A DNA stretch of 64,000 nucleotides from Octopus bimaculoides (GCF_001194135.2 NC_068995.1:36638460-36702459); one strand, 5' to 3'. Shown: positions 1 through 64,000, counted from the stretch's first letter. Program-made: numbers and translations. Notes: a model not told the origin generated them from the letters alone.

Positions 1-237
1 AGAACAAGGTCTTAAATTGTGACCAAATATAAGTCATTAACAAAGGAAGTAGATCATCCATGAAGTTATCTTGCTGCCTTCAAATGTATTCTTTCTGTTC
101 TATCACAACAGCAATGACTTTTACAACTCTCAACTAACAAGTCACATACCATTTCGATTGAAGCTCATCCAACGTGCCATTCTTTCCACCATTCTCCACA
201 CCGGTGTCCAGAGACAACTACTGATACTTAATTCAGC

Positions 238-633
238 TGTTGTTGGCACTCCGTCGCTTCCGACGGTCAAGGGTTCCAGTTGATCCGATCAACGGAACAG
301 CCTGCTCGTGAAATTAACGTGCAAGTGGCTGAGCACTCCACACACACACACACACGTGTACCCTTAACATAGTTCTCGGGGATATTCAGCGTGACACAGA
401 GTGTGACAAAGCTGACCCTTTGAATTACAGGCACAACAGAAACAGGAAGAAAGAGTGAGAGAAAGTTGTGGTGGAAGAGTACAGCAGGGTTCGCCACCAT
501 CCCCTGCCGGAGCCTCGTGGTGCTTTAGGTGTTTTCACTCAATAAACACTCACAACGCCCGGTCTGGGAATCGAAACTGCGATCCTATGACCACAAGTCC
601 GCTGCCCTAACCACTGGGCCATTGCGCCTCCAC
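238..633 (-). mobile_element. tRNA-derived SINE, family A (full length)
   Basis: Reverse complement of 15928-16294. Pol III A/B-box-like head at the right end. Flanked by a 12-bp TSD acttaa(t/g)tcagc (226-237 / 634-645). Confidence 0.9.
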
Positions 634-1259
634 ACTTAAGTCAGCATATATAATGTTAAAAATTTGATAACCTTCAAAATCAAAACCTTATAATTAAATC
701 AAGGGTACATACAACATACATGATTTTTCCTGCCAGCTGTATCTCAGAAAAATGTGAAAGATTATATTAAAGTAGAATTTATTATTTATATCCATTGCAT
801 TCATGCAAGAAACACCACTGCCTGAATTTCACCATCCAGGCACTGCACTAATTACTTTCTCTAATCCTTCTCAAGAAGATGAACTTTCTGTTATTCCTCT
901 TCTACTGACCTATTTCCTCATAAATGTTGATTTACAGACATTCAAACTTAATGACATCACTCTTACAGGTCTCAAAGGGATTGCAAATGTATAACTGAAT
1001 CATAATAATATGAATATTATGATAATATGAAGGGTTTCATTACACATAGTTTATGTTAGTTATACTCTGTTTTGGGAACTTTTTAAAATGGCATTTAAAA
1101 AAGTTCTGACAAAATCATAAATGGCCAGTTCCAATTACATACCGAAATATTTGGTTAGACTTTAAAAGGAAGAGCAAGCATGGAAAAGTGGACATTAAAA
1201 TAATGATGGTGATGTAGTTTACATATTCTTAAAATGTTAACTGGTAGTTACAAAGTAGT

Positions 1260-1352
1260 TTAGTTTTAGAAATCTATCCATATGACATGAAGTCAATCAA
1301 AGAGACTTAGTTTTAGAAATCTATCTGTATGACATGAAATCAATCAAAGAGA
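1260..1352. repeat. 47-bp tandem duplication
   Basis: ttagttttagaaatctatc...caatcaaagaga occurs twice head-to-tail. Confidence 0.85.
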
Positions 1353-2312
1353 AAACAAAACAGAAATTAAATTAAATAGAATCAGAATTCTGTAGAACGA
1401 TAGAGTGAGGAATATATTCCTACTACAGTTGTTACAAGGTCACATGACAGTGAATAGCAAGGAATTCCATGTCATTATACATTGAACAACAGATACATTC
1501 ACATTTTACAGATGGAACGTAAACAATAGATTATTTAAAGGTACATGACAAAAGAGCATAATAACAGTCATAATAGTTATCTCAAAATATCATGAATAAA
1601 TGTAATTACAAATTCTTTTACATAGAAAATACAAACAGTGACAAGATCAGATGAGAGAAACTAAAATGAAATATCGCCAGTCGCAGGACTTAGATAACAT
1701 GTACTTTATATATAATCATATATTTAATGTAGTTTAATGTGTCCTAAACTTTGATGACAAGACCAGATTGGCCAACACTCCTACCTTAAAACTTTCAGCA
1801 TGATATTCCAGGGAGGGTAATTTTTAATTTGAATACTCAGCCTCTACTGAAATGAATTTAAGCACCACTTGAGAATGATAATATCTCATGCTAGGAAACA
1901 TTAACACCGACCAGCTAGCTTTTTCCTCTTAAACAAGAAGTGAGTTAGACAGTTCTGCAAATTCAGACATTTCCAAATGTTTTTTAATAAAGTATTTTGT
2001 GGGTGGTTGATGGCAGAATTAAAGTATCAGACAAAATACCTTGTAGTATTTGGTTCTGCCCTTTTACACTCAAAGCTCAAATACCACCCAGGTCCACTTT
2101 ACTTTTTAATTTTCCTGAAGTCATCAATTAAACCCAAGAAGATGGTGCCCCAGTATGGCCACAGTTCAATGACAGAAATCAGTGAAGAACAAAAAGGCCC
2201 ATTTTAAATACTGACTTTACATAGAGTTGTAGTAAGGCAAGTAGAACTGATGTCTTACAGATCAGGAATACAACACTGCAACATAGTTACTAGCTAATGT
2301 CTCACTGCATGG

Positions 2313-2612
2313 TTTCTTGGGCCAGCCAAAGTGTTGTGAGTGGATTTGGTAGACAGAAACTGAAAGAAGCCCAACATGTGTGTGTGTGTGTGCGCGCACA
2401 CGCGCACTTGTCTCCTGCCCCTGCTTGACAACTGGTGCTGGTGTGTTTACATAACCATAACTTAGCAGTTCAGCAAAGAGAACAATAGAATAAGTGCCAG
2501 GCTTTAAAAAAAAAAATTAAAAAAAAAGAAATCCTGGGGTTGATTCATTCAGCTAAAAATTCTCCAAGGCGGTGCCCAGCATGGCCGCAGTTTGATGACT
2601 GAAATAAGTATA
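2313..2612 (+). mobile_element. SINE family B, 5'-truncated
   Basis: Matches 21045-21418 from gtgagtggatttggtagac through the ggtgcccagcatggccgcagt tail. Confidence 0.8.
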
Positions 2613-2644
2613 GGATAATGAGATATATGCCACCAAATAAGGTA

Positions 2645-2960
2645 TCATCGTCATTTTGTTTAATGCCTACTTTCCATGCGGGTATGGGTTGGACGATTTG
2701 ACAGAAGCTGGCCAGGTAGAAGACAGCACCAGACTTTTGTGTCTGTTTTGGCATGGTTTTTTTTGGCATGCTCTTCCTAACATCAGTCACCTTGCAGAGA
2801 GGACCGAGTGCTTTTTACATGGCACCTGCAGAGGCAAAGTCAGCTGTAGCATGCTTTTTACAGCTGGATGCCATTCGAACGTCAACCACTTTACAGTGTG
2901 GACTGGATGCTTTTTATGTGGCACCAGCACTGTCAGGGTCACCAAGTAACTTGCAAGTCA
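2645..2960 (-). mobile_element. (GAT)n-tailed retroposon 3' segment (family E, RTE-like tail)
   Basis: Reverse complement of the aacccatgc..gcatggaaa..ttaaa..gatgatg motif seen at 12476-12670. Confidence 0.65.
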
Positions 2961-3090
2961 AAGATCCTTTAAGAGGGAAGGAGATGACCTTGTGCCATAT
3001 GATAAATGGTTAGAGTGTGAGAGAGAGACAGAGGAGATTGATCAAGAATGAGGACAGAAATAGGTGTACTACTGTAGAGAAGATACATGG

Positions 3091-3096
<6 letters not shown>

Positions 3097-3131
<35 letters not shown>
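3097..3131. repeat. (GA)n microsatellite
   Basis: Direct reading. Confidence 0.95.
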
Positions 3132-3136
<5 letters not shown>

Positions 3137-3578
3137 AGAGAGCAAGAGCGCAAGAGAGAGCAGGAGAAAGATGGTGTCAAAGTGTCAGGGCATATTCACA
3201 AGGAACAGAGATCAGAATATTAATGTATAAAGGTATATTTTATTATATCTGCAGCTCACCCAGTACACATTAAATGTTAAATAAAGCTAGGACACATACT
3301 TAAATAATTTGTTATAGTGAGCAACTATGACATCAACATTATGAAAGAATATAGAAGGTGGGAAACCGAAGCAAAAACAATTCAATTTCCTATCTTGTGA
3401 AAAACCAGAGTGGACAGTCAAGTAATCCACCAAAAACAAAGTGATAAAAATAATAGCACAAACTATGGCTGATTCGATGAAAAGAACAATGATGGTAGAC
3501 AAAATATATTTGAATGGAAATGAAAGTGGGAGAAAATGAGAAGTAAAATGGAAGGCAAACATTGAGAATAGTGTCCTA

Positions 3579-3787
3579 TATGAGGGGGTGCTGTAAAGTT
3601 CCTGGCTTTGGGCAAAAGAAAATACAGGAGGATCAGTTAATTATGATTTTATTCTACATATTCCCCTCTCAGATTGCAGTGGTCCTTCAGTTTTTCTAAG
3701 CCTTATAAAAGATCTCAGAATGTTGGGCCTCCAACCAGGCCCTTTGCAATACCCTTAAAACCAGGAATCTTTCAGTACCCCCTCATA
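3579..3787. mobile_element. Tc1/mariner-type MITE
   Basis: Imperfect TIRs ta-tgagggggtgctgtaaagttcctgg / ccaggaatctttcagtacccctca-ta with TA at both ends. Confidence 0.75.
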
Positions 3788-6249
3788 ATTTACACATATT
3801 AGCTTCTCCACATTTGTATAAAACCTCTTAGTCCAATCAACACAGCCTGATTATTTTCCATTTTGTGGCATCTGAGGCCGGAGGTTATATAAAAATAGAC
3901 AAAGCATTTACAATCTTTGCTTCCATGCAAATAGGTACCATGAAGAAGTGTAATTTGCTGGTATAAGCGATATTGAGGACCACTGAACACTTGATTTTGT
4001 TAGTAGAAACACTAAAAACGTTATGCTTCAGGCATGGTCTTGAGGATAAAATGTTTGCTTTGCAATCAAGTGGTTCCAGGTTCAATCCCACTTTGCTGCA
4101 CCTTGAGTAGGTGTCTTCTACCATAGTCCCTGATTAGTGAATGAAATTAGATTCTTCCCAGTTTAATGCCACCACCAAACCCTTGAATACTTTTAGGAAT
4201 ATTCACTCTGTTGGAAGCACTTGAACCAGGTTTCCAATCTGAGTATAATCTATGAACTATGGTTTTTTTCCCTGCCTGTGCAAAACTAACTTTGATGGAC
4301 ACTACCCTTACTCCTCTAGACCATGAAAACAAAAATTAAAAAAAATAACAACATTAACATTCAGTTAACATTAACAATGGCCAATTGAAATCCATGTAAG
4401 GACTGGTTGACTGAATTCATTCTTATGACAGCTAGGAACCAGAGGCAGTAAATAATGGAAATGATAGGGTAAAGGGTGAAGAACCCCTCTGGCACAAGTC
4501 TGGGCAAGGTTGTTTGTGGAAGATTAGCAGTCACCTATGCATACCAGCCACTGCTCTCCATGCCATTGATGTTATCCAAGGGAAAGAAAAAAACCAATAC
4601 AGCTTGGCATTGGTGATGTTACAACTCATTTCTACAGCTGAGCGAACTGGAGCAACGTGAAATAAAGTGTCTTGCTTAAGAAGACAGCACATAGCCTGGT
4701 CCAGGAATTGAACTCACAACCACACGATTGTGAGCCCAATACCTTCACTGGAAATTATAACAGCTACAGAATATTAATGGTCTGCCAGAAATAAGTTTCT
4801 GTTTGTTTGGTCTGTGGGTAGGGAAGGTCATGCTCAGAGCCTTCAAAGAAGCCTCTCAGGGCTGATGAGATCAACATATTTAATAGCACTCTTGAACAGT
4901 TGCAATTTGACAACACAAAAAAAAAATGTTGAGTAGGAATTTCAGAGGCACAATATTCTAGGAAGAAGAACTGTGAATAGACCAAGTGCAAGGCTTAGGT
5001 GGAGGTGGCAAAAGCAATATGAGTGATGATAGGAAGAGGAATGAGTTGAGTATGTGAGTGAAGGTGGCACATAACCAGCCAGGTCCAAGTAGTGGAGGTT
5101 ACTGTAGTAACAATACAAAAGACAGAGAAAGGTGGACATCACATCTGCAGACCAAAGATTGGACTGTATTGGGAAGAATTATCAAAAAGCAAAAATAGTG
5201 TTCAATAACAATGCATGAGAAAATGCATGATTTATTTGTGTGAAATAGCAGTTTCAAATTTTGGCACAAGACCAGTAATTTTAGGGGAGGGGTAGATATT
5301 AAGAACCAGCAGCAAATAGATGTGTTGTCTTTTCCACCCTCACCAACAGGAACTAGTCCATGTGCAATCAATGGAGAATTATCTGAAGACTGATTGAGGT
5401 AAGCATATAAAATGATTATGTGTCTCTTCCTCAGGAGAGGTCTGACATTGCTTTGTCTTATCTTTGTCTTTATTTTCACAAGATTTTTTAATGACTGAGT
5501 TTTGTTCTCACTTTTTTCTAGTGGAATTATTCTCTAGTACTAACTATAGCCAAGATATCGAGCAGAATTATTTGTTTCTCTAGTAGTTTATTCAATTGTA
5601 TCTATCTAGCAGCTGCAAGGTTATGAAAGTGAATCAATTACATTGACCGCCAATGCTCAACTTGTTTTTAATTTATCAACCTTAAAAGGATTGAAAAAGT
5701 CAATCTCAACGAACTCAGAATGTAAAGAGCTGAAAGAAATATTGCTCAGCATTTTGTCCAATGCACTAACAGTTTTTTCCAGCTCAATGCGGAATAGTTC
5801 CAATATTTTTAGAACTTGTACTTGCATTCACCCAGGTTTAGTTGGAACTAGCTTTAATCAGAGAATCCTCAGCATCTTAATCAGAAGTCAACCATACCTG
5901 GACACCACAGGTGTGTGACACAGAGATCATCAGCCAGTTGTGATTCCAATACACATTATAAATGTGAAGGCCAAATATCAATTCAAAATCTGACCTGATT
6001 GAGCCAGAGTTGCTTAAAAGGCATCTCCTTGGGCTGGTTACCCACTCTGTCATCCATGGAGTGAGCTCCCACTACAGGGTGTGTTTGGGCTAAATTTGAT
6101 TTTTTTTTTTTTTGCTTCCAGTTTTCAGGAACAGCTTGATATACTGGTGAACAGTCAACAGCATTGGAAAGCATAAAGATTAAAGTTGTAGTTGAGAAAA
6201 AGTTAACAGACAGGGAAGACTAGAAGCCACCTGAATATTGGAAATGATG

Positions 6250-6960
6250 ATTCATACTGAGTATCAAAACGCTGACATTATGACTGCTGCTCAATGCTCC
6301 GTCAACACTCTAAAGGCTGTAAAATGTGACATGGACCACTGCAATGGAGACTATTGAGTCATGGCCAGCAAGAAGGACACAACAGGTATTTTTACTGTGT
6401 CCACTTGCTTAAATTCATCCTCATATCTTTGAACAGGGTCTTAGGCTCAATTCAGATGGCTATGTGAAGCTACTGGAGACCATGGTCAATCCTTAGCTGG
6501 AGAGATTTGCTGCTTGAAGGTCATACATGTGGCAGCAGAATTTGGTTCCTTGCCATAGCTCCGAAAAGAATCAGAAGTGGTTGTTGGAAAATGTCTACAA
6601 TTTCACCAGCCCCTCTTCTGACCTAATTCCCCCAGTTGTAATTCCATGTGTTACTATATGTTGGGTGTGGTTGAAGAAAAACACCAACTGCTCTGCCTGC
6701 AATGCCAAAGCCAAAATGGTAGCTAAGATCATGGAGATGTTTGAAGATCTTCCCAGGGACACAATGTAGAATGCATGTGGCAGGTCCTGGAGCTGTCTGG
6801 AGGTCATAGTGGAAGCTGAGGGCAGCTACTTTGAGTAAACTCTTATCTCCCAGCCATAACCTAGTTGATATTCATTATTTTTTTTACATGCATTTATTTT
6901 TGGCTGGAATATTGTGTTCCTTTTATGTAAACTGTCAAATTTATCCCAGACACCTTGCAT
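6250..6960 (+). mobile_element. Tc1/mariner transposase relic (maT/DD37D-like), disrupted
   Basis: Translation gives YVWQQ.L.PCHSS.K.QKWL.EN...and TNCSACNAKAKMVAKIMEMFEDLPRDT...LEVIVEAEGSYFE* (stop 6836-6838), typical of the catalytic C-terminus. Subfamily call is inference. Confidence 0.75.
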
Positions 6961-7633
6961 ATGCATGCATATATGTATGTACATGTAATTTAATTTTGCA
7001 AAGTTTTCCTTCGTTTCTCATCAACCCACCCAAATTGTTATTACTTGTAAGCAATCAGACTCTTGCTTTGGATATCACTTGTGCTAAATTTTAATGAGAT
7101 CTTTAACTAAAACAAATACCTAATATCTGTTGAGTAAAGGAGAATAAAAAAAAAAACACTTACTGAGATATTTTCTCTTGGTTTATAACTGGAATTATAT
7201 ATAGTAGCATTTTGATTCGTTCCCTGAAAAGTAAAGTAAAAATATATTTAAGAAAAATAGCTACATCATTTTCATTATTATTAGGGAAGAATAAGGTGGT
7301 GAGTTGACAGAATCGTTAGCACACTGGGCAAAATGCTTAGCTGCATTTCATCTTTTCAGAACTTGGTGAGGCTGTCAGGTATACACTGAAAGGGATGACA
7401 TGCATGCTGCCAGAACATGCAATAATGCATAACCTCTCTCCAGCTTCATTGTTTAATATTTGCCGGAGATGGATGTACATCATAAATTATTCTCAAGAGT
7501 AATCACAACAAGCTGGTTCGTTTTCAACAATAGTTTCTTTGTTCTGATGTGTCTCATGTCACTTATGTGCACTGACTTCTTAACCTACTGCTAGCACACA
7601 TTTTCATTCTCCACACTTTTGATAATGGTATTT

Positions 7634-7858
7634 TTACCCTTTAGCATTCAGATTCCTATGTCAAGTGTTATGTTTGTTTATTCACAATGTTCAGAATTAA
7701 TCATGCATTATCTCATAGCTTTGAGATTTCCATGATGTGATTGTTTATCTTTAGAATAACATTATAAGGTATGTATGAGAAGCCAAATCTAGTTTGTTTC
7801 AACATAAAATAAGAATATTTTGGCTGGATATGGCCAGCTTAAATGCTGAAGGGTTGAA
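7634..7858 (+). mobile_element. piggyBac-type MITE family 1
   Basis: Ends (tt)accctttagcatt ... aatgctgaagggttgaa; body shared with the 11310, 13231, 23479 and 33280 copies. Confidence 0.75.
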
Positions 7859-9529
7859 GTCCTGAGAGTCTCAAGAAATGACTGACTTAATGTTTCATGC
7901 CAATTCAGTTGCCAACTGCAATAAATCCTCCATCACAATTTGATTCATATCTCAAAATCCATTTGTACTATAATTTAAGGAGGTTGCATCGATACAGTCT
8001 AGGAACTTAATTGCTCGCTCCCTAATTGTTAGAATATGCTCCTTTCCAGTTTCAAAAGGAAATTCTTTTATCTGACTTTGAGTTATTAAATTATTAATAT
8101 TTGTGTGTGTGGGGGAGAGCACTTTGATGTGCCACTGACATTGCTAGAATTGCTCATCCTGCAATATTTAGAGAGCTTCTCTCTTAGCATGCAGAGGTGA
8201 CTGTACTAGGTATCCTCTGAACAGCTTTTTGTCCTTCTGAGAATCATCTCTACAGCCATCATAAAGAAGATGAGGCAAATGGTGGATCATCAATTTCTTG
8301 GACATAAACTCTGTAACTACTGATCCAAGGTATTGCAGTAAATGGTCCTTCACATACCCCAGAAGGCAAATAAAATAAAGCGCACGGAAAACTGAACCAT
8401 ATGCATTTGTATACTTAAACCAGCCAGCCTGAAGGTCGTTTCCTTTTTTTTTTTTTCATNNNNNNNNNNNNNNNNNNNNNNNNNNNNNNNNNNNNNNNNN
8501 NNNNNNNNNNNNNNNNNNNNNNNNNNNNNNNNNNNNNNNNNNNNNNNNNNNNNNNNNNNNNNNNNNNNNNNNNNNNNNNNNNNNNNNNNNNNNNNNNNNN
8601 NNNNNNNNNNNNNNNNNNNNNNNNNNNNNNNNNNNNNNNNNNNNNNNNNNNNNNNNNNNNNNNNNNNNNNNNNNNNNNNNNNNNNNNNNNNNNNNNNNNN
8701 NNNNNNNNNNNNNNNNNNNNNNNNNNNNNNNNNNNNNNNNNNNNNNNNNNNNNNNNNNNNNNNNNNNNNNNNNNNNNNNNNNNNNNNNNNNNNNNNNNNN
8801 NNNNNNNNNNNNNNNNNNNNNNNNNNNNNNNNNNNNNNNNNNNNNNNNNNNNNNNNNNNNNNNNNNNNNNNNNNNNNNNNNNNNNNNNNNNNNNNNNNNN
8901 NNNNNNNNNNNNNNNNNNNNNNNNNNNNNNNNNNNNNNNNNNNNNNNNNNNNNNNNNNNNNNNNNNNNNNNNNNNNNNNNNNNNNNNNNNNNNNNNNNNN
9001 NNNNNNNNNNNNNNNNNNNNNNNNNNNNNNNNNNNNNNNNNNNNNNNNNNNNNNNNNNNNNNNNNNNNNNNNNNNNNNNNNNNNNNNNNNNNNNNNNNNN
9101 NNNNNNNNNNNNNNNNNNNNNNNNNNNNNNNNNNNNNNNNNNNNNNNNNNNNNNNNNNNNNNNNNNNNNNNNNNNNNNNNNNNNNNNNNNNNNNNNNNNN
9201 NNNNNNNNNNNNNNNNNNNNNNNNNNNNNNNNNNNNNNNNNNNNNNNNNNNNNNNNNNNNNNNNNNNNNNNNNNNNNNNNNNNNNNNNNNNNNNNNNNNN
9301 NNNNNNNNNNNNNNNNNNNNNNNNNNNNNNNNNNNNNNNNNNNNNNNNNNNNNNNNNNNNNNNNNNNNNNNNNNNNNNNNNNNNNNNNNNNNNNNNNNCG
9401 CTGTTCCCCCTTGTTTTGACATTATGTGATGGTTGTAAATGAGCTTCACCCTACAAAGTAGTGTCATTTGTTTCCAGTTTTCTGTGAAAACATCCTGGGC
9501 ATGGGGGTTATATAATCCTGCTTGGAAAC

Positions 9530-9632
9530 AGGTGAGGATTAGCAACAGGAAAGGCATCCAGTCATAGAAAATCTGTCTCAACGAAATCTGTCTGACCCAT
9601 GTAAGCATAGAAAAATGGACAATAAAACAAGA

Positions 9633-9664
<32 letters not shown>

Positions 9665-9665
9665 A
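9530..9665 (+). mobile_element. Family E (GAT)n-tailed retroposon end
   Basis: aggcatccagtcatagaaa...acccatgtaagcatagaaa followed by (gat)n. Confidence 0.7.
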
Positions 9666-9754
9666 GTGGTGGTTTATACAAGGGGTTTTGTGAACTTGTG
9701 ACAAATGGAATTTACAACTATGTCAAAATAATGTCAGCATGAAAACATTAATAC

Positions 9755-10362
9755 AACATCTAATCTTTTACTTGTTTCCATTATTAGACTCTGGCCATGG
9801 AGGGCTACCACCTTGAAGGGTTTAGTTGAACAAACTGACCGCAGTATTTTCTTTTGAGCTTGATACATACTCTGTTAGTTTCATTTTGCTGAACCGCTAA
9901 GTTACAGAAATNNNNNNNNNNNNNNNNNNNNNNNNNNNNNNNNNNNNNNNNNNNNNNNNNNNNNNNNNNNNNNNNNNNNNNNNNNNNNNNNNNNNNNNNN
10001 NNNNNNNNNNNNNNNNNNNNNNNNNNNNNNNNNNNNNNNNNNNNNNNNNNNNNNNNNNNNNNNNNNNNNNNNNNNNNNNNNNNNNNNNNNNNNNNNNNNN
10101 NNNNNNNNNNNNNNNNNNNNNNNNNNNNNNNNNNNNNNNNNNNNNNNNNNNNNNNNNNNNNNNNNNNNNNNNNNNNNNNNNNNNNNNNNNNNNNNNNNNN
10201 NNNNNNNNNNNNNNNNNNNNNNNNNNNNNNNNNNNNNNNNNNNNNNNNNNNNNNNNNNNNNNNNNNNNNNNNNNNNNNNNNNNNNNNNNNNNNNNNNNNN
10301 NNNNTATATATATATATATATATATATATAAAGAAGCCTGTTGTGTGTGTGTGTGTGTAAAT

Positions 10363-10393
<31 letters not shown>

Positions 10394-10552
10394 ACAGGCT
10401 TCTTTCTGTTTCTGTCTACTAAATCCATCCACAAAACTTTGGTCAATCCAGAACGATCGTAGAAGACACTTGCCCAAGGTTTCATGCTGTGGAACTGAAC
10501 CCAGAACCTTGTGGCTGGGAAGCAAACTTCTTACTATACAGCCATGCCTGCA
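9755..10552 (-). mobile_element. SINE family B spanning an assembly gap
   Basis: Tail half at 9755-9911 and head half at 10320-10552, same orientation, on either side of the N-run. Confidence 0.65.
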
Positions 10553-11309
10553 CCTATATAAACACACACAGAAATATGATAAATTTTTTTTTACTTAAGT
10601 GCTCAGTCAGCTATTTCTGTATATTTATATTGAAATGTTTTATACTAAACAAAATGTTCTGTAATTGCTTTCATCTATGCCCACTACACTACTTGTATTT
10701 TCGTGTACCCTGGTCAGTTAGTGAACCCTTGACTCTGTATAAACTTCTGCTACATAATATAATTTATACCAACCCTTGTAGGTATATATACATGTATTGG
10801 TTGGTATATTTGTAGATAACACAGACATGATGCATAAATATCAAAATTAGTATCCATTTCTTTGCAGAGTGTAATTTTGATCTATAGACTTCTGGGTTAT
10901 GAGCCCAGCATGCTTCTACTGCACTATTCTGCTTGACAAATGATTAAGCAAATATATAATGTATTATTTCTTATATTGTCAGTTCTGGGTTTCATTACTT
11001 CTATTAGATCATTCATATATTCATTTCTATACATTGTACAAAATATAGTAACTACACAACACATGCTGTAGCATTAGTATGCTAATTTACTTACTGAAAG
11101 ATGACATTTCGCTCAGTCAATACTCAGAATTACATCTGACAAACCACATACATAGGTCTATACACTGAAAATTTTTCTGCGAGTTCTATAATGGTTTTCC
11201 TGCTGCATCATAGTAAACAAGCCTGCTAGTATATTTCTAATGAGTTTACCAAATAAATCATACTATAAAAAATGAATGATTTGTGTTTCTTGCCTCAAGG
11301 CCAAGACAT

Positions 11310-11535
11310 TTAATTCTTTAGCATTCAGATTTCTTTTGTCAAATGTATTGCTTATTTATTCACATTGCTTTGAATTAATCATACATTCTCTTGTAGCTTC
11401 GAGATTTCAGTGGTGTGTTTGTATATTTTTAGAATGACATTGTAGGGTAGAGTGAGATTTGGATCTGGTCAGTTTAAAAATAAAACAGAATATTCAGGCT
11501 GCCGTACATGGCCAGTTTAAATGCTAAAGGGTTAA
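11310..11535 (+). mobile_element. piggyBac-type MITE family 1
   Basis: ttaa-ttctttagcattcaga ... tttaaatgctaaaggg-ttaa. Confidence 0.8.
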
Positions 11536-12475
11536 ACAGGTAAACATTTGATAGTTCATTTAATGTATGTTGTTCCATGCTAGCATGGCTTAGGAATAAG
11601 GTAAGTGAGGCAGGATTTTTACAGCTGGATGCACTTCCTGTCACCAACATTTGCCTGTTTTTCAAGTGAGGGAGGTTATATTTTCGAGGAATTTGAAAGT
11701 GTTAAAGTAACGGATAATTTGTTTACAGAAAGTGTCAACAAATGTTACAGGCTTACAGGCCAACCACAAATGGTGATATCACTGACCAAAGCCATAAACC
11801 AGCATAGTTTTTGCAAACATTCGCAGACACACCGTGCATGTGTGCGTGCATGTGTCTGTGTGTGTGTGGAAAACTTATTTCAATCTATCAAGTCAATCAA
11901 ATTTCCTCACAAGGTATTGGTCAACTTAAGACTACAACTCACTTGCTTAAGGTGCTGTGTAGTGGGACTGAACCCTAAGCCATGTAGTTTTAAAACCTTT
12001 GTGTGTGAGAGAGGGGAGGAAAGAGAGGGGTGGGTGGGATATAGAATTTGGTATAAGCAGCTAACACACATCTAGGTGAGCAAGAGAGAGGAGACACTTT
12101 AATCTTGCTGCAGAGAAAGTTTCCAGTGCCAACAGGACAGTTTGTGCTCTAAAATGGTTGGTGACAGGAAAGGCATTCAGCAATAAAAACCATTCCAGAA
12201 AAAAAATTACATACACAACAACAAAGATGACCAATTTTCTATGTTTGTGTTTGTCAGACAATGAAAAACCTATCTAACCCATGCATGCTTGGAGAAGTGG
12301 ACATTAAAAAACGACTTTCCTTACATATATGGATAAGTTTGTAGGATAGAGAAACTGAAACTGTAGCTATTTAAATGAATATATTTGAATCCAAAGGATA
12401 TAAAAGGGAGATACTCTGATTTAAAATGTCATTATTGCATTATATTCACTGGCTGATGCCAGTCTCACATAACTG

Positions 12476-12670
12476 GCACTTGTGCTGGTGGCACGTAAAA
12501 AAGCATCCATTACAATCTTGGAATGGTTAGCATTAGGACGGGCATCCAGCCGTAGAAATCATACCATATCAGATTGGAACCTGATGCAGCCCTCCAGCTT
12601 ACCAGTTTTGGTCAAACCATCTAACCCATGCCAGCATGGAAAGCGGATGCTAAATGATGATGATGATGAT
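12476..12670 (+). mobile_element. Family E (GAT)n-tailed retroposon end
   Basis: gtgctggtggcacgtaaaaaagc...aacccatgccagcatggaaagcggatgctaaatgatgatgatg. Confidence 0.75.
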
Positions 12671-13230
12671 TTAGATCACCGAAAGTAGCTGAAGGAGTAG
12701 TTATAAAGGCTTCACAGGTTGAAGCAGTCTGCTGATATGATTTGCACCTCTCACATATAATCTTTGATTATTTTGGTTTCCATTATGTAGGTTATCAATA
12801 AGGGATGCAAATATACACTGTCTGGATGAATACTATTTTGGATAGAAGGTAAACTGATATGGCTCAGGATAAATTGGCATAGTCTATGACAGCCCTAAAG
12901 TGCAGTTTGTAAATGAGAGTCATGTTTTCTTATAATTTAGTTGAAATTGATTATAGCAGGAGATGCAAACCCAATTTGTCCAGAAAAAGAACAAGTATAA
13001 TCCAGAAGCAAATGTGTAGGTATGGTAAGAACATTTTCCATCATAATTTGAAATGTTTCCGGATATTACAGCCAAAATAGTGGTTCATAATTTCTTCCTA
13101 CAACCAGAAATGTTAAGTAAACATTTCTCCACTAGATCATTGTCAAAAAGTTACAAGTTGACATTTCCCTTACTACACCTGTCACATATCAAACAATGTT
13201 TACAAACATTAAAGAGAAAAAAGTGATTGC

Positions 13231-13460
13231 TTAACCCTTTAACCTTCAGATTATTCTGTCAAATGTATTGCTTATTTATTCACATTGTTTCGAATTAATT
13301 ATGCATTATCTTGTGGCTTTGAGATTTTGATGATGCAACTGTTTATTCTTTGAATGACATTGTAGAGTAGATGTGAGAGTCTGGGTCTGACTGGTTTGAA
13401 CATAAAACAGACGAAATATTTGGGCCAGGTATGTGGTCAGTTTAAATGGTAAAGGATTTA
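13231..13460 (+). mobile_element. piggyBac-type MITE family 1
   Basis: ttaaccctttaaccttcagattattctgtcaaatg ... tttaaatggtaaagga. Confidence 0.75.
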
Positions 13461-13657
13461 CAATCATTTGTTAGTAATTACACTTGGGTGAGCAAGCAGG
13501 CCAAACAGACTTTAATACTCAGCAGAAAACAGAATATACACATTATTGTGAATATTAAGTCTTTCCCTGGTGAAGAATGTCCCAGATGACATAAACCAGT
13601 GACTTGTGGCTAACAATTTCTGTGAGCTGTGCAAGGTAAAAAGTTAACAATAAGATT

Positions 13658-13870
13658 CCTTTCTACTACAGGCACAATGTCTGAAATTTTTGAGGAGGGG
13701 GCTAGTCAACTGCATTGATCCCAGTGCTTAATTGGTACTTATTTTATTGACCTCAAAAGGATGAAAGGCAAAGTCAACTGCAGCAGAACTTGAACTCAGA
13801 ACATAATGACATGACGTGACACTAATCACTTTGTCCAGCATGCTAATGATTCTGCCAGCTTACTACCTTA
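13658..13870 (-). mobile_element. tRNA-derived SINE family D
   Basis: cctttctactacaggcacaa...aggatgaaaggcaaagtcaac...gaactcagaac...ctgccagct, as in the other family D copies. Confidence 0.8.
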
Positions 13871-14199
13871 AAGTTAACAAAATTAGGTTAGAAATTACTA
13901 TGTAAACAGATGACCATCAGACCATGGTACACAGTCCCCTCCTGTTTGTTGTAGCTCTCCAAGCCATTACAAGGGAATTCAGGATTGGCTGCCATCAAAA
14001 GTGCAAGATGGACACAAATCAATCTGGAGAAGGTATGGAAATTGAAAAATTCCTCAGCCCTCAGCAGTTTCGAAGAAGTACAAGGTAACATGCATGATGA
14101 GGGGATAAAGATTTTACAGAGGCCAACTTGGAGTTTCTATGACAGAACTGGATATGAACCACAAAACAAGATTTGTGGATGGAACAAGATTACAGCCAA

Positions 14200-15035
14200 A
14201 TGGAAAGTGACTTAGTGGTGGTATGGCACAGTAGATCAAGTCACAAAAGTTAAGAAACAGACTTGGAAAGAATGAAATGAGTTAGAAGTAAGGAACAATA
14301 ATGAAGAGCTATATGAGAAGCAGCAGATATCAGGTAAATGAAGCATGTAGAGCAGTTAGAAGTAAGACATTTACCAGTGTTCTGTGGCATGAGATCAAAG
14401 GGATTTTACGTTCCAGATTGAGGCAAAATGCTGGTGTGAATTAGGAGGGTGTTGGCAAAAAGTGTATAAGGAATGATAGTAAAACATTTACTTTCACTAA
14501 CACCAATAAGTGGCATAGAAATGCTAAGACAAGAGGCTGCTAAATGAAGAGATTGTATGAAGGAGTGAGGGAACAGTTACTAAAGTTGGTAACTATACAG
14601 TCAAAAGGGTCATTAAAGATATGTAGATAGTAGAACTATCAGAGAGAGTCAGTGAGATGCTAAAAATAAGTGACTAAGTAGGAGACATGTTTGTTATTGG
14701 CATAGTCAGTCAAGTGGTACAAGAGAGTGTCTTCTGTAATAATCGGTATAACAGTTTCAATATCAACAACAAAGGAAAAAGGGATGCTGTAAAAAAGGAG
14801 CTATTATAGAGATACCAAATTGATGGGCCAATTTATTAAAGTCACGGAATAAGTTACAGGAGAGCTAATTAGGGAGAGTATTAGCTTAGATGAGATGCAG
14901 TTCATGTTTGTGACAAGAAAGAGTACAGTCAATAATGTACCTTCATTTGAGTAAAGAAACTTAACAGTTCTTAACTGAGCACAAGCTACTGTATTTAACA
15001 TTTGTTGACCCGGAGGTCTTTGGTAAGGTTCTACA
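14200..15035 (+). pseudogene. Degenerate RTE-clade LINE ORF2 fragment (linker to RT N-terminus)
   Basis: Broken translation includes YQIDGP/KLMGQFIKVTE*VTGELIRESISLDEMQFMFV.RKST and ..FVD.E.F.KV, matching the RTE pattern IKL..VMKV.ERV...IR.....EMQFGF.PG.ST...AFVDLEKAFD. Confidence 0.7.
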
Positions 15036-15927
15036 ACCAGTAGTCAGTTACTAAGGAAACCAAGTGTATTTTGATATTTTGTGTGAGCTGTGCAAGCCAG
15101 GTATGTGGGTTGCTATTAGCAAAGTAAAAATTCACATTAAAATTGGGATAGAAATTAGTATGCAAATAAATGGCAATCAGAGCAAGGTTCTCCATTTTCT
15201 CCTGTTTATTATAGTTCTCCAAGTCATAAGAGAGGAATTCAGGACTGGATGCCGATGGAAACTTCTGTATGCCAACCATCTAGTTTTCATAACTGAATAA
15301 TCAAAGAATAAAAGGTTCCCAGAACTTAGAATGCAGAAGTCTAAAAGTAAATCTAGCAAGGATAAACTTCAGAAATACAAAACTGTACTACAATTTGACG
15401 AAGGAGCCATACCAATATGCAAAAATAATAGCAACAACAACAATAAATAAATAAGAATAGATAAAAAGAATAGGTAGGTAATCCATACTCTGTACTTGAT
15501 GTAAACTAGAGGTATATAAGTGATTCAGGTGGATCACAGGCAAGGTAACAGAAAATACTTTGTATGTTGTAGATGCACAGAAGTAGTTGGCAGTAATATC
15601 ATGAACTGAATTCTTTCAAATACCCAGAAAGATCCATATAAGTAGTTAACAGCTTCTTTTACCAGGTGGCCTAATCAACAGTAGTGGCAGGTGTTCTAAA
15701 ATATTCCAAAACTCATCAGATTAAAAATGGAGTGAATAATGCTTAGAGAAATATTACCTCTGCTGGCAATAGAGTTTTTTTCCTCTGGATAAAGAACAGA
15801 TTATAAGATACTTGATGTATGAAATGCATTGTTGCATGATAGCAAAACAAGGGCATTTGATACAGAAGATATAACAAGTATGAAAAGATATGAGGCAAGC
15901 TTATTCTCCTGCATATATAATGTTAGT

Positions 15928-16294
15928 GTGGAGGCACAATGGCCCAGTGGTTAGAGCAGCAGACTCACGGTCATAGGATCGCAGTTTCGATTCCCAGACT
16001 GGGCGTTGTGAGTGTTTATTGAGCGAAAACACCTAAAGCTCCACGAGGCTCCGGCAGGGGATGGTGGCGAACCCTGCTGTACTCTTCCACCACAACTTTC
16101 TCTCATTCTTACTTCCTGTTTCTGTTGTGCCTGTAATTCAAAGGGTCAGCTTTGTCACTGTGTCACGCTGAATATCCCCGAGAACTACGTTAAGGGTACA
16201 CGTGTCTGTGGAGTGCTCAGCCACTTGCACGTTAATTTCATGAGCAGGCTGTTCCGTTGATCGGATCAAATGGAACCCTTGACGGAGTGCCAAC
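15928..16294 (+). mobile_element. tRNA-derived SINE, family A (full length, young)
   Basis: A-box tggcccagtgg, B-box gtttcgattcc. Exact 11-bp TSD ataatgttagt (15917-15927 / 16295-16305). Confidence 0.92.
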
Positions 16295-16319
16295 ATAATG
16301 TTAGTATGTGTGCATGAAT

Positions 16320-16500
16320 GACAAGGTACAAATGAGCTGAGAAAAACAGTATATAAGAAAAATTAACTGTAGTGTGTAAGAGAGGAAATTGCACTCTTAC
16401 AGGCATGTCACAAGTATGGTGACTGACAGTTGGACAAGGAAGAGGTAAGAAACAAATGGAAGAAATCAGCAGAAGAGGAAGATATGGGAAAAGTTGTGAG
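16320..16500 (+). pseudogene. RTE LINE 3' relic
   Basis: Resembles the ..TNELR.KLGIR.I.C.VQERR.HWYGHV.. C-terminal RTE motif, with frameshifts. Confidence 0.45.
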
Positions 16501-17059
16501 AGACTAATTTTAGGATATCAAAGTTCACAAGTAGATAGAGACTACAATCAGTGATGAGACACTGCCTGAAAGGAAAGGATGTCCAACTCATGCAAGAACT
16601 AAAAAAAATTGATGTATACTTGCATGGATGAGATTGTTTAACTGTTAGATGATGATATCTTTTCTACTGCATCTTCTGCTTACAACTCAACCATATGGGA
16701 GTGAAGGCTTCAGTGGAACAAAAAAAAAAAAGAGACCGAGAAAACTAGTAATGGTCTTTTTCTACTACAACAATTACATCAATCCTTGTTTTTTACAGGT
16801 GTTTGTTAAAAAAAAAACACTTAAATGAATCAAAGATAAATGAATAATAAAACATGAGAAAAAAAAAGGTTTCTTTCAGAGACCTGAAGTTGTTTGAGCA
16901 TTGTGGATGGTTGCTGAGGCAACCATCTTTGATTGACCACCAGCTTGTGTTATCAAAGATCAATTTGCAATAAGCATGGCATAGTTCACAATTGAGCATA
17001 CTGTGTTATCTGGATCAGAGATAAATGAACCAGTAATAAATGAGGCTAGATGTATAAAA

Positions 17060-17545
17060 TATCAGGCTGAGTAAAAAAAGTAAGCAACGTTTTGAGACAT
17101 GAAATTCATCACAATATATTTCAACAATGCGGAAATTTTATTCATCAAAGTAAGTTCCATTACAATCAACACATTTTTGCCAATGAGTTATGAGTTTGTT
17201 TATTCCGGTAACATAAAAATCTGGAGTTCTGGAGCTCATGAATTCTTTGAATATACTTTCAGGATCGGTTTGATTTTTGAACTCCTTCTCTTGCAGGAAA
17301 CCATCAACGTGCTTGAAAAAGTGATAGTCAGTAGGAGAAAGGTCTGGGGAGTGAAGGCTTCAGTAGAACTTGTAACAACAGTGAAAAAAATATCAATGTT
17401 AATTTATTGATGCATTTGGGCAAGTCTATGTTTGTATTATCAGACAACTGCAAACAAATGCTAAAAAAAAATTCAAAACTCTGCAAAAATCTGGTACAAA
17501 TTCTTCATGGTTCAAAACGTTGCTTACTTTTTACTCAACCTGATA
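17060..17545 (-). mobile_element. Internally deleted mariner (cecropia/Hsmar1-like)
   Basis: ~40-bp TIRs ta-tcaggctgagtaaaaaagtaagcaacgttttga / tcaaaacgttgcttactttttactcaacctga-ta. The minus strand encodes SPDLSPTDYHFFKHVDGFLQEKEFKN...FYVTGINKLITHWQKCVDCNGTYFDE*. Confidence 0.9.
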
Positions 17546-18137
17546 TATAAAACAGAAGTCTGTGTGTCATGAGCAGAAGTAAGTTCCAATGTTTCCAAAA
17601 GGTTCTTTCTTCAAAAGAAATTAGTGCATAGGAAAGATGTCAACAAAATAGAGGAATTCTATTCACATCCTTCAGATTCATTCAAACTTATTAAAAAATA
17701 GACTTACAAATAAATAAATACATTCAATTGAATAACTCTGCTCAATTCCATTCAATGACAAATATAAATAGCAAAAGGACAACTCAAAGAAAATAAGAAG
17801 CAAAAAAAAAAAAAAAAGAAGAAAAACTTCTGCAAAGATAATGTTCAACACTGATTACCTTGTTCTCTGGTTAAGCAGCATTTTACATTAATACATCTTT
17901 CATATATTGTAACATAAACAGGTCTTCAATGGAAAATGTCTTACTTCACAGACAAGAAATCTCTAAACAGAAAATCCATACCACATGATACTTTATGCAG
18001 GTGGTGAAACAATACTCACTGCACTAACTAAAACTAGCACTTAGCCATCAATTGTACATCAGCAGCTCGCAATGACTGTTTTCCCCTCTCTCTCTCATTT
18101 GTGCATTCTCTCTCTCTCTTGCACTTGTGCACTCACT

Positions 18138-18168
<31 letters not shown>

Positions 18169-18732
18169 GTTACTAAACAATATCAACTTTATTCTAGTCT
18201 AATACTTAGTCCACCATAGAACAAAACTGACCTCTTTAATAACCAATATAAGTGAGATGAAAGTTCCACTGAAGTTTTGAGTATTGTTATTCACATAATA
18301 TAATGAGATAGACATGTGATAGAGAGGGGGGGAGGAGAGAAGTTCCTTAACACTACAAAAGCGAGAATGAATTTTATGGCTTTACAGGACACTTTAACAT
18401 TTTTACTTTCTTCACATGAAACTCAGATTTCAGGCCTAAGCAAGAGATACACTTATAGCCTAGTAACTCTTCTAACATGTGTTTCTGTGCATGTGTGTGT
18501 TTGTGCCTAAGCATGTGTATGAGTGTGTGGTTGAGTTCAAGTTAAGGGAAAATACTTAAGTGTTATGCAGGTTAAATAAACCTACATTAAAATCTCACGT
18601 ATGTAATACCCTGAGTTGAAAAACTTACATTAAATGAGACATTCCTTGCAATTAGTAAAGAAAAACTCCCTCCAGGAGTATTTGAAATCTAGAAACAAGC
18701 ATCAAGGGAGATAGCCTGAATAATAGCAGGTA

Positions 18733-18960
18733 CAGGCATGGCTGTGTGGTTAAGTGGTTTGCTTCCCAACTACATTGTTTCAGGTTCAGTTCTATTATGT
18801 GACACCTTGGCCAAATGTCTTCTATTACAGCCCTAGGCCAACCAAAACCTTGTGAGCGGATTTGGTAGATGGAAACTGAAAGAAGCCCATTGTGTGTGCA
18901 TGCATATGTATGTGTGTGTGTCTCCTAGCCTTGACATGATATGATTGATATAAATGAATG
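18733..18960 (+). mobile_element. SINE family B
   Basis: caggcatggctgtgtggttaag...gatttggtagatggaaactgaaagaagccc. Confidence 0.8.
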
Positions 18961-21044
18961 TCATTCATTTTCAATATGTTTCAAATACATATCTGGCCAT
19001 GGGGAAATATTACTTTGCTTGGAAACAGATAAGAGCTTGTGACACGAAGGGCATCTATTCATAGAAAATTTACCTCAGTAAACTCCATGCAATATGTGCA
19101 AGCATGGAAAAATAAGCAATCACATCATTGAAATGTTGAAGCTAAAGCATGATTAACTCAAAAATAGGGGAATAAATAAGCATTACATTTGACAGAATAA
19201 TCTGAATGTTAAAGGGTTAAATCTAAATATATAATATGCTAATTAGAATCTATAGGAAAATAGCTTCTCTAAGAAATACAGCAATTTAAAAGACGTGCTT
19301 TGTAAACTTAATGTATTTTCAGCCTGAAGTAGACCAAGGTCTTTTTTTTTTTGTTGTATTCCCCTACCCTATCAGCACACAAGTTATAATGTTTTTAGTA
19401 GGGAGGTACTGTGTTGAATCAACAATATACACTATTGGTAGTTATTTTTAATCACCCTGAGGAACAAATGGCAAGTCACAATTAATAGGACATGCATTCA
19501 GATCACACCAGCAAACTGGTTTCAATAAGTGTACAGTTTTATGTCATTGTGTCAACCATTTCACAACACCCTTGAAGCTGTGAATATCAAATAAAATATA
19601 ATACAAATTTTCATAAATTATTATTATTATTGTCTTTATCTGACCAAAAACAGAGAAGTTATTGCTCTTCTCACTAAAATAATGGCTTTATTCAAACTCA
19701 CACACCTACACAATCATATACATATACCAACACACACACACATCATTAAATTTTACTGAATAAATCTTTTGTGAACTACAAGCTGGTGAAGGACAACATT
19801 GTTCATGTTACAAATTGAGTTATTGATTTTTATAACCAATATAATGAAGCACGATAGTTTCACTTTAGGTAAAAAAAATAAAAATAAAAACATACATAGA
19901 TAAACAATGCTATATAAATTTTACTTTCACAAGTTTAAGTTTTATTTGGATTAATTCACCATGCAAATTTATAATATGTGCCAGTTCTACATGAATAGAA
20001 GCACAAATATAGAAAAAAACTAAGACAAAATAAAATCAGTGACAGTGAATATGTCTAAAAGTGCAGTAACCAGAATTCTGTCATTTGTTCATATAAATGA
20101 GTATATAAGCAAATAACAAAAACGTGACAAATTACTTTGGCACCAATTCAAACTACCCTCTATACAACAAAGATTCTATTTACAATGTAAAAAAAAAAAA
20201 AAAAAACATTGCTTTTTGTTTAAGATAATGCTATAGAAGAAGTGAAGGCCATGTTGTTCTCTTTTAAGAAACAATAAGAAGAGGTAGACACCCTTTCATT
20301 CACTTGCATTTCTTGGAATTCTTCAGAAGATATCTCTGAAAGGGATCCATATAGGCATATATGACAAACCAACAATAGATCTATGTGATTACTCAACCTG
20401 CTTAAAGCAGTAGCCAACTCTCTTTAAAAAGGAAGGACAAAGACAATGCAGTCCATGCATGCATATATGTATGCACAGAAGGTGGGGTGCATACACATAC
20501 AGCACAATAGATATAGGCATGGCTGTGTAGTTAAGAAACTCACTTTGCAACCACATGGTTTTGGGTTCAGTCTCTCAGCATGGCACCTTGGTAAGTTGTC
20601 TTCTACTATAGCCCCAGAATGACCAATGTCTTGTTGATGGAATCCAACAGATAGAAAGTGCAGAAAGCCTATCAAGTGTGTGTGTGTGTGTGTTATGTTT
20701 ATGCAGGTATATTTTTATCTTTTACTTGATTCAGTCAGTAGACTGAGGCCATGCTTGTAAATATGTGTGTGAGTGAGCATGTGTGTATGCATGCACACAA
20801 CATGCAAATGTGTGTCAATGTTTACATTGTTTACTTATGTGAAGTGGTGCTGATGTTGACTTTATGACCAATAGAGCTATGATCTTGAAGAACTGTGAAA
20901 TAAAGATATCCCTTACTTGAAAACAGATAAGGTTTGGTGACAGGAAGAGCATCCAATTGTAAAATCCTGCCTCAAATTTACTCCTATCCAAGTTCATGCT
21001 AGCATGGAAAGAACAGGCATTAAAAGATCAATTAAATACATATA

Positions 21045-21418
21045 GGCGTAGGAGTGGCTGTGTGGTAAGTAGCTTGCTTACGAACCACATGGTTCCGGGT
21101 TCAGTCCCACTGCGTGGCACCTTGGGCAAGTGTCTTCCACTATAGCCTCGGGCCGACAAAAGCCTTGTGAGTGGATTTGGTAGACGGAAACTGAAAGAAG
21201 CCCGTCATACATATGTATATATATATATATGTGTGTGTTTGTCTCCCCACCATCGCTTGACAACTGATGCTGGTTTGTTTATGTCCCCATAACTTAGCGT
21301 TTCGGTAAAATGAAACCGATAGAATAAGTACTAGGCTTACAAAGAATAAGTCCTGGGGTCGATTTGCTTGAGTGGTGCTCCAGCATGGCCGCAGTCAAAT
21401 GACAAATAAATAAAAGAG
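21045..21418 (+). mobile_element. tRNA-derived SINE family B (best-preserved copy; CORE-like central block)
   Basis: A-box tggctgtgtgg, B-box gggttcagtccc, then accttgggcaagtgtctt (CORE-like), an internal (TA/TG)n and the ccagcatggccgcagtcaaatgac tail. Confidence 0.9.
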
Positions 21419-21419
21419 C

Positions 21420-21520
21420 AAATCGACCTCAGGACTTATTCTTTGTAAGCTTAGTACTTATTCTATCGGTCTCTTTTTACTGAACTGCTGAGTTACGGTG
21501 ATGTAAACACACCAGTATCA
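21420..21520 (-). mobile_element. SINE family B 3' fragment, inverted next to the full copy
   Basis: Reverse complement of ~21260-21363. Confidence 0.8.
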
Positions 21521-21640
21521 TATATACACACACACACAAACACATACATGAATAATTAATCAGGGATAGTCCTAGCTGCAATACCTTTGATTATACATCT
21601 GCTTAATCATGGCTGACCTCACTGAAGTTAAGTAACAACA

Positions 21641-21667
<27 letters not shown>

Positions 21668-21671
<4 letters not shown>

Positions 21672-21790
21672 ATCATAAATATATAGGGATCAGCATGAGT
21701 TGCTTCACCAACATACTGAAAATTTAGAAATAGCAGTCAAAGAACTACTGATTCCAAACTACAAATTTTTTCTCTAACGGATGGCGATAT
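21668..21790. repeat. Single-arm copy of the repeat that forms the 25033-25228 palindrome
   Basis: tataatcataaatatatagggat...attccaaactacaaattttttctctaacggatggcgatat, flanked by (TA)n. Confidence 0.85.
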
Positions 21791-21791
21791 A

Positions 21792-21836
<45 letters not shown>

Positions 21837-23478
21837 GCACATTTTTGTGCATCTGCATGCAGACATTATGCAGAGAACTGTATAGGCATGCATACTTACA
21901 TTTCAGTGTGGACTCCCACATGTATGAACACTTTAACCTATGAATGCATAGCATCCAGAAAAATGGAAGCAGGAAGAATTACTATTGCTTGTTAAGTAAA
22001 CTATTGAGCTGATTTTGGTATAGTCTGCCTCTAAACTAGTGCTCTGTGAGTAAGTAGGTGCTGCATATAAATAAACTAACTATAGACATGTATGAAACAA
22101 GTAATAGTTTTTTTTTTGTTTTCCTGCGTCCATTTTTCTGGATGCTATGCATTAATAGGTTAAACAAAATTGAAAAATCCATGACACAATCAGATTTTAA
22201 TCACATTCCACTCCTAGGTATTTACATTAGAATAAATGATGTATCGCAATAAAAAGAGGGGGGGAAAAAAACTAATTTACTGCTTGTATTTTGACCAGCT
22301 ACTGTCCTAAATGCAATAAACTACTTGAAATATAAACAACTGTCTACATAAAAATACTAGATATATGAATCACTGAACAAAGGAAAATAAACAGACACAA
22401 ATAGTATTGAATTTAATACTACCAAATAACATATCAAATAACAAGCAAATTTAAATTTCAAAAGCTTTTACTCATAGCTTAGTTTAGAAACAATTGCATC
22501 TTTTGACCAGTTTGATAACAAGATTTTATTTACACTCATTAGGAGAATCTTCATACTACTCACATTATGATCAATATTTAAAGTTTGAGTTTATCTGAAA
22601 TTGAGGTCAAAATATGATTGATTTTACACTCACTATTTATTTCTTATTCTGCAAGTTCTTATCTTAAAAGATTTTAGTGAAGTGTTTCTTGTGCACTTTT
22701 TTTTCACTTCTACAACCTAGCAGAAATTTCCTAGTTTAGCTTAAAGAATACACAAACATGAATTTACTTATCAAGCTCTGATCTGCTGGTAAAAAAAAAG
22801 TTCACTGAAGTACATAATTTGTAGAAAGGTAGGCAAAGAGAGAAGCATAGATAAGTGTGAGTGTCTGGTTAAAAGATATACAAAAACTGCTTGGATAAAA
22901 ATTCACTATTTTTTGAGAAGTAAATAAATAGATTATTGCCCCAACTATCAAGACTTCTTACAAAGAGCTAAAAACAAACACATTTATGGCACCTACAAGA
23001 GCGATCTATTTTGAATATAATCTCTTCAGCTTAAATATAACCATTTCATCATAAATATTAATCTTATTGATTAACAGAAATACTTCCAAAACCATTTTGA
23101 AATAGCAAAGGTGATATTAAAAGATACATATATTAATCTGAAATATTTCTATTAAACCTGTAAATCTATCTGCTGGTTTGAAGTAAATTTCAAGTGTACA
23201 GCTGGTAAAAGCACTACACAGCCACTACTGTGGTTTCTAACAACTATTGAAAGATCTCACTGTTGCCCAACAAAAGAAATCGAACAAAAATCAATAAGAG
23301 AGCATTATTATTAAACCAACTTTCGTGAGAGCATAAATATTTCTCTTAAATTTGCTTTTACTTTTTTACCAGGTGTTAAATGTTTGAACAAAGCAAAAAG
23401 ATAGACACGTTAACTAACAATGGTTGTTTTAACAAGACTTACTGTGAAGCTTTGCTGTCAAAATTTATTCACATTATA

Positions 23479-23696
23479 TCAACTCTTTGGCATTTAAACC
23501 AGCCATATCCAATTCAAATATATATGTTCAAACTGACCAGATCAGCCTCTCACACATACTCTACAATGTTATTTTAAAAATAAACAGTCACATCATCAAA
23601 ATCTCAAAGCTACAAGGTAATGCATGATTAATTCAAAACAATGTGAAGAAATAAGCATTACATTTGACAGAGTAATCTGCATGTTAAAGTGTTCAA
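23479..23696 (-). mobile_element. piggyBac-type MITE family 1
   Basis: Reverse orientation of the 11310 copy. Confidence 0.7.
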
Positions 23697-24304
23697 TAAC
23701 ATCTTGATCAAATAACAGAATAGAGCCAAAAAAGGCTACTGATCCAAGTATTAGATTGGATTGCCTATGTTCATTCCACTACAGGATGAAGGCCTCAGCA
23801 TGTTCTCTCCAGCAACCACTGTGTTATGCAGAAACCATAAAACTGAGCTTCAGGCCATACTTGTTTGACGAGCCTACTCTGCTCTGTTACACTGGCTCGA
23901 CATGGTTTGGCAATAGGGTGCAATTTTTATACTCTTACCCAGGAATAATTAAGTCAATTACAATTGACCCCAGTACTTCAAGTATAAAACAGAAAATATA
24001 AAGAATCAGAAAATAAGCTAATAAATCACATTTCATAGAGAGAGTTAGTTTAACTGTGATTTTAAGCAGTTCTGGATACTTAAAATACCATAAAACCTAA
24101 GTACTAATTTATAAATGATAATATTCAAAACACTTATTTGCTATTTAGCAATTGGCAAAAAGATATTGAAACCTTACAGATTTTAAAAATGAAAGAAAAT
24201 AGTTGGGAATATTTAAAATAGCACTAGATTCTTAGGAAATTTTGTAAAACATGCCATGTGTGGAATACAGTTTTTAATTATTTCTCATGATAATTATCAT
24301 ACAA

Positions 24305-24650
24305 ATTTAGTCACAGTCAGGTCTGTATGGTTGAGAAGCTAACTTTGCTATAACATGGTTTCAGGTTCAATCCCACCATGTAGCACTTTGGTTAATGGTT
24401 TTCTACTATAAGCCAGCTGACCAATGACTTGAGTGAATTTGGCAGCTGAAAACTGTGTGGAAGCCCATCATACATGTATGAGTGTGTGTGTGTCTTTGTG
24501 TTTGTCCCTCCACCACTTGACAACCTGTGTTGGTTTGTTTATGTTCCCCCATAACTTAGCAGTTTAGCTTAAGAGAGTGATAAAATACCAGACTTTTAAG
24601 TACTGAGATAAAAATGTTTGACTAAACTCTTCAAATTGGAATAATGGTCC
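24305..24650 (+). mobile_element. SINE family B, diverged
   Basis: Head, CORE-like block and taacttagcagtt tail are recognisable. Confidence 0.7.
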
Positions 24651-25032
24651 CACTGATGTTATAGACACGCCTCATATGGCAATTAGAGACAAAGTGAGAT
24701 ATTAATTAAGAAAGTTAATGTTTAATTTAAGTTTTGCAGGTTAGGACAGCTTTCTTTCTAAAGGTCCTTTCCTAAATGGTCAAAATGAAGTTCCCAGAAA
24801 GTCTAAAACAGATCATTAGTAATTTAAGTAAAGAGACAGAGTTCAGTACATAGTATACAAAACCAATTCAAAATACAGGTGGTTTTATAACAATAGAGAC
24901 AGTGAGAAGAGAATTTGGTCTAGCTAGACATACAAATATATCTGCAAACGTTTCTTATGATTCACTGAACTTGCCATTAAAGTACAGGAAATTAATGAGA
25001 GCCACTTAATGCAAAATATATATATATATGTA

Positions 25033-25228
25033 TATAATCATAAATATACAGGGATTAGCATGGGTTGCTTCTCCAACATACTGAGAATTTAGAAATAGCA
25101 GTCGAAGAACTACTGATTCCAAACTACAAATTTGTAGTTTGGAATCAGTAGTTCTTTGACTGCTATTTCTAAATTCTCAGTATGTTGGAGAAGTAACTCA
25201 TGCTAATCCCTGTATATTTATGATTATA
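25033..25228. repeat. 196-bp near-perfect palindrome (98-bp arms, no loop)
   Basis: Centre ...ctacaaa|tttgtag... at 25130/25131; three mismatches counted by eye. Confidence 0.95.
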
Positions 25229-25764
25229 AATGGTTTTACCGATAAAGGTTTTTTCATACTGAACTACTTGGCAAAATTGTTAATTATTAATTTTATTACT
25301 AATTGACGATTCCCTGCCCTATATCTATATCTATATCTATATATATATATTTTTCAAAAAATGTGTTTTATGTTTCAATTCAAAATTCAGGCTTGTTAAA
25401 ACCAATTGATACATTTGTGAAGGCACATTGCCTAGTGATTAGAGTGTTACACTTGAAACCTTGATTTCATGATTATGGTTTCATTTCCTGGACTGGATGG
25501 TGCATTGCGTTCTTAAGCAAAACATTATCTCATGTTGTTTTGTGATTATTTCAACATCTGGCATGTGGCACAGTATGCACCTATACAGGCAATGTCAATT
25601 TGATGGAGAGAATGATCTCATGTACAGCACAAACACTTTATCACTACAAGCAAACCACTTGTGCAGTTTGTTCAGCAAGAAATTGTAGAATTGTCTTTCA
25701 CAGACTCAAGCATCTACCAACAATATATCCAGTAATCATACTTTCCTCTATATTCCTAAACAGC

Positions 25765-26110
25765 TCTCATCATCATCATCATCATTTAATTTCCATTTTC
25801 CATGCTAGCATAGGTTAGATGGTTTGATTGAAACTGGTATGCCAGAGAGCTGCACCATGGTCCAGGTTGGTTTTGGCTTGGTTTCTATGGCTTTGTAATG
25901 CCAACCACTCCAAAGAGTGTACCGGATGCTTTTAACATGTCACTGGCATGGGGGCCTTTGACATGTTGCCAGCATGGGTGTCTTTAACATGTTACTAGCA
26001 TAGGTGCCCTTAATTTGTCACTGGCACAGGTGTCCTTAATGTGTCACTGGCACTGACCCCATCTGTTATTCCACTAAGTTTGACATGTCTTCTCAAGCAC
26101 AGCAAATCAC
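25765..26110 (-). mobile_element. Family E (GAT)n-tailed retroposon end
   Basis: (cat)n-ttaatttccattttccatgctagcataggttagatgg. Confidence 0.65.
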
Positions 26111-26739
26111 CAACAGTCTGTGCCATTTTATTGCCTCCACGAGACTTGACATCCGAAGATCATATTTCACTGCTTCACTTTTGACAATATTATTTACATA
26201 TTTTAAAGAGTTTATTTAAACAAAGAGCAATAATTATCAAAACTATATCTGACATTTCAGCAACTCAAGCTTGTTTATCATTTGATAAAATAAAATAAGG
26301 AAAAAAGAAATTAATAATCATCTCATCTTAAAGATAACTAATTGTTAAGTAAAAGGTCAGACTTTTATACATTGAACAAAACAGCAACTACAATAGCTGT
26401 GGATAATTTACTAACAAATCAACTGATTAGATTAGCTAATTAGTTGTCTGACTTTCATTGGCTATACAACTGCTAAACATTAACAGATTTCTTGGTAAGG
26501 AAAAACAAAATCTATAAGTCAAATATTTATTACCTGTGATAGAAGTGAGAAAAAAATAAAATGAAAATACTGGATATTGTATTTGGAGTAAATTTGAATA
26601 ACAGATGAATCATATGCTTTGTATATTTGTAACCAACCAAACTTTTCTACATCAAAACAGTTTTAAATGTTTCTGTGATCAGAGAAATTAAGACTACAAC
26701 TGTTGATGTACCCAACCAAATTTTACTTCCTAGCTATTT

Positions 26740-27050
26740 ATTCTATCTATCCAGTTGGGTAACTTGCTCAAACAAGATGTCCTGATCTTCCATTGCAGTC
26801 ATCATATCCAGCATCTCCACAGGTTGATCGATATATGCTCTTCTTGGTCTGCCAATATCTGTATGTCCATGCATAGGTTTCCAGAGAAAGAGATCACTGG
26901 ACATTTTATCCTTGTTTCTCCAGCAGCATCCTGCAAATAATGTGTTGGTTTTTCTCTGATTACCAAGATGATTGTAGGAAGACTGCCATTCAGTCACTCA
27001 CTGCTTTGTAAGATGTTGCGTGTTTTCAAGTCTTTTTTAGTTCCCAATAA
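26740..27050 (-). pseudogene. RTE-clade LINE 3' fragment
   Basis: ORF 26743-26997 reads FAGCCWRNKDKMSSDLFLWKPMHGHTDIGRPRRAYIDQ, the typical RTE C-terminal AGH.WR....W.P.HG....GRP...YIDQL motif. Confidence 0.75.
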
Positions 27051-27067
27051 GTACAATTTATATCCAT

Positions 27068-27398
27068 CATTAGAGTGGTTGGCATTAGGAAGGGCATCCA
27101 GCTGGAGAAACTCTGCCAAATCAGATTGGAGCCTGGTGTAGCCATCTGGTTTCACCAGTCCTCAGTCAAATCGTCCAACCCATGCTAGAATGGAAAGCGG
27201 ACGTTAGACGACGACGATGATGATATATATATAAGACAGGCTTCTTTCAGTTTCTATCTACCAAATCCATTCACAAGGCTTTGGTCGGCCTGGGGATATA
27301 GTAGACACCTGCCCAAGGTGCCACACAGTGGGACTGAACCAGGAACCAGGTGGTTGGGAAGCAAACTTCTTACCACACAGCCACATCTGTGCCTGTAT
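27068..27398. mobile_element. Family E end (+, 27068-27225) abutting SINE B head (-, 27232-27398)
   Basis: Both consensus motifs are recognisable. Confidence 0.75.
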
Positions 27399-27778
27399 GG
27401 TTATTTTTTTTTTACTTCTTTGTTGTTTTAAAATGCTTCTTTGCAAATATCACAACTGGCCACAAAAAAATTTTCAACAAGCATTTTATATGTATCAGAT
27501 ATAAAGTTGTACTATGACATAACCAGCTCATGTAGAAAAGATTGTTATTCATAAGATGACCTTAATATTATATGCCTGGAATCAGAACAATAATAATTGT
27601 ATAGCTGATTATATTTCCAGTGAATAAATAGAAAAAAACAAAATAATAAAAATCAAGCAATAGAATAAAAATTATGTCTATTCAACAGGTTTAACAAGTA
27701 TTTTGTAAAAACAAAATTTACAGCCCAAAAGTACATTGAAAAAGAAACCAGATAGCACTTAGCATGAACTTATAAAAT

Positions 27779-27780
<2 letters not shown>

Positions 27781-27852
<72 letters not shown>

Positions 27853-27880
27853 GCGTGCGCACGTGCATGTGTGTGTGTGC
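27781..27880. repeat. (GT)n microsatellite
   Basis: Direct reading. Confidence 0.95.
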
Positions 27881-28314
27881 ACAATAGGGAAAGTGATCAG
27901 AAAAGAAACTAAAAAATATTCTGTAGCTTCTTTTCTTAATGCAGGAGTTTAGGTGAGATCTGTTTTTATGCTCAGCAATAATGAAAAACTATTGATTCGA
28001 TTAGTTTTACTAATGACCAAAATGAAAACATGAAATACCCAAAAATGCCTGCAATGAGTTGTTAATGCAATTATATTTTTGCAGACTTTTAAACTTGTTA
28101 ACCTTAGCTTTAGAGACGAAAGGACTCAGTTCAGTTCCTGCAATGATCAACTATACCTTTCATTCTTTTGTTGGAAGGAGGGAGCATTAATAAATCAAGT
28201 ACCCGGCCCAGTGCTGGTACAGCCTTCTTTCCCTTAAACTATTACAGCCTGGGTGTTCCACTGAATCAAGGGTGGAAAGACAGAGAGTATCTATTAACTA
28301 TTCTATGGACTTGG

Positions 28315-28409
28315 ATACCTACAACTACAAAAGCATGGTACATTGGTACCTACAACAACAGAAGCATAGTACACAGGTACCTACAACAAGAACAAAAGCA
28401 TAGTACATG
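28315..28409. repeat. ~32-bp minisatellite, 3 copies
   Basis: Unit (g)tacctacaac..caaaagcat(a/g)gtaca repeated three times. Confidence 0.8.
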
Positions 28410-29035
28410 ATATCCAATCATTCTTGGTTGTGAAAACTGAAGCCCATCAATATCATGTTTGGTATCTGATTTGTCAGGTATCTTATTCCTGGATATGTCC
28501 CTAGAACTGGCCCAGAAATAAATAGTAAATCAGAAATAAAAATTCTTCCTTTGATATCAGCTCAGTATTCCTTGATTTTATCAGAAGCTCAGCGACAAAA
28601 GAATTTTTATACCAGAATATGAAGATATTCTGAAAGTGGTGTTGACTGTGATGATCAGTTTTATAGTACTAACAACTTAGTACTACTAAATATAATAAAT
28701 GGAAAAAATGAATTCAATGGAATGTGAGATTGTGTGTATAAGAGTTTAAAATAAATAGTAGACGTTGCTACCAAAATTAAATGAAGTTCAAATGAATACT
28801 CTCTAATCTCATACAACAGAAGTTGATGTTAACACTAAACTACTTTTTGAGTCCCTCACATGAATGATTTTCACTGGCAAATATTGCAGAAAACATTTAG
28901 TCCCTTATCCAGAGTATAGCAATTGTGGTGTATGAATATACAACTCTTCAGCTAAAATACCAATACTTCTCTCACTCAATATTTATGATACCTCTGGAAT
29001 TGGAAAAATTTACAAATATTAGAAAACTAATGGTT

Positions 29036-29222
29036 AAGCAGTGAGCTGGCAGAATCGTTAGCACACTGAGTAAAATGCTTAGTGGCATTTCATCTGTTTT
29101 TATGTTCTGATTTCAAATTCTGTCACAGTCAATACAATAAGTACCAGTTGAGTACGGAGGTCAATGTAATCAATTTATCCCATCCCCCAAAATTGCTGGC
29201 CTTTTGTCAAAATTTGAAATCA
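29036..29222 (+). mobile_element. SINE family D
   Basis: gtgagctggcagaatcgttagcac (A-box) ... gttctgatttcaaattc (B-box) ... ataagtaccagttgag. Confidence 0.8.
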
Positions 29223-30337
29223 TTATTTGAAAACTGATCAAAAAGACTACACATTGAATACTGATGAGACACTTTTTTTTCAGCCAATTCAACTAAAATA
29301 AGAAGCAATAACATTTTATTACAGAAGGATTAGGAAATCAGTATGGAGGTGTTTAGAATATAATGAATTGCTCTTTTCATTATGTTGACATTACTGTTGA
29401 TAGCAAACATTTGAAAAGCTTAGAAAATACTTTACTTTAACAATAATTTTTGCAATTAGCCTAATGATAGAAAATAATTTTTTCCTAAACTAGATTTCAG
29501 AAAAAATCCTAAAGATGGCATGAAAAAATAACTAGATTGAAAGAATAAAAATCAACCAAAAATTGATATTTTATAGAAATATATTGATTGTAGGTGTATA
29601 GTTGGCCAGAAACAACAAAATTTATGTTCCCCTCACTGATGCTGCAGTGTATACAAAGCCCCAAGTGTTTTTCTCTCAAATGATTAAACCCATTCTAGAC
29701 CAGCAAGTTTCACTGAAGCATACAGGTGAAATGCAAGGGGTATCCAAATGCACCAGAAACTATTTTGAAAATATGAATTTAAAGTCTTAGAAAATCCCTA
29801 CTAATGCTTGATCAGCTTGAAAAAGTTTGCTTTTTATAATTCTACTATAAACAAGTATGGTTCATAAAGCATGTATGCAGTAATTTCCTATATTATTTTC
29901 TAAATTTTAAAGTTTTTGAAGGATTTTTTAACACTCCATATAAAATGTGCCACTCATTTTCCTTCTTTATTTTTTTTCCTTTAATCTTCATTGTTCAATG
30001 AAGTGAAAACGATTTAGACCCCTTGATTCAGATAGTAAATAGGAACAGTAAATAAGCAGAACTCACAGTTATAAGTAGCAAGTGTTTAAATGCTAAGTTA
30101 AAAAACATGGGCTCTGTCAAAGCAACATTGAGATGAACTTATCACTCATGCCCAATGATCCAATATTCACGAAACTCAGAAATGGCTAAGAAAAAAAAAA
30201 AAACAGACTACTTTAAATATGTAATTCAATACCAAAATTCTGACATCAAAGCTTATCCTAAATAATTTTCTCTTTTATTCCAATGTTAATGTTGAAATGT
30301 ATGGCAGTAGAAGGTGAACTCTAACTCATTATACATA

Positions 30338-30549
30338 ATCCTTTCTACTATAGACACAAGGCCTGAAATTTTGAGGGATGAGGTTAGTCAATTACATCAA
30401 CCTCAGTATTCATCTAGTACTTATTTTATCAATCCTGGAAGGATGAAAGGCAAAGTCAACCTAGGTTAAATTTCAAAATCAGAATGTAAAGATGGATGAA
30501 ATGCAGCTAAGCATTTTGTCTGGTGTGCTGATTCTGCCAGCCCACCACT
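30338..30549 (-). mobile_element. SINE family D
   Basis: Family D consensus; the head abuts (taa)n and an R4/Dong fragment. Confidence 0.8.
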
Positions 30550-30584
30550 TTAATAATAATAACTCAATAATAACTCAATAATAA

Positions 30585-31760
30585 TAGCTCAACTCAAGGA
30601 ACCTTGTGACTACCATCAACATATGGGCTGTTGCTGTAGTCTGCTATAGTGCACCCATCCTGAAATAGACATGAGCAGAGATTAACCAACTCAATTGCAC
30701 TACCCAAAAGACAATGACAATGCATGGTGCCCTCCACCCTATGGTGAATGTACACAGGCTCTACATGAAGAGGTGCAAAGGTGTACATGGACTAATTAGT
30801 GTACAGGAGTGCATCAACAGTGAAAGAAGAAATATGGCAGAATATTTGGTAAACAGCAACAAGACTTGCTATAGTATGCTGCTAATGCAGGATTTACCAA
30901 AAATGGAGTTGAGAGTGCTAATGAAATCTGTGAAACTAAAAACTTAAAAGACTAGGAAGCATCATGGAGGTGACTCAGCAGGGGTGACTTAAAAAAAAGG
31001 TTGAAAGTCTAGTCATTGCTGCCCAGGATCAGGCATTGAATACCAACTCAGTGAAAAAGGGGTATGTACCAAACAAGTACAATGAACCCCTGCAGAATGT
31101 GTAGGAAGAGGATCAAAAGTATGACTCACATTGTTCGTGCTTGTGAAAGTCTTGCACAGAATGAGTACAAGTACAGACATGACAAGGTAGCCCAAAACCT
31201 TCACTGGCTACTATACTAGAAATATGGATATGAGGAAATGGGTGCTTGGTACCAACATACACCAGAAAAGGTAATGGACGAAAAGGGGAAAGCAAAAATC
31301 CTCTGGGACTTTGACCTCCAGACTGACGAGGTTTAGAGCACCAAAGACCAGATATAGTAACCTTTAGGAGGGACAAACAAGAGCTCCTAATAATTGACAT
31401 GGAAGTGCCAGGAGATTAACATATCATGAAAGAAAGAGAAAAGATTGATAAATATGGAGACCGGGGAATTTAGATCAGTAAGATGTGGCAGCTACAAGAG
31501 ACAAACATAAAGGTTGTCTCTGTTGTCATCAGAACATTGCGTTCAATACCACTCAACCTGAAGAAACATCTCGAAACTTGAGAAGTACCCTACAATCTAG
31601 GTGTATTGCAAAAATTGGCATTACTTGGAACTACACGCATGTTGCATAAACTACTGTCTGTCTGAGGTTCTTGTTGTGACTTGACAGACAGTACAAAACC
31701 CCAGAAAACACAATATCTTCAATCAACATCATGATATTGGATACTGTGTGACATCTTAAA
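30585..31760 (+). mobile_element. 5'-truncated R4/Dong-clade non-LTR retrotransposon (RLE type), disrupted
   Basis: LHP..NVHRLYMKR.KG..GL, then AQDQAL.T, the C..C...HIV..C zinc finger, RHDKVAQNLHW, and the ILWDF...TD....H.RPDIV.....LIID...P endonuclease; stop near 31663. Confidence 0.88.
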
Positions 31761-31769
31761 TAATTATTA

Positions 31770-31986
31770 TAATGGTTTCAAATTTTGGAACAAGGCTAGC
31801 AATTTCAGGATAGGGGATTAAGCTGATCACATTGACCCCAGTGATCAACTGGTACTTATTTTATCGACCCCAAAAAGATAAAAAGCAAAGTTGACAGCAG
31901 CAGAATTTGAACTCAGAATATACAGCCAGTAAAAATACTGCTAAGCATTTTCTCTGGCATGCTGATTCTGCCAGCTCACCATGATG

Positions 31987-32025
<39 letters not shown>
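31770..32025 (-). mobile_element. SINE family D plus (TAA)n
   Basis: Family D body at 31770-31981, with (taa)n at 31985-32025 at its head. Confidence 0.8.
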
Positions 32026-32072
32026 TTCTATAAAGATTGACATAACTCTTCACAAAGGTAAATAGATAATAA

Positions 32073-32156
32073 GTTTGAATGATATTTTGACAGCTCGTCT
32101 GTCTTTTGCAAGTTGATTTGAAAAAGATAGACGAGCTGTTGAAATATCGTTCAAAC
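32073..32156 (+). other. 84-nt hairpin with ~35-bp stem
   Basis: gtttgaatgatattttgacagctcgtctgtctttt pairs with aaaagatagacgagctgttgaaatatcgttcaaac; all four non-Watson-Crick positions are G.T. Confidence 0.9.
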
Positions 32157-32211
32157 CTTTAAATAAATATATGACAATTGCATTGCACTCTTATTGTCTA
32201 ATAATAATAAG

Positions 32212-32425
32212 AATCCTTTCTTCTATAAGCACAAGCCTTGAAATTTTGGTGGGGATGAGGCTAATCAGTTACATTGACCCTAGTGCTTGACTGGTACTTA
32301 TTTCATTGATCCTGAAAGAAGAAAGGCAAAATCAATTTCAGTGGCATTTGAACTCAGACCGTAAAACCAGAAGAAATGCCACTAAGCATTTTGTCTGGCA
32401 TGCTAATGATTTTGCCCCATCCAGC
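32212..32425 (-). mobile_element. SINE family D
   Basis: Family D consensus with an (aat)n tail. Confidence 0.8.
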
Positions 32426-32993
32426 AACTACATAATTGGGGTGCTTTTTGTCTTTTTTTTTTAATATTTTTAGTTTTTCCATAATGAAGAGTATTTTTAT
32501 TAGAAAGGTTATAACTTGAAAGTTATGATATTGAACCTTCTTTGAAATCTTGTGGTTTAATACTTTCATTTGATATTTCAATTATCATTAGATACATTCT
32601 AATGATGTTTAAGGTTGGTGATTTTCACTCAAAATTCTTGTGAAAACCAACATTTGATCCATAGATGTCAAATAATACCATCCTATGTTGCAAACAATCA
32701 AGTCAGATGATTAGGAACTAGATTCCAATGATGCTTGGTCTTCTGCAATTAGTTTAATGAGGAAAAATAAACAATTTCTGTTTTTAAACCTACAGTTGAC
32801 CTTTCCATATTCTCACAGCCTGTTGCAGAAAACCAATGGAAACAGTTTCCTTGGACAAGTTATTAAAGGCAAAACTCAAAGTGCAGGAACTGGAATCAAA
32901 CTATAATAATATTCAAGGAAATTATTGCATATTTTGCTAGCTCTTTCTATCCACACTCTCCAATGAACAGATCACAACTCTCAAGAAACTTAC

Positions 32994-33057
32994 TGAAGAA
33001 GCATCAACAGCCCCAGATAGAAGACATTGTATTTCCTTCTCACTTGGTCTCAGAAAC
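32994..33057 (-). CDS. Candidate 64-bp internal exon of an unidentified host gene (FLRPSEKEIQCLLSGAVDASS)
   Basis: Acceptor tttttccctttatattAG, donor TCA|gtaagt, one open frame; no homology recognised. Confidence 0.25.
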
Positions 33058-33279
33058 CTAATATAAAGGGAAAAAACTTTATCCTCTTATTGGTCAACAT
33101 TCCATCGATTGAAACTTTTCTTAATCCTTCCAACCAATTTTTTTCCAAATATTCAAACCACATTTACACACACACACATAGTCAACTTTCTCTTTATAGA
33201 GCTTACATAAGACATGAAAAAAAAAAATCTTCAATATAGTTTGGATGATAGGCATCCTTACCAGTGTAGCAGAGAAAGT

Positions 33280-33507
33280 CTAACCCTTTGGCATTTAAAC
33301 TGACCATATCTGGCCAAAATAGTCTACTTATTTTATATTCAAAGCAGCTAGATCAGACCTCTTACACCTACACAACAATGTCATTCTAAAGATAAACGAT
33401 CACATCACTGAAATCTTGAAGCTACAAGGTATTGCATGATTAATTCAAAGCAATGTGAATAAATAAGCACTGCATTTGACAGGGTAATCTGAATGTTAAA
33501 TGGATAA
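33280..33507 (-). mobile_element. piggyBac-type MITE family 1
   Basis: ctaaccctttggcatttaaac ... gtaatctgaatgttaaa. Confidence 0.7.
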
Positions 33508-33802
33508 GACATACTAAAGGATTCAATTTGTTACTTCAAAACTCTTCAGCCATTCAAATTTATAAGTTGCTTAGGTCTTTCTCAATACATCATAGTCTTA
33601 TGACCACATGGAACATGGACATTAAACGATGATGATCATAGATTAACAGCAAATGTGTTTCATAACTGACTCAAATAAACATGACAATTTTCTGTTTTAA
33701 TGCTCATACATGTCTCTACTAGTTAGTTATTATATAATAATCACATAGAGCTACAGCTTCAGATTTAAATGGGGTGGGGATGAACTGTAATAATAATAAT
33801 AA

Positions 33803-34015
33803 TAATCCTTTCTACTATAGGCACAAGGTCTGAAATTTGGGGAGAAGGGACTAGTGAATTACATTGATCCCAGTGTTTCACTGATACTTATTTTATCCCA
33901 AGAGGATGAAAGGCAAAGTCAACCTCGGCAAAATTTGAACTCAGAATGTAACACTGGACGAAATACCACTAAGCATTTTGCCTGGTGTGCCAATGGTTCA
34001 GCCAGCTTGCTGCCT
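33803..34015 (-). mobile_element. SINE family D
   Basis: (aat)n tail, family D body; the head abuts (taa)n and the second R4/Dong fragment. Confidence 0.85.
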
Positions 34016-34036
34016 TAATAATGATAATAATAATAC

Positions 34037-34475
34037 AGCAGGATTTACCAAAAATGAACTTGAGAGTGCTCATGAATTCCTATCATGAATAGCCAATGAG
34101 AAAGAAGAAATCCTACTCTGCATGGAATTACAGGATCAGTTCCACCGTGCAACTAACAACTTAAAAGGCCAGGAAGGATCATGGAGGTGGCTCAGCAAGG
34201 GTGACCTAAAGAAAGAAGACTGAAAGCCTAATCATCACTACCCGCATTGAATACCTACTCAGTGAAGAAGGGATATATACCACACAAGTGCAACGAACCT
34301 CTGCAGAATGTGTAAGAAGAGGATCAAAAGTGTGACTCACATTGTTAGTACTTGTGAAAGTCTTGTGCAGAATGAGTACAAAAGCAGACACAACAAGGTA
34401 GCCCAAAACCTTCACTGGCTACTATGCTGGAAGTATGGATATGAGGTAACAGGTGCTTGGTACCAACATATAAAA
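34037..34475 (+). mobile_element. Second R4/Dong fragment, cut by a MITE
   Basis: CRMCKKRIKSVTHIVSTCESLVQNEYKSRHNKVAQNLHWLLCWKYGY; clearly homologous to 30880-31260. Confidence 0.85.
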
Positions 34476-34478
34476 GTT

Positions 34479-34691
34479 TTAACCCTTGTGATACCAACCT
34501 GCCTAGCTCTGTGGTACAAACATCTTGTTTTCAAGAGTCCTGAATTAAAATCTTCCATCAGAACTTAGTGTTAATTTATGATCCAAACACCAATTGATAA
34601 TGCCAAAGTTATTTTCCTAAATTCTTCATTATTTTTAAAATTAAAGTAAAGACAGAGTATGTCAATAGAAATATGCTAACAAAAGGGTTAA
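34479..34691. mobile_element. piggyBac-type MITE family 2
   Basis: ttaa-cccttgtgatacca ... atgctaacaaaaggg-ttaa. Confidence 0.8.
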
Positions 34692-34789
34692 TAAGAAATA
34701 AGACCAGAAACTCTACTGTTATCTGGGAACTGGCTACACTCAATAAGCAGAAAAGATGGATATAGGAAATTCTATATGGTTTACCAAGA

Positions 34790-35018
34790 TTAACCCTTTC
34801 GTTACCAACCTGGCTGAAACCGCCCCTGTCTGTGTAGTACAAATGTTTTGTTTTCGTACGTTTTGAATTAAAATCTTCCACCAAACCTTAGTCACAATTT
34901 ATGTTCCTAACACTAGCTTAATGATAACCAAGTTATTTTACTAAATTCTTTGTTATATTTAAAGTATTTGAAAGAAACACAGAACATCTCAACAGAAATA
35001 TGGTAACAAAAGGGTTAA
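34790..35018. mobile_element. piggyBac-type MITE family 2
   Basis: ttaa-ccctttcgttacca ... tggtaacaaaaggg-ttaa; body homologous to 34479-34691. Confidence 0.85.
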
Positions 35019-36009
35019 TGTAAATTATGAATGCACAAAATATGTAGTGAAATAACAGGCTAACTGAAAGCAAAGATATCCTTTGTAGCAGATACACACG
35101 AATAGTTAGCAATCAGAGTACCCATAATAAAATTCTTTCAAATGCATAGTAGAGAAAGAATGAGGTGGAATGAGTCAAGAACAGTGTTGATTGCAGAGTT
35201 TGAATGAGGCAGTATGTCTGTCAATAAGTGATAACTCAAATGATAACTCAATCCAAGAATCTGTAGAAGAAGAAGGCAAAAGAAGATATGGAAGGAAGTG
35301 ATGGTGAAGGCAGAACCTCACAAAAAAGATGACAAGGGATTCTAACAAGAGGAGAGTTGTTATGCTGGAGCAGAATACTCGCTCAACAAATGCAAGCAGG
35401 GAAAAGAACAGATGTAAAAATGAAACTGACAATAGCAACTGAGGATCAGAAAACTGAGAAATTAAAACCAGGTCACAAACTTGATTCATCATGAAATGAA
35501 CACAGAATTTTCTTATCATATCTACATATCATGACTTGCACTTTGATACCGAAGAGGGTTAGATAATAATATGCATCATACAAATCTTCACACCATCTCA
35601 CACACACACACACACACCCCTCTCACTCATCTTTTTCCTCAATACAGAGATTGATGTTAGTGTTAAGTAAACACATTCATTTACTCTAATTATCTTTTCT
35701 GATATATATATATATATATATATATAACCATTATCATATTTCTTTACTGCAACACATGCAGCAGGTGCTGCCAATAAACAAGACTGTTCAAAACTAAGAT
35801 AACGCCAGGTCATAAAGAAATGAAAGTCATCAACTTATAACAGTTTTAGTTGCTCTAAGAATAAGTTTACATGAAAGGTCACTTGGAAAAGTGATAAAGA
35901 ATTAAGATTTATGAGTAAAGAATGGAAAGAAATTTTACCACTTGGTCATCTGGAAGCTTCTATTAGTCTTGATTTCTTGATATTTCCCTCTACAGTAACC
36001 AGAAAAATG

Positions 36010-36325
36010 TATGGCTTGGTGATTAGATTATTCGTCTCATGATCATAAGGTCATGAATTTGATTCTTGGCAGTGTATTGTGTCCTTGGGCAAGACACTTT
36101 ATTTCATGTTGCTTCAGTCCACTCAGCAATCAAATATGAGTTGTACCTATATTTCAAAGGGCCAACCTCGTCACAGTATGTTATAATGAATCTCCGAGAA
36201 CCACATTAAAGGGTACCTGTGTCTGTGGAGTATTCAGCCGCTTGCATATTAATTTCATGAGCAGGCTGTTCCATTGATCAGATCAACTGGAACCCTCATC
36301 GTCATAAACAACAGAGTGCCAGTTA
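36010..36325 (+). mobile_element. SINE with CORE-like 5' part and family A 3' body
   Basis: tgtccttgggcaagacactttatttcatgttgc.. joined to gagaaccacattaaagggtacctgtgtctgtggag...gatcaactggaaccctc. Confidence 0.75.
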
Positions 36326-38231
36326 TTTAACCAGAAAGTTACCAATTCTTCTTTCCTTGTTATAACAAAGTATTTTATAGTAACACATTTTGTGGTCATT
36401 TAGTATAATGCTATTGCGTTATGGTTTTAATTACTCCTAGTCAGTAGTACTTTTAGAGATCAGCATCTCCATTCTAGATTCTGTCTTCTCTCTCTCTTCA
36501 GATAAGGAACAAGACTGCATGCATACTATATACATGAATTAATTTTCATTTTAATCATTCAAGGGCATTTTACAAACAGTATATCACACATATACAGGCA
36601 GATGTATATGACAAAAACTGCACATGCTAAAAATACATGCTATAAAATCAATATTTCATAAAAACAAAATGTGTTGGTATGAAATACAATTCTCTTTATT
36701 TTTTTTTTTTTTCTCCCTTGTCTCAGCAACCCTACAAACATTCAGTGGTGCTGCCCTTTCTTATCTGGCTATGGCTGAAAGAGATTTTCTTTCTATGATA
36801 ATAGAAATTTGGTGAAAGGTTTCAGAATTTCCAATTTTCTTCAGAAACCTACATTTCAAATCGTTATCACTGTATAACTATATATAACAATATAAATGCC
36901 AATATAAAAAGAACAAATCTAGTATATATATATATATATATATNNNNNNNNNNNNNNNNNNNNNNNNNNNNNNNNNNNNNNNNNNNNNNNNNNNNNNNNN
37001 NNNNNNNNNNNNNNNNNNNNNNNNNNNNNNNNAAGCTCATCCTTAAATTATGTGGTTTCTACCAAATGTCTACTCATAGATTTTTAAAAAAATCCTATCA
37101 CAGTATTTCACAGAGAATCATAAAAGCTAGGCTTTTTAAAAATAGAATTTGCTTTATATTAGGTGACTGGAATTTATTTTTAATAGTAAAAAAAAAATAG
37201 TAAAGTTGGAATTGTTTGTCTTTCCTTTTTTTTCCCACAGAATACTCTACCCATCACAATCAACATGCTTGACAATTGTACAGTTTTATAAATAGGTAAT
37301 GTTAATTGAAGTATAACAGCTGATTAGAGGAATAGAATAGTCTAAATAGTCATTGCAAAAATAAATCACATTTATAAATAATTCCACATCATTCTGTCTG
37401 TGAACGAAAATGTTAATGACAGAAGTTGAAATAGTATAACATAATTACTTTGTACTAACAATAGTAATGTGGTTGCATAGTGGCTGGTGATGTGGTGTGA
37501 TGGTGTGTGTGTTGCAGTGAAGTATGAGGTCGTGATGGAAATAGATATTAGAAACCTCTATTTTGTACTCATATGAGAGTGTATGTAAGTCAGCAAGCTT
37601 ACAGCTGGGTCATTCAATCAGCAAAAAACAATGCTACCCACCATTTTAACTAATAAACCACATCAACTAGTTTTTCACTAAAATAGAGAACAGAATGGAT
37701 ACATTTACAAATTACATAAAAACAGATTCCGAATAAAATAAACCTATTCCAAATAAGGAAGGTTTAGTTTATCGAAAGATCAGAACAAGTTCTATCACAT
37801 ACTGAAGGAAATCTGCTACTGGTAACCATGTAATCCTGGGGTACCTACTTACTATGAAGTGGTCAGCAGCTATGCAGACCCTCTACTAGGCTTGCCTAGT
37901 GAGAATGGTGTCTGGACAACAAGTAGGATTAAAACAAACAAATCAAAAGCAAATGAACTTGAGAGCCAAGGGTACTTACATCCCAAGGAGGAGATGTGCA
38001 CCACAAAAATTACCAAACTTAATCAAACCCTCGAATAGAAGTTATAGCAATATTTAATACTATACTGGACAGGGCCTAGGTTAATAACAGCCAAATTCCT
38101 CAGTGAAGTACAGCAAGATGGGGTCGATAGTAAGAAGGTCCAAGACTGGCACAAAAAATTTCAAGCACCTCAACGCCAGAGAGGTTGTAGGAACCTGAAT
38201 GTTGAAAATGATAAACTACTTACCACAAATA

Positions 38232-38446
38232 ATGGTTTCAACTTTTGTCACAAGGCCAGTACATTCGGGGAAGGGGATAAGTTATTTCCATCAATCCCTG
38301 TCCTCAACTGGTACTTATTTTATTGAGCCCCAAATGGATGAAAGGTAAAGTGACCTTGTCAGAATTTGAACTCAGAATGTAAAGACAGATGAAATGCTAC
38401 TGAACATTTTACACAGCATGCTAACAATTCTGCCAGCTCACTACCT
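38232..38446 (-). mobile_element. SINE family D
   Basis: Family D consensus. Confidence 0.8.
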
Positions 38447-41400
38447 TACAATTATTACAAATTCAAATGCCACCAGATACTACTACAAAAAGTACAGTGA
38501 CCCCTTGGGCAACAACTACCTTACAGTCTAAATTAGTAAGTTAAAAAGATATCCTACATGAAAACATTCAGTACAACCAGGATGTATTGTTATTTTATCA
38601 CTTGAGTGTTTATCCATTGTTGGAAGTCAGTTCAGCAGAACTCATCCCTTCCTATGCAACACTTATAGAGGAGGTAGTGTAAGTTAACAGTTGTCAATTA
38701 CATACTGCTACCACTGCTTACAGTGGTGAATTACTTCATCTCAGCTTGACACTCATCCAGCAGGCCTATGATCAAAGTCTTCCTGTCTTTTTCTTTCAGA
38801 CACTGCATATCTAATATTATATTATCAAATGTGCCCTATAATCTTTCAAGTGGAGCCACTGTGTACACACTCACTTAACTAGTTGAGAGGTGCAATCAGT
38901 TCATGTACCACAGCAGTGATTAATTGTTGATATTTTATTGTAGTTATTTTCTAGAATTTTGAACAGGCCAGAGAGGAGACAAAAGATATTGCCAGAAAAA
39001 TGTCAGAAGCAACTGAGAAAGTAAGCCATTACATCTGGTTCAAGAGAGAAGACAAGTCATACAGCAAGAACAGGTAGTGACCTTGGCAGAATTTGAACTC
39101 AGAACATGACGGCAGATGAAATACCGCTAAGCATTTCGCCCGGTGTGCTAACGTTTCTGCCAGCTTGACTTCTACCAGTTTCTGTCTACCAAATTCATTT
39201 ACTATGCATTAGTAAGCACAAGGTAGAAGACACAGCTGAAGGTGCTGTGCAATGGGACTGAACCCAGAACCATATGGTGAAAGATTCAAAAACCTACATT
39301 AACTGCCATAAACAGGAAGAAGTAACTTTGAAATTACCATTTGAATGTCTGTACTTTAAATGAAATTGTAAGCAAGCTGTGAGAAAAATTTATTTTTAAA
39401 TTACAAAAATAACTAATTTCTGGAATTCTAAAAATATCACTTTACCATTTATGTATCCAGTACATAAGATGGCATCAAAAACAAGATATTAAAGCAAGAA
39501 GTGGGGAAACAGCAGCTCAAACAGTGGCCTGCAATTTATAACAGCTTTGTGTGCCATCAATATCATCTTCATTGATTTTACTGTCACTTTTTCATGCCGG
39601 TATGGGTTGAAATGGATTTTTTTTTTTTTTTTTGTTGAGGATCTGTTTTGCAGCCAGATACCACCTTTTGTAATCCCCTCATATTATACACAACGATATG
39701 TATTTTTTAAAGTCTACTACATATATATGTATGTATACACAATGATACACATTTCTTAAAGTTTTTCTGATGAGATCAGAATAATATCAAAACATGTCTA
39801 AAATTGCCTCCTATACTTATTGGAAAAATGAGACATTGACTCTCACCTTTTTTCTTCACAACATATTTCTTTCAAAATAGCTTTTGAACACTCTATACAT
39901 TAAACATAAAAGCAGAAGCTAATAGCTATACAAAATATAAGTAGTGTCATATTTCTTAGCTTTAGAAAAGCTAAAGGCTAAAAGCAATCAGCTCTTAAGA
40001 TGGACAAACTGATGTAACGCTAGGTTATCAGATTAAGTACAACAAACTTGAAAAGGTTTATAGATGAAATAACAGATAAAGATTGATTGAGTGATTATTG
40101 CTGTGGTGTATGCAATCCATGCCAGCATGGATGACACAAAAAGAAAACGGAAAAGTAATGATGGTTGTAATGACAACGATGACAATGATGTTGTTAGGTA
40201 AATTATATGACAAGGGTTGTTGAGAGAAACATTTTCACTAAGACATTAGAAAGGTTAGAATTATTAGCCCAGACAAACTGTCCATCTCATGGGTTGTCTA
40301 TCATGTTGGAAATAGGTATTACATGTAGAATGTTACTGGCAAAATACTACCATCTGGTCCAGAGAGATTTATCCATCACTCAGTCACAAAAAACCAGTTT
40401 AAAAACTCATCTTTATGACACACTGTAGTATGTAGAACATTAAACTTTTCTGTTGATAGCCTTTATAATAAACCATATAAATCATAGATCAAAGTTTAAA
40501 CGTTCACTTTTCTTACAGATTAAAAACTTTTTTTTTTAAAATTTGCACAGCAAAGTGTACAGAGTATAAATCTTCAGCAAATAATATTAAGCTAAAAAGC
40601 CAACAGCACAATTTATAGGCAATAAGTTATAGTGCTCCCAGCAATCTACCAAACAAAAAAAATTCCATTTTACTGTCAAAAGCAATAACTACCATTGCCA
40701 ATAACATTAGAAATTTATTCCAAAATAGACTTATACAACATTTCTTTTTCTTTTTTGCTTCAATTCAAGAACACCTCTTGAGAATAAATTAAAAAAATTT
40801 AATGACTATTTTTTCCCCCCATCTCATTCAAAGCTGTCAAACTGTAGATGAGAAATCTAAGTCGTGTAAAAACAGAAATTGAGGAAAAAGTTAAAAATTA
40901 ACCAAAAGTGGATTCCTTAATTCCTGTGATACTATTCTGAAATGAAAATTCAAAAGCTGTCCCTGACTAATTTTTGCAAGAAGAATGTAAATATTTATAG
41001 AAAGTAATTCAATTTTTATAGGCTTTTGTTTGAAACTGGATTGTCAACTTCTATTTTCTTAAAAAATAAGTAATTATATTTATAGAACAGATTTGAGACT
41101 GAAAATTAACTTCCTTGTCTATTTCTTCTTATCTTGTCATCCTTTTCTTCATACCTTCTGCTTTTATTTTGTCCTTATAATTACTGTACAACCCCTTTTA
41201 TCACTCAGTCTCTCCCTTTCTCACTATTTCAATGCTAACGTTGCCCTCCCCCCTTTGCCCTGCCATACTAACACTCAGAATTTATTCCTCTGCAGTTACA
41301 GGGGCCCACATTAAGCCCTCAGTCTTGCAGATTGCAAGGTAACCCCACTGGTACTGATGTAATAATTAAAAAAAAAAAACATCTAACATATAATGTAAAG

Positions 41401-41809
41401 TAGTTGGTGTTAGAAAGGACACTCAGCTGCAGAAACCATGTCACATCCTGTTGGACCATTCAACCCATGCAAATACAGAAAACAGTTGTTAAATAATTAT
41501 GATGGTGCAAAACTGTTAAGTAGGTGAAGCATGAGTGAATAGTTAAGAAGTTTATTTTCCAGCTAAAAGGTCCCAGGTCTGATCCTACAGCATAGCATCT
41601 AAGGCAGTGATTCCTTATGTGGGGCATATGTTCCACTATTGGAGCCTGGGAAAATTGTGTTGGAACATGGCATACAAATTTTTTTTTTTAATGGGACATG
41701 GAATTGTGAATATTTTTTCCTTAGTTAATATGTACCTTTTTTTGTACTCAGTACTTAAGAATTACCAGTATTTTCTTTTGTATTAAATAACTGTGTTAAA
41801 ATATTCGTT

Positions 41810-42006
41810 CCAAATTTTGGCACAGAAATTCTGTGGGAAGGGCTAAGTTGATTAGATCGACCTCAGTGCTCAACTGCTATTTATTTTATCAACCATGAAA
41901 GGATGAAAGGCACAGTCGACCCCAACAGCATTTGAACTTAGAATGTAATAACATGAAATACCACTAAGCATTTTGTCCAGCATGCTAACAATTCTGCGAG
42001 CTCACC
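41810..42006 (-). mobile_element. SINE family D
   Basis: Family D consensus. Confidence 0.8.
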
Positions 42007-42427
42007 AACTTGTTGTCATAGCATATTAAAAAATAAGGTCTTTTTCTAACCACCAGCTAGGCATACATTTTTCTGAAAAGTTATAGCGAGGCCTGCCAAG
42101 GGGAAAATAAGTTGGAAAATATTTATCTAAAGTGAATGTCATTTCACTGTCTTAGGTTGACAGAAACTATAGAAGTCAGTCAGGTGGATTGAACCTGTAG
42201 TTCAGATTGTACAGCCTTGTCACACTGATTCTTCCTGATAATTACATTAAGAGTACATTTGTCTATGGAATGCAGCCACTTAGACATTCAGTTGGACAAG
42301 CAACTGAAATCTCATCACCAAATGACAGAGATCCACCACCATTTGTGAAACCAAAAGAGAAAAAAAATAACTTTCACATTTATAAAAGTCTTTTGTATTC
42401 TTCATTTTGTTGAATTTCTTACATCTT

Positions 42428-42780
42428 TTATCTCTTACTTGTTTCAATCATTAGACTGTGGCCATGGTGGAGCACTGCTTTGAAGAATTTGAGTGAAACA
42501 AATCGACCCCAGAACTTTTTTTTTTTTTAAAGCCTAGTATTTTATTGGTCACTTTTGCCAAACTGCCAAGTTGCAGGGATGTAAGCATACTAACACTTGT
42601 TGTCAAACACAAACACACATATTATATATGATGGGCTTCTTTCAGTTTCCATCAACCAAATCCACTTAGTCAGCCCTAGGCTATAGTAGGAGACACTTAC
42701 CCAAGGCACCATGCAGTGGGTTTGAACCTGGAACCAAGTGATTGAGAAGGAAACTTCTTACCACACAAGCACGCCATGCT
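42428..42780 (-). mobile_element. SINE family B
   Basis: Full reverse-orientation copy. Confidence 0.8.
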
Positions 42781-42829
42781 TAATTTTAAATTGTGACTAT
42801 CACTTTTTTCGAAAAGCTTTACATTCGAA

Positions 42830-43250
42830 TTGCGCACAAGATACCCNNNNNNNNNNCACACCATTTTAGTCAATTTTTTGACATACCTACCTAAGTATAT
42901 ACCCACAAGACTTTCAGAAGAATGGATATTTTTTTTAATGAAATTTTCTACAAATATCTTCCAGATGGTAATGATTACAATTCTATCGAATTTAATATTA
43001 TTTAAAAAATATACATACTGACAAATCACAATTTTTCAAAGTTTCAAGTTTAATTTTGTAAATATATATGTAAGGTGTGTCAGTATGCACGAGTGCGCAC
43101 CCAGCGATTTTTTCATTTTCTTTTTTTTTTCAAATTCCTAAATAATCGTAATTTACACCATCTAAAAGATATTTGTAGAAAATTTCATTACAAAATATAT
43201 TTTTTCTAAACGCTATGAGAATATAAAGTCGGCGGAGCACAATTGTATTA
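42830..43250. mobile_element. Fold-back / long-inverted-repeat non-autonomous element
   Basis: The module aatggatatt..aatgaaattttctacaaatat..cagatggt..attac..t.tatcg(g)aattt at ~42920-42995 is inverted at ~43130-43205; same family as 45503-46268. Confidence 0.65.
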
Positions 43251-44149
43251 TAATGCCCCATTTTTAAAAATGTTTTACTGGTTTCATTTTGTAAATCATG
43301 TATCTATTACATTGTAGAAGTATTAGCGTGTGGGCTGCTGGCAAAAAAAGTTTTGAGAAACGCAGTCCTGAAGATTAGGAATAAAAATCTTAACGACACT
43401 AGACTGGAAATGACTGCGGTGACGGTGGGTAAATGAATGATTTCTTAAATAAGCATAAGGTCTCACATTTGGTGTAAAGGTGGCTAAATTTCGATATGAG
43501 TACCGTAGTTGTCAAATACCTAAGATCACCGTAAAGTTTAACAGATTATATTATCGACCACATTACTTGGCTGGTGGTATTTTATTTGATCGATCCCAGA
43601 AGAAAGTCGGTATGTCGGCAGGATCTGAACTCGAAGAGTATTGACAAAATAATGAAGTAAAAGAAAAGGTGAGGTGTCATATAAAGCACACAATCCGAAA
43701 CTTTTAAAGGATTAAAAGAAGCCTTTACAATAAATAATCAAATAATTGATAATTCTTTCTATTTTAGACACAAGGCCTGAAATGTTAAGGGGGGAGGTAG
43801 TCAATTACAATGTATAAACCTAACAATGAAAACACATATACTCAATAAAAGTATTAATTTTATCGACTCCAGAAAAGATAAAAAAAAGCAAAGTTGCCCT
43901 CAGCAGAATATAACAACAACAACAACAAGTGCAAATTTAGCTTCTCTTACTGTTTGTAACTAACATATTTATTAAAGAAAATAGTTAACAATGCTTCGTA
44001 CAAAAACATCCAGATTTTATTAATTACCACTAAACTAATAACAGAAATTGAACAAGATACCCCATAGTTAAACACAACTGAAATATGTAGAGAGAGAGAG
44101 AGAGAGATTTTATACACTTATATACAATTCTCACTCGCACAAACGAAAG

Positions 44150-44530
44150 CCCATGTACACATACACAACACCCTCAAACTCATGTATATATTCACCTAGA
44201 TTTATATACAAGTGCATTCACATACATGTAGTATGCAGGCGCACGCATACACCTACATGTATACAAACAAGCATACACGCACGCGTGTGTATGTATGTGC
44301 ATATATATATATATATACACACACATAATCAGACATATATACACATAATCGCACACACATATATATATATACACACACGCATATATATACATATATACAC
44401 ACACATACATACACACACATACATATACATATATACACACACACACATATATATATATACACACACATACATACACGTAAGTATATGCACGCACATATAC
44501 ATTCATACATAATTACATATACACACGCAC
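44150..44530. repeat. Degenerate (AY)n / (CA,TA) low-complexity tract
   Basis: Direct reading. Confidence 0.9.
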
Positions 44531-44676
44531 ATTTTATATACACACAAAAATACTATATAAGCGTAAGAAAAAACTTTCCTCGATATCAAGCAAAAAAATG
44601 CAATAAAAATATTTGGGGGGGAAAAAAAAGTAAATAAAAAAAGCAAATAGAGATGTCTATGCTTGTTTCTACTAAC

Positions 44677-44722
44677 CAAACATTCCTGAACAGAGTTTGA
44701 AGTCCGAGGATACCGATTCCAT
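44677..44722 (-). CDS. Candidate first coding exon (MESVSSDFKLCSGMF, phase 1)
   Basis: ATG in acaATGG context, donor TTG|gttagt, directly downstream of the promoter-like CpG-richer zone. An alternative upstream ATG frame (MKNLIKKR...ECL) is also open to the same donor. Confidence 0.35.
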
Positions 44723-44799
44723 TGTCCCTGAAGATTACTATTGCTCCGTTTTTTTATTAAATTCTTCATGTCACTCGGCCCAACAAGTTGGTGTAATAG

Positions 44800-44945
44800 C
44801 ATGAAGGAGAAAGTGTTGCCGGCCTAACAACACTGACACACACACGCGGTAAAGTGACGCTGTTGAGGTTTAACTTAGGACCCACCCGGACCAGGCACAA
44901 CGGAAGTGAACCAAACCGGAAAAGAAGAAAAAATCAATCACATCA
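44800..44945. promoter_or_regulatory. Promoter-like CpG-richer segment with ETS-type motifs
   Basis: cggaagtg (44901-44908) and accggaaa (44915-44922) in non-repeat, CpG-retaining sequence. Confidence 0.4.
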
Positions 44946-45292
44946 ACAATACAAATAGGTTTCGTTAACTTTTTGTTTTTCTTTTCTTTTCTTTTCTTTC
45001 GAAGTGGTGGTGGATTTTTGTTCTTTCTTTTCTGTTAGTCTGACTTTATTTCAGAGAAAAAAAATCGTTTCTCGTACAATAATTACCAAGTCTGAATTTA
45101 AATATATATTTCAAAAATTACAACAAATATTAGTTTGGATTTGTTGAGTCAGTGTACTTTGTTTGAGAGACGTGTGCAAGGCAGTGGTTACTTTCTTTCA
45201 CACCCCATCCATTCATTTATTTTACTTCGCTCTTTTTCCTATGCTCCTCCCACTTTCTCTGTACTTTTTTCTCATTTTCTTTTCAATACAAA

Positions 45293-45295
<3 letters not shown>

Positions 45296-45376
<81 letters not shown>
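45296..45376. repeat. (CT)n(AT)n compound microsatellite
   Basis: Direct reading. Confidence 0.95.
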
Positions 45377-45379
<3 letters not shown>

Positions 45380-45502
45380 CACACAAAAATTGTCACATGT
45401 GACATGTTTTCTCTCAAGTTATAAAATACGCATTTCCAATCTCTTCTCTCCCACCCAAACCACCCCTATCCCTATTATAGTCACACGTAAACATACATTG
45501 TC

Positions 45503-46268
45503 TATACAATTGTGCCACCCGCTCTGAATTTGTTTCCTCATAAATTCCTGAAAAATGGATTATCTTTTGACGGAATTTTCTACGAATATGCTCCAGCTGG
45601 TGAAGTTCCGATTATATCAGAATTCGTTGTGAAAAAGTTTTTTTCCGAGCGTGGAAAGAGGAGTTTCGAAAAATTTACTTGAGTTGATTTTGTTTCTTCA
45701 TGAATAGATATTTTTTAAAGAAATTTTCTATAAATACATTTCAGATGGTGTTATATTACGATTATATCGGAATTTAGTATGCAATAAGAAAAACTGGTAG
45801 GCTTGTCTACGTACATATTGACACATCACAAAAGGAAACTTGAAATTTTGAAAACAAGTGTGATGTGTCAGTATGTATGTATACGAACCCACTAGCGTAG
45901 ATAGAAGGAGAGGGCTGGGGCTGTACTTTTAAAGGGGTCTGCTGTAGGCAATGTGTGCGAACCCACTATTTTTTTTTCTCTCTCTTTTACATATTAAATT
46001 TTGATATAGTCGTAATGAACATCTGAAATGTCTTTGTCGAAAATTTCATTAAAAAAATATCCATTTTTCTGAAAGTTATGAAGAAACAAAACCGGCTTTT
46101 GTGAAGTTTCAGACCCCAAACTTTGTTGAAAAAAGTTCGCAATAAATTCCAATATAATCGGAATCTGCACCATTTGAAGCATATTTGTTAAACAAAAAAT
46201 AGCATTCAAAAATATCCATTTTGGGGTGGGTTATGAACAAACAAATTCGGGAGGGCACGTTTGTGTAG
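45503..46268. mobile_element. Fold-back / long-inverted-repeat non-autonomous element
   Basis: Ends tatacaattgtgccacccgctctgaatttgttt / aaacaaattcgggagggcacgtttgtgta; each arm carries two copies of the aatggat..aattttctac..atatcggaattt module. Confidence 0.7.
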
Positions 46269-46277
46269 CTATGCTCT

Positions 46278-47400
46278 TTTTTTTCTTCTTCTTCACATAT
46301 CATACCGTCTGTTCCAGCTCGTATGCGAGCATTGGGTTCGTCAGTTTCTATCCAGTCTCCTAGGAAGACGTTTGTGCCGAATGTGACTTTGGAGTCCGAG
46401 TCGGTGGTGAAAGAGTCGTGGGCAGAATTCGCACAGGATGGTCGGTGCGGATCGAGGATGTTGAAGACGCTCCTTTCTTGTGCGTCTTACCTCCTCATCC
46501 TGTTGTCTGTTCTGCTCGAAGGAGCTGGCTCCATTGCGGATGGCAGTCCTCCAGGCTGTCCTATCCATTGCAATCTGTTCCCATGAGAATGGCTAGATGG
46601 TAGTTTGAGCCAGGGTCCGTTTGAGCTGGTCTTTAAAACGGAATTTCGGGCCTCCTCTGGGTCTTGTTCCGATTGCAAGTTCTCTGTAAAGCATGGTCCT
46701 CGGGAGACGAGAGGACTCCATATGCTGGATGTGACTTGCTCAGCAGAGACGATGGCAAAGAATGGTAGCTTCGACGCTTGGTAGTGAGGCGCAGCGAAGA
46801 ACCTCGTTGTTGATAATGTGTTCTTCCAATCGAATATTGTGGATCTGTCGTAGGTTGGGTTGCTGGAAGCACTCAAGGTGCTTGAAGTCACGGTGGTACA
46901 GCATCCAAGTCTCACGAGCGTAGAGAAGAGTTGACAGGACTGATACGGAAAACCCAATCTTTGTCTGGATAGTCAACGCATGATTGAAGAATACACGTTG
47001 GCTGAGTCTACCGAAGGCGGAGTGGGCCGCCCTGATCCGGTTCTCCACGTACTTTTCCCATGTGGGTGTCTTCGAAAGAATACTCCCAAAGTTTGAGAAG
47101 TGTTCAACTTCTAGGGGTTAGCTGTTGGTGCTAACATTTGTGGGTGGACTGTTCTGGCCTGGTGCAGGTTGGATCAGTGTCTTGGTCTTTAATGTGTTTA
47201 ACTGCATACCGAAGCGTTCATAAGCCGTATTGTAAAGATCTGCCGTCCTTTGTAGGCCATCTACGGTCAGACTCGGGGCGGTATTGTCGTCGGCATACTG
47301 CGTTTCACTGACCGAGATGGCGGAGGTTCTCGTCTTTGCGTGGAGACGTGAGAGACTGAAGAGTCCGTCATCCAAGTGCTAGCGCATGTTGATGGAATCA
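46278..47400 (-). mobile_element. 5'-truncated RTE-clade LINE (RT C-terminus plus terminal zinc finger)
   Basis: QYADD RT motif, FGMQLNTLKTK, RIRAAHSAFGRL, LLYARETW, DRTAWR, terminal CEFCPRLFHHRLGLQSH; (gaa)n tail. Confidence 0.92.
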
Positions 47401-47809
47401 TATGATTATTGATATATACATATCATAGTCTTCAATACTGCACGGTCCCCTCAACACACACACACACACACTCTAGCTTTCTCTCAATCATACGTTCACA
47501 TAAACAATTGCGTAAAAATATCCGAAAAGCCTTTCATGTCTTGTGATCAAACTTTTTCTCCTCAACGCACCCTCCCTCTTTCTCTCCCCACACCACTTTC
47601 TGTCATACAAATATACAGACACTTAGTCGTAAGTTCGCTTCTCACTTGCTGAGACATAACGAGAAATTGATTTCACACACATACTGTGTGTGTGTGTGTG
47701 TGATTAAAAAGTGAAAAGAAAAAAGTTACTCTCAGATTTATCTTTTATCTGAGTACTTTATTCTAAGTCATTGGACATAGCTTCTTTTGAATTTGTCAAC
47801 CCTTAGCAT

Positions 47810-47853
<44 letters not shown>

Positions 47854-47999
47854 TGGGGAAGGCCAATTTATGGGATTACCCTAGGTTTCCCATCCATAAA
47901 GGGTTCGGCTTTATGGCGTATTGTTACATCCCAAAAACCTGTTGGCCCAGGACCTCTTAGAAATATGGAGGGGGAAATGCCTCACTACTCAAAGGTAAT

Positions 48000-48478
48000 A
48001 ATTGGAGATTATCTCCCTTTGCTATTGGCAATCGACTTCCAGCTGTGCCACCATCTTGTAGGCTCCAGGTAGCAGGAACCTCCTGAAATGTAAACATGGC
48101 CCGAAAATTTCCGTTCATGGAGTTGTAGTAACGCCGTGCGCATGCGTAGTCTCACGCATGCGTGGAATTAAACAAGCAAGCTTTCCCGCTTAATTCTATC
48201 TCTTTCTCGGTCGGCCGGCCATGAGCATGGACGTGTCAAGCAGTGTCTCCAACATTCCAACTCTGGAGACAGTCTCTTTACGTGTTTAGCTGTCACTCTC
48301 CATCTTTCGGACTTACACTCGACAGCTCGCTTACATCTACATAACAACATCCCAACAACTATACTCACACACACAGAAGCTGTAACAACAAGAGCTAAAG
48401 ATGTATATATTTACCACCTGAATAAATGTTGTTTAAGTTGATAGTCTGGAGTTCAGCATTCCGTTATATTTCTTAATA
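48000..48478 (+). mobile_element. Solo-LTR-like segment
   Basis: GC-richer ~480-bp block with TATT...AATA ends and AATAAA at ~48420; lies next to the Gypsy pol relic. No TSD confirmed. Confidence 0.4.
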
Positions 48479-48499
48479 TTATATAGGAAAGTCAGGTAT

Positions 48500-49130
48500 A
48501 CATCTAATGATGTATAACCAACTTTCCTATAGAGTTACGGGTGTTCCTTGGTTTAAGCGAGTCTTTTAGGATTCTCACGCATTCACCTATGCATAACTTG
48601 CAATGCTTTGTCCCGTTGGTGTGGGAGCCTGGGTTCTTGAGGATTTTCCATGAGACCAAGTATGGAATCCTATCATCTCTTAGTTGCCAGATGTAGCTGG
48701 CCAGTGATGTTACTTATCTCCTTTCTAGAACTCTGAAGGAGGACTTGTGGTTGGAGAGACATTACTTAAAAGAATTCCCAGAACATCCAATGTATCTCCA
48801 TGGGCGTGTGTTGTTGGTGCTGTACCTTCGTGGGCATGTGTTGTCGGTGCTGTACGTGCTGGTGTCACTGTTGTTGTTGTTGCTGTGGCTGCCAATATGT
48901 TGTTGTTGGAGCTGGGACTGCTGATGTTAATCAAAGAGTACAATATTTATATATCCATCACAGCCAATCTTACTAATCGGTTTCGTACAAAGGATTCAGT
49001 GGTTTGTTAGGTAAAAGTTCAATTATGTATCCCTTGTGCTCTTCAGAGGTAGCCATTATGGAATGGAATATGGTTGTTTGTTGACAAATTTTCCCGCTTT
49101 GTAAGGGTAATTTACCCAATATTTCTGCTG
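48500..49130 (-). mobile_element. Penelope-like element 3' fragment with GIY-YIG endonuclease
   Basis: Minus-strand frame RYIGCSGNSFK*CLSNHKSSFR...TSLASYIWQLRDDRIPYLVSWKIL.....NGTKHCKLC..E, the characteristic PLE C-terminus. Confidence 0.8.
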
Positions 49131-49289
49131 TTCTAATGATGTCTCTGCATTCGAAAATATATTTATCATCTTATTTGTATCTTACAATGCACATTTCCAC
49201 ACTTACAAAAAAAAAACAAATGTTAGTTTGTTTATATATATTTGTAAATATGTGGGTCAGATGTAGTGGAAGGGGCATACGGATGGCAA

Positions 49290-51135
49290 AAATTGTAATA
49301 GTTCAAAGTGCAACACTTGTATTTAAGCCAAAATGTAATGTACTGTTCACAGAGCTAGAACAGGTAAATAAGGAACTTGAAAGCCTAGGAATAATCGAGA
49401 AGGACCACTGAGATTGGGTAGCACCTATGGTCTACATAAAAAAGAAAAATAATAAGTTATGAGTTTGTGCAGATTTTTCAACAGGTTTAAATGATTGCTT
49501 AAGGTCACATAACTACTCATTGTCAAATCCTGAGGAAGCGTTCACAAAATTGAATGGAGAGAAATTCTTCTCAAAATTAGACCTCTCAGAAGCATACTTT
49601 CAAATCCAAGTAGAAGAAGAATTCTCACACTTATTAGCCATTAATACACACAGTGGTTTATTTAAATCTAAGCAGCTTCCCTTCTGTTTAAAAAGTGCTC
49701 CTTCCATTTTTCAACAAGTAATGGATGGGTGACTGTGATTTTGCTATTTAGATGATATCTTAATAAAAACCAAATCACACAAACAACATGTAAAACACTT
49801 AAAAAAGGTATTCGAAAACAAGAGGATATGGCTTGGAGCTGAGTGAAGAAAAATGTGAGTTCTTTCTGAAAAAATGAAATATTTGGGCCAGATAATAGAT
49901 GAAAACAGACGGAAACCAGATCCATCCAGAGCAACTATGATAAAAAATATGCCCATGTCGAATAATGTGACTATCCTACAAGCATTTTGGGGATTAGTAA
50001 ATTACTACCAATTGTATATTCCCAATATACACAATGTAAGGGACCCACTAAATGATTTTTTAAAGAAAAATACAAAATGGTGCTGGACTGATAAGTGCCA
50101 GAAGGCATTTGACAAATTAAAAAACATTTTAACATCAAACTTATCGTTAACGCATTTTGATCTGAAGCTACAGATGCAAGTTATTACGGTGTAGGATCAG
50201 TGCTTCTGCACAAATATGACAATGGCCTATGCATCACGACCATTATTACTAGCCGAAAGGGACTGCAGCCGAATAGAAAAGGAAGCGTTAGCAATTATAT
50301 TCGATGTAAAAAAATTCCGTAGAGTTACGCATGGAAGAAGTTTCTGTCTAAAAAGAGATCACCATCCACTACTATCGATATATGGTTCTAAAAAGGGAAT
50401 GCTAACACACACAGCTAATAGACTACAGTGATGGGGCACTACATTGCTGAATTATGATTTCAAAATGGAATATTTACTGTCAAAGAAACTAAGGCATGCG
50501 GAGGGTTTGTCCAAACTGATACCAAAACACTGTGAGTCATTCGAAGATATGGTAATTGCAGCATTAAGATCAGAAGGAGAAATAAAAAATGTAATGTGGA
50601 ATGTAGTAAGCGAATTACTGGTGACCCTAGAAGACATAAAACAAAACGCAGAAAAGGACAAATTCATAACAAAAATGAAAAGAATATTGAGGACAGGAAC
50701 AGGATTGGTGTGAAACAAAATCAAGATGTGAACCTATACTCAATTTGTGATAGTGTACTGATGTCTGCACAGAAAGTAGTAATACCTGAAACACTACAAA
50801 CGAAAATGTTGAGCAAATTCCATGTTGGACATCTTGGTATTTTGGGGATGAAAGCTTTAATGCATAGCTACATGTACTGGTCAAAAATGGATAGAGAAAT
50901 TGAAAATTTAGTGAAAGGCTGCAGAGGATATGCTCTAGCAGCAAAATTACCAATGATAAAAAGTGAACCTTAGCCAAAAGTAGATGTTCCTTGGTCGAGG
51001 CTACACACTGATTTCACTGGTCCTTAGTGGTAGTAGATAGTTTCTCTAAATGGTCAGAAATTTGTAAGTATAAAAAGCCAAACTCCTCAATTACAACAAA
51101 CTTTCAACATGAGCTGTTTGTGAGATTTGGTGAGT
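49290..51135 (+). pseudogene. Ty3/Gypsy pol relic (RT - RNase H - integrase N-terminus)
   Basis: WVAPMV, CADFSTGLN, FSKLDLSEAYFQI, SAPSIFQQVMD, YLDDIL, AYASR...IEKEALAI, DHHPLL, H-X4-H..C zinc-binding region, PWSRLHTDF; many stops and frameshifts. Confidence 0.93.
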
Positions 51136-51481
51136 ACAGAAAATACCAATTCTATCTTTTTATTTGGTATATATTAAACATCATTACTGAAATAATCACA
51201 AAATTAATTTTGTAGCTATAACGATAAGCCTGTTGCTCATCAACCCTCTTAACAACCAACCCAGAACTTTAACGGTGTTCCTAAATCTGATTCAACACGT
51301 TTTTATACCCACAACACCAAAAGGATGAAAAGCAAAATCAAGCTCTGCAGCACTTGAACTCAGAACGTAAAGAGCAAGACGTCATGCCACTAAGTCTTTT
51401 GTCTGGCACAGTAATGAATCTACCAGCTCACTGCCTTAGATACCCAAAACATTATAATAGGTAAAAATGTACACAGCTTAC

Positions 51482-51556
51482 CTTGGCCTCTGCACTGTTC
51501 ATATTTTTGTTGCATTCAATAACTTTTGGTGATTTCCAATCTGTCTTTTCCATGGT
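51482..51556 (-). CDS. Candidate 75-bp exon (TMEKTDWKSPKVIECNKNMNSAEAK)
   Basis: Acceptor gtattttcAG, donor AAG|gtaagc, 25 open codons including an ATG in accATGG context; unique sequence between repeats. Confidence 0.45.
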
Positions 51557-51639
51557 CTGAAAATACAATCAGTTTAAACTTGCCAGTAAGTGGAAAAAAG
51601 AGTTATGCAGTAGTAGTTGTAGTAGTAGTAGTAGTCCTC

Positions 51640-52075
51640 TCAGCCAATACGTTGATTTTTAAAAGTTGCCAGATCTTGCGTCTACAAAGTTTGTAAGGAG
51701 CTAGAGACTGAAGATGGAAACATATCACTAGTATCAAAGCATAAAAAGCATTCTAAATGCTCTGAAATCATCAGAACACCTGAATTTATCCAGTTAGTTC
51801 AACAGACCATTGATTACAATCCCAGAAAGTCCATGAAGTCAACTGCAAAAGATCTCCATGTGTTACAAGGAACAGTCAGAAATGTTGTCCATGAAAACAT
51901 CAGATATAAGTCTTATATGATTAGGAAAGTCAATTTGTCAGAAAAAGCAAAAGAAAATGACTACCTCAGCTCTAAAAGGCTCTTAAACAAACTGAAAAAT
52001 CCAGAAGAAGATTTGATTTGGTTCTTCTCAAACGAGAAAAACTACAACCAAGAGCAAAAAGTTAACAGTTTTCAT
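51640..52075 (+). mobile_element. Tc1/mariner (maT-like) transposase N-terminal relic
   Basis: RTPEFIQLVQQTID.NPRKSMKSTAKDLHV..GTVRNVVHENIRYKSY...KRLLNKLKNPEEDLIWFFSNEKN (HTH region to first catalytic D region). Confidence 0.75.
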
Positions 52076-53050
52076 CATTCTTGACACAGTCAAGGAGATT
52101 TTGTGCAACTGAAATCCAAATTTTGTATTGATTTAGCTCATCTGTATATAGGAGTTCCAGTCCTAGACTCCTCTAATATAGCTAACAGATAACAAGTCTG
52201 AGACTCCTCTAATATAGCTGGGAGGATTCATAGTTTAGAACTGAGTCCTGATGGATACCAACTAGCATGCTTTCTTTCTTAGAGAACTCTTGTTAATTCT
52301 CACTTTGCACATGATTTTCAAGGTTTTTGCAACTATTCATCTTCATCTATCCCTTGTTTTCTTAGCAAGTATCAGGTTATATCGTGGATACTAATATAAA
52401 AGTATTTTCATATGCTTCTATTTGCAAAGATGCTTAAGCCTTCGTGTAAATATTGCTGCCTGTGTAGGCAACATCCCTACTCATATTGATCATCCAGCCT
52501 CAAATTCAGCCTAACACCATCAACATCAAGTCTGGTTACTCCCATGAAAAGACTACAGTTGTTTGTGTGTGTGTGAGGACATAAGTATATATTAGGGTAA
52601 ATAGGTTTTTTTTGTATGCACAAATATACATGTGCCTATATTATTTCAGTGTTTGCACATGTTTAAGGGTAGGTCTACTAATGTATCACTTATTGACTGC
52701 ATCTATTTATGGATATTTCGAATTTACTATATTGATTATTGATCAAATTTGGTATCTGTTTTCTATATATTATTTCATTTATTCATTTGCAATGGGTGCC
52801 TTAAATACAGAAGGCTCAAAAGAAATGAAGCAAACTTGCTCCAGTAGATGAACTCCAGAGCACACATGAGCTGAGAGAGAAACTGAGTATAAGAGGGATT
52901 AAGTGAAGTGTGCAAAAGAAAAAGATGTACTAGCACGGGTATGTGATGCATATAAAGGATGACAGCTGTATAAGGCAGTATTAAGCACTCAAAGAAGTGG
53001 GAGACCAAGAAAGACTTGGGACAAAGTAATGAAAACTGATCTGAAAAAAA

Positions 53051-53137
53051 ATCTAGCACTCCCACTCAGCTCAAAACAATATCTGTGTATCATGATTATT
53101 TCCCTTCATCAGCAGGGAATAATTGTTCAGCTAGAAG
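53051..53137. repeat. Partial 350-bp target unit ending in TSD copy (53124-53137)
   Basis: Homologous to 55201-55295. Confidence 0.85.
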
Positions 53138-54931
53138 TATATTCTTTATCACAGACACAAGACCTAAACACAGAGGGGACATACGGGAACAAAAAACACA
53201 TGAACGGATGAATGTAAAATGAACTAAATTAGAATAAAAATGAGACAGCTATTTCGCTCCCGCTCCGAAATGAAACCGTGAATTCATTTTTCCTTTAAAA
53301 CTTTACATTTTAAATAATAATTTCCAACCCCGCTCTGAGGCGAAACTGCGACTTCTCTTTCCGTTTTCACCTTACAATTTTAAAGAAAACGTTTTTAAAC
53401 AAATATTCATTTATATAGTTACAGGATTTACTTATTTCCTTTTACTTTTTTTTAAACCAAAAAGTTCAACCAAATATTTTTCTCAGTCTTTCACAGCCCC
53501 TAAAATAAATCATGACTTACCACTTCATCTCCTTTTCTTCCGCGTAATTCACCACCAAGGTGTGAGGTTCAATATCCACCTCCAGCCTCAGTGGGTTCAC
53601 TCTTTCATAATGTCTTTCAATTTTGAAATTCATTCAACTTTTAGGGTGTCCTACTTCATTTAAAAATCTTGCTCCTGCTTGTATCTTGTGTGTGTGTTTT
53701 TTTTGGCTCTGTATTTCTGTAATTCTTGGCTTCCGTGTGTCTGTGTCTGTGCTTTTGTTTGACTGTAATTCTGCGTGTTTCATCTGTGTGTCTATGTCTT
53801 TAGGTTTCTGTAATTTTGAGTTATCTTGTTTCTGTTCGTCTATACTTCTGTGTTTTTGCATGTCTATGTACTTGAGTGTCTGTGGGTCAGAATGTTTCTG
53901 TACTTGTAAGTCTTTTACTGGTGATCCTACTGGTAAATCTTCCCTGTTTCTTGTCATAGGTTGGGTTTCCTCTTCTGTTGCTTTGTACTTCTTCAATTCC
54001 ACTATCGTTGGTGACTTCCTCCTCTCTCCTTTTCTTGTTTTCACCTCCTCAAAGTTCCCATCTTGTTCTGTTATCTGTTTCTGCTGTTTCTCTACCATTC
54101 TATTCTCCTGAATACTCTCCTCTACAATTTCCACTGCTTCTCTAGAGCATTTCTTTCTCAAATGCTCTCTTTCACCACATTCGTAACACTTTGGGGGTCT
54201 CCCCTTTAACATAATCTCCAGCTTTTCTCCATTTGGTAGCTCTAAAGTTTCAGGTATTTCATTATAATATTTCAGGCTCACTGCACAGATTATCTCTAAT
54301 CCATAACCCCCACCACATCACTTGTTGAGTTCGGCTTATCGTGCCCATCCTCACATCTTTGCTTTCTCTCCTCATCTCTGAATAAAGAATCGCCACTATT
54401 ATCCACTCTAGTTCTATCGACGGTGGGATTCTTCCCATCCTAATTCTGACAATTCTTCTGTCCAAACAGTTTGGCATCAAAGTCCATTTTTCTCCCTGTA
54501 TCAGCCTGTTGGAGGCCTTTTCTGATAAAAAGGTTACTATTATCGACGCATATCTCTTTCCTCTTGTAAAGAACATTATGCTGTCTGCTATATGTTCTTC
54601 CAAAATTTCTTCTATTTCTGTGCGTTCAATTCTTCTATTTTTATTCAAAAATGTTCTGAATATGACCGTCTTCTTTTCCATTTTCACTTTTTCCTCCTCT
54701 GGCAGGGTCATTTTGATATTTGACCCTTCCTTCTCTACCATACTACTATATTTCTTTATCAACTCTCCATCCCAATGTAACATCTCCTGTTTCAGCACAC
54801 ATGGGTCTCGGGGAACTCGATCTCCAGTAGCTGCCACATAACTTCTCATTTTTCTCAGTTATTCACCACCACCCAACAATGGTGGCCTTGCACAAAAAAT
54901 TTGGCTAGAGTTCTTCAAAAAACAAAAAAAC
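53138..54931 (-). mobile_element. ORF1-only Tx1/L1-like retroposon, copy 1 (full length, ~1.8 kb)
   Basis: Bounded by tgttcag(c/g)taga(a/g)g direct repeats at 53124-53137 and 54932-54945; 82-nt leader, one frameshifted ORF, T-rich 3' UTR ending ..ataaagaat. Confidence 0.8.
53517..54849 (-). pseudogene. CCHC zinc-knuckle ORF1-like protein, frameshifted
   Basis: MRSYVAATG... then LEIMLKGRPPKCYECGEREHLRKKC (54147-54188); frameshifts near 54270 and 53630; reconstructed end ERVNPLRLEVDIEPHTLVVNYAEEKEMKW*. Confidence 0.8.
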
Positions 54932-55281
54932 TGTTCAGGTAGAGGTGGTGCTGCCAAATTCCCATTTGAAATATATAATTTTCAAAGTGACAACTAGTCG
55001 CTGATCTATAAATTAGAAAATTACTATTTGTAAATCTCACAATGAGAGATATTCAGCAACAGTACTTTGGAGTAAAGATTATTTGCCAACATAACATGGC
55101 AGTCCTAGTTATGACAAATGTTGCTGTAATTTAGCCCCAGGAGACATCGTCTCCAGCTGGCTATACGACACGATCTGTCCTTATATTTTTGAACAAGGGA
55201 ATCTAGCACCCCCATTCAGCTCAAAGCAATATCTGTGCATCATGATTTCCGGGTTATTTCCCTTTATCAGTACAAAATAAT
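54932..55281. repeat. Complete 350-bp tandem target unit
   Basis: Runs from one tgttcagg/c site (54932) to the next (55282); parts recur at 53051, 58769 and inverted at 58897-59030. Confidence 0.85.
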
Positions 55282-55295
55282 TGTTCAGCTATTGG

Positions 55296-56141
55296 TTTAT
55301 TCTTTATTCTAGACACAAGGCCCAAACACAGTGGGGACAAACAACAAGTGAAAATGAATGAATGAATATAATACAATGATATGAGACGGCTATCTCCGCC
55401 CCACTCCGAGACGAAACGGTGACCTCCTTTTTCCTTTCAAACCTACATTTCAATGAAAACGTTTTTATACAATTAAATCAAACATTCTTACAGTCTTTTC
55501 TCTCCCCCCCCCCTTTTTGTATCGTTCTTTTTCTTAAACGAACTCATATCCAATTAAAGTTAATACCATATAAATCCAGTAATTTATCATAGTCTATTCC
55601 GTCCGGTACTTCGTTTGTGTCAAATATCATTTTTCTGTATTCCGCGCTTTATTTACAGTCTCTATTTTCATTCTGTGTTCTGGCACCAATGTGCCTACAA
55701 CCATTTTTTCTTTTTTCATTCCCTTCATGTCTATCACTTTTTTCATCTTTCCATTGTACTAACTTATCCACCACATCCTTTCTTACATCTTTCAATGAAG
55801 CGCAAACAAAACAAGTGGGAAGGTCGTTTTGCGGTTATTTTTATGACTGCTGTTTTTTTTCTTTTTTGTGTCGGAGAGGAATGGGTTGGTTTGTTGTCTG
55901 CAGGGGGAGGGTGGGGTTGAGAGGGTATGGGTGGGGTTCACTTAAGCTGTCCTTTTTCCTCTTCCTCTGTTTTCTTCCTGTATTTTCCCATCAATCTTCC
56001 TCATTTCTTTCTTCTATCCTTTCCGGTTCCTTCTCTGCTCTTTCCTGGTTTGGCTTATTTTTCAGAGGGCAGTCCGCTTTCATCACTGTTTCTCCAACTG
56101 TCTCCAATTGTTTTCGTTTCACCTACATTTTCACTGGTATT
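55296..56141 (-). mobile_element. Copy 2: related element with the same 3' tail and insertion site but a different body, cut by the gap
   Basis: The first ~190 bp align with the 3' ends of copies 1, 3 and 4; the remainder does not. Confidence 0.65.
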
Positions 56142-56685
56142 NNNNNNNNNNNNNNNNNNNNNNNNNNNNNNNNNNNNNNNNNNNNNNNNNNNNNNNNNNN
56201 NNNNNNNNNNNNNNNNNNNNNNNNNNNNNNNNNNNNNNNNNNNNNNNNNNNNNNNNNNNNNNNNNNNNNNNNNNNNNNNNNNNNNNNNNNNNNNNNNNNN
56301 NNNNNNNNNNNNNNNNNNNNNNNNNNNNNNNNNNNNNNNNNNNNNNNNNNNNNNNNNNNNNNNNNNNNNNNNNNNNNNNNNNNNNNNNNNNNNNNNNNNN
56401 NNNNNNNNNNNNNNNNNNNNNNNNNNNNNNNNNNNNNNNNNNNNNNNNNNNNNNNNNNNNNNNNNNNNNNNNNNNNNNNNNNNNNNNNNNNNNNNNNNNN
56501 NNNNNNNNNNNNNNNNNNNNNNNNNNNNNNNNNNNNNNNNNNNNNNNNNNNNNNNNNNNNNNNNNNNNNNNNNNNNNNNNNNNNNNNNNNNNNNNNNNNN
56601 NNNNNNNNNNNNNNNNNNNNNNNNNNNNNNNNNNNNNNNNNNNNNNNNNNNNNNNNNNNNNNNNNNNNNNNNNNNNNNNNNNNNA

Positions 56686-58302
56686 AAGACATGCAGGAAC
56701 AAAAAACACATGAAGGAATGAATGTAAATGAATTAAATTTCAAAGAAAATGAGATGGTCATCTTGATCCTACTCCGAGATGAAACCATGAACTCCCTTTT
56801 TTTTTTTTCCTTTTTAAACCAACATTTTAGCTAACAATTTCCCACCCAGATCAGAGGGGAAACCGCGACTTACATCTTCCCTTTCACCTTACATTATAAA
56901 AAACCTTTTGAAAACCAGTTTACTCAACAGTTGCAAGATTTACTTGTTTTTCCATAAAAAGTTCAAATAAATGTTTTTCTCAGTTACAGTTTTTACAAAA
57001 ATATAACGACTTACCACTTCTCCTTTTCCATAATTCACCACCGAGGTGCGAGGTTCAGCATCTACCTCGGGCCTCAGTGGGTTCAGTCTCTCACAATGTG
57101 TTCATTTGACTGTAATTCTACGTGTTTCGTCTGTGTGTCTAAGTAATTCTAAGTTTCCGTAATTCTGGGTTGTCTTGTTTCTGTTCATTATTACTTTGTG
57201 TGCTTTTGCATGTCAATGTGTTTGAATGTGTGCTGGTCTGAATGACTCCGTACTTGTAAGTCCTTTACTGGTGATCCTACTGGTAAATCTTCTCCGATTC
57301 TCGTCATGGGTTGGGTTTCCTCTTCTATTGCTTTGCACTTCTTCAATTCCACTGTTGTCAGTGACTTCCTTCTTTCTCTTTTTCTGGGTTTCACCTCCGC
57401 AAAATTCCCATCATGTTCTGTTTTCCGTTTCTGTTTTTTTTCTACCATTATATCTCCCTGAACACTCTCCTCTACCATTTCCACTGCTGCTCTAGGGCAT
57501 TTCTTTCTCAAGTGCCCTCTTTCACCACATCTATAACACTTTGGGGGTCTCCCCTCCAACATTATTTCCAGCTTTTCTCCATTTGGTAGTTCCAAAGTTT
57601 CCGCCATTTCGTCATAATATTTCGGGCTCACTGCACATATTATCTCTACTCTGTAGCCCCAGCATTTCACTTGTTGTGTTCGGCTTATCATTCCAATCCT
57701 CAGGTCTTTGCTTTTCTTCCTCAGCTCTGAATTAAAAATTGCGGCTATTATCCATTCTGGGTCTACTGGCAGTGGGATTCTTCCCGCCCTAACCCTCACG
57801 ATTCTTTGCCCAAACAGTTTGGCATCAACGTCCATTTTTCTCCCTGTATCAGCCTGTTGTCGGTATTTTTTCACCTCCTCTGATACAAAGGTTACTACTA
57901 TTGACGCATATTTCCTTCCTCTTGTAAAGAACGTTATCCTTTCTCCTATTTGTTCCTCCAAGATTTCTTCTATCTCTTTCTGCGGTGCGTGTTCAATTCT
58001 CCTATTCATATTCGAAAATGTTCTGAATATGACCGTCTTGTTTTCCATTTTCCTTTTTTCCTCCTCTGGCAGGGTCATTTTTATATTTGACCCTTCTTTC
58101 TTTATCATACTATAATATTTGGTTATCAACCCCTCATTCCACTGTATCATCTCCAGCTTCAGCACACGTCAGTCTAGGGGAACTTGACCTCTAGTAGCCT
58201 CCACATAACTTTTCATTTTTCAATTCTTCACCACCACCCAATGATGGTGGCCTCCCTCGCACAAAAAAATTCCACTTAGAATTCTTCAAAAAACAACAAA
58301 AA
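56686..58302 (-). mobile_element. ORF1-only Tx1/L1-like retroposon, copy 3 (3' end in gap)
   Basis: Colinear with copy 1; its 5' end abuts TSD tgttcaggtagagg (58303-58316). Confidence 0.85.
57191..58216 (-). pseudogene. CCHC zinc-knuckle ORF1-like protein (324-aa open stretch; in-frame stop ~15 codons after the ATG at 58216)
   Basis: MKSYVEATRG...; LEIMLEGRPPKCYRCGERGHLRKKCP (CX2CX4HX4C at 57497-57538). Confidence 0.85.
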
Positions 58303-58316
58303 TGTTCAGGTAGAGG

Positions 58317-58754
58317 TTAACTCTTTATTACTGGCACAAGGCCTAAACACAGAGGGGACATATACAGACATGTGGGAACAAAAAACACATGAAAGGATGA
58401 ATGTGAAATGAATAAAATTACAATGCAAATGAGATAGCCATCTCGCTCCCACTGCAAGATGAAACTGTCCATTCCCTTTCCTTTAAACCTATAGGAAAGG
58501 GTTTCTTTTTCCTTTTTTAAACCAAAAAGTTCAACCAAATGTTTTTCAGTTTTCACAGTTTCTAATTAAATTACGACTTACTACTTCATCTTCTCCTTTT
58601 CGTCCATATAATTCACCACCGAGGTGCAAGGTTCAACATCTACCTCTGGCCTCAGTGGGTTCAGTCTCTCACAATGTCTTTCAATTTTGCAATTCTTTCA
58701 ACTTTTAGGGTGTCCTACTTCATTTAAAAATCTCACTCCTATTTGAATCTTGCG
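58317..58754 (-). mobile_element. Copy 4: 5'-truncated insertion in tandem with copy 3
   Basis: 3' ~440 bp of the element, flanked by tgttcaggtagagg (58303-58316) and tgttagggtagagg (58755-58768). Confidence 0.8.
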
Positions 58755-58867
58755 TGTTAGGGTAGAGGTGGCACTGCCAAATTCCCATTCGCAATATATA
58801 GTTTTCAAAGTGACAACTAGTCACTGATCTATAAATTAGAAAATTACTATTTGTAAATCTCTGTATG

Positions 58868-58923
58868 TTGCTGTAATTTAGCCCCAGGAGACATAGATGT
58901 CTCCTGGGGCTAAATTACAGCAA
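58868..58923. repeat. Perfect 27-bp-arm hairpin at the inversion point of the target array
   Basis: ttgctgtaatttagccccaggagacat-ag-atgtctcctggggctaaattacagcaa. Confidence 0.95.
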
Positions 58924-59329
58924 AATTCGTCCTAAACCAGGACTGTCATGTTATGTTGGCAAATATTTTTTACTCCAAAGTACTGTTGCTGAATATCTCT
59001 CGTTGTGAGATTTACAAATAGTAACTTTCTGTGCTGACCACATCATCTTTGTTATTCCTCTTCGTCACCCTAACTCATTCACGCTTCATAATTCTATGTA
59101 TAAAAGATTGCATTGGACTAGCCTTATCTGCCTATCAAATTAACTATAGCTTCGTCCTTCTGTACAACTAGCCATCACTCTTTCCCCTCTAGGCCACGGG
59201 TTACCTACCATACGTCACCTACCCTTACGTTTATCTTATTCCTTCTAGGCTACCTGTCACCACCGATACTTTTATCAACCGCTCCCCTCTCTCGCTTACA
59301 GTTCCAAGAACTATGTGTCTAACCCTAAC

Positions 59330-59360
59330 CCTATCCCGCCCACTCATTCTGGCCAATAAG
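59330..59360 (+). promoter_or_regulatory. GC-box plus CCAAT-box pair
   Basis: cccgccc (59335-59341) and ccaat (59353-59357) at the start of a CpG-retaining region. Confidence 0.25.
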
Positions 59361-60183
59361 ATCTCTCATTCGTCTTCCTCCTAATTTCTTCCATGGCTAC
59401 GAGCAAAACGTACCCGTCCTAGATTTGTTTTTAGGATTTTCCACGTTTTCGCTCAAAACTCCTTTCACCCATTTCCAGACTCGCTCTGTCATTATTTACT
59501 TTCGTATTTCTTCTTCCGCCTCCTCGATTAATACATCTTGTTCCAAGACTGGAAAGCTGGAACTAAATGTAACGATTAATAAAGTTTTCAGCAGCTTCCA
59601 ATAAATATGACTACATTTCGTATTAACTACTCTTTTGTCCTTGATAACATAGCGTTTTGCTTTTGTCTTCTTATACACCCCACACACACAATATATAAGA
59701 ATATATAATTATTTGTATATGTATGTGTCTCAGTGAGCCAGTATTATTCATGAGAAAGTATACATCAGTACTTATGTAATATTTGTGCGTATCCGTGTGT
59801 GAATGTGCTATTTGCGACTAACACTTTGATTGGTTTCAGTGTGTACATAAAAGAAAATATATAGAAAAAAAATAAATTATCCAATATTTGTAAATGCCAC
59901 TTGACGAACGTCGCATCTGAGTGAAAGAATGAGAAGAATAAAACAAAATCAGAGAGAGAAAGAGAAAGAAGGAAAGAGAGAAAGAATGAGAAGAATAAAA
60001 CAAAATCAAAGAGAGAAAGAATGGAATGAAAAGAATACGAAAAAAAATCTTATGAAATGAGGGAGGAGATTAAACAAAGGAGGAAGAGGAGAGGGAAGAA
60101 AAGCGATGAAGAAACTGCAGAAAAGAGGCTAGATAAGTGAGAAAATAGAAGGAAAGTAGAGGAAGAAGTAGAGTAGCCACCCC

Positions 60184-60186
<3 letters not shown>

Positions 60187-60229
<43 letters not shown>

Positions 60230-60245
60230 AGAGAGAGAGAGAGAG
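60187..60245. repeat. (TA)n(GA)n microsatellite
   Basis: Direct reading. Confidence 0.95.
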
Positions 60246-61354
60246 GGACACAAAGACAAACATACACCATGTGGTTGAATTGTTAGCGAGAAGCACTGAT
60301 AAAAAAAAACTTGGAATAGAAATGAACATCGTGCTAATTAATCGTTCACGCAACCTTTGCTCTTTGAAGAGTGTAAAATTTCATGTTGGTAGACGATAAG
60401 ATTAGTGAAGGCCATCATTAAGTACAAAACCAGTTTCGAAGTAGTAAAGTATAAAATCAACTGAATCAAACATCAGTATATTACTGGTACATGTTTTATC
60501 GATTTTTCAGAAGGATGAACGGAAGAGTCAACAAGAGTAGTGTTTGGACTTTTGGTTGCTGACTTTCTGCCAATTTGCAGCCAAGGAAAAAAAGAGGATT
60601 TCATAATTAAGTATGCTATCAAAGCTATTGAAGAGCCACGGTGGCATTTATATCTTCCTACAAGATTATTTCACGATAACGTCAAAGGGTCGCTAAATAA
60701 GAATAAACGAAAGGGGAAAACATATTGTGATACGTTCATCTCTGTCTTCATGTTCAGTACCAGGAAGAACCAATTACAAAGAAACCACGTCTCTCCTCCG
60801 ATTTGGTGAGAAGTTTAAGGCATGGTGAGAAATTTGAGCTCAGGACTATAAGCGAACCAATACTAACCAGTTGTACAGCAAGTTCGTTGGGTATGGAAAG
60901 TGAATAAAATATCACGTACGACCTACTTATTGTTAAATAGACTGTGATATCGAGACTTGAATGTTTTAAATAGTTTTGACAAAAATACAAAGCTACTGAC
61001 ACATAATGACGAATTGCAATAATGATAGCATCCTTTCATATCAAACAGATATGCAGAGAGAATTTGATGATAATTATGAATTTCCATATACACAAGAAAT
61101 TCTGTCCTTTTTTTTCAAGCAAGTGCTATTTTTATACTGATGACAAAGTGAACTAAGATAAAAGGGATCAGAGACTTACAGAATGTTTATGGAGGTTTGG
61201 CAGTGAGAGTTTTTCTCTTATAAGATAAACTATTTATAATAAATTAATGCCTTTATAGTATCTGTACCAGTGGCAATATTTCTGATACTTAACTAGAGTT
61301 AAGGTAATTCGTTCCAGTGATATTAAAATTCATTAAAAATTCGTACTGGTAATG

Positions 61355-61560
61355 AGCTGGCAGAATCTTTACCGTGCCGGTAAAAATGATTAGCAGCATT
61401 TTTTCCGGCCTTACGTTCTGAGTTCATATGTCATCAAGGTCAACTTTGCCTTTCATCTTTCCGGGGTCGATAAAATAAGTACCAACTAAACACTGGGATC
61501 GACGTAATAGGCTAGTCACCCGCTGAATATTTCAGACCTTGTGTCGTTAGTAGAAAGGAT
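61355..61560 (+). mobile_element. SINE family D (CpG-retaining copy)
   Basis: gagctggcagaatc...ttacgttctgagttca...gcctttcatctttccggggtcgataaaataagtacc...tagtagaaaggat. Confidence 0.85.
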
Positions 61561-64000
61561 ATTTAAACTCGTAAGATCCTAATTTCAAATGGAAGCTTCC
61601 ACATAAAGTGTTATTCGCAAGCTTCATATCAGAAGGGACGACAGAGAAAGAGGATTAGAATCCACTGCAGCCAATCTTTGAACATTGCATATCACTCAAA
61701 CTAACAAAAAAGAAATAGGGAAGTTCAAGACTGAGGAGATCAACATATTGCGAATTGGCAGTAAATTCCTCATGATGCAATAAGAACCAGATAATATCCT
61801 CTGTGATCACTGAATTAATTTAACAAGGACCCAGAGGAGGAAATTGTTTGCATTCCAACAGAAAGTTATGCATTGAAATTTTAACCGTAAATTTCAGAAC
61901 GATGTCAACATTGACACAGTGTAGCCTATTTGTGATTTGTGACTCACCTGATGTCACATTGTAATACAAAACCAAGCGATAACCATAAAACATCTAATAA
62001 ACAAAAGAAATCCTACAACCTTTAAAACTCAATGATATCAGTTGTGCCATTTTCTGTGGAAAAATAGTACGCATAAGATCAGAAACTACTTCAAAATGAA
62101 GTATTACTTATTTATGCAGTATGAGTCTTGCTACAATAATACAACCCAGCCTTGGAATAAATTGTAAAATGACTAGGGCGTTGGATTGGTCGAATTGTTA
62201 AAATATCCTACCACATGAAGTGCTTAATTTAGATCTTTAAGTTTTTTCCAAGTTTAAATCTCGTCAAAGTCAACCTTGCTTTTCGTCCTTCCAGGGGATC
62301 CGATAAAATAAGTACTGTGGTCAATTTATATTCCTATAATGCATTCAATAGGAATTAAAAATGAAGAAGACTGCTGATCTTGAGTACATTCATATATTTG
62401 AATACAAAGAACATTGATAGAACATTCCTATCAAAACTTTCACTAATTTTTAGGTCAGCTGTTCAACAGGCGTCAAGATTTTATTTTATTCAAGAAAGAT
62501 GGTTTATGAACAACTGTTTCGAACCCTTGTCGTTGATTATAAATCCTCACATCTCTGAGTTTAAAAATATGTGCCTTTCAAAAAGAAAAAAAACCCATCT
62601 AGCATGCAAATTCATGTTTTTTCATGTAATACCATACTAGTATCCAAATTTTGAGTGACGGCACATAGTGAGTGTGTTCCGTTTTATATGATGAATTCAA
62701 AGAATTAAATCAAATATACACAGAAAACAAAATTACTCCCATTCACCAGTAACAGTCGAAATATATGGAATATTTAAACGCTTCTTTTTCTATTCTACTG
62801 GAAGAATACATTCACATCGATTGTATGTATGAAACCAAGGTATTTACCAGGAGGGAGGCGATATTAATAAAAGATGAAAAACCAAAGTGATTTGTGTGTG
62901 TAACTTTTAACTGTCTAGTACACATATCAACGAAATCAGCTTTCCTCGTTCAGTAAGTTTATCGATTCTTGATACTGTAATATTTTGTACGTATATGTCT
63001 AAGGAAGCTAACTTGGTTATCCACATCAGTGCATACATACAATATACGGAAAAGCGGGAGTGCCTAAGCAGTATATAGGTTCCCAAGGAAATCAGTGCAT
63101 TCAGCCCTTTTGTCTTTGTTTGTTGACAGTAAACCACAGCATACATATATCAAAAATAGGTCCCTTGACCCATGACAGCTCCGAGCAATTGTTCAGAATG
63201 TCCATGCCCTACGACGGTGCTGGACAGAAGTACCGTATTTGATGGTATCAAAAGACGCACGGGTGTATTAGATGCGGCCTAATTTCAGCAGCGAATGATC
63301 AAGAGGAAAAGTTTTTAGTGTACTGCAACTTGTGGAAGACCCACACCTTCGCATGTAGGAACCAGGATGACTTTTTTTGTTTTTTTTTTGAGACTTTTTA
63401 GGGGTTTTTGTGTGCATGTGTAGGAGGGAATAGTGCGTCTTGCATTCCATCAAATATAACATATACCCTGATTACATAACGGTCAGATATGCACAACACC
63501 TGGTACTACTTTGATCCGAAGAAGAGAGTCTGTCACTGTTAGCACGCTTTTGTGAGTTACTAAGTGATTAGAATGGCTCTTCTCCGATCTCAAACTTCAT
63601 GGTCTGAGATCAATTCACCGGCGAGACACGTATTACTTCGAAAGTGTGAGAGTTTGAGCAGAAACTTTTTCTTTAGACATAATTAGGATTTAGTGATTGA
63701 AAAATAATTTCCAGCTTTCATTAGTTACGATGTAATACCAGGGTAATCTTGTTTTTTTTTTTTAAATAAGATCTCTTGAAAATAAATTGCAAGATACTTA
63801 CCACTGTGAACCAAGAAATGTATTTGAATTGTAGTTAAAGTCACTATCCTCTTGGTTGTCCTGTCGCGCTTTCAGTACCAAATAAGTTCAGAGAGAGGTA
63901 GATTGGGAGGAAAGAGATATGAAGGGAGAGGAGAAAAAGTTATTTCGTGAATGGTTTAAAGTCTAAACTACGATAAGGATAACGATGGAAATCGAAATTG

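What the first reader, a model, noticed from the sequence alone, without database searches (positions are those of the whole stretch)
53051..59030. Sequence-specific retroposon system: four insertions at one 14-bp site in a 350-bp tandem repeat
Seen: the motif TGTTCAGGTAGAGG, or a decayed form, lies at every element junction (53124, 54932, 55282, 58303, 58755). Removing the elements restores a head-to-tail 350-bp unit. Copy 1 has the motif on both sides, like a TSD. Copy 4 is 5'-truncated, joins the motif through a tgtt microhomology and is stacked on copy 3 with one motif between them. Established: TSDs, 5' truncation and tandem stacking at one site are hallmarks of target-primed reverse transcription by site-specific non-LTR elements; Xenopus Tx1L/Tx2L insert specifically into another repeat (Tx1D/Tx2D). 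Inference: this is a target-specific Tx1-like family parasitising a host tandem repeat. I do not recognise it as described.
Basis: partly seen in the sequence, partly recalled or inferred. Interest (0 to 1): 0.85.

Follow-up and report, generated by a model that had tools for sequence, protein, structure and literature searches.

The report
Site-specific ORF1-only LINE in octopus repeat
An octopus genome segment carries four old copies of a small LINE-derived retroposon that has lost its reverse transcriptase gene, and these copies, like every related copy I could fetch, sit at the same position of one host repeat; this is a new example of a known kind of target-specific mobile element.

Summary
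The motif TGTTCAGGTAGAGG, or a form with 2-3 mismatches, lies at all five stated junctions. Between the motifs lie four copies (E1-E4) of a ~1.8-kb element, all in one orientation, inside a 364-bp host unit (U).

The element carries one minus-strand ORF with an RRM-like domain and one CCHC knuckle. It has no RT or endonuclease gene.

The same ORF family is ORF1 of full-length L1/Tx1-type LINEs in Argonauta hians, Octopus vulgaris and O. sinensis. Those LINEs carry an APE endonuclease, RT and zf-RVT, and share the element's 3' tail. The element is therefore an ORF1-only, "half-LINE" derivative.

Five further, non-orthologous O. vulgaris loci hold it at the homologous U position and in the same orientation. 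Three of them show a readable duplication: 13/14, 18/19, and about 17 of 19 with one indel. The duplicated sequence differs between host-repeat subfamilies. Two empty sites with a single motif were found.

ORF divergence between copies shows dN/dS of 0.2-0.55, including E1 versus E3 in the window. This argues against a local duplication of a dead block.

Refinements: all window copies are dead. The host is a short-array, foldback-like repeat, not a long satellite. The gap hides at least one junction. Tx1-clade membership is unproven. I rate it a new member of a known kind, of moderate interest.

The parts
53051..53123 (+). Tail of host unit U (unit positions ~269-350), left flank of E1
   Evidence: Aligns to U_full 269-360 at 81.5% by BLAST (86% over 87 MAFFT-aligned sites that include the motif copy at 53124-53137).
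53124..53137 (+). Target-site duplication, left copy of E1 (TGTTCAGCTAGAAG)
   Evidence: 12 of 14 identical to the right copy at 54932.
53138..54931 (-). E1: full-length 1794-bp ORF1-only element. In ORF sense it has a templated T-rich 5' start, an ORF at 53517-54849 broken by a frameshift near 54270 and a stop near 53634, and a 3' UTR ending ...GATAAAGAATATA.
   Evidence: CCHC knuckle PF00098. No terminal inverted or long direct repeats.
54932..55295 (+). The one complete host unit U (364 bp). Its first 14 nt are the right duplication copy of E1 and its last 14 nt (55282-55295, TGTTCAGCTATTGG) are the left copy of E2.
   Evidence: Homologous to the flanks of E in O. vulgaris loci (nhmmer 1e-43 for L001, 1e-11 for L002). 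No Rfam family.
55296..56141 (-). E2: 3' part of a divergent member of the same element family, cut by the assembly gap
   Evidence: The 3' UTR is homologous to E1. A degenerate ORF with '..MKADCP' at the gap edge aligns weakly to the end of the CCHC knuckle.
56142..56684 (.). Assembly gap. It hides the 5' part of E2, at least one junction (with or without a U unit), and the last ~40 nt of E3.
   Evidence: The flanks are non-contiguous positions of two different copies.
56685..58302 (-). E3: near-full-length copy. Its longest ORF is 57191-58165 (324 aa), preceded by a stop at codon 16 of the ancestral ORF and followed by stops.
   Evidence: The ORF hits Octopus proteins.
58303..58316 (+). Single motif copy between stacked E3 (its 5' end) and E4 (its 3' end)
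   Evidence: Exact TGTTCAGGTAGAGG.
58317..58754 (-). E4: 5'-truncated copy holding only the 3'-terminal part of the element, joined to the motif at a tgtt microhomology
   Evidence: Aligns to E1 positions 6-168 and 298-556; junction read.
58755..58895 (+). Motif (TGTTAGGGTAGAGG, 12 of 14 to 58303) followed by the head of host unit U (unit 1-107 and 187-225)
58896..59030 (-). Inverted arm of the host repeat (unit 223 down to 84). Together with 58838-58895 it forms a palindrome and marks the end of the host repeat.
   Evidence: (hairpin gives spurious miRNA hits). The same architecture is seen in L001, L002, L005 and L006.

Best explanation
E is a non-autonomous, ORF1-only ('half-LINE') member of an octopod L1/Tx1-type non-LTR retrotransposon lineage.

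**Proposed mechanism.** The element is transcribed from its own 5' end. Its RNA carries a conserved 3' tail, with a small stem-loop just upstream of AAUAAA, that it shares with full-length relatives. It is reverse-transcribed by target-primed reverse transcription (TPRT), using endonuclease and RT supplied in trans by an autonomous relative.

**Target and cut.** Integration is position- and orientation-specific, at one site of a host repeat (unit U, 364 bp, arranged in short arrays inside a foldback-like repeat). In the window's subfamily the first nick falls on the + strand after ...GTAGAGG. The second falls 14 nt upstream on the other strand. This gives a 14-bp duplication here and 18-19 bp in other host subfamilies. 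Each insertion regenerates the site, so later insertions stack head to tail (E3/E4).

**History of the window.** It records at least four separate, ancient insertions into one host array. All are now inactive.

**Shown:** insertion with duplication (filled versus empty sites); same site and orientation in all copies; one 5' truncation; ORF1 homology to bona fide LINEs; shared 3' tail; purifying selection on ORF1 between copies.

**Inferred:** TPRT itself; trans-mobilisation; the partner's endonuclease as the source of specificity.
For: 1. **Junction anatomy in the window**.

2. **Five non-orthologous O. vulgaris loci hold E at the homologous U position and in the same orientation.**
   - L001: CGTTCGGCTAGAGG / TGTTCGGCTAGAGG, 13 of 14.
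   - L006: CTGGAGTAGCCTGGCTTGC / CTGGAGTAGCATGGCTTGC, 18 of 19.
   - L005: GAGTAGCCGAACCCAGCA / GAGCTAGACGAACCCAGCA.
   - L002 and L003: the 5' junction abuts the U head.
   - The two flanks agree within a locus but differ between host subfamilies. This implies separate insertion events after the hosts diverged.

3. **Empty sites with one motif and contiguous flanks** were found at L002 9586-9604 and at about L006 12340-12357.

4. **dN/dS between E ORFs is 0.20-0.55**, including E1 versus E3 (0.28 and 0.55). K2P between E copies is 0.20-0.32, against 0.07-0.16 between U units in the window.

5. **The ORF family is ORF1 of full-length LINEs.**
   - L004 (Argonauta) is 5.44 kb with ORF1 plus ORF2 (Exo_endo_phos, RVT_1, zf-RVT) and a perfect 15-bp duplication.
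   - Its ORF2 aligns over 8-812 with human L1 ORF2p at 4e-42.
   - L007 and L008 are further full-length relatives.

6. **The 3' tail is conserved** between E and these LINEs. A 3-bp stem with a CUUGU loop is paired in 27 of 27 cells, and 2 of 3 pairs show compensatory changes.

7. **The T-rich 5' start keeps the same interrupted pattern** in different copies (TTTTTGTTGYTTTTKGAAGAA). It is therefore templated, not a poly(A) tail of the other strand.

8. **E has no terminal inverted or long direct repeats**.

9. **Precedent:** Tx1-clade LINEs and their non-autonomous partners target other transposons, satellites and microsatellites (PMC4494074). ORF1-only L1 derivatives (HAL1) exist (PMC5753468).
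Against: - No RT or endonuclease is encoded in E or anywhere in the window, and no autonomous element was seen at a U site. The partner is therefore hypothetical.
- E's ORF1 is only 24-32% identical to the ORF1 of the full-length LINEs sampled.
- Only one 5'-truncated copy was seen.
- Every E copy sits in a host repeat of much the same architecture, and E and U diverge in parallel between loci. Part of the spread could therefore be co-transport with the host repeat, or gene conversion between host repeats.
- The loci were reached through annotated proteins (6 loci), not a genome-wide census.
- The structure prediction for ORF1 failed (pLDDT 33), so the RRM assignment rests on a sequence motif only.
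Confidence: 0.8

Rival explanations
1. Composite-element or gene-conversion spread. E entered the host repeat only once or a few times. The host repeat, a foldback-like mobile unit flanked by (TA)n, then carried E to new places, or E was copied from filled to empty host repeats by recombination. On this view E itself is not, or is hardly, target-specific.
For: - All E copies lie in host repeats with the same layout: U from about position 141 to 360, then E, then U 1 to 225-290, then an inverted arm.
- The host repeat has recurrent termini and (TA)n flanks. It also occurs alone as hairpin units (L002 6880-7150; L006 12190-12420).
- E and U diverge in parallel (E 62-82% identical; U and U2 are only detectable by nhmmer).
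Against: - Duplications match within a locus yet differ strongly between host subfamilies (14 versus 18-19 bp, with different sequences). This needs at least three separate integrations at the homologous position.
- The window's single array holds a divergent E2, a 5'-truncated E4 with a microhomology junction, and an E3/E4 stack with no U between them.
- dN/dS below 1 between E1 and E3.
- Empty sites exist next to filled ones.
Confidence: 0.12
2. Local segmental tandem duplication or misassembly. A single ~2.15-kb block (E plus U) was duplicated in place, or repeats were mis-joined around the gap.
For: - E1 plus U is 2158 bp, and the next unit starts with the same junction.
- A gap lies in the middle.
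- Left motif copies carry C at motif position 8, while right copies carry G.
Against: - E-E divergence (K2P 0.20-0.32) is two to three times U-U divergence (0.07-0.16).
- dN/dS is 0.28-0.55 between E1 and E3 instead of about 1.
- E2 is not a copy of E1 beyond the 3' UTR.
- E3/E4 lack an intervening U.
- Junctions lie inside contiguous sequence, not at the gap.
- The same insertion site recurs on other O. vulgaris chromosomes.
Confidence: 0.04
3. A different class of element. Options are a Gag-only LTR or TR-GAG element with U as the LTR, a Penelope-like element or retrozyme with pseudo-LTRs and hammerhead ribozymes, a DIRS-like element, or a + strand poly(A) retroposon with an antisense ORF.
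For: - A CCHC protein flanked by direct U sequences with ~85 bp terminal redundancy in L001.
- Inverted U arms.
- CTGATGA in two of three U tails.
- An A-run at the + strand right end of E (15 A in L001).
Against: - No hammerhead or other Rfam hit at E up to 10.
- No TG..CA boundaries, PBS or PPT.
- The duplication flanks E, not U.
- The ORF is homologous to ORF1 located directly upstream of an APE/RT ORF2.
- The A/T-run is templated and interrupted in the same way in different copies.
- E4 keeps the end that is 3' in ORF sense.
Confidence: 0.03

Closest known systems
Tx1L in Tx1D (Xenopus laevis), and Tx1-clade target-specific LINEs in general (Keno, Kibi, Koshi, Tx1-Mar)
   Same: An APE-type LINE lineage whose members integrate at one defined site inside another repeated or mobile element, or in microsatellites. 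This produces composite elements, and host-repeat and LINE subfamilies diverge in parallel (PMC4494074, PMC1950540). Relatives of E have the L1/Tx1-type ORF2 (APE, RT, zf-RVT), and one sits in (ATT)n.
   Different: E has no ORF2. The host is a foldback-like repeat with 364-bp units rather than a piggyBac or mariner non-autonomous transposon. E has no poly(A) tail. Clade membership by RT phylogeny was not tested.
SINEU / Tx1-Mar pair in crocodilians
   Same: A non-autonomous partner shows the same target preference as its LINE and is found almost only inside one transposon family (PMC4494074).
   Different: SINEU has an snRNA-derived head and no ORF. E keeps a full ORF1 that evolved under purifying selection.
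HAL1 (half-L1) of mammals
   Same: A LINE derivative that keeps the 5' end, ORF1 and 3' end but has lost ORF2, and that amplified as such (PMC5753468).
   Different: HAL1 is of independent origin, inserts without site specificity, and is poly(A)-tailed. E is site-specific and has a defined non-poly(A) 3' end.
R1 and R2 in 28S rDNA
   Same: One fixed site in a tandemly repeated target, fixed orientation, a defined duplication (14 bp for R1, from my own knowledge), and 5'-truncated copies.
   Different: Different clades (R2 uses a restriction-like endonuclease). Their target is a host gene, not a selfish repeat.

Membership tests
Non-LTR (LINE-type) retroposon integrated by TPRT | Target-site duplication flanking each copy, with the empty site holding one copy | tested here: met
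   E1 12/14, E4 12/14, L001 13/14, L006 18/19, L005 about 17 of 19 with one indel. Empty sites at L002 9586-9604 and about L006 12340-12357.
Non-LTR (LINE-type) retroposon integrated by TPRT | 5' truncation with a constant 3' end | tested here: met
   E4 keeps only the 3'-terminal ~440 nt. This is a single case. All six readable 3' junctions (E1, E2, E4, L001, L005, L006) end within a few nt after AATAAAGA.
Non-LTR (LINE-type) retroposon integrated by TPRT | No LTRs or terminal inverted repeats | tested here: met
   The repeat finder on E1 with its flanks found only short internal chance repeats.
Non-LTR (LINE-type) retroposon integrated by TPRT | Encodes RT (and endonuclease) | tested here: not met
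   No ORF2 homology in E or in the window (tblastn). ORF2 is present only in related full-length elements. E is therefore non-autonomous.
Non-LTR (LINE-type) retroposon integrated by TPRT | ORF1 and 3' tail homologous to those of a bona fide LINE | tested here: met
   Argonauta ORF1 against E copies by tblastn: 7e-14 to 3e-19; profile hits. 3' tail alignment and covarying stem.
Tx1 clade of the L1 superfamily | RT domain groups with Tx1 in a phylogeny (RTclass1-type test) | not testable with these tools
   E has no RT and no reference RT set was available. A relative's ORF2 is closest to L1 ORF2p among solved structures. 'L1-Tx1' LINEs are annotated in octopus (PMC13282606, PMC8967140).
Tx1 clade of the L1 superfamily | ORF2 with an N-terminal APE endonuclease, RT and a C-terminal zinc-binding motif; ORF1 with a CCHC knuckle | tested here: inconclusive
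   Met for the full-length relatives (PF03372, PF00078, PF13966). For E itself only ORF1 with CCHC is present.
Tx1 clade of the L1 superfamily | Sequence-specific insertion into a repeated target | tested here: met
   9 of 9 E insertions lie at the homologous U position and in the same orientation.
HAL1-like ORF1-only derivative | Keeps the LINE ends and ORF1, lacks ORF2, and propagates in that form | tested here: met
   The element is about 1.7-1.8 kb where both ends are readable (E1 1794, L001 1744, L005 1728, L006 1725 bp). L002, about 1.8 kb, lacks its first ~48 nt. dN/dS is 0.2-0.55.
Large-unit satellite or segmental tandem duplication | All parts of the repeat unit equally and neutrally diverged between copies | tested here: not met
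   E K2P is 0.20-0.32 against U 0.07-0.16. dN/dS is below 1. E2 is divergent. E3/E4 have no U between them.
Penelope-like element or retrozyme | Hammerhead ribozyme in the terminal or tandem repeat | tested here: not met
   No hammerhead family hit at E up to 10 over 52900-59200. The GAAA core is not conserved between U copies.
LTR retrotransposon (Gag-only, TR-GAG type) | LTRs with TG..CA ends, PBS and PPT, and a duplication outside the LTRs | tested here: not met
   Reading of the junctions: no PBS or PPT. The duplication flanks E, not U. U flanks are incomplete and end in an inverted arm.

The most novel reading that the evidence does not exclude
Target choice may be specified by the ORF1-only element itself rather than only by a partner's endonuclease. 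It could act through its RNA, for instance via read-through transcripts carrying host-repeat sequence that anneal to the nicked target, or through its ORF1 protein. Three E sublineages sit at the same position of three host-repeat subfamilies whose target sequences have diverged: TGTTCAGGTAGAGG, CTGGAGTAGCATGGCTTGC and GAGTAGCCGAACCCAGCA. If one autonomous LINE mobilises all three, targeting would be guided by homology or by the passenger. That would be a naturally re-programmable form of site-specific retrotransposition.
Probability: 0.1. Interest if true: 0.8.

Novelty: new member of a known kind. Interest (0 to 1): 0.42.

Why it matters
- It adds a cephalopod case to the short list of LINE systems that live inside another selfish repeat, as Tx1L lives in Tx1D. 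Here the copy that spread is an ORF1-only derivative whose ORF1 stayed under selection.
- That makes a clean natural system for two questions: what ORF1p contributes in cis, and how target specificity is kept while the host repeat and element diverge together.
- The lineage also contains full-length, possibly young copies with different targets: (ATT)n, and a 99.6%-identical head-to-tail stack. These copies could supply endonucleases with distinct specificities for comparison.
- For octopus genome annotation, several gene models turn out to be fragments of this ORF1.

Tried and rejected
**Rejected ideas**
- Hammerhead, Penelope or retrozyme: prompted by CTGATGA in U and GAAAC hairpins in the 3' UTR. 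No Rfam hit, and the core is not conserved.
- U as an LTR, or a DIRS-type split repeat: no PBS, PPT or TG..CA, and the duplication flanks E.
- + strand orientation with a poly(A) tail: the A/T-run is templated.
- U as a small RNA gene target (snRNA, 5S, tRNA): no Rfam hit.

**Dead ends**
- The AlphaFold model of ORF1 from a 5-sequence alignment was unusable (pLDDT 33), so no fold search was run.
- The word-indexed protein searches returned only 3-5 hits each. The full HMMER scan was needed to see the family (378 hits).
- O. bimaculoides proteins P0002, P0003 and P0005 have no contig on record.
- Loci fetched in parallel calls (L003, L005, L006) were not available to Python and were read by eye.
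- Christensen et al. 2000 on the Tx1L endonuclease is not held.
- The tail-motif match at window 43757-43777 is a different short element, not an E copy.

Full report
**What is in the window.**
- The region is AT-rich animal DNA (36% GC). Its ORFs match only octopod proteins, so the window is an octopus genome.
- The motif TGTTCAGGTAGAGG is exact at 54932 and 58303, and present with 2-3 mismatches at 53124, 55282 and 58755.
- BLAST of the pieces against the window gives this layout:
  - U tail 53051-53123
  - motif
  - E1 53138-54931
  - motif plus complete unit U 54932-55295 (364 bp, ending in another motif copy)
  - E2 55296-56141
  - gap
  - E3 56685-58302
  - motif
  - E4 58317-58754
  - motif plus U head 58755-58895
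  - inverted copy of U positions 223 to 84, ending at 59030
- No other E or U copy occurs in the 64 kb, even by nhmmer.
- E1 and E3 are 82.7% identical. E4 equals the left ~556 nt of E1 with an internal deletion.
- E2 shares only the left UTR with E1; the rest is a divergent relative.

**The gap.**
- Its left edge lies inside E2's degenerate ORF. Its right edge is position ~41 of E3.
- The two sides are therefore not continuous, and no real reading frame crosses the gap.
- At least one junction is hidden. The 543-bp estimate is probably too small, unless E2 is 5'-truncated.

**What E is.**
- E carries one ORF on the minus strand, ancestrally ~430 aa (53517-54849 in E1).
- The ORF has an RNP1-like 'RG..YGT..V.F..EE.A' stretch, one CCHC knuckle (PF00098), a basic low-complexity region and a conserved C-terminal motif.
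- It has no RT, no endonuclease, and no terminal inverted or long direct repeats.
- All window copies are broken:
  - E1 has a frameshift and a stop.
  - E3 has a stop at codon 16 and later stops.
  - E4 is truncated.
  - E2 is degenerate.
- In ORF sense every full-length copy starts with the same interrupted T-run (TTTTTGTTGYTTTTKGAAGAA) and ends ...AATAAAGA plus 4-5 nt, with no poly(A). The A-run on the + strand is therefore a templated 5' end, not a tail.

**The family.**
- A full HMMER scan found 378 relatives. Those with names are all from octopods: O. bimaculoides, O. vulgaris, O. sinensis and Argonauta hians.
- In Argonauta (L004) the same ORF is ORF1 of a 5.44-kb LINE.
  - Its ORF2 has Exo_endo_phos, RVT_1 and zf-RVT.
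  - That ORF2 aligns end to end with human L1 ORF2p at 4e-42, with R2 far behind.
  - This copy has a perfect 15-bp duplication.
- O. vulgaris L007 holds at least three head-to-tail full-length copies. They are 99.6% identical, with only ~9 nt between them.
- O. sinensis L008 is a full-length copy sitting inside (ATT)n.
- E and these LINEs share the 3' tail ..TGTCCCCTCTGTGT..GGCC-TTGTG-CC..AATAAA. It includes a 3-bp stem with a CUUGU loop that is paired in all nine sequences, with compensatory changes in two of three pairs.
- E is thus an ORF2-less derivative of an L1/Tx1-type lineage, comparable in architecture to mammalian HAL1 (PMC5753468).
- 'L1-Tx1' LINEs are listed in octopus repeat annotations, but without target analysis (PMC13282606, PMC8967140).

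**Is it site-specific?** Five further O. vulgaris loci, on four different chromosome records and with unrelated flanks, carry E. All nine insertions examined lie at the homologous position of a U-type repeat and in the same orientation.

| Locus | Left copy / right copy | Match |
|---|---|---|
| L001 | CGTTCGGCTAGAGG / TGTTCGGCTAGAGG | 13 of 14 |
| L006 | CTGGAGTAGCCTGGCTTGC / CTGGAGTAGCATGGCTTGC | 18 of 19 |
| L005 | GAGTAGCCGAACCCAGCA / GAGCTAGACGAACCCAGCA | about 17 of 19, one indel |

- L002 and L003 show the 5' junction on the U head; their other side is deleted or interrupted.
- The U flanks in L002 are homologous to the window's U only at nhmmer level (1e-11). I call this subfamily U2. 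The flanks in L006 match it closely (nhmmer 5e-45), and a third subfamily (U3) flanks E in L005.
- The duplicated sequence has diverged between subfamilies, while the two copies at each locus agree. Integration therefore happened separately in already diverged hosts.
- Two empty sites were found, one in the inverted arm of L002 and one in an isolated fragment in L006. Each shows left flank, a single motif and right flank in direct continuity.

**Against a local duplication.**
- Within the window, E copies differ by K2P 0.20-0.32, while U pieces differ by 0.07-0.16.
- dN/dS between E1 and E3 is 0.28-0.55, and 0.20-0.40 for other pairs.
- Much of the E-E divergence therefore arose while ORF1 was under selection, before insertion.
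- Together with the divergent E2 and the E3/E4 stack with no U between them, this rules out a simple duplicated 2.15-kb block.

**The host repeat.**
- It is not a long satellite.
- In L001, L002 and L006 it starts near U position 141-148, runs through the target site to U 225-290, then folds back into an inverted arm.
- In L005 only about 60 nt of the U tail lie to the left of E.
- Hairpin units alone, flanked by (TA)n, also occur.
- The window's array is longer, with at least three target sites.
- This repeated architecture, and the parallel divergence of E and U, leave room for some co-transport or gene conversion. I rate that as the main rival (0.12).

**Mechanism and verdict.**
- The best reading (0.8) is repeated TPRT integration of a non-autonomous, ORF1-only L1/Tx1-type element at one site of a host repeat.
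- The partner LINE is inferred, not seen.
- The closest known systems are Tx1L/Tx1D and the crocodilian Tx1-Mar/SINEU pair (PMC4494074, PMC1950540).
- Membership of the Tx1 clade could not be tested without an RT.
- This is a new member of a known kind. It is interesting to transposon specialists but not surprising.

Noticed in passing
window 52790-53047: The C-terminal coding tail of another LINE (translation ..GRPRKTWDKVMKTDLKK, looks RTE-like from my own knowledge), followed by A7. It abuts the host unit at U position ~269, so the left end of the host array is probably cut by this insertion.
   Followed up: no
L007 4446-19185 (O. vulgaris OX597840.1, about 31.87 Mb): At least three head-to-tail full-length L1/Tx1-type LINE copies. 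The period is 5.27 kb, they are 99.6% identical, the first copy's ORF2 is intact, and only ~9 nt (CACTGATAA / CACCCGATA) lie between copies. The junction and the A-rich 3' end differ between copies while the bodies are nearly identical. The array runs into an assembly gap.
   Followed up: partly
L008 9778-15347 (O. sinensis CM016872.1): A full-length relative of the same LINE lineage is inserted in an (ATT)n microsatellite, with the repeat on both sides. This suggests a microsatellite-specific family.
   Followed up: partly
L002 6880-7150; L006 12190-12420; window 58838-59030: The host repeat also occurs as stand-alone hairpin units (U positions ~88 to 232 plus an inverted arm back to ~140), flanked by (TA)n on both sides. 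The host repeat therefore looks like a foldback-type mobile element with a (TA)n preference of its own. Its class is unknown.
   Followed up: partly
window 43745-43800 (minus strand); L001 8720-8790: Short elements outside U carry a 3' tail resembling the LINE/E tail (..CAGGCCTTGTGTCTAAAATAGAAAG; ..GTCCCCTCTATATATAGCCCTTTGTGGGCAATAAAGA). They are probably SINE-like passengers of the same LINE lineage.
   Followed up: partly
L003 10001-60742 (P0006); P0070, P0093: Public gene models fuse fragments of this ORF1 to unrelated domains: Integrase_H2C2, LDL-receptor class A, WD40. These are probably annotation chimeras caused by the element.
   Followed up: no
window 53255-53390: The 3' UTR of E1 contains two ~70-nt direct repeats. 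Each holds a conserved block (..CCGAGATGAAACCGTGA.. / ..GAGGCGAAAC..) that is also present in E2-E4 and in the O. vulgaris copies. Copy number varies (E4 has one). Function unknown.
   Followed up: no
window 10862-10933 (minus strand): A weak tRNA match (33 bits, Rfam gathering score 29), possibly a tRNA-derived SINE head.
   Followed up: no
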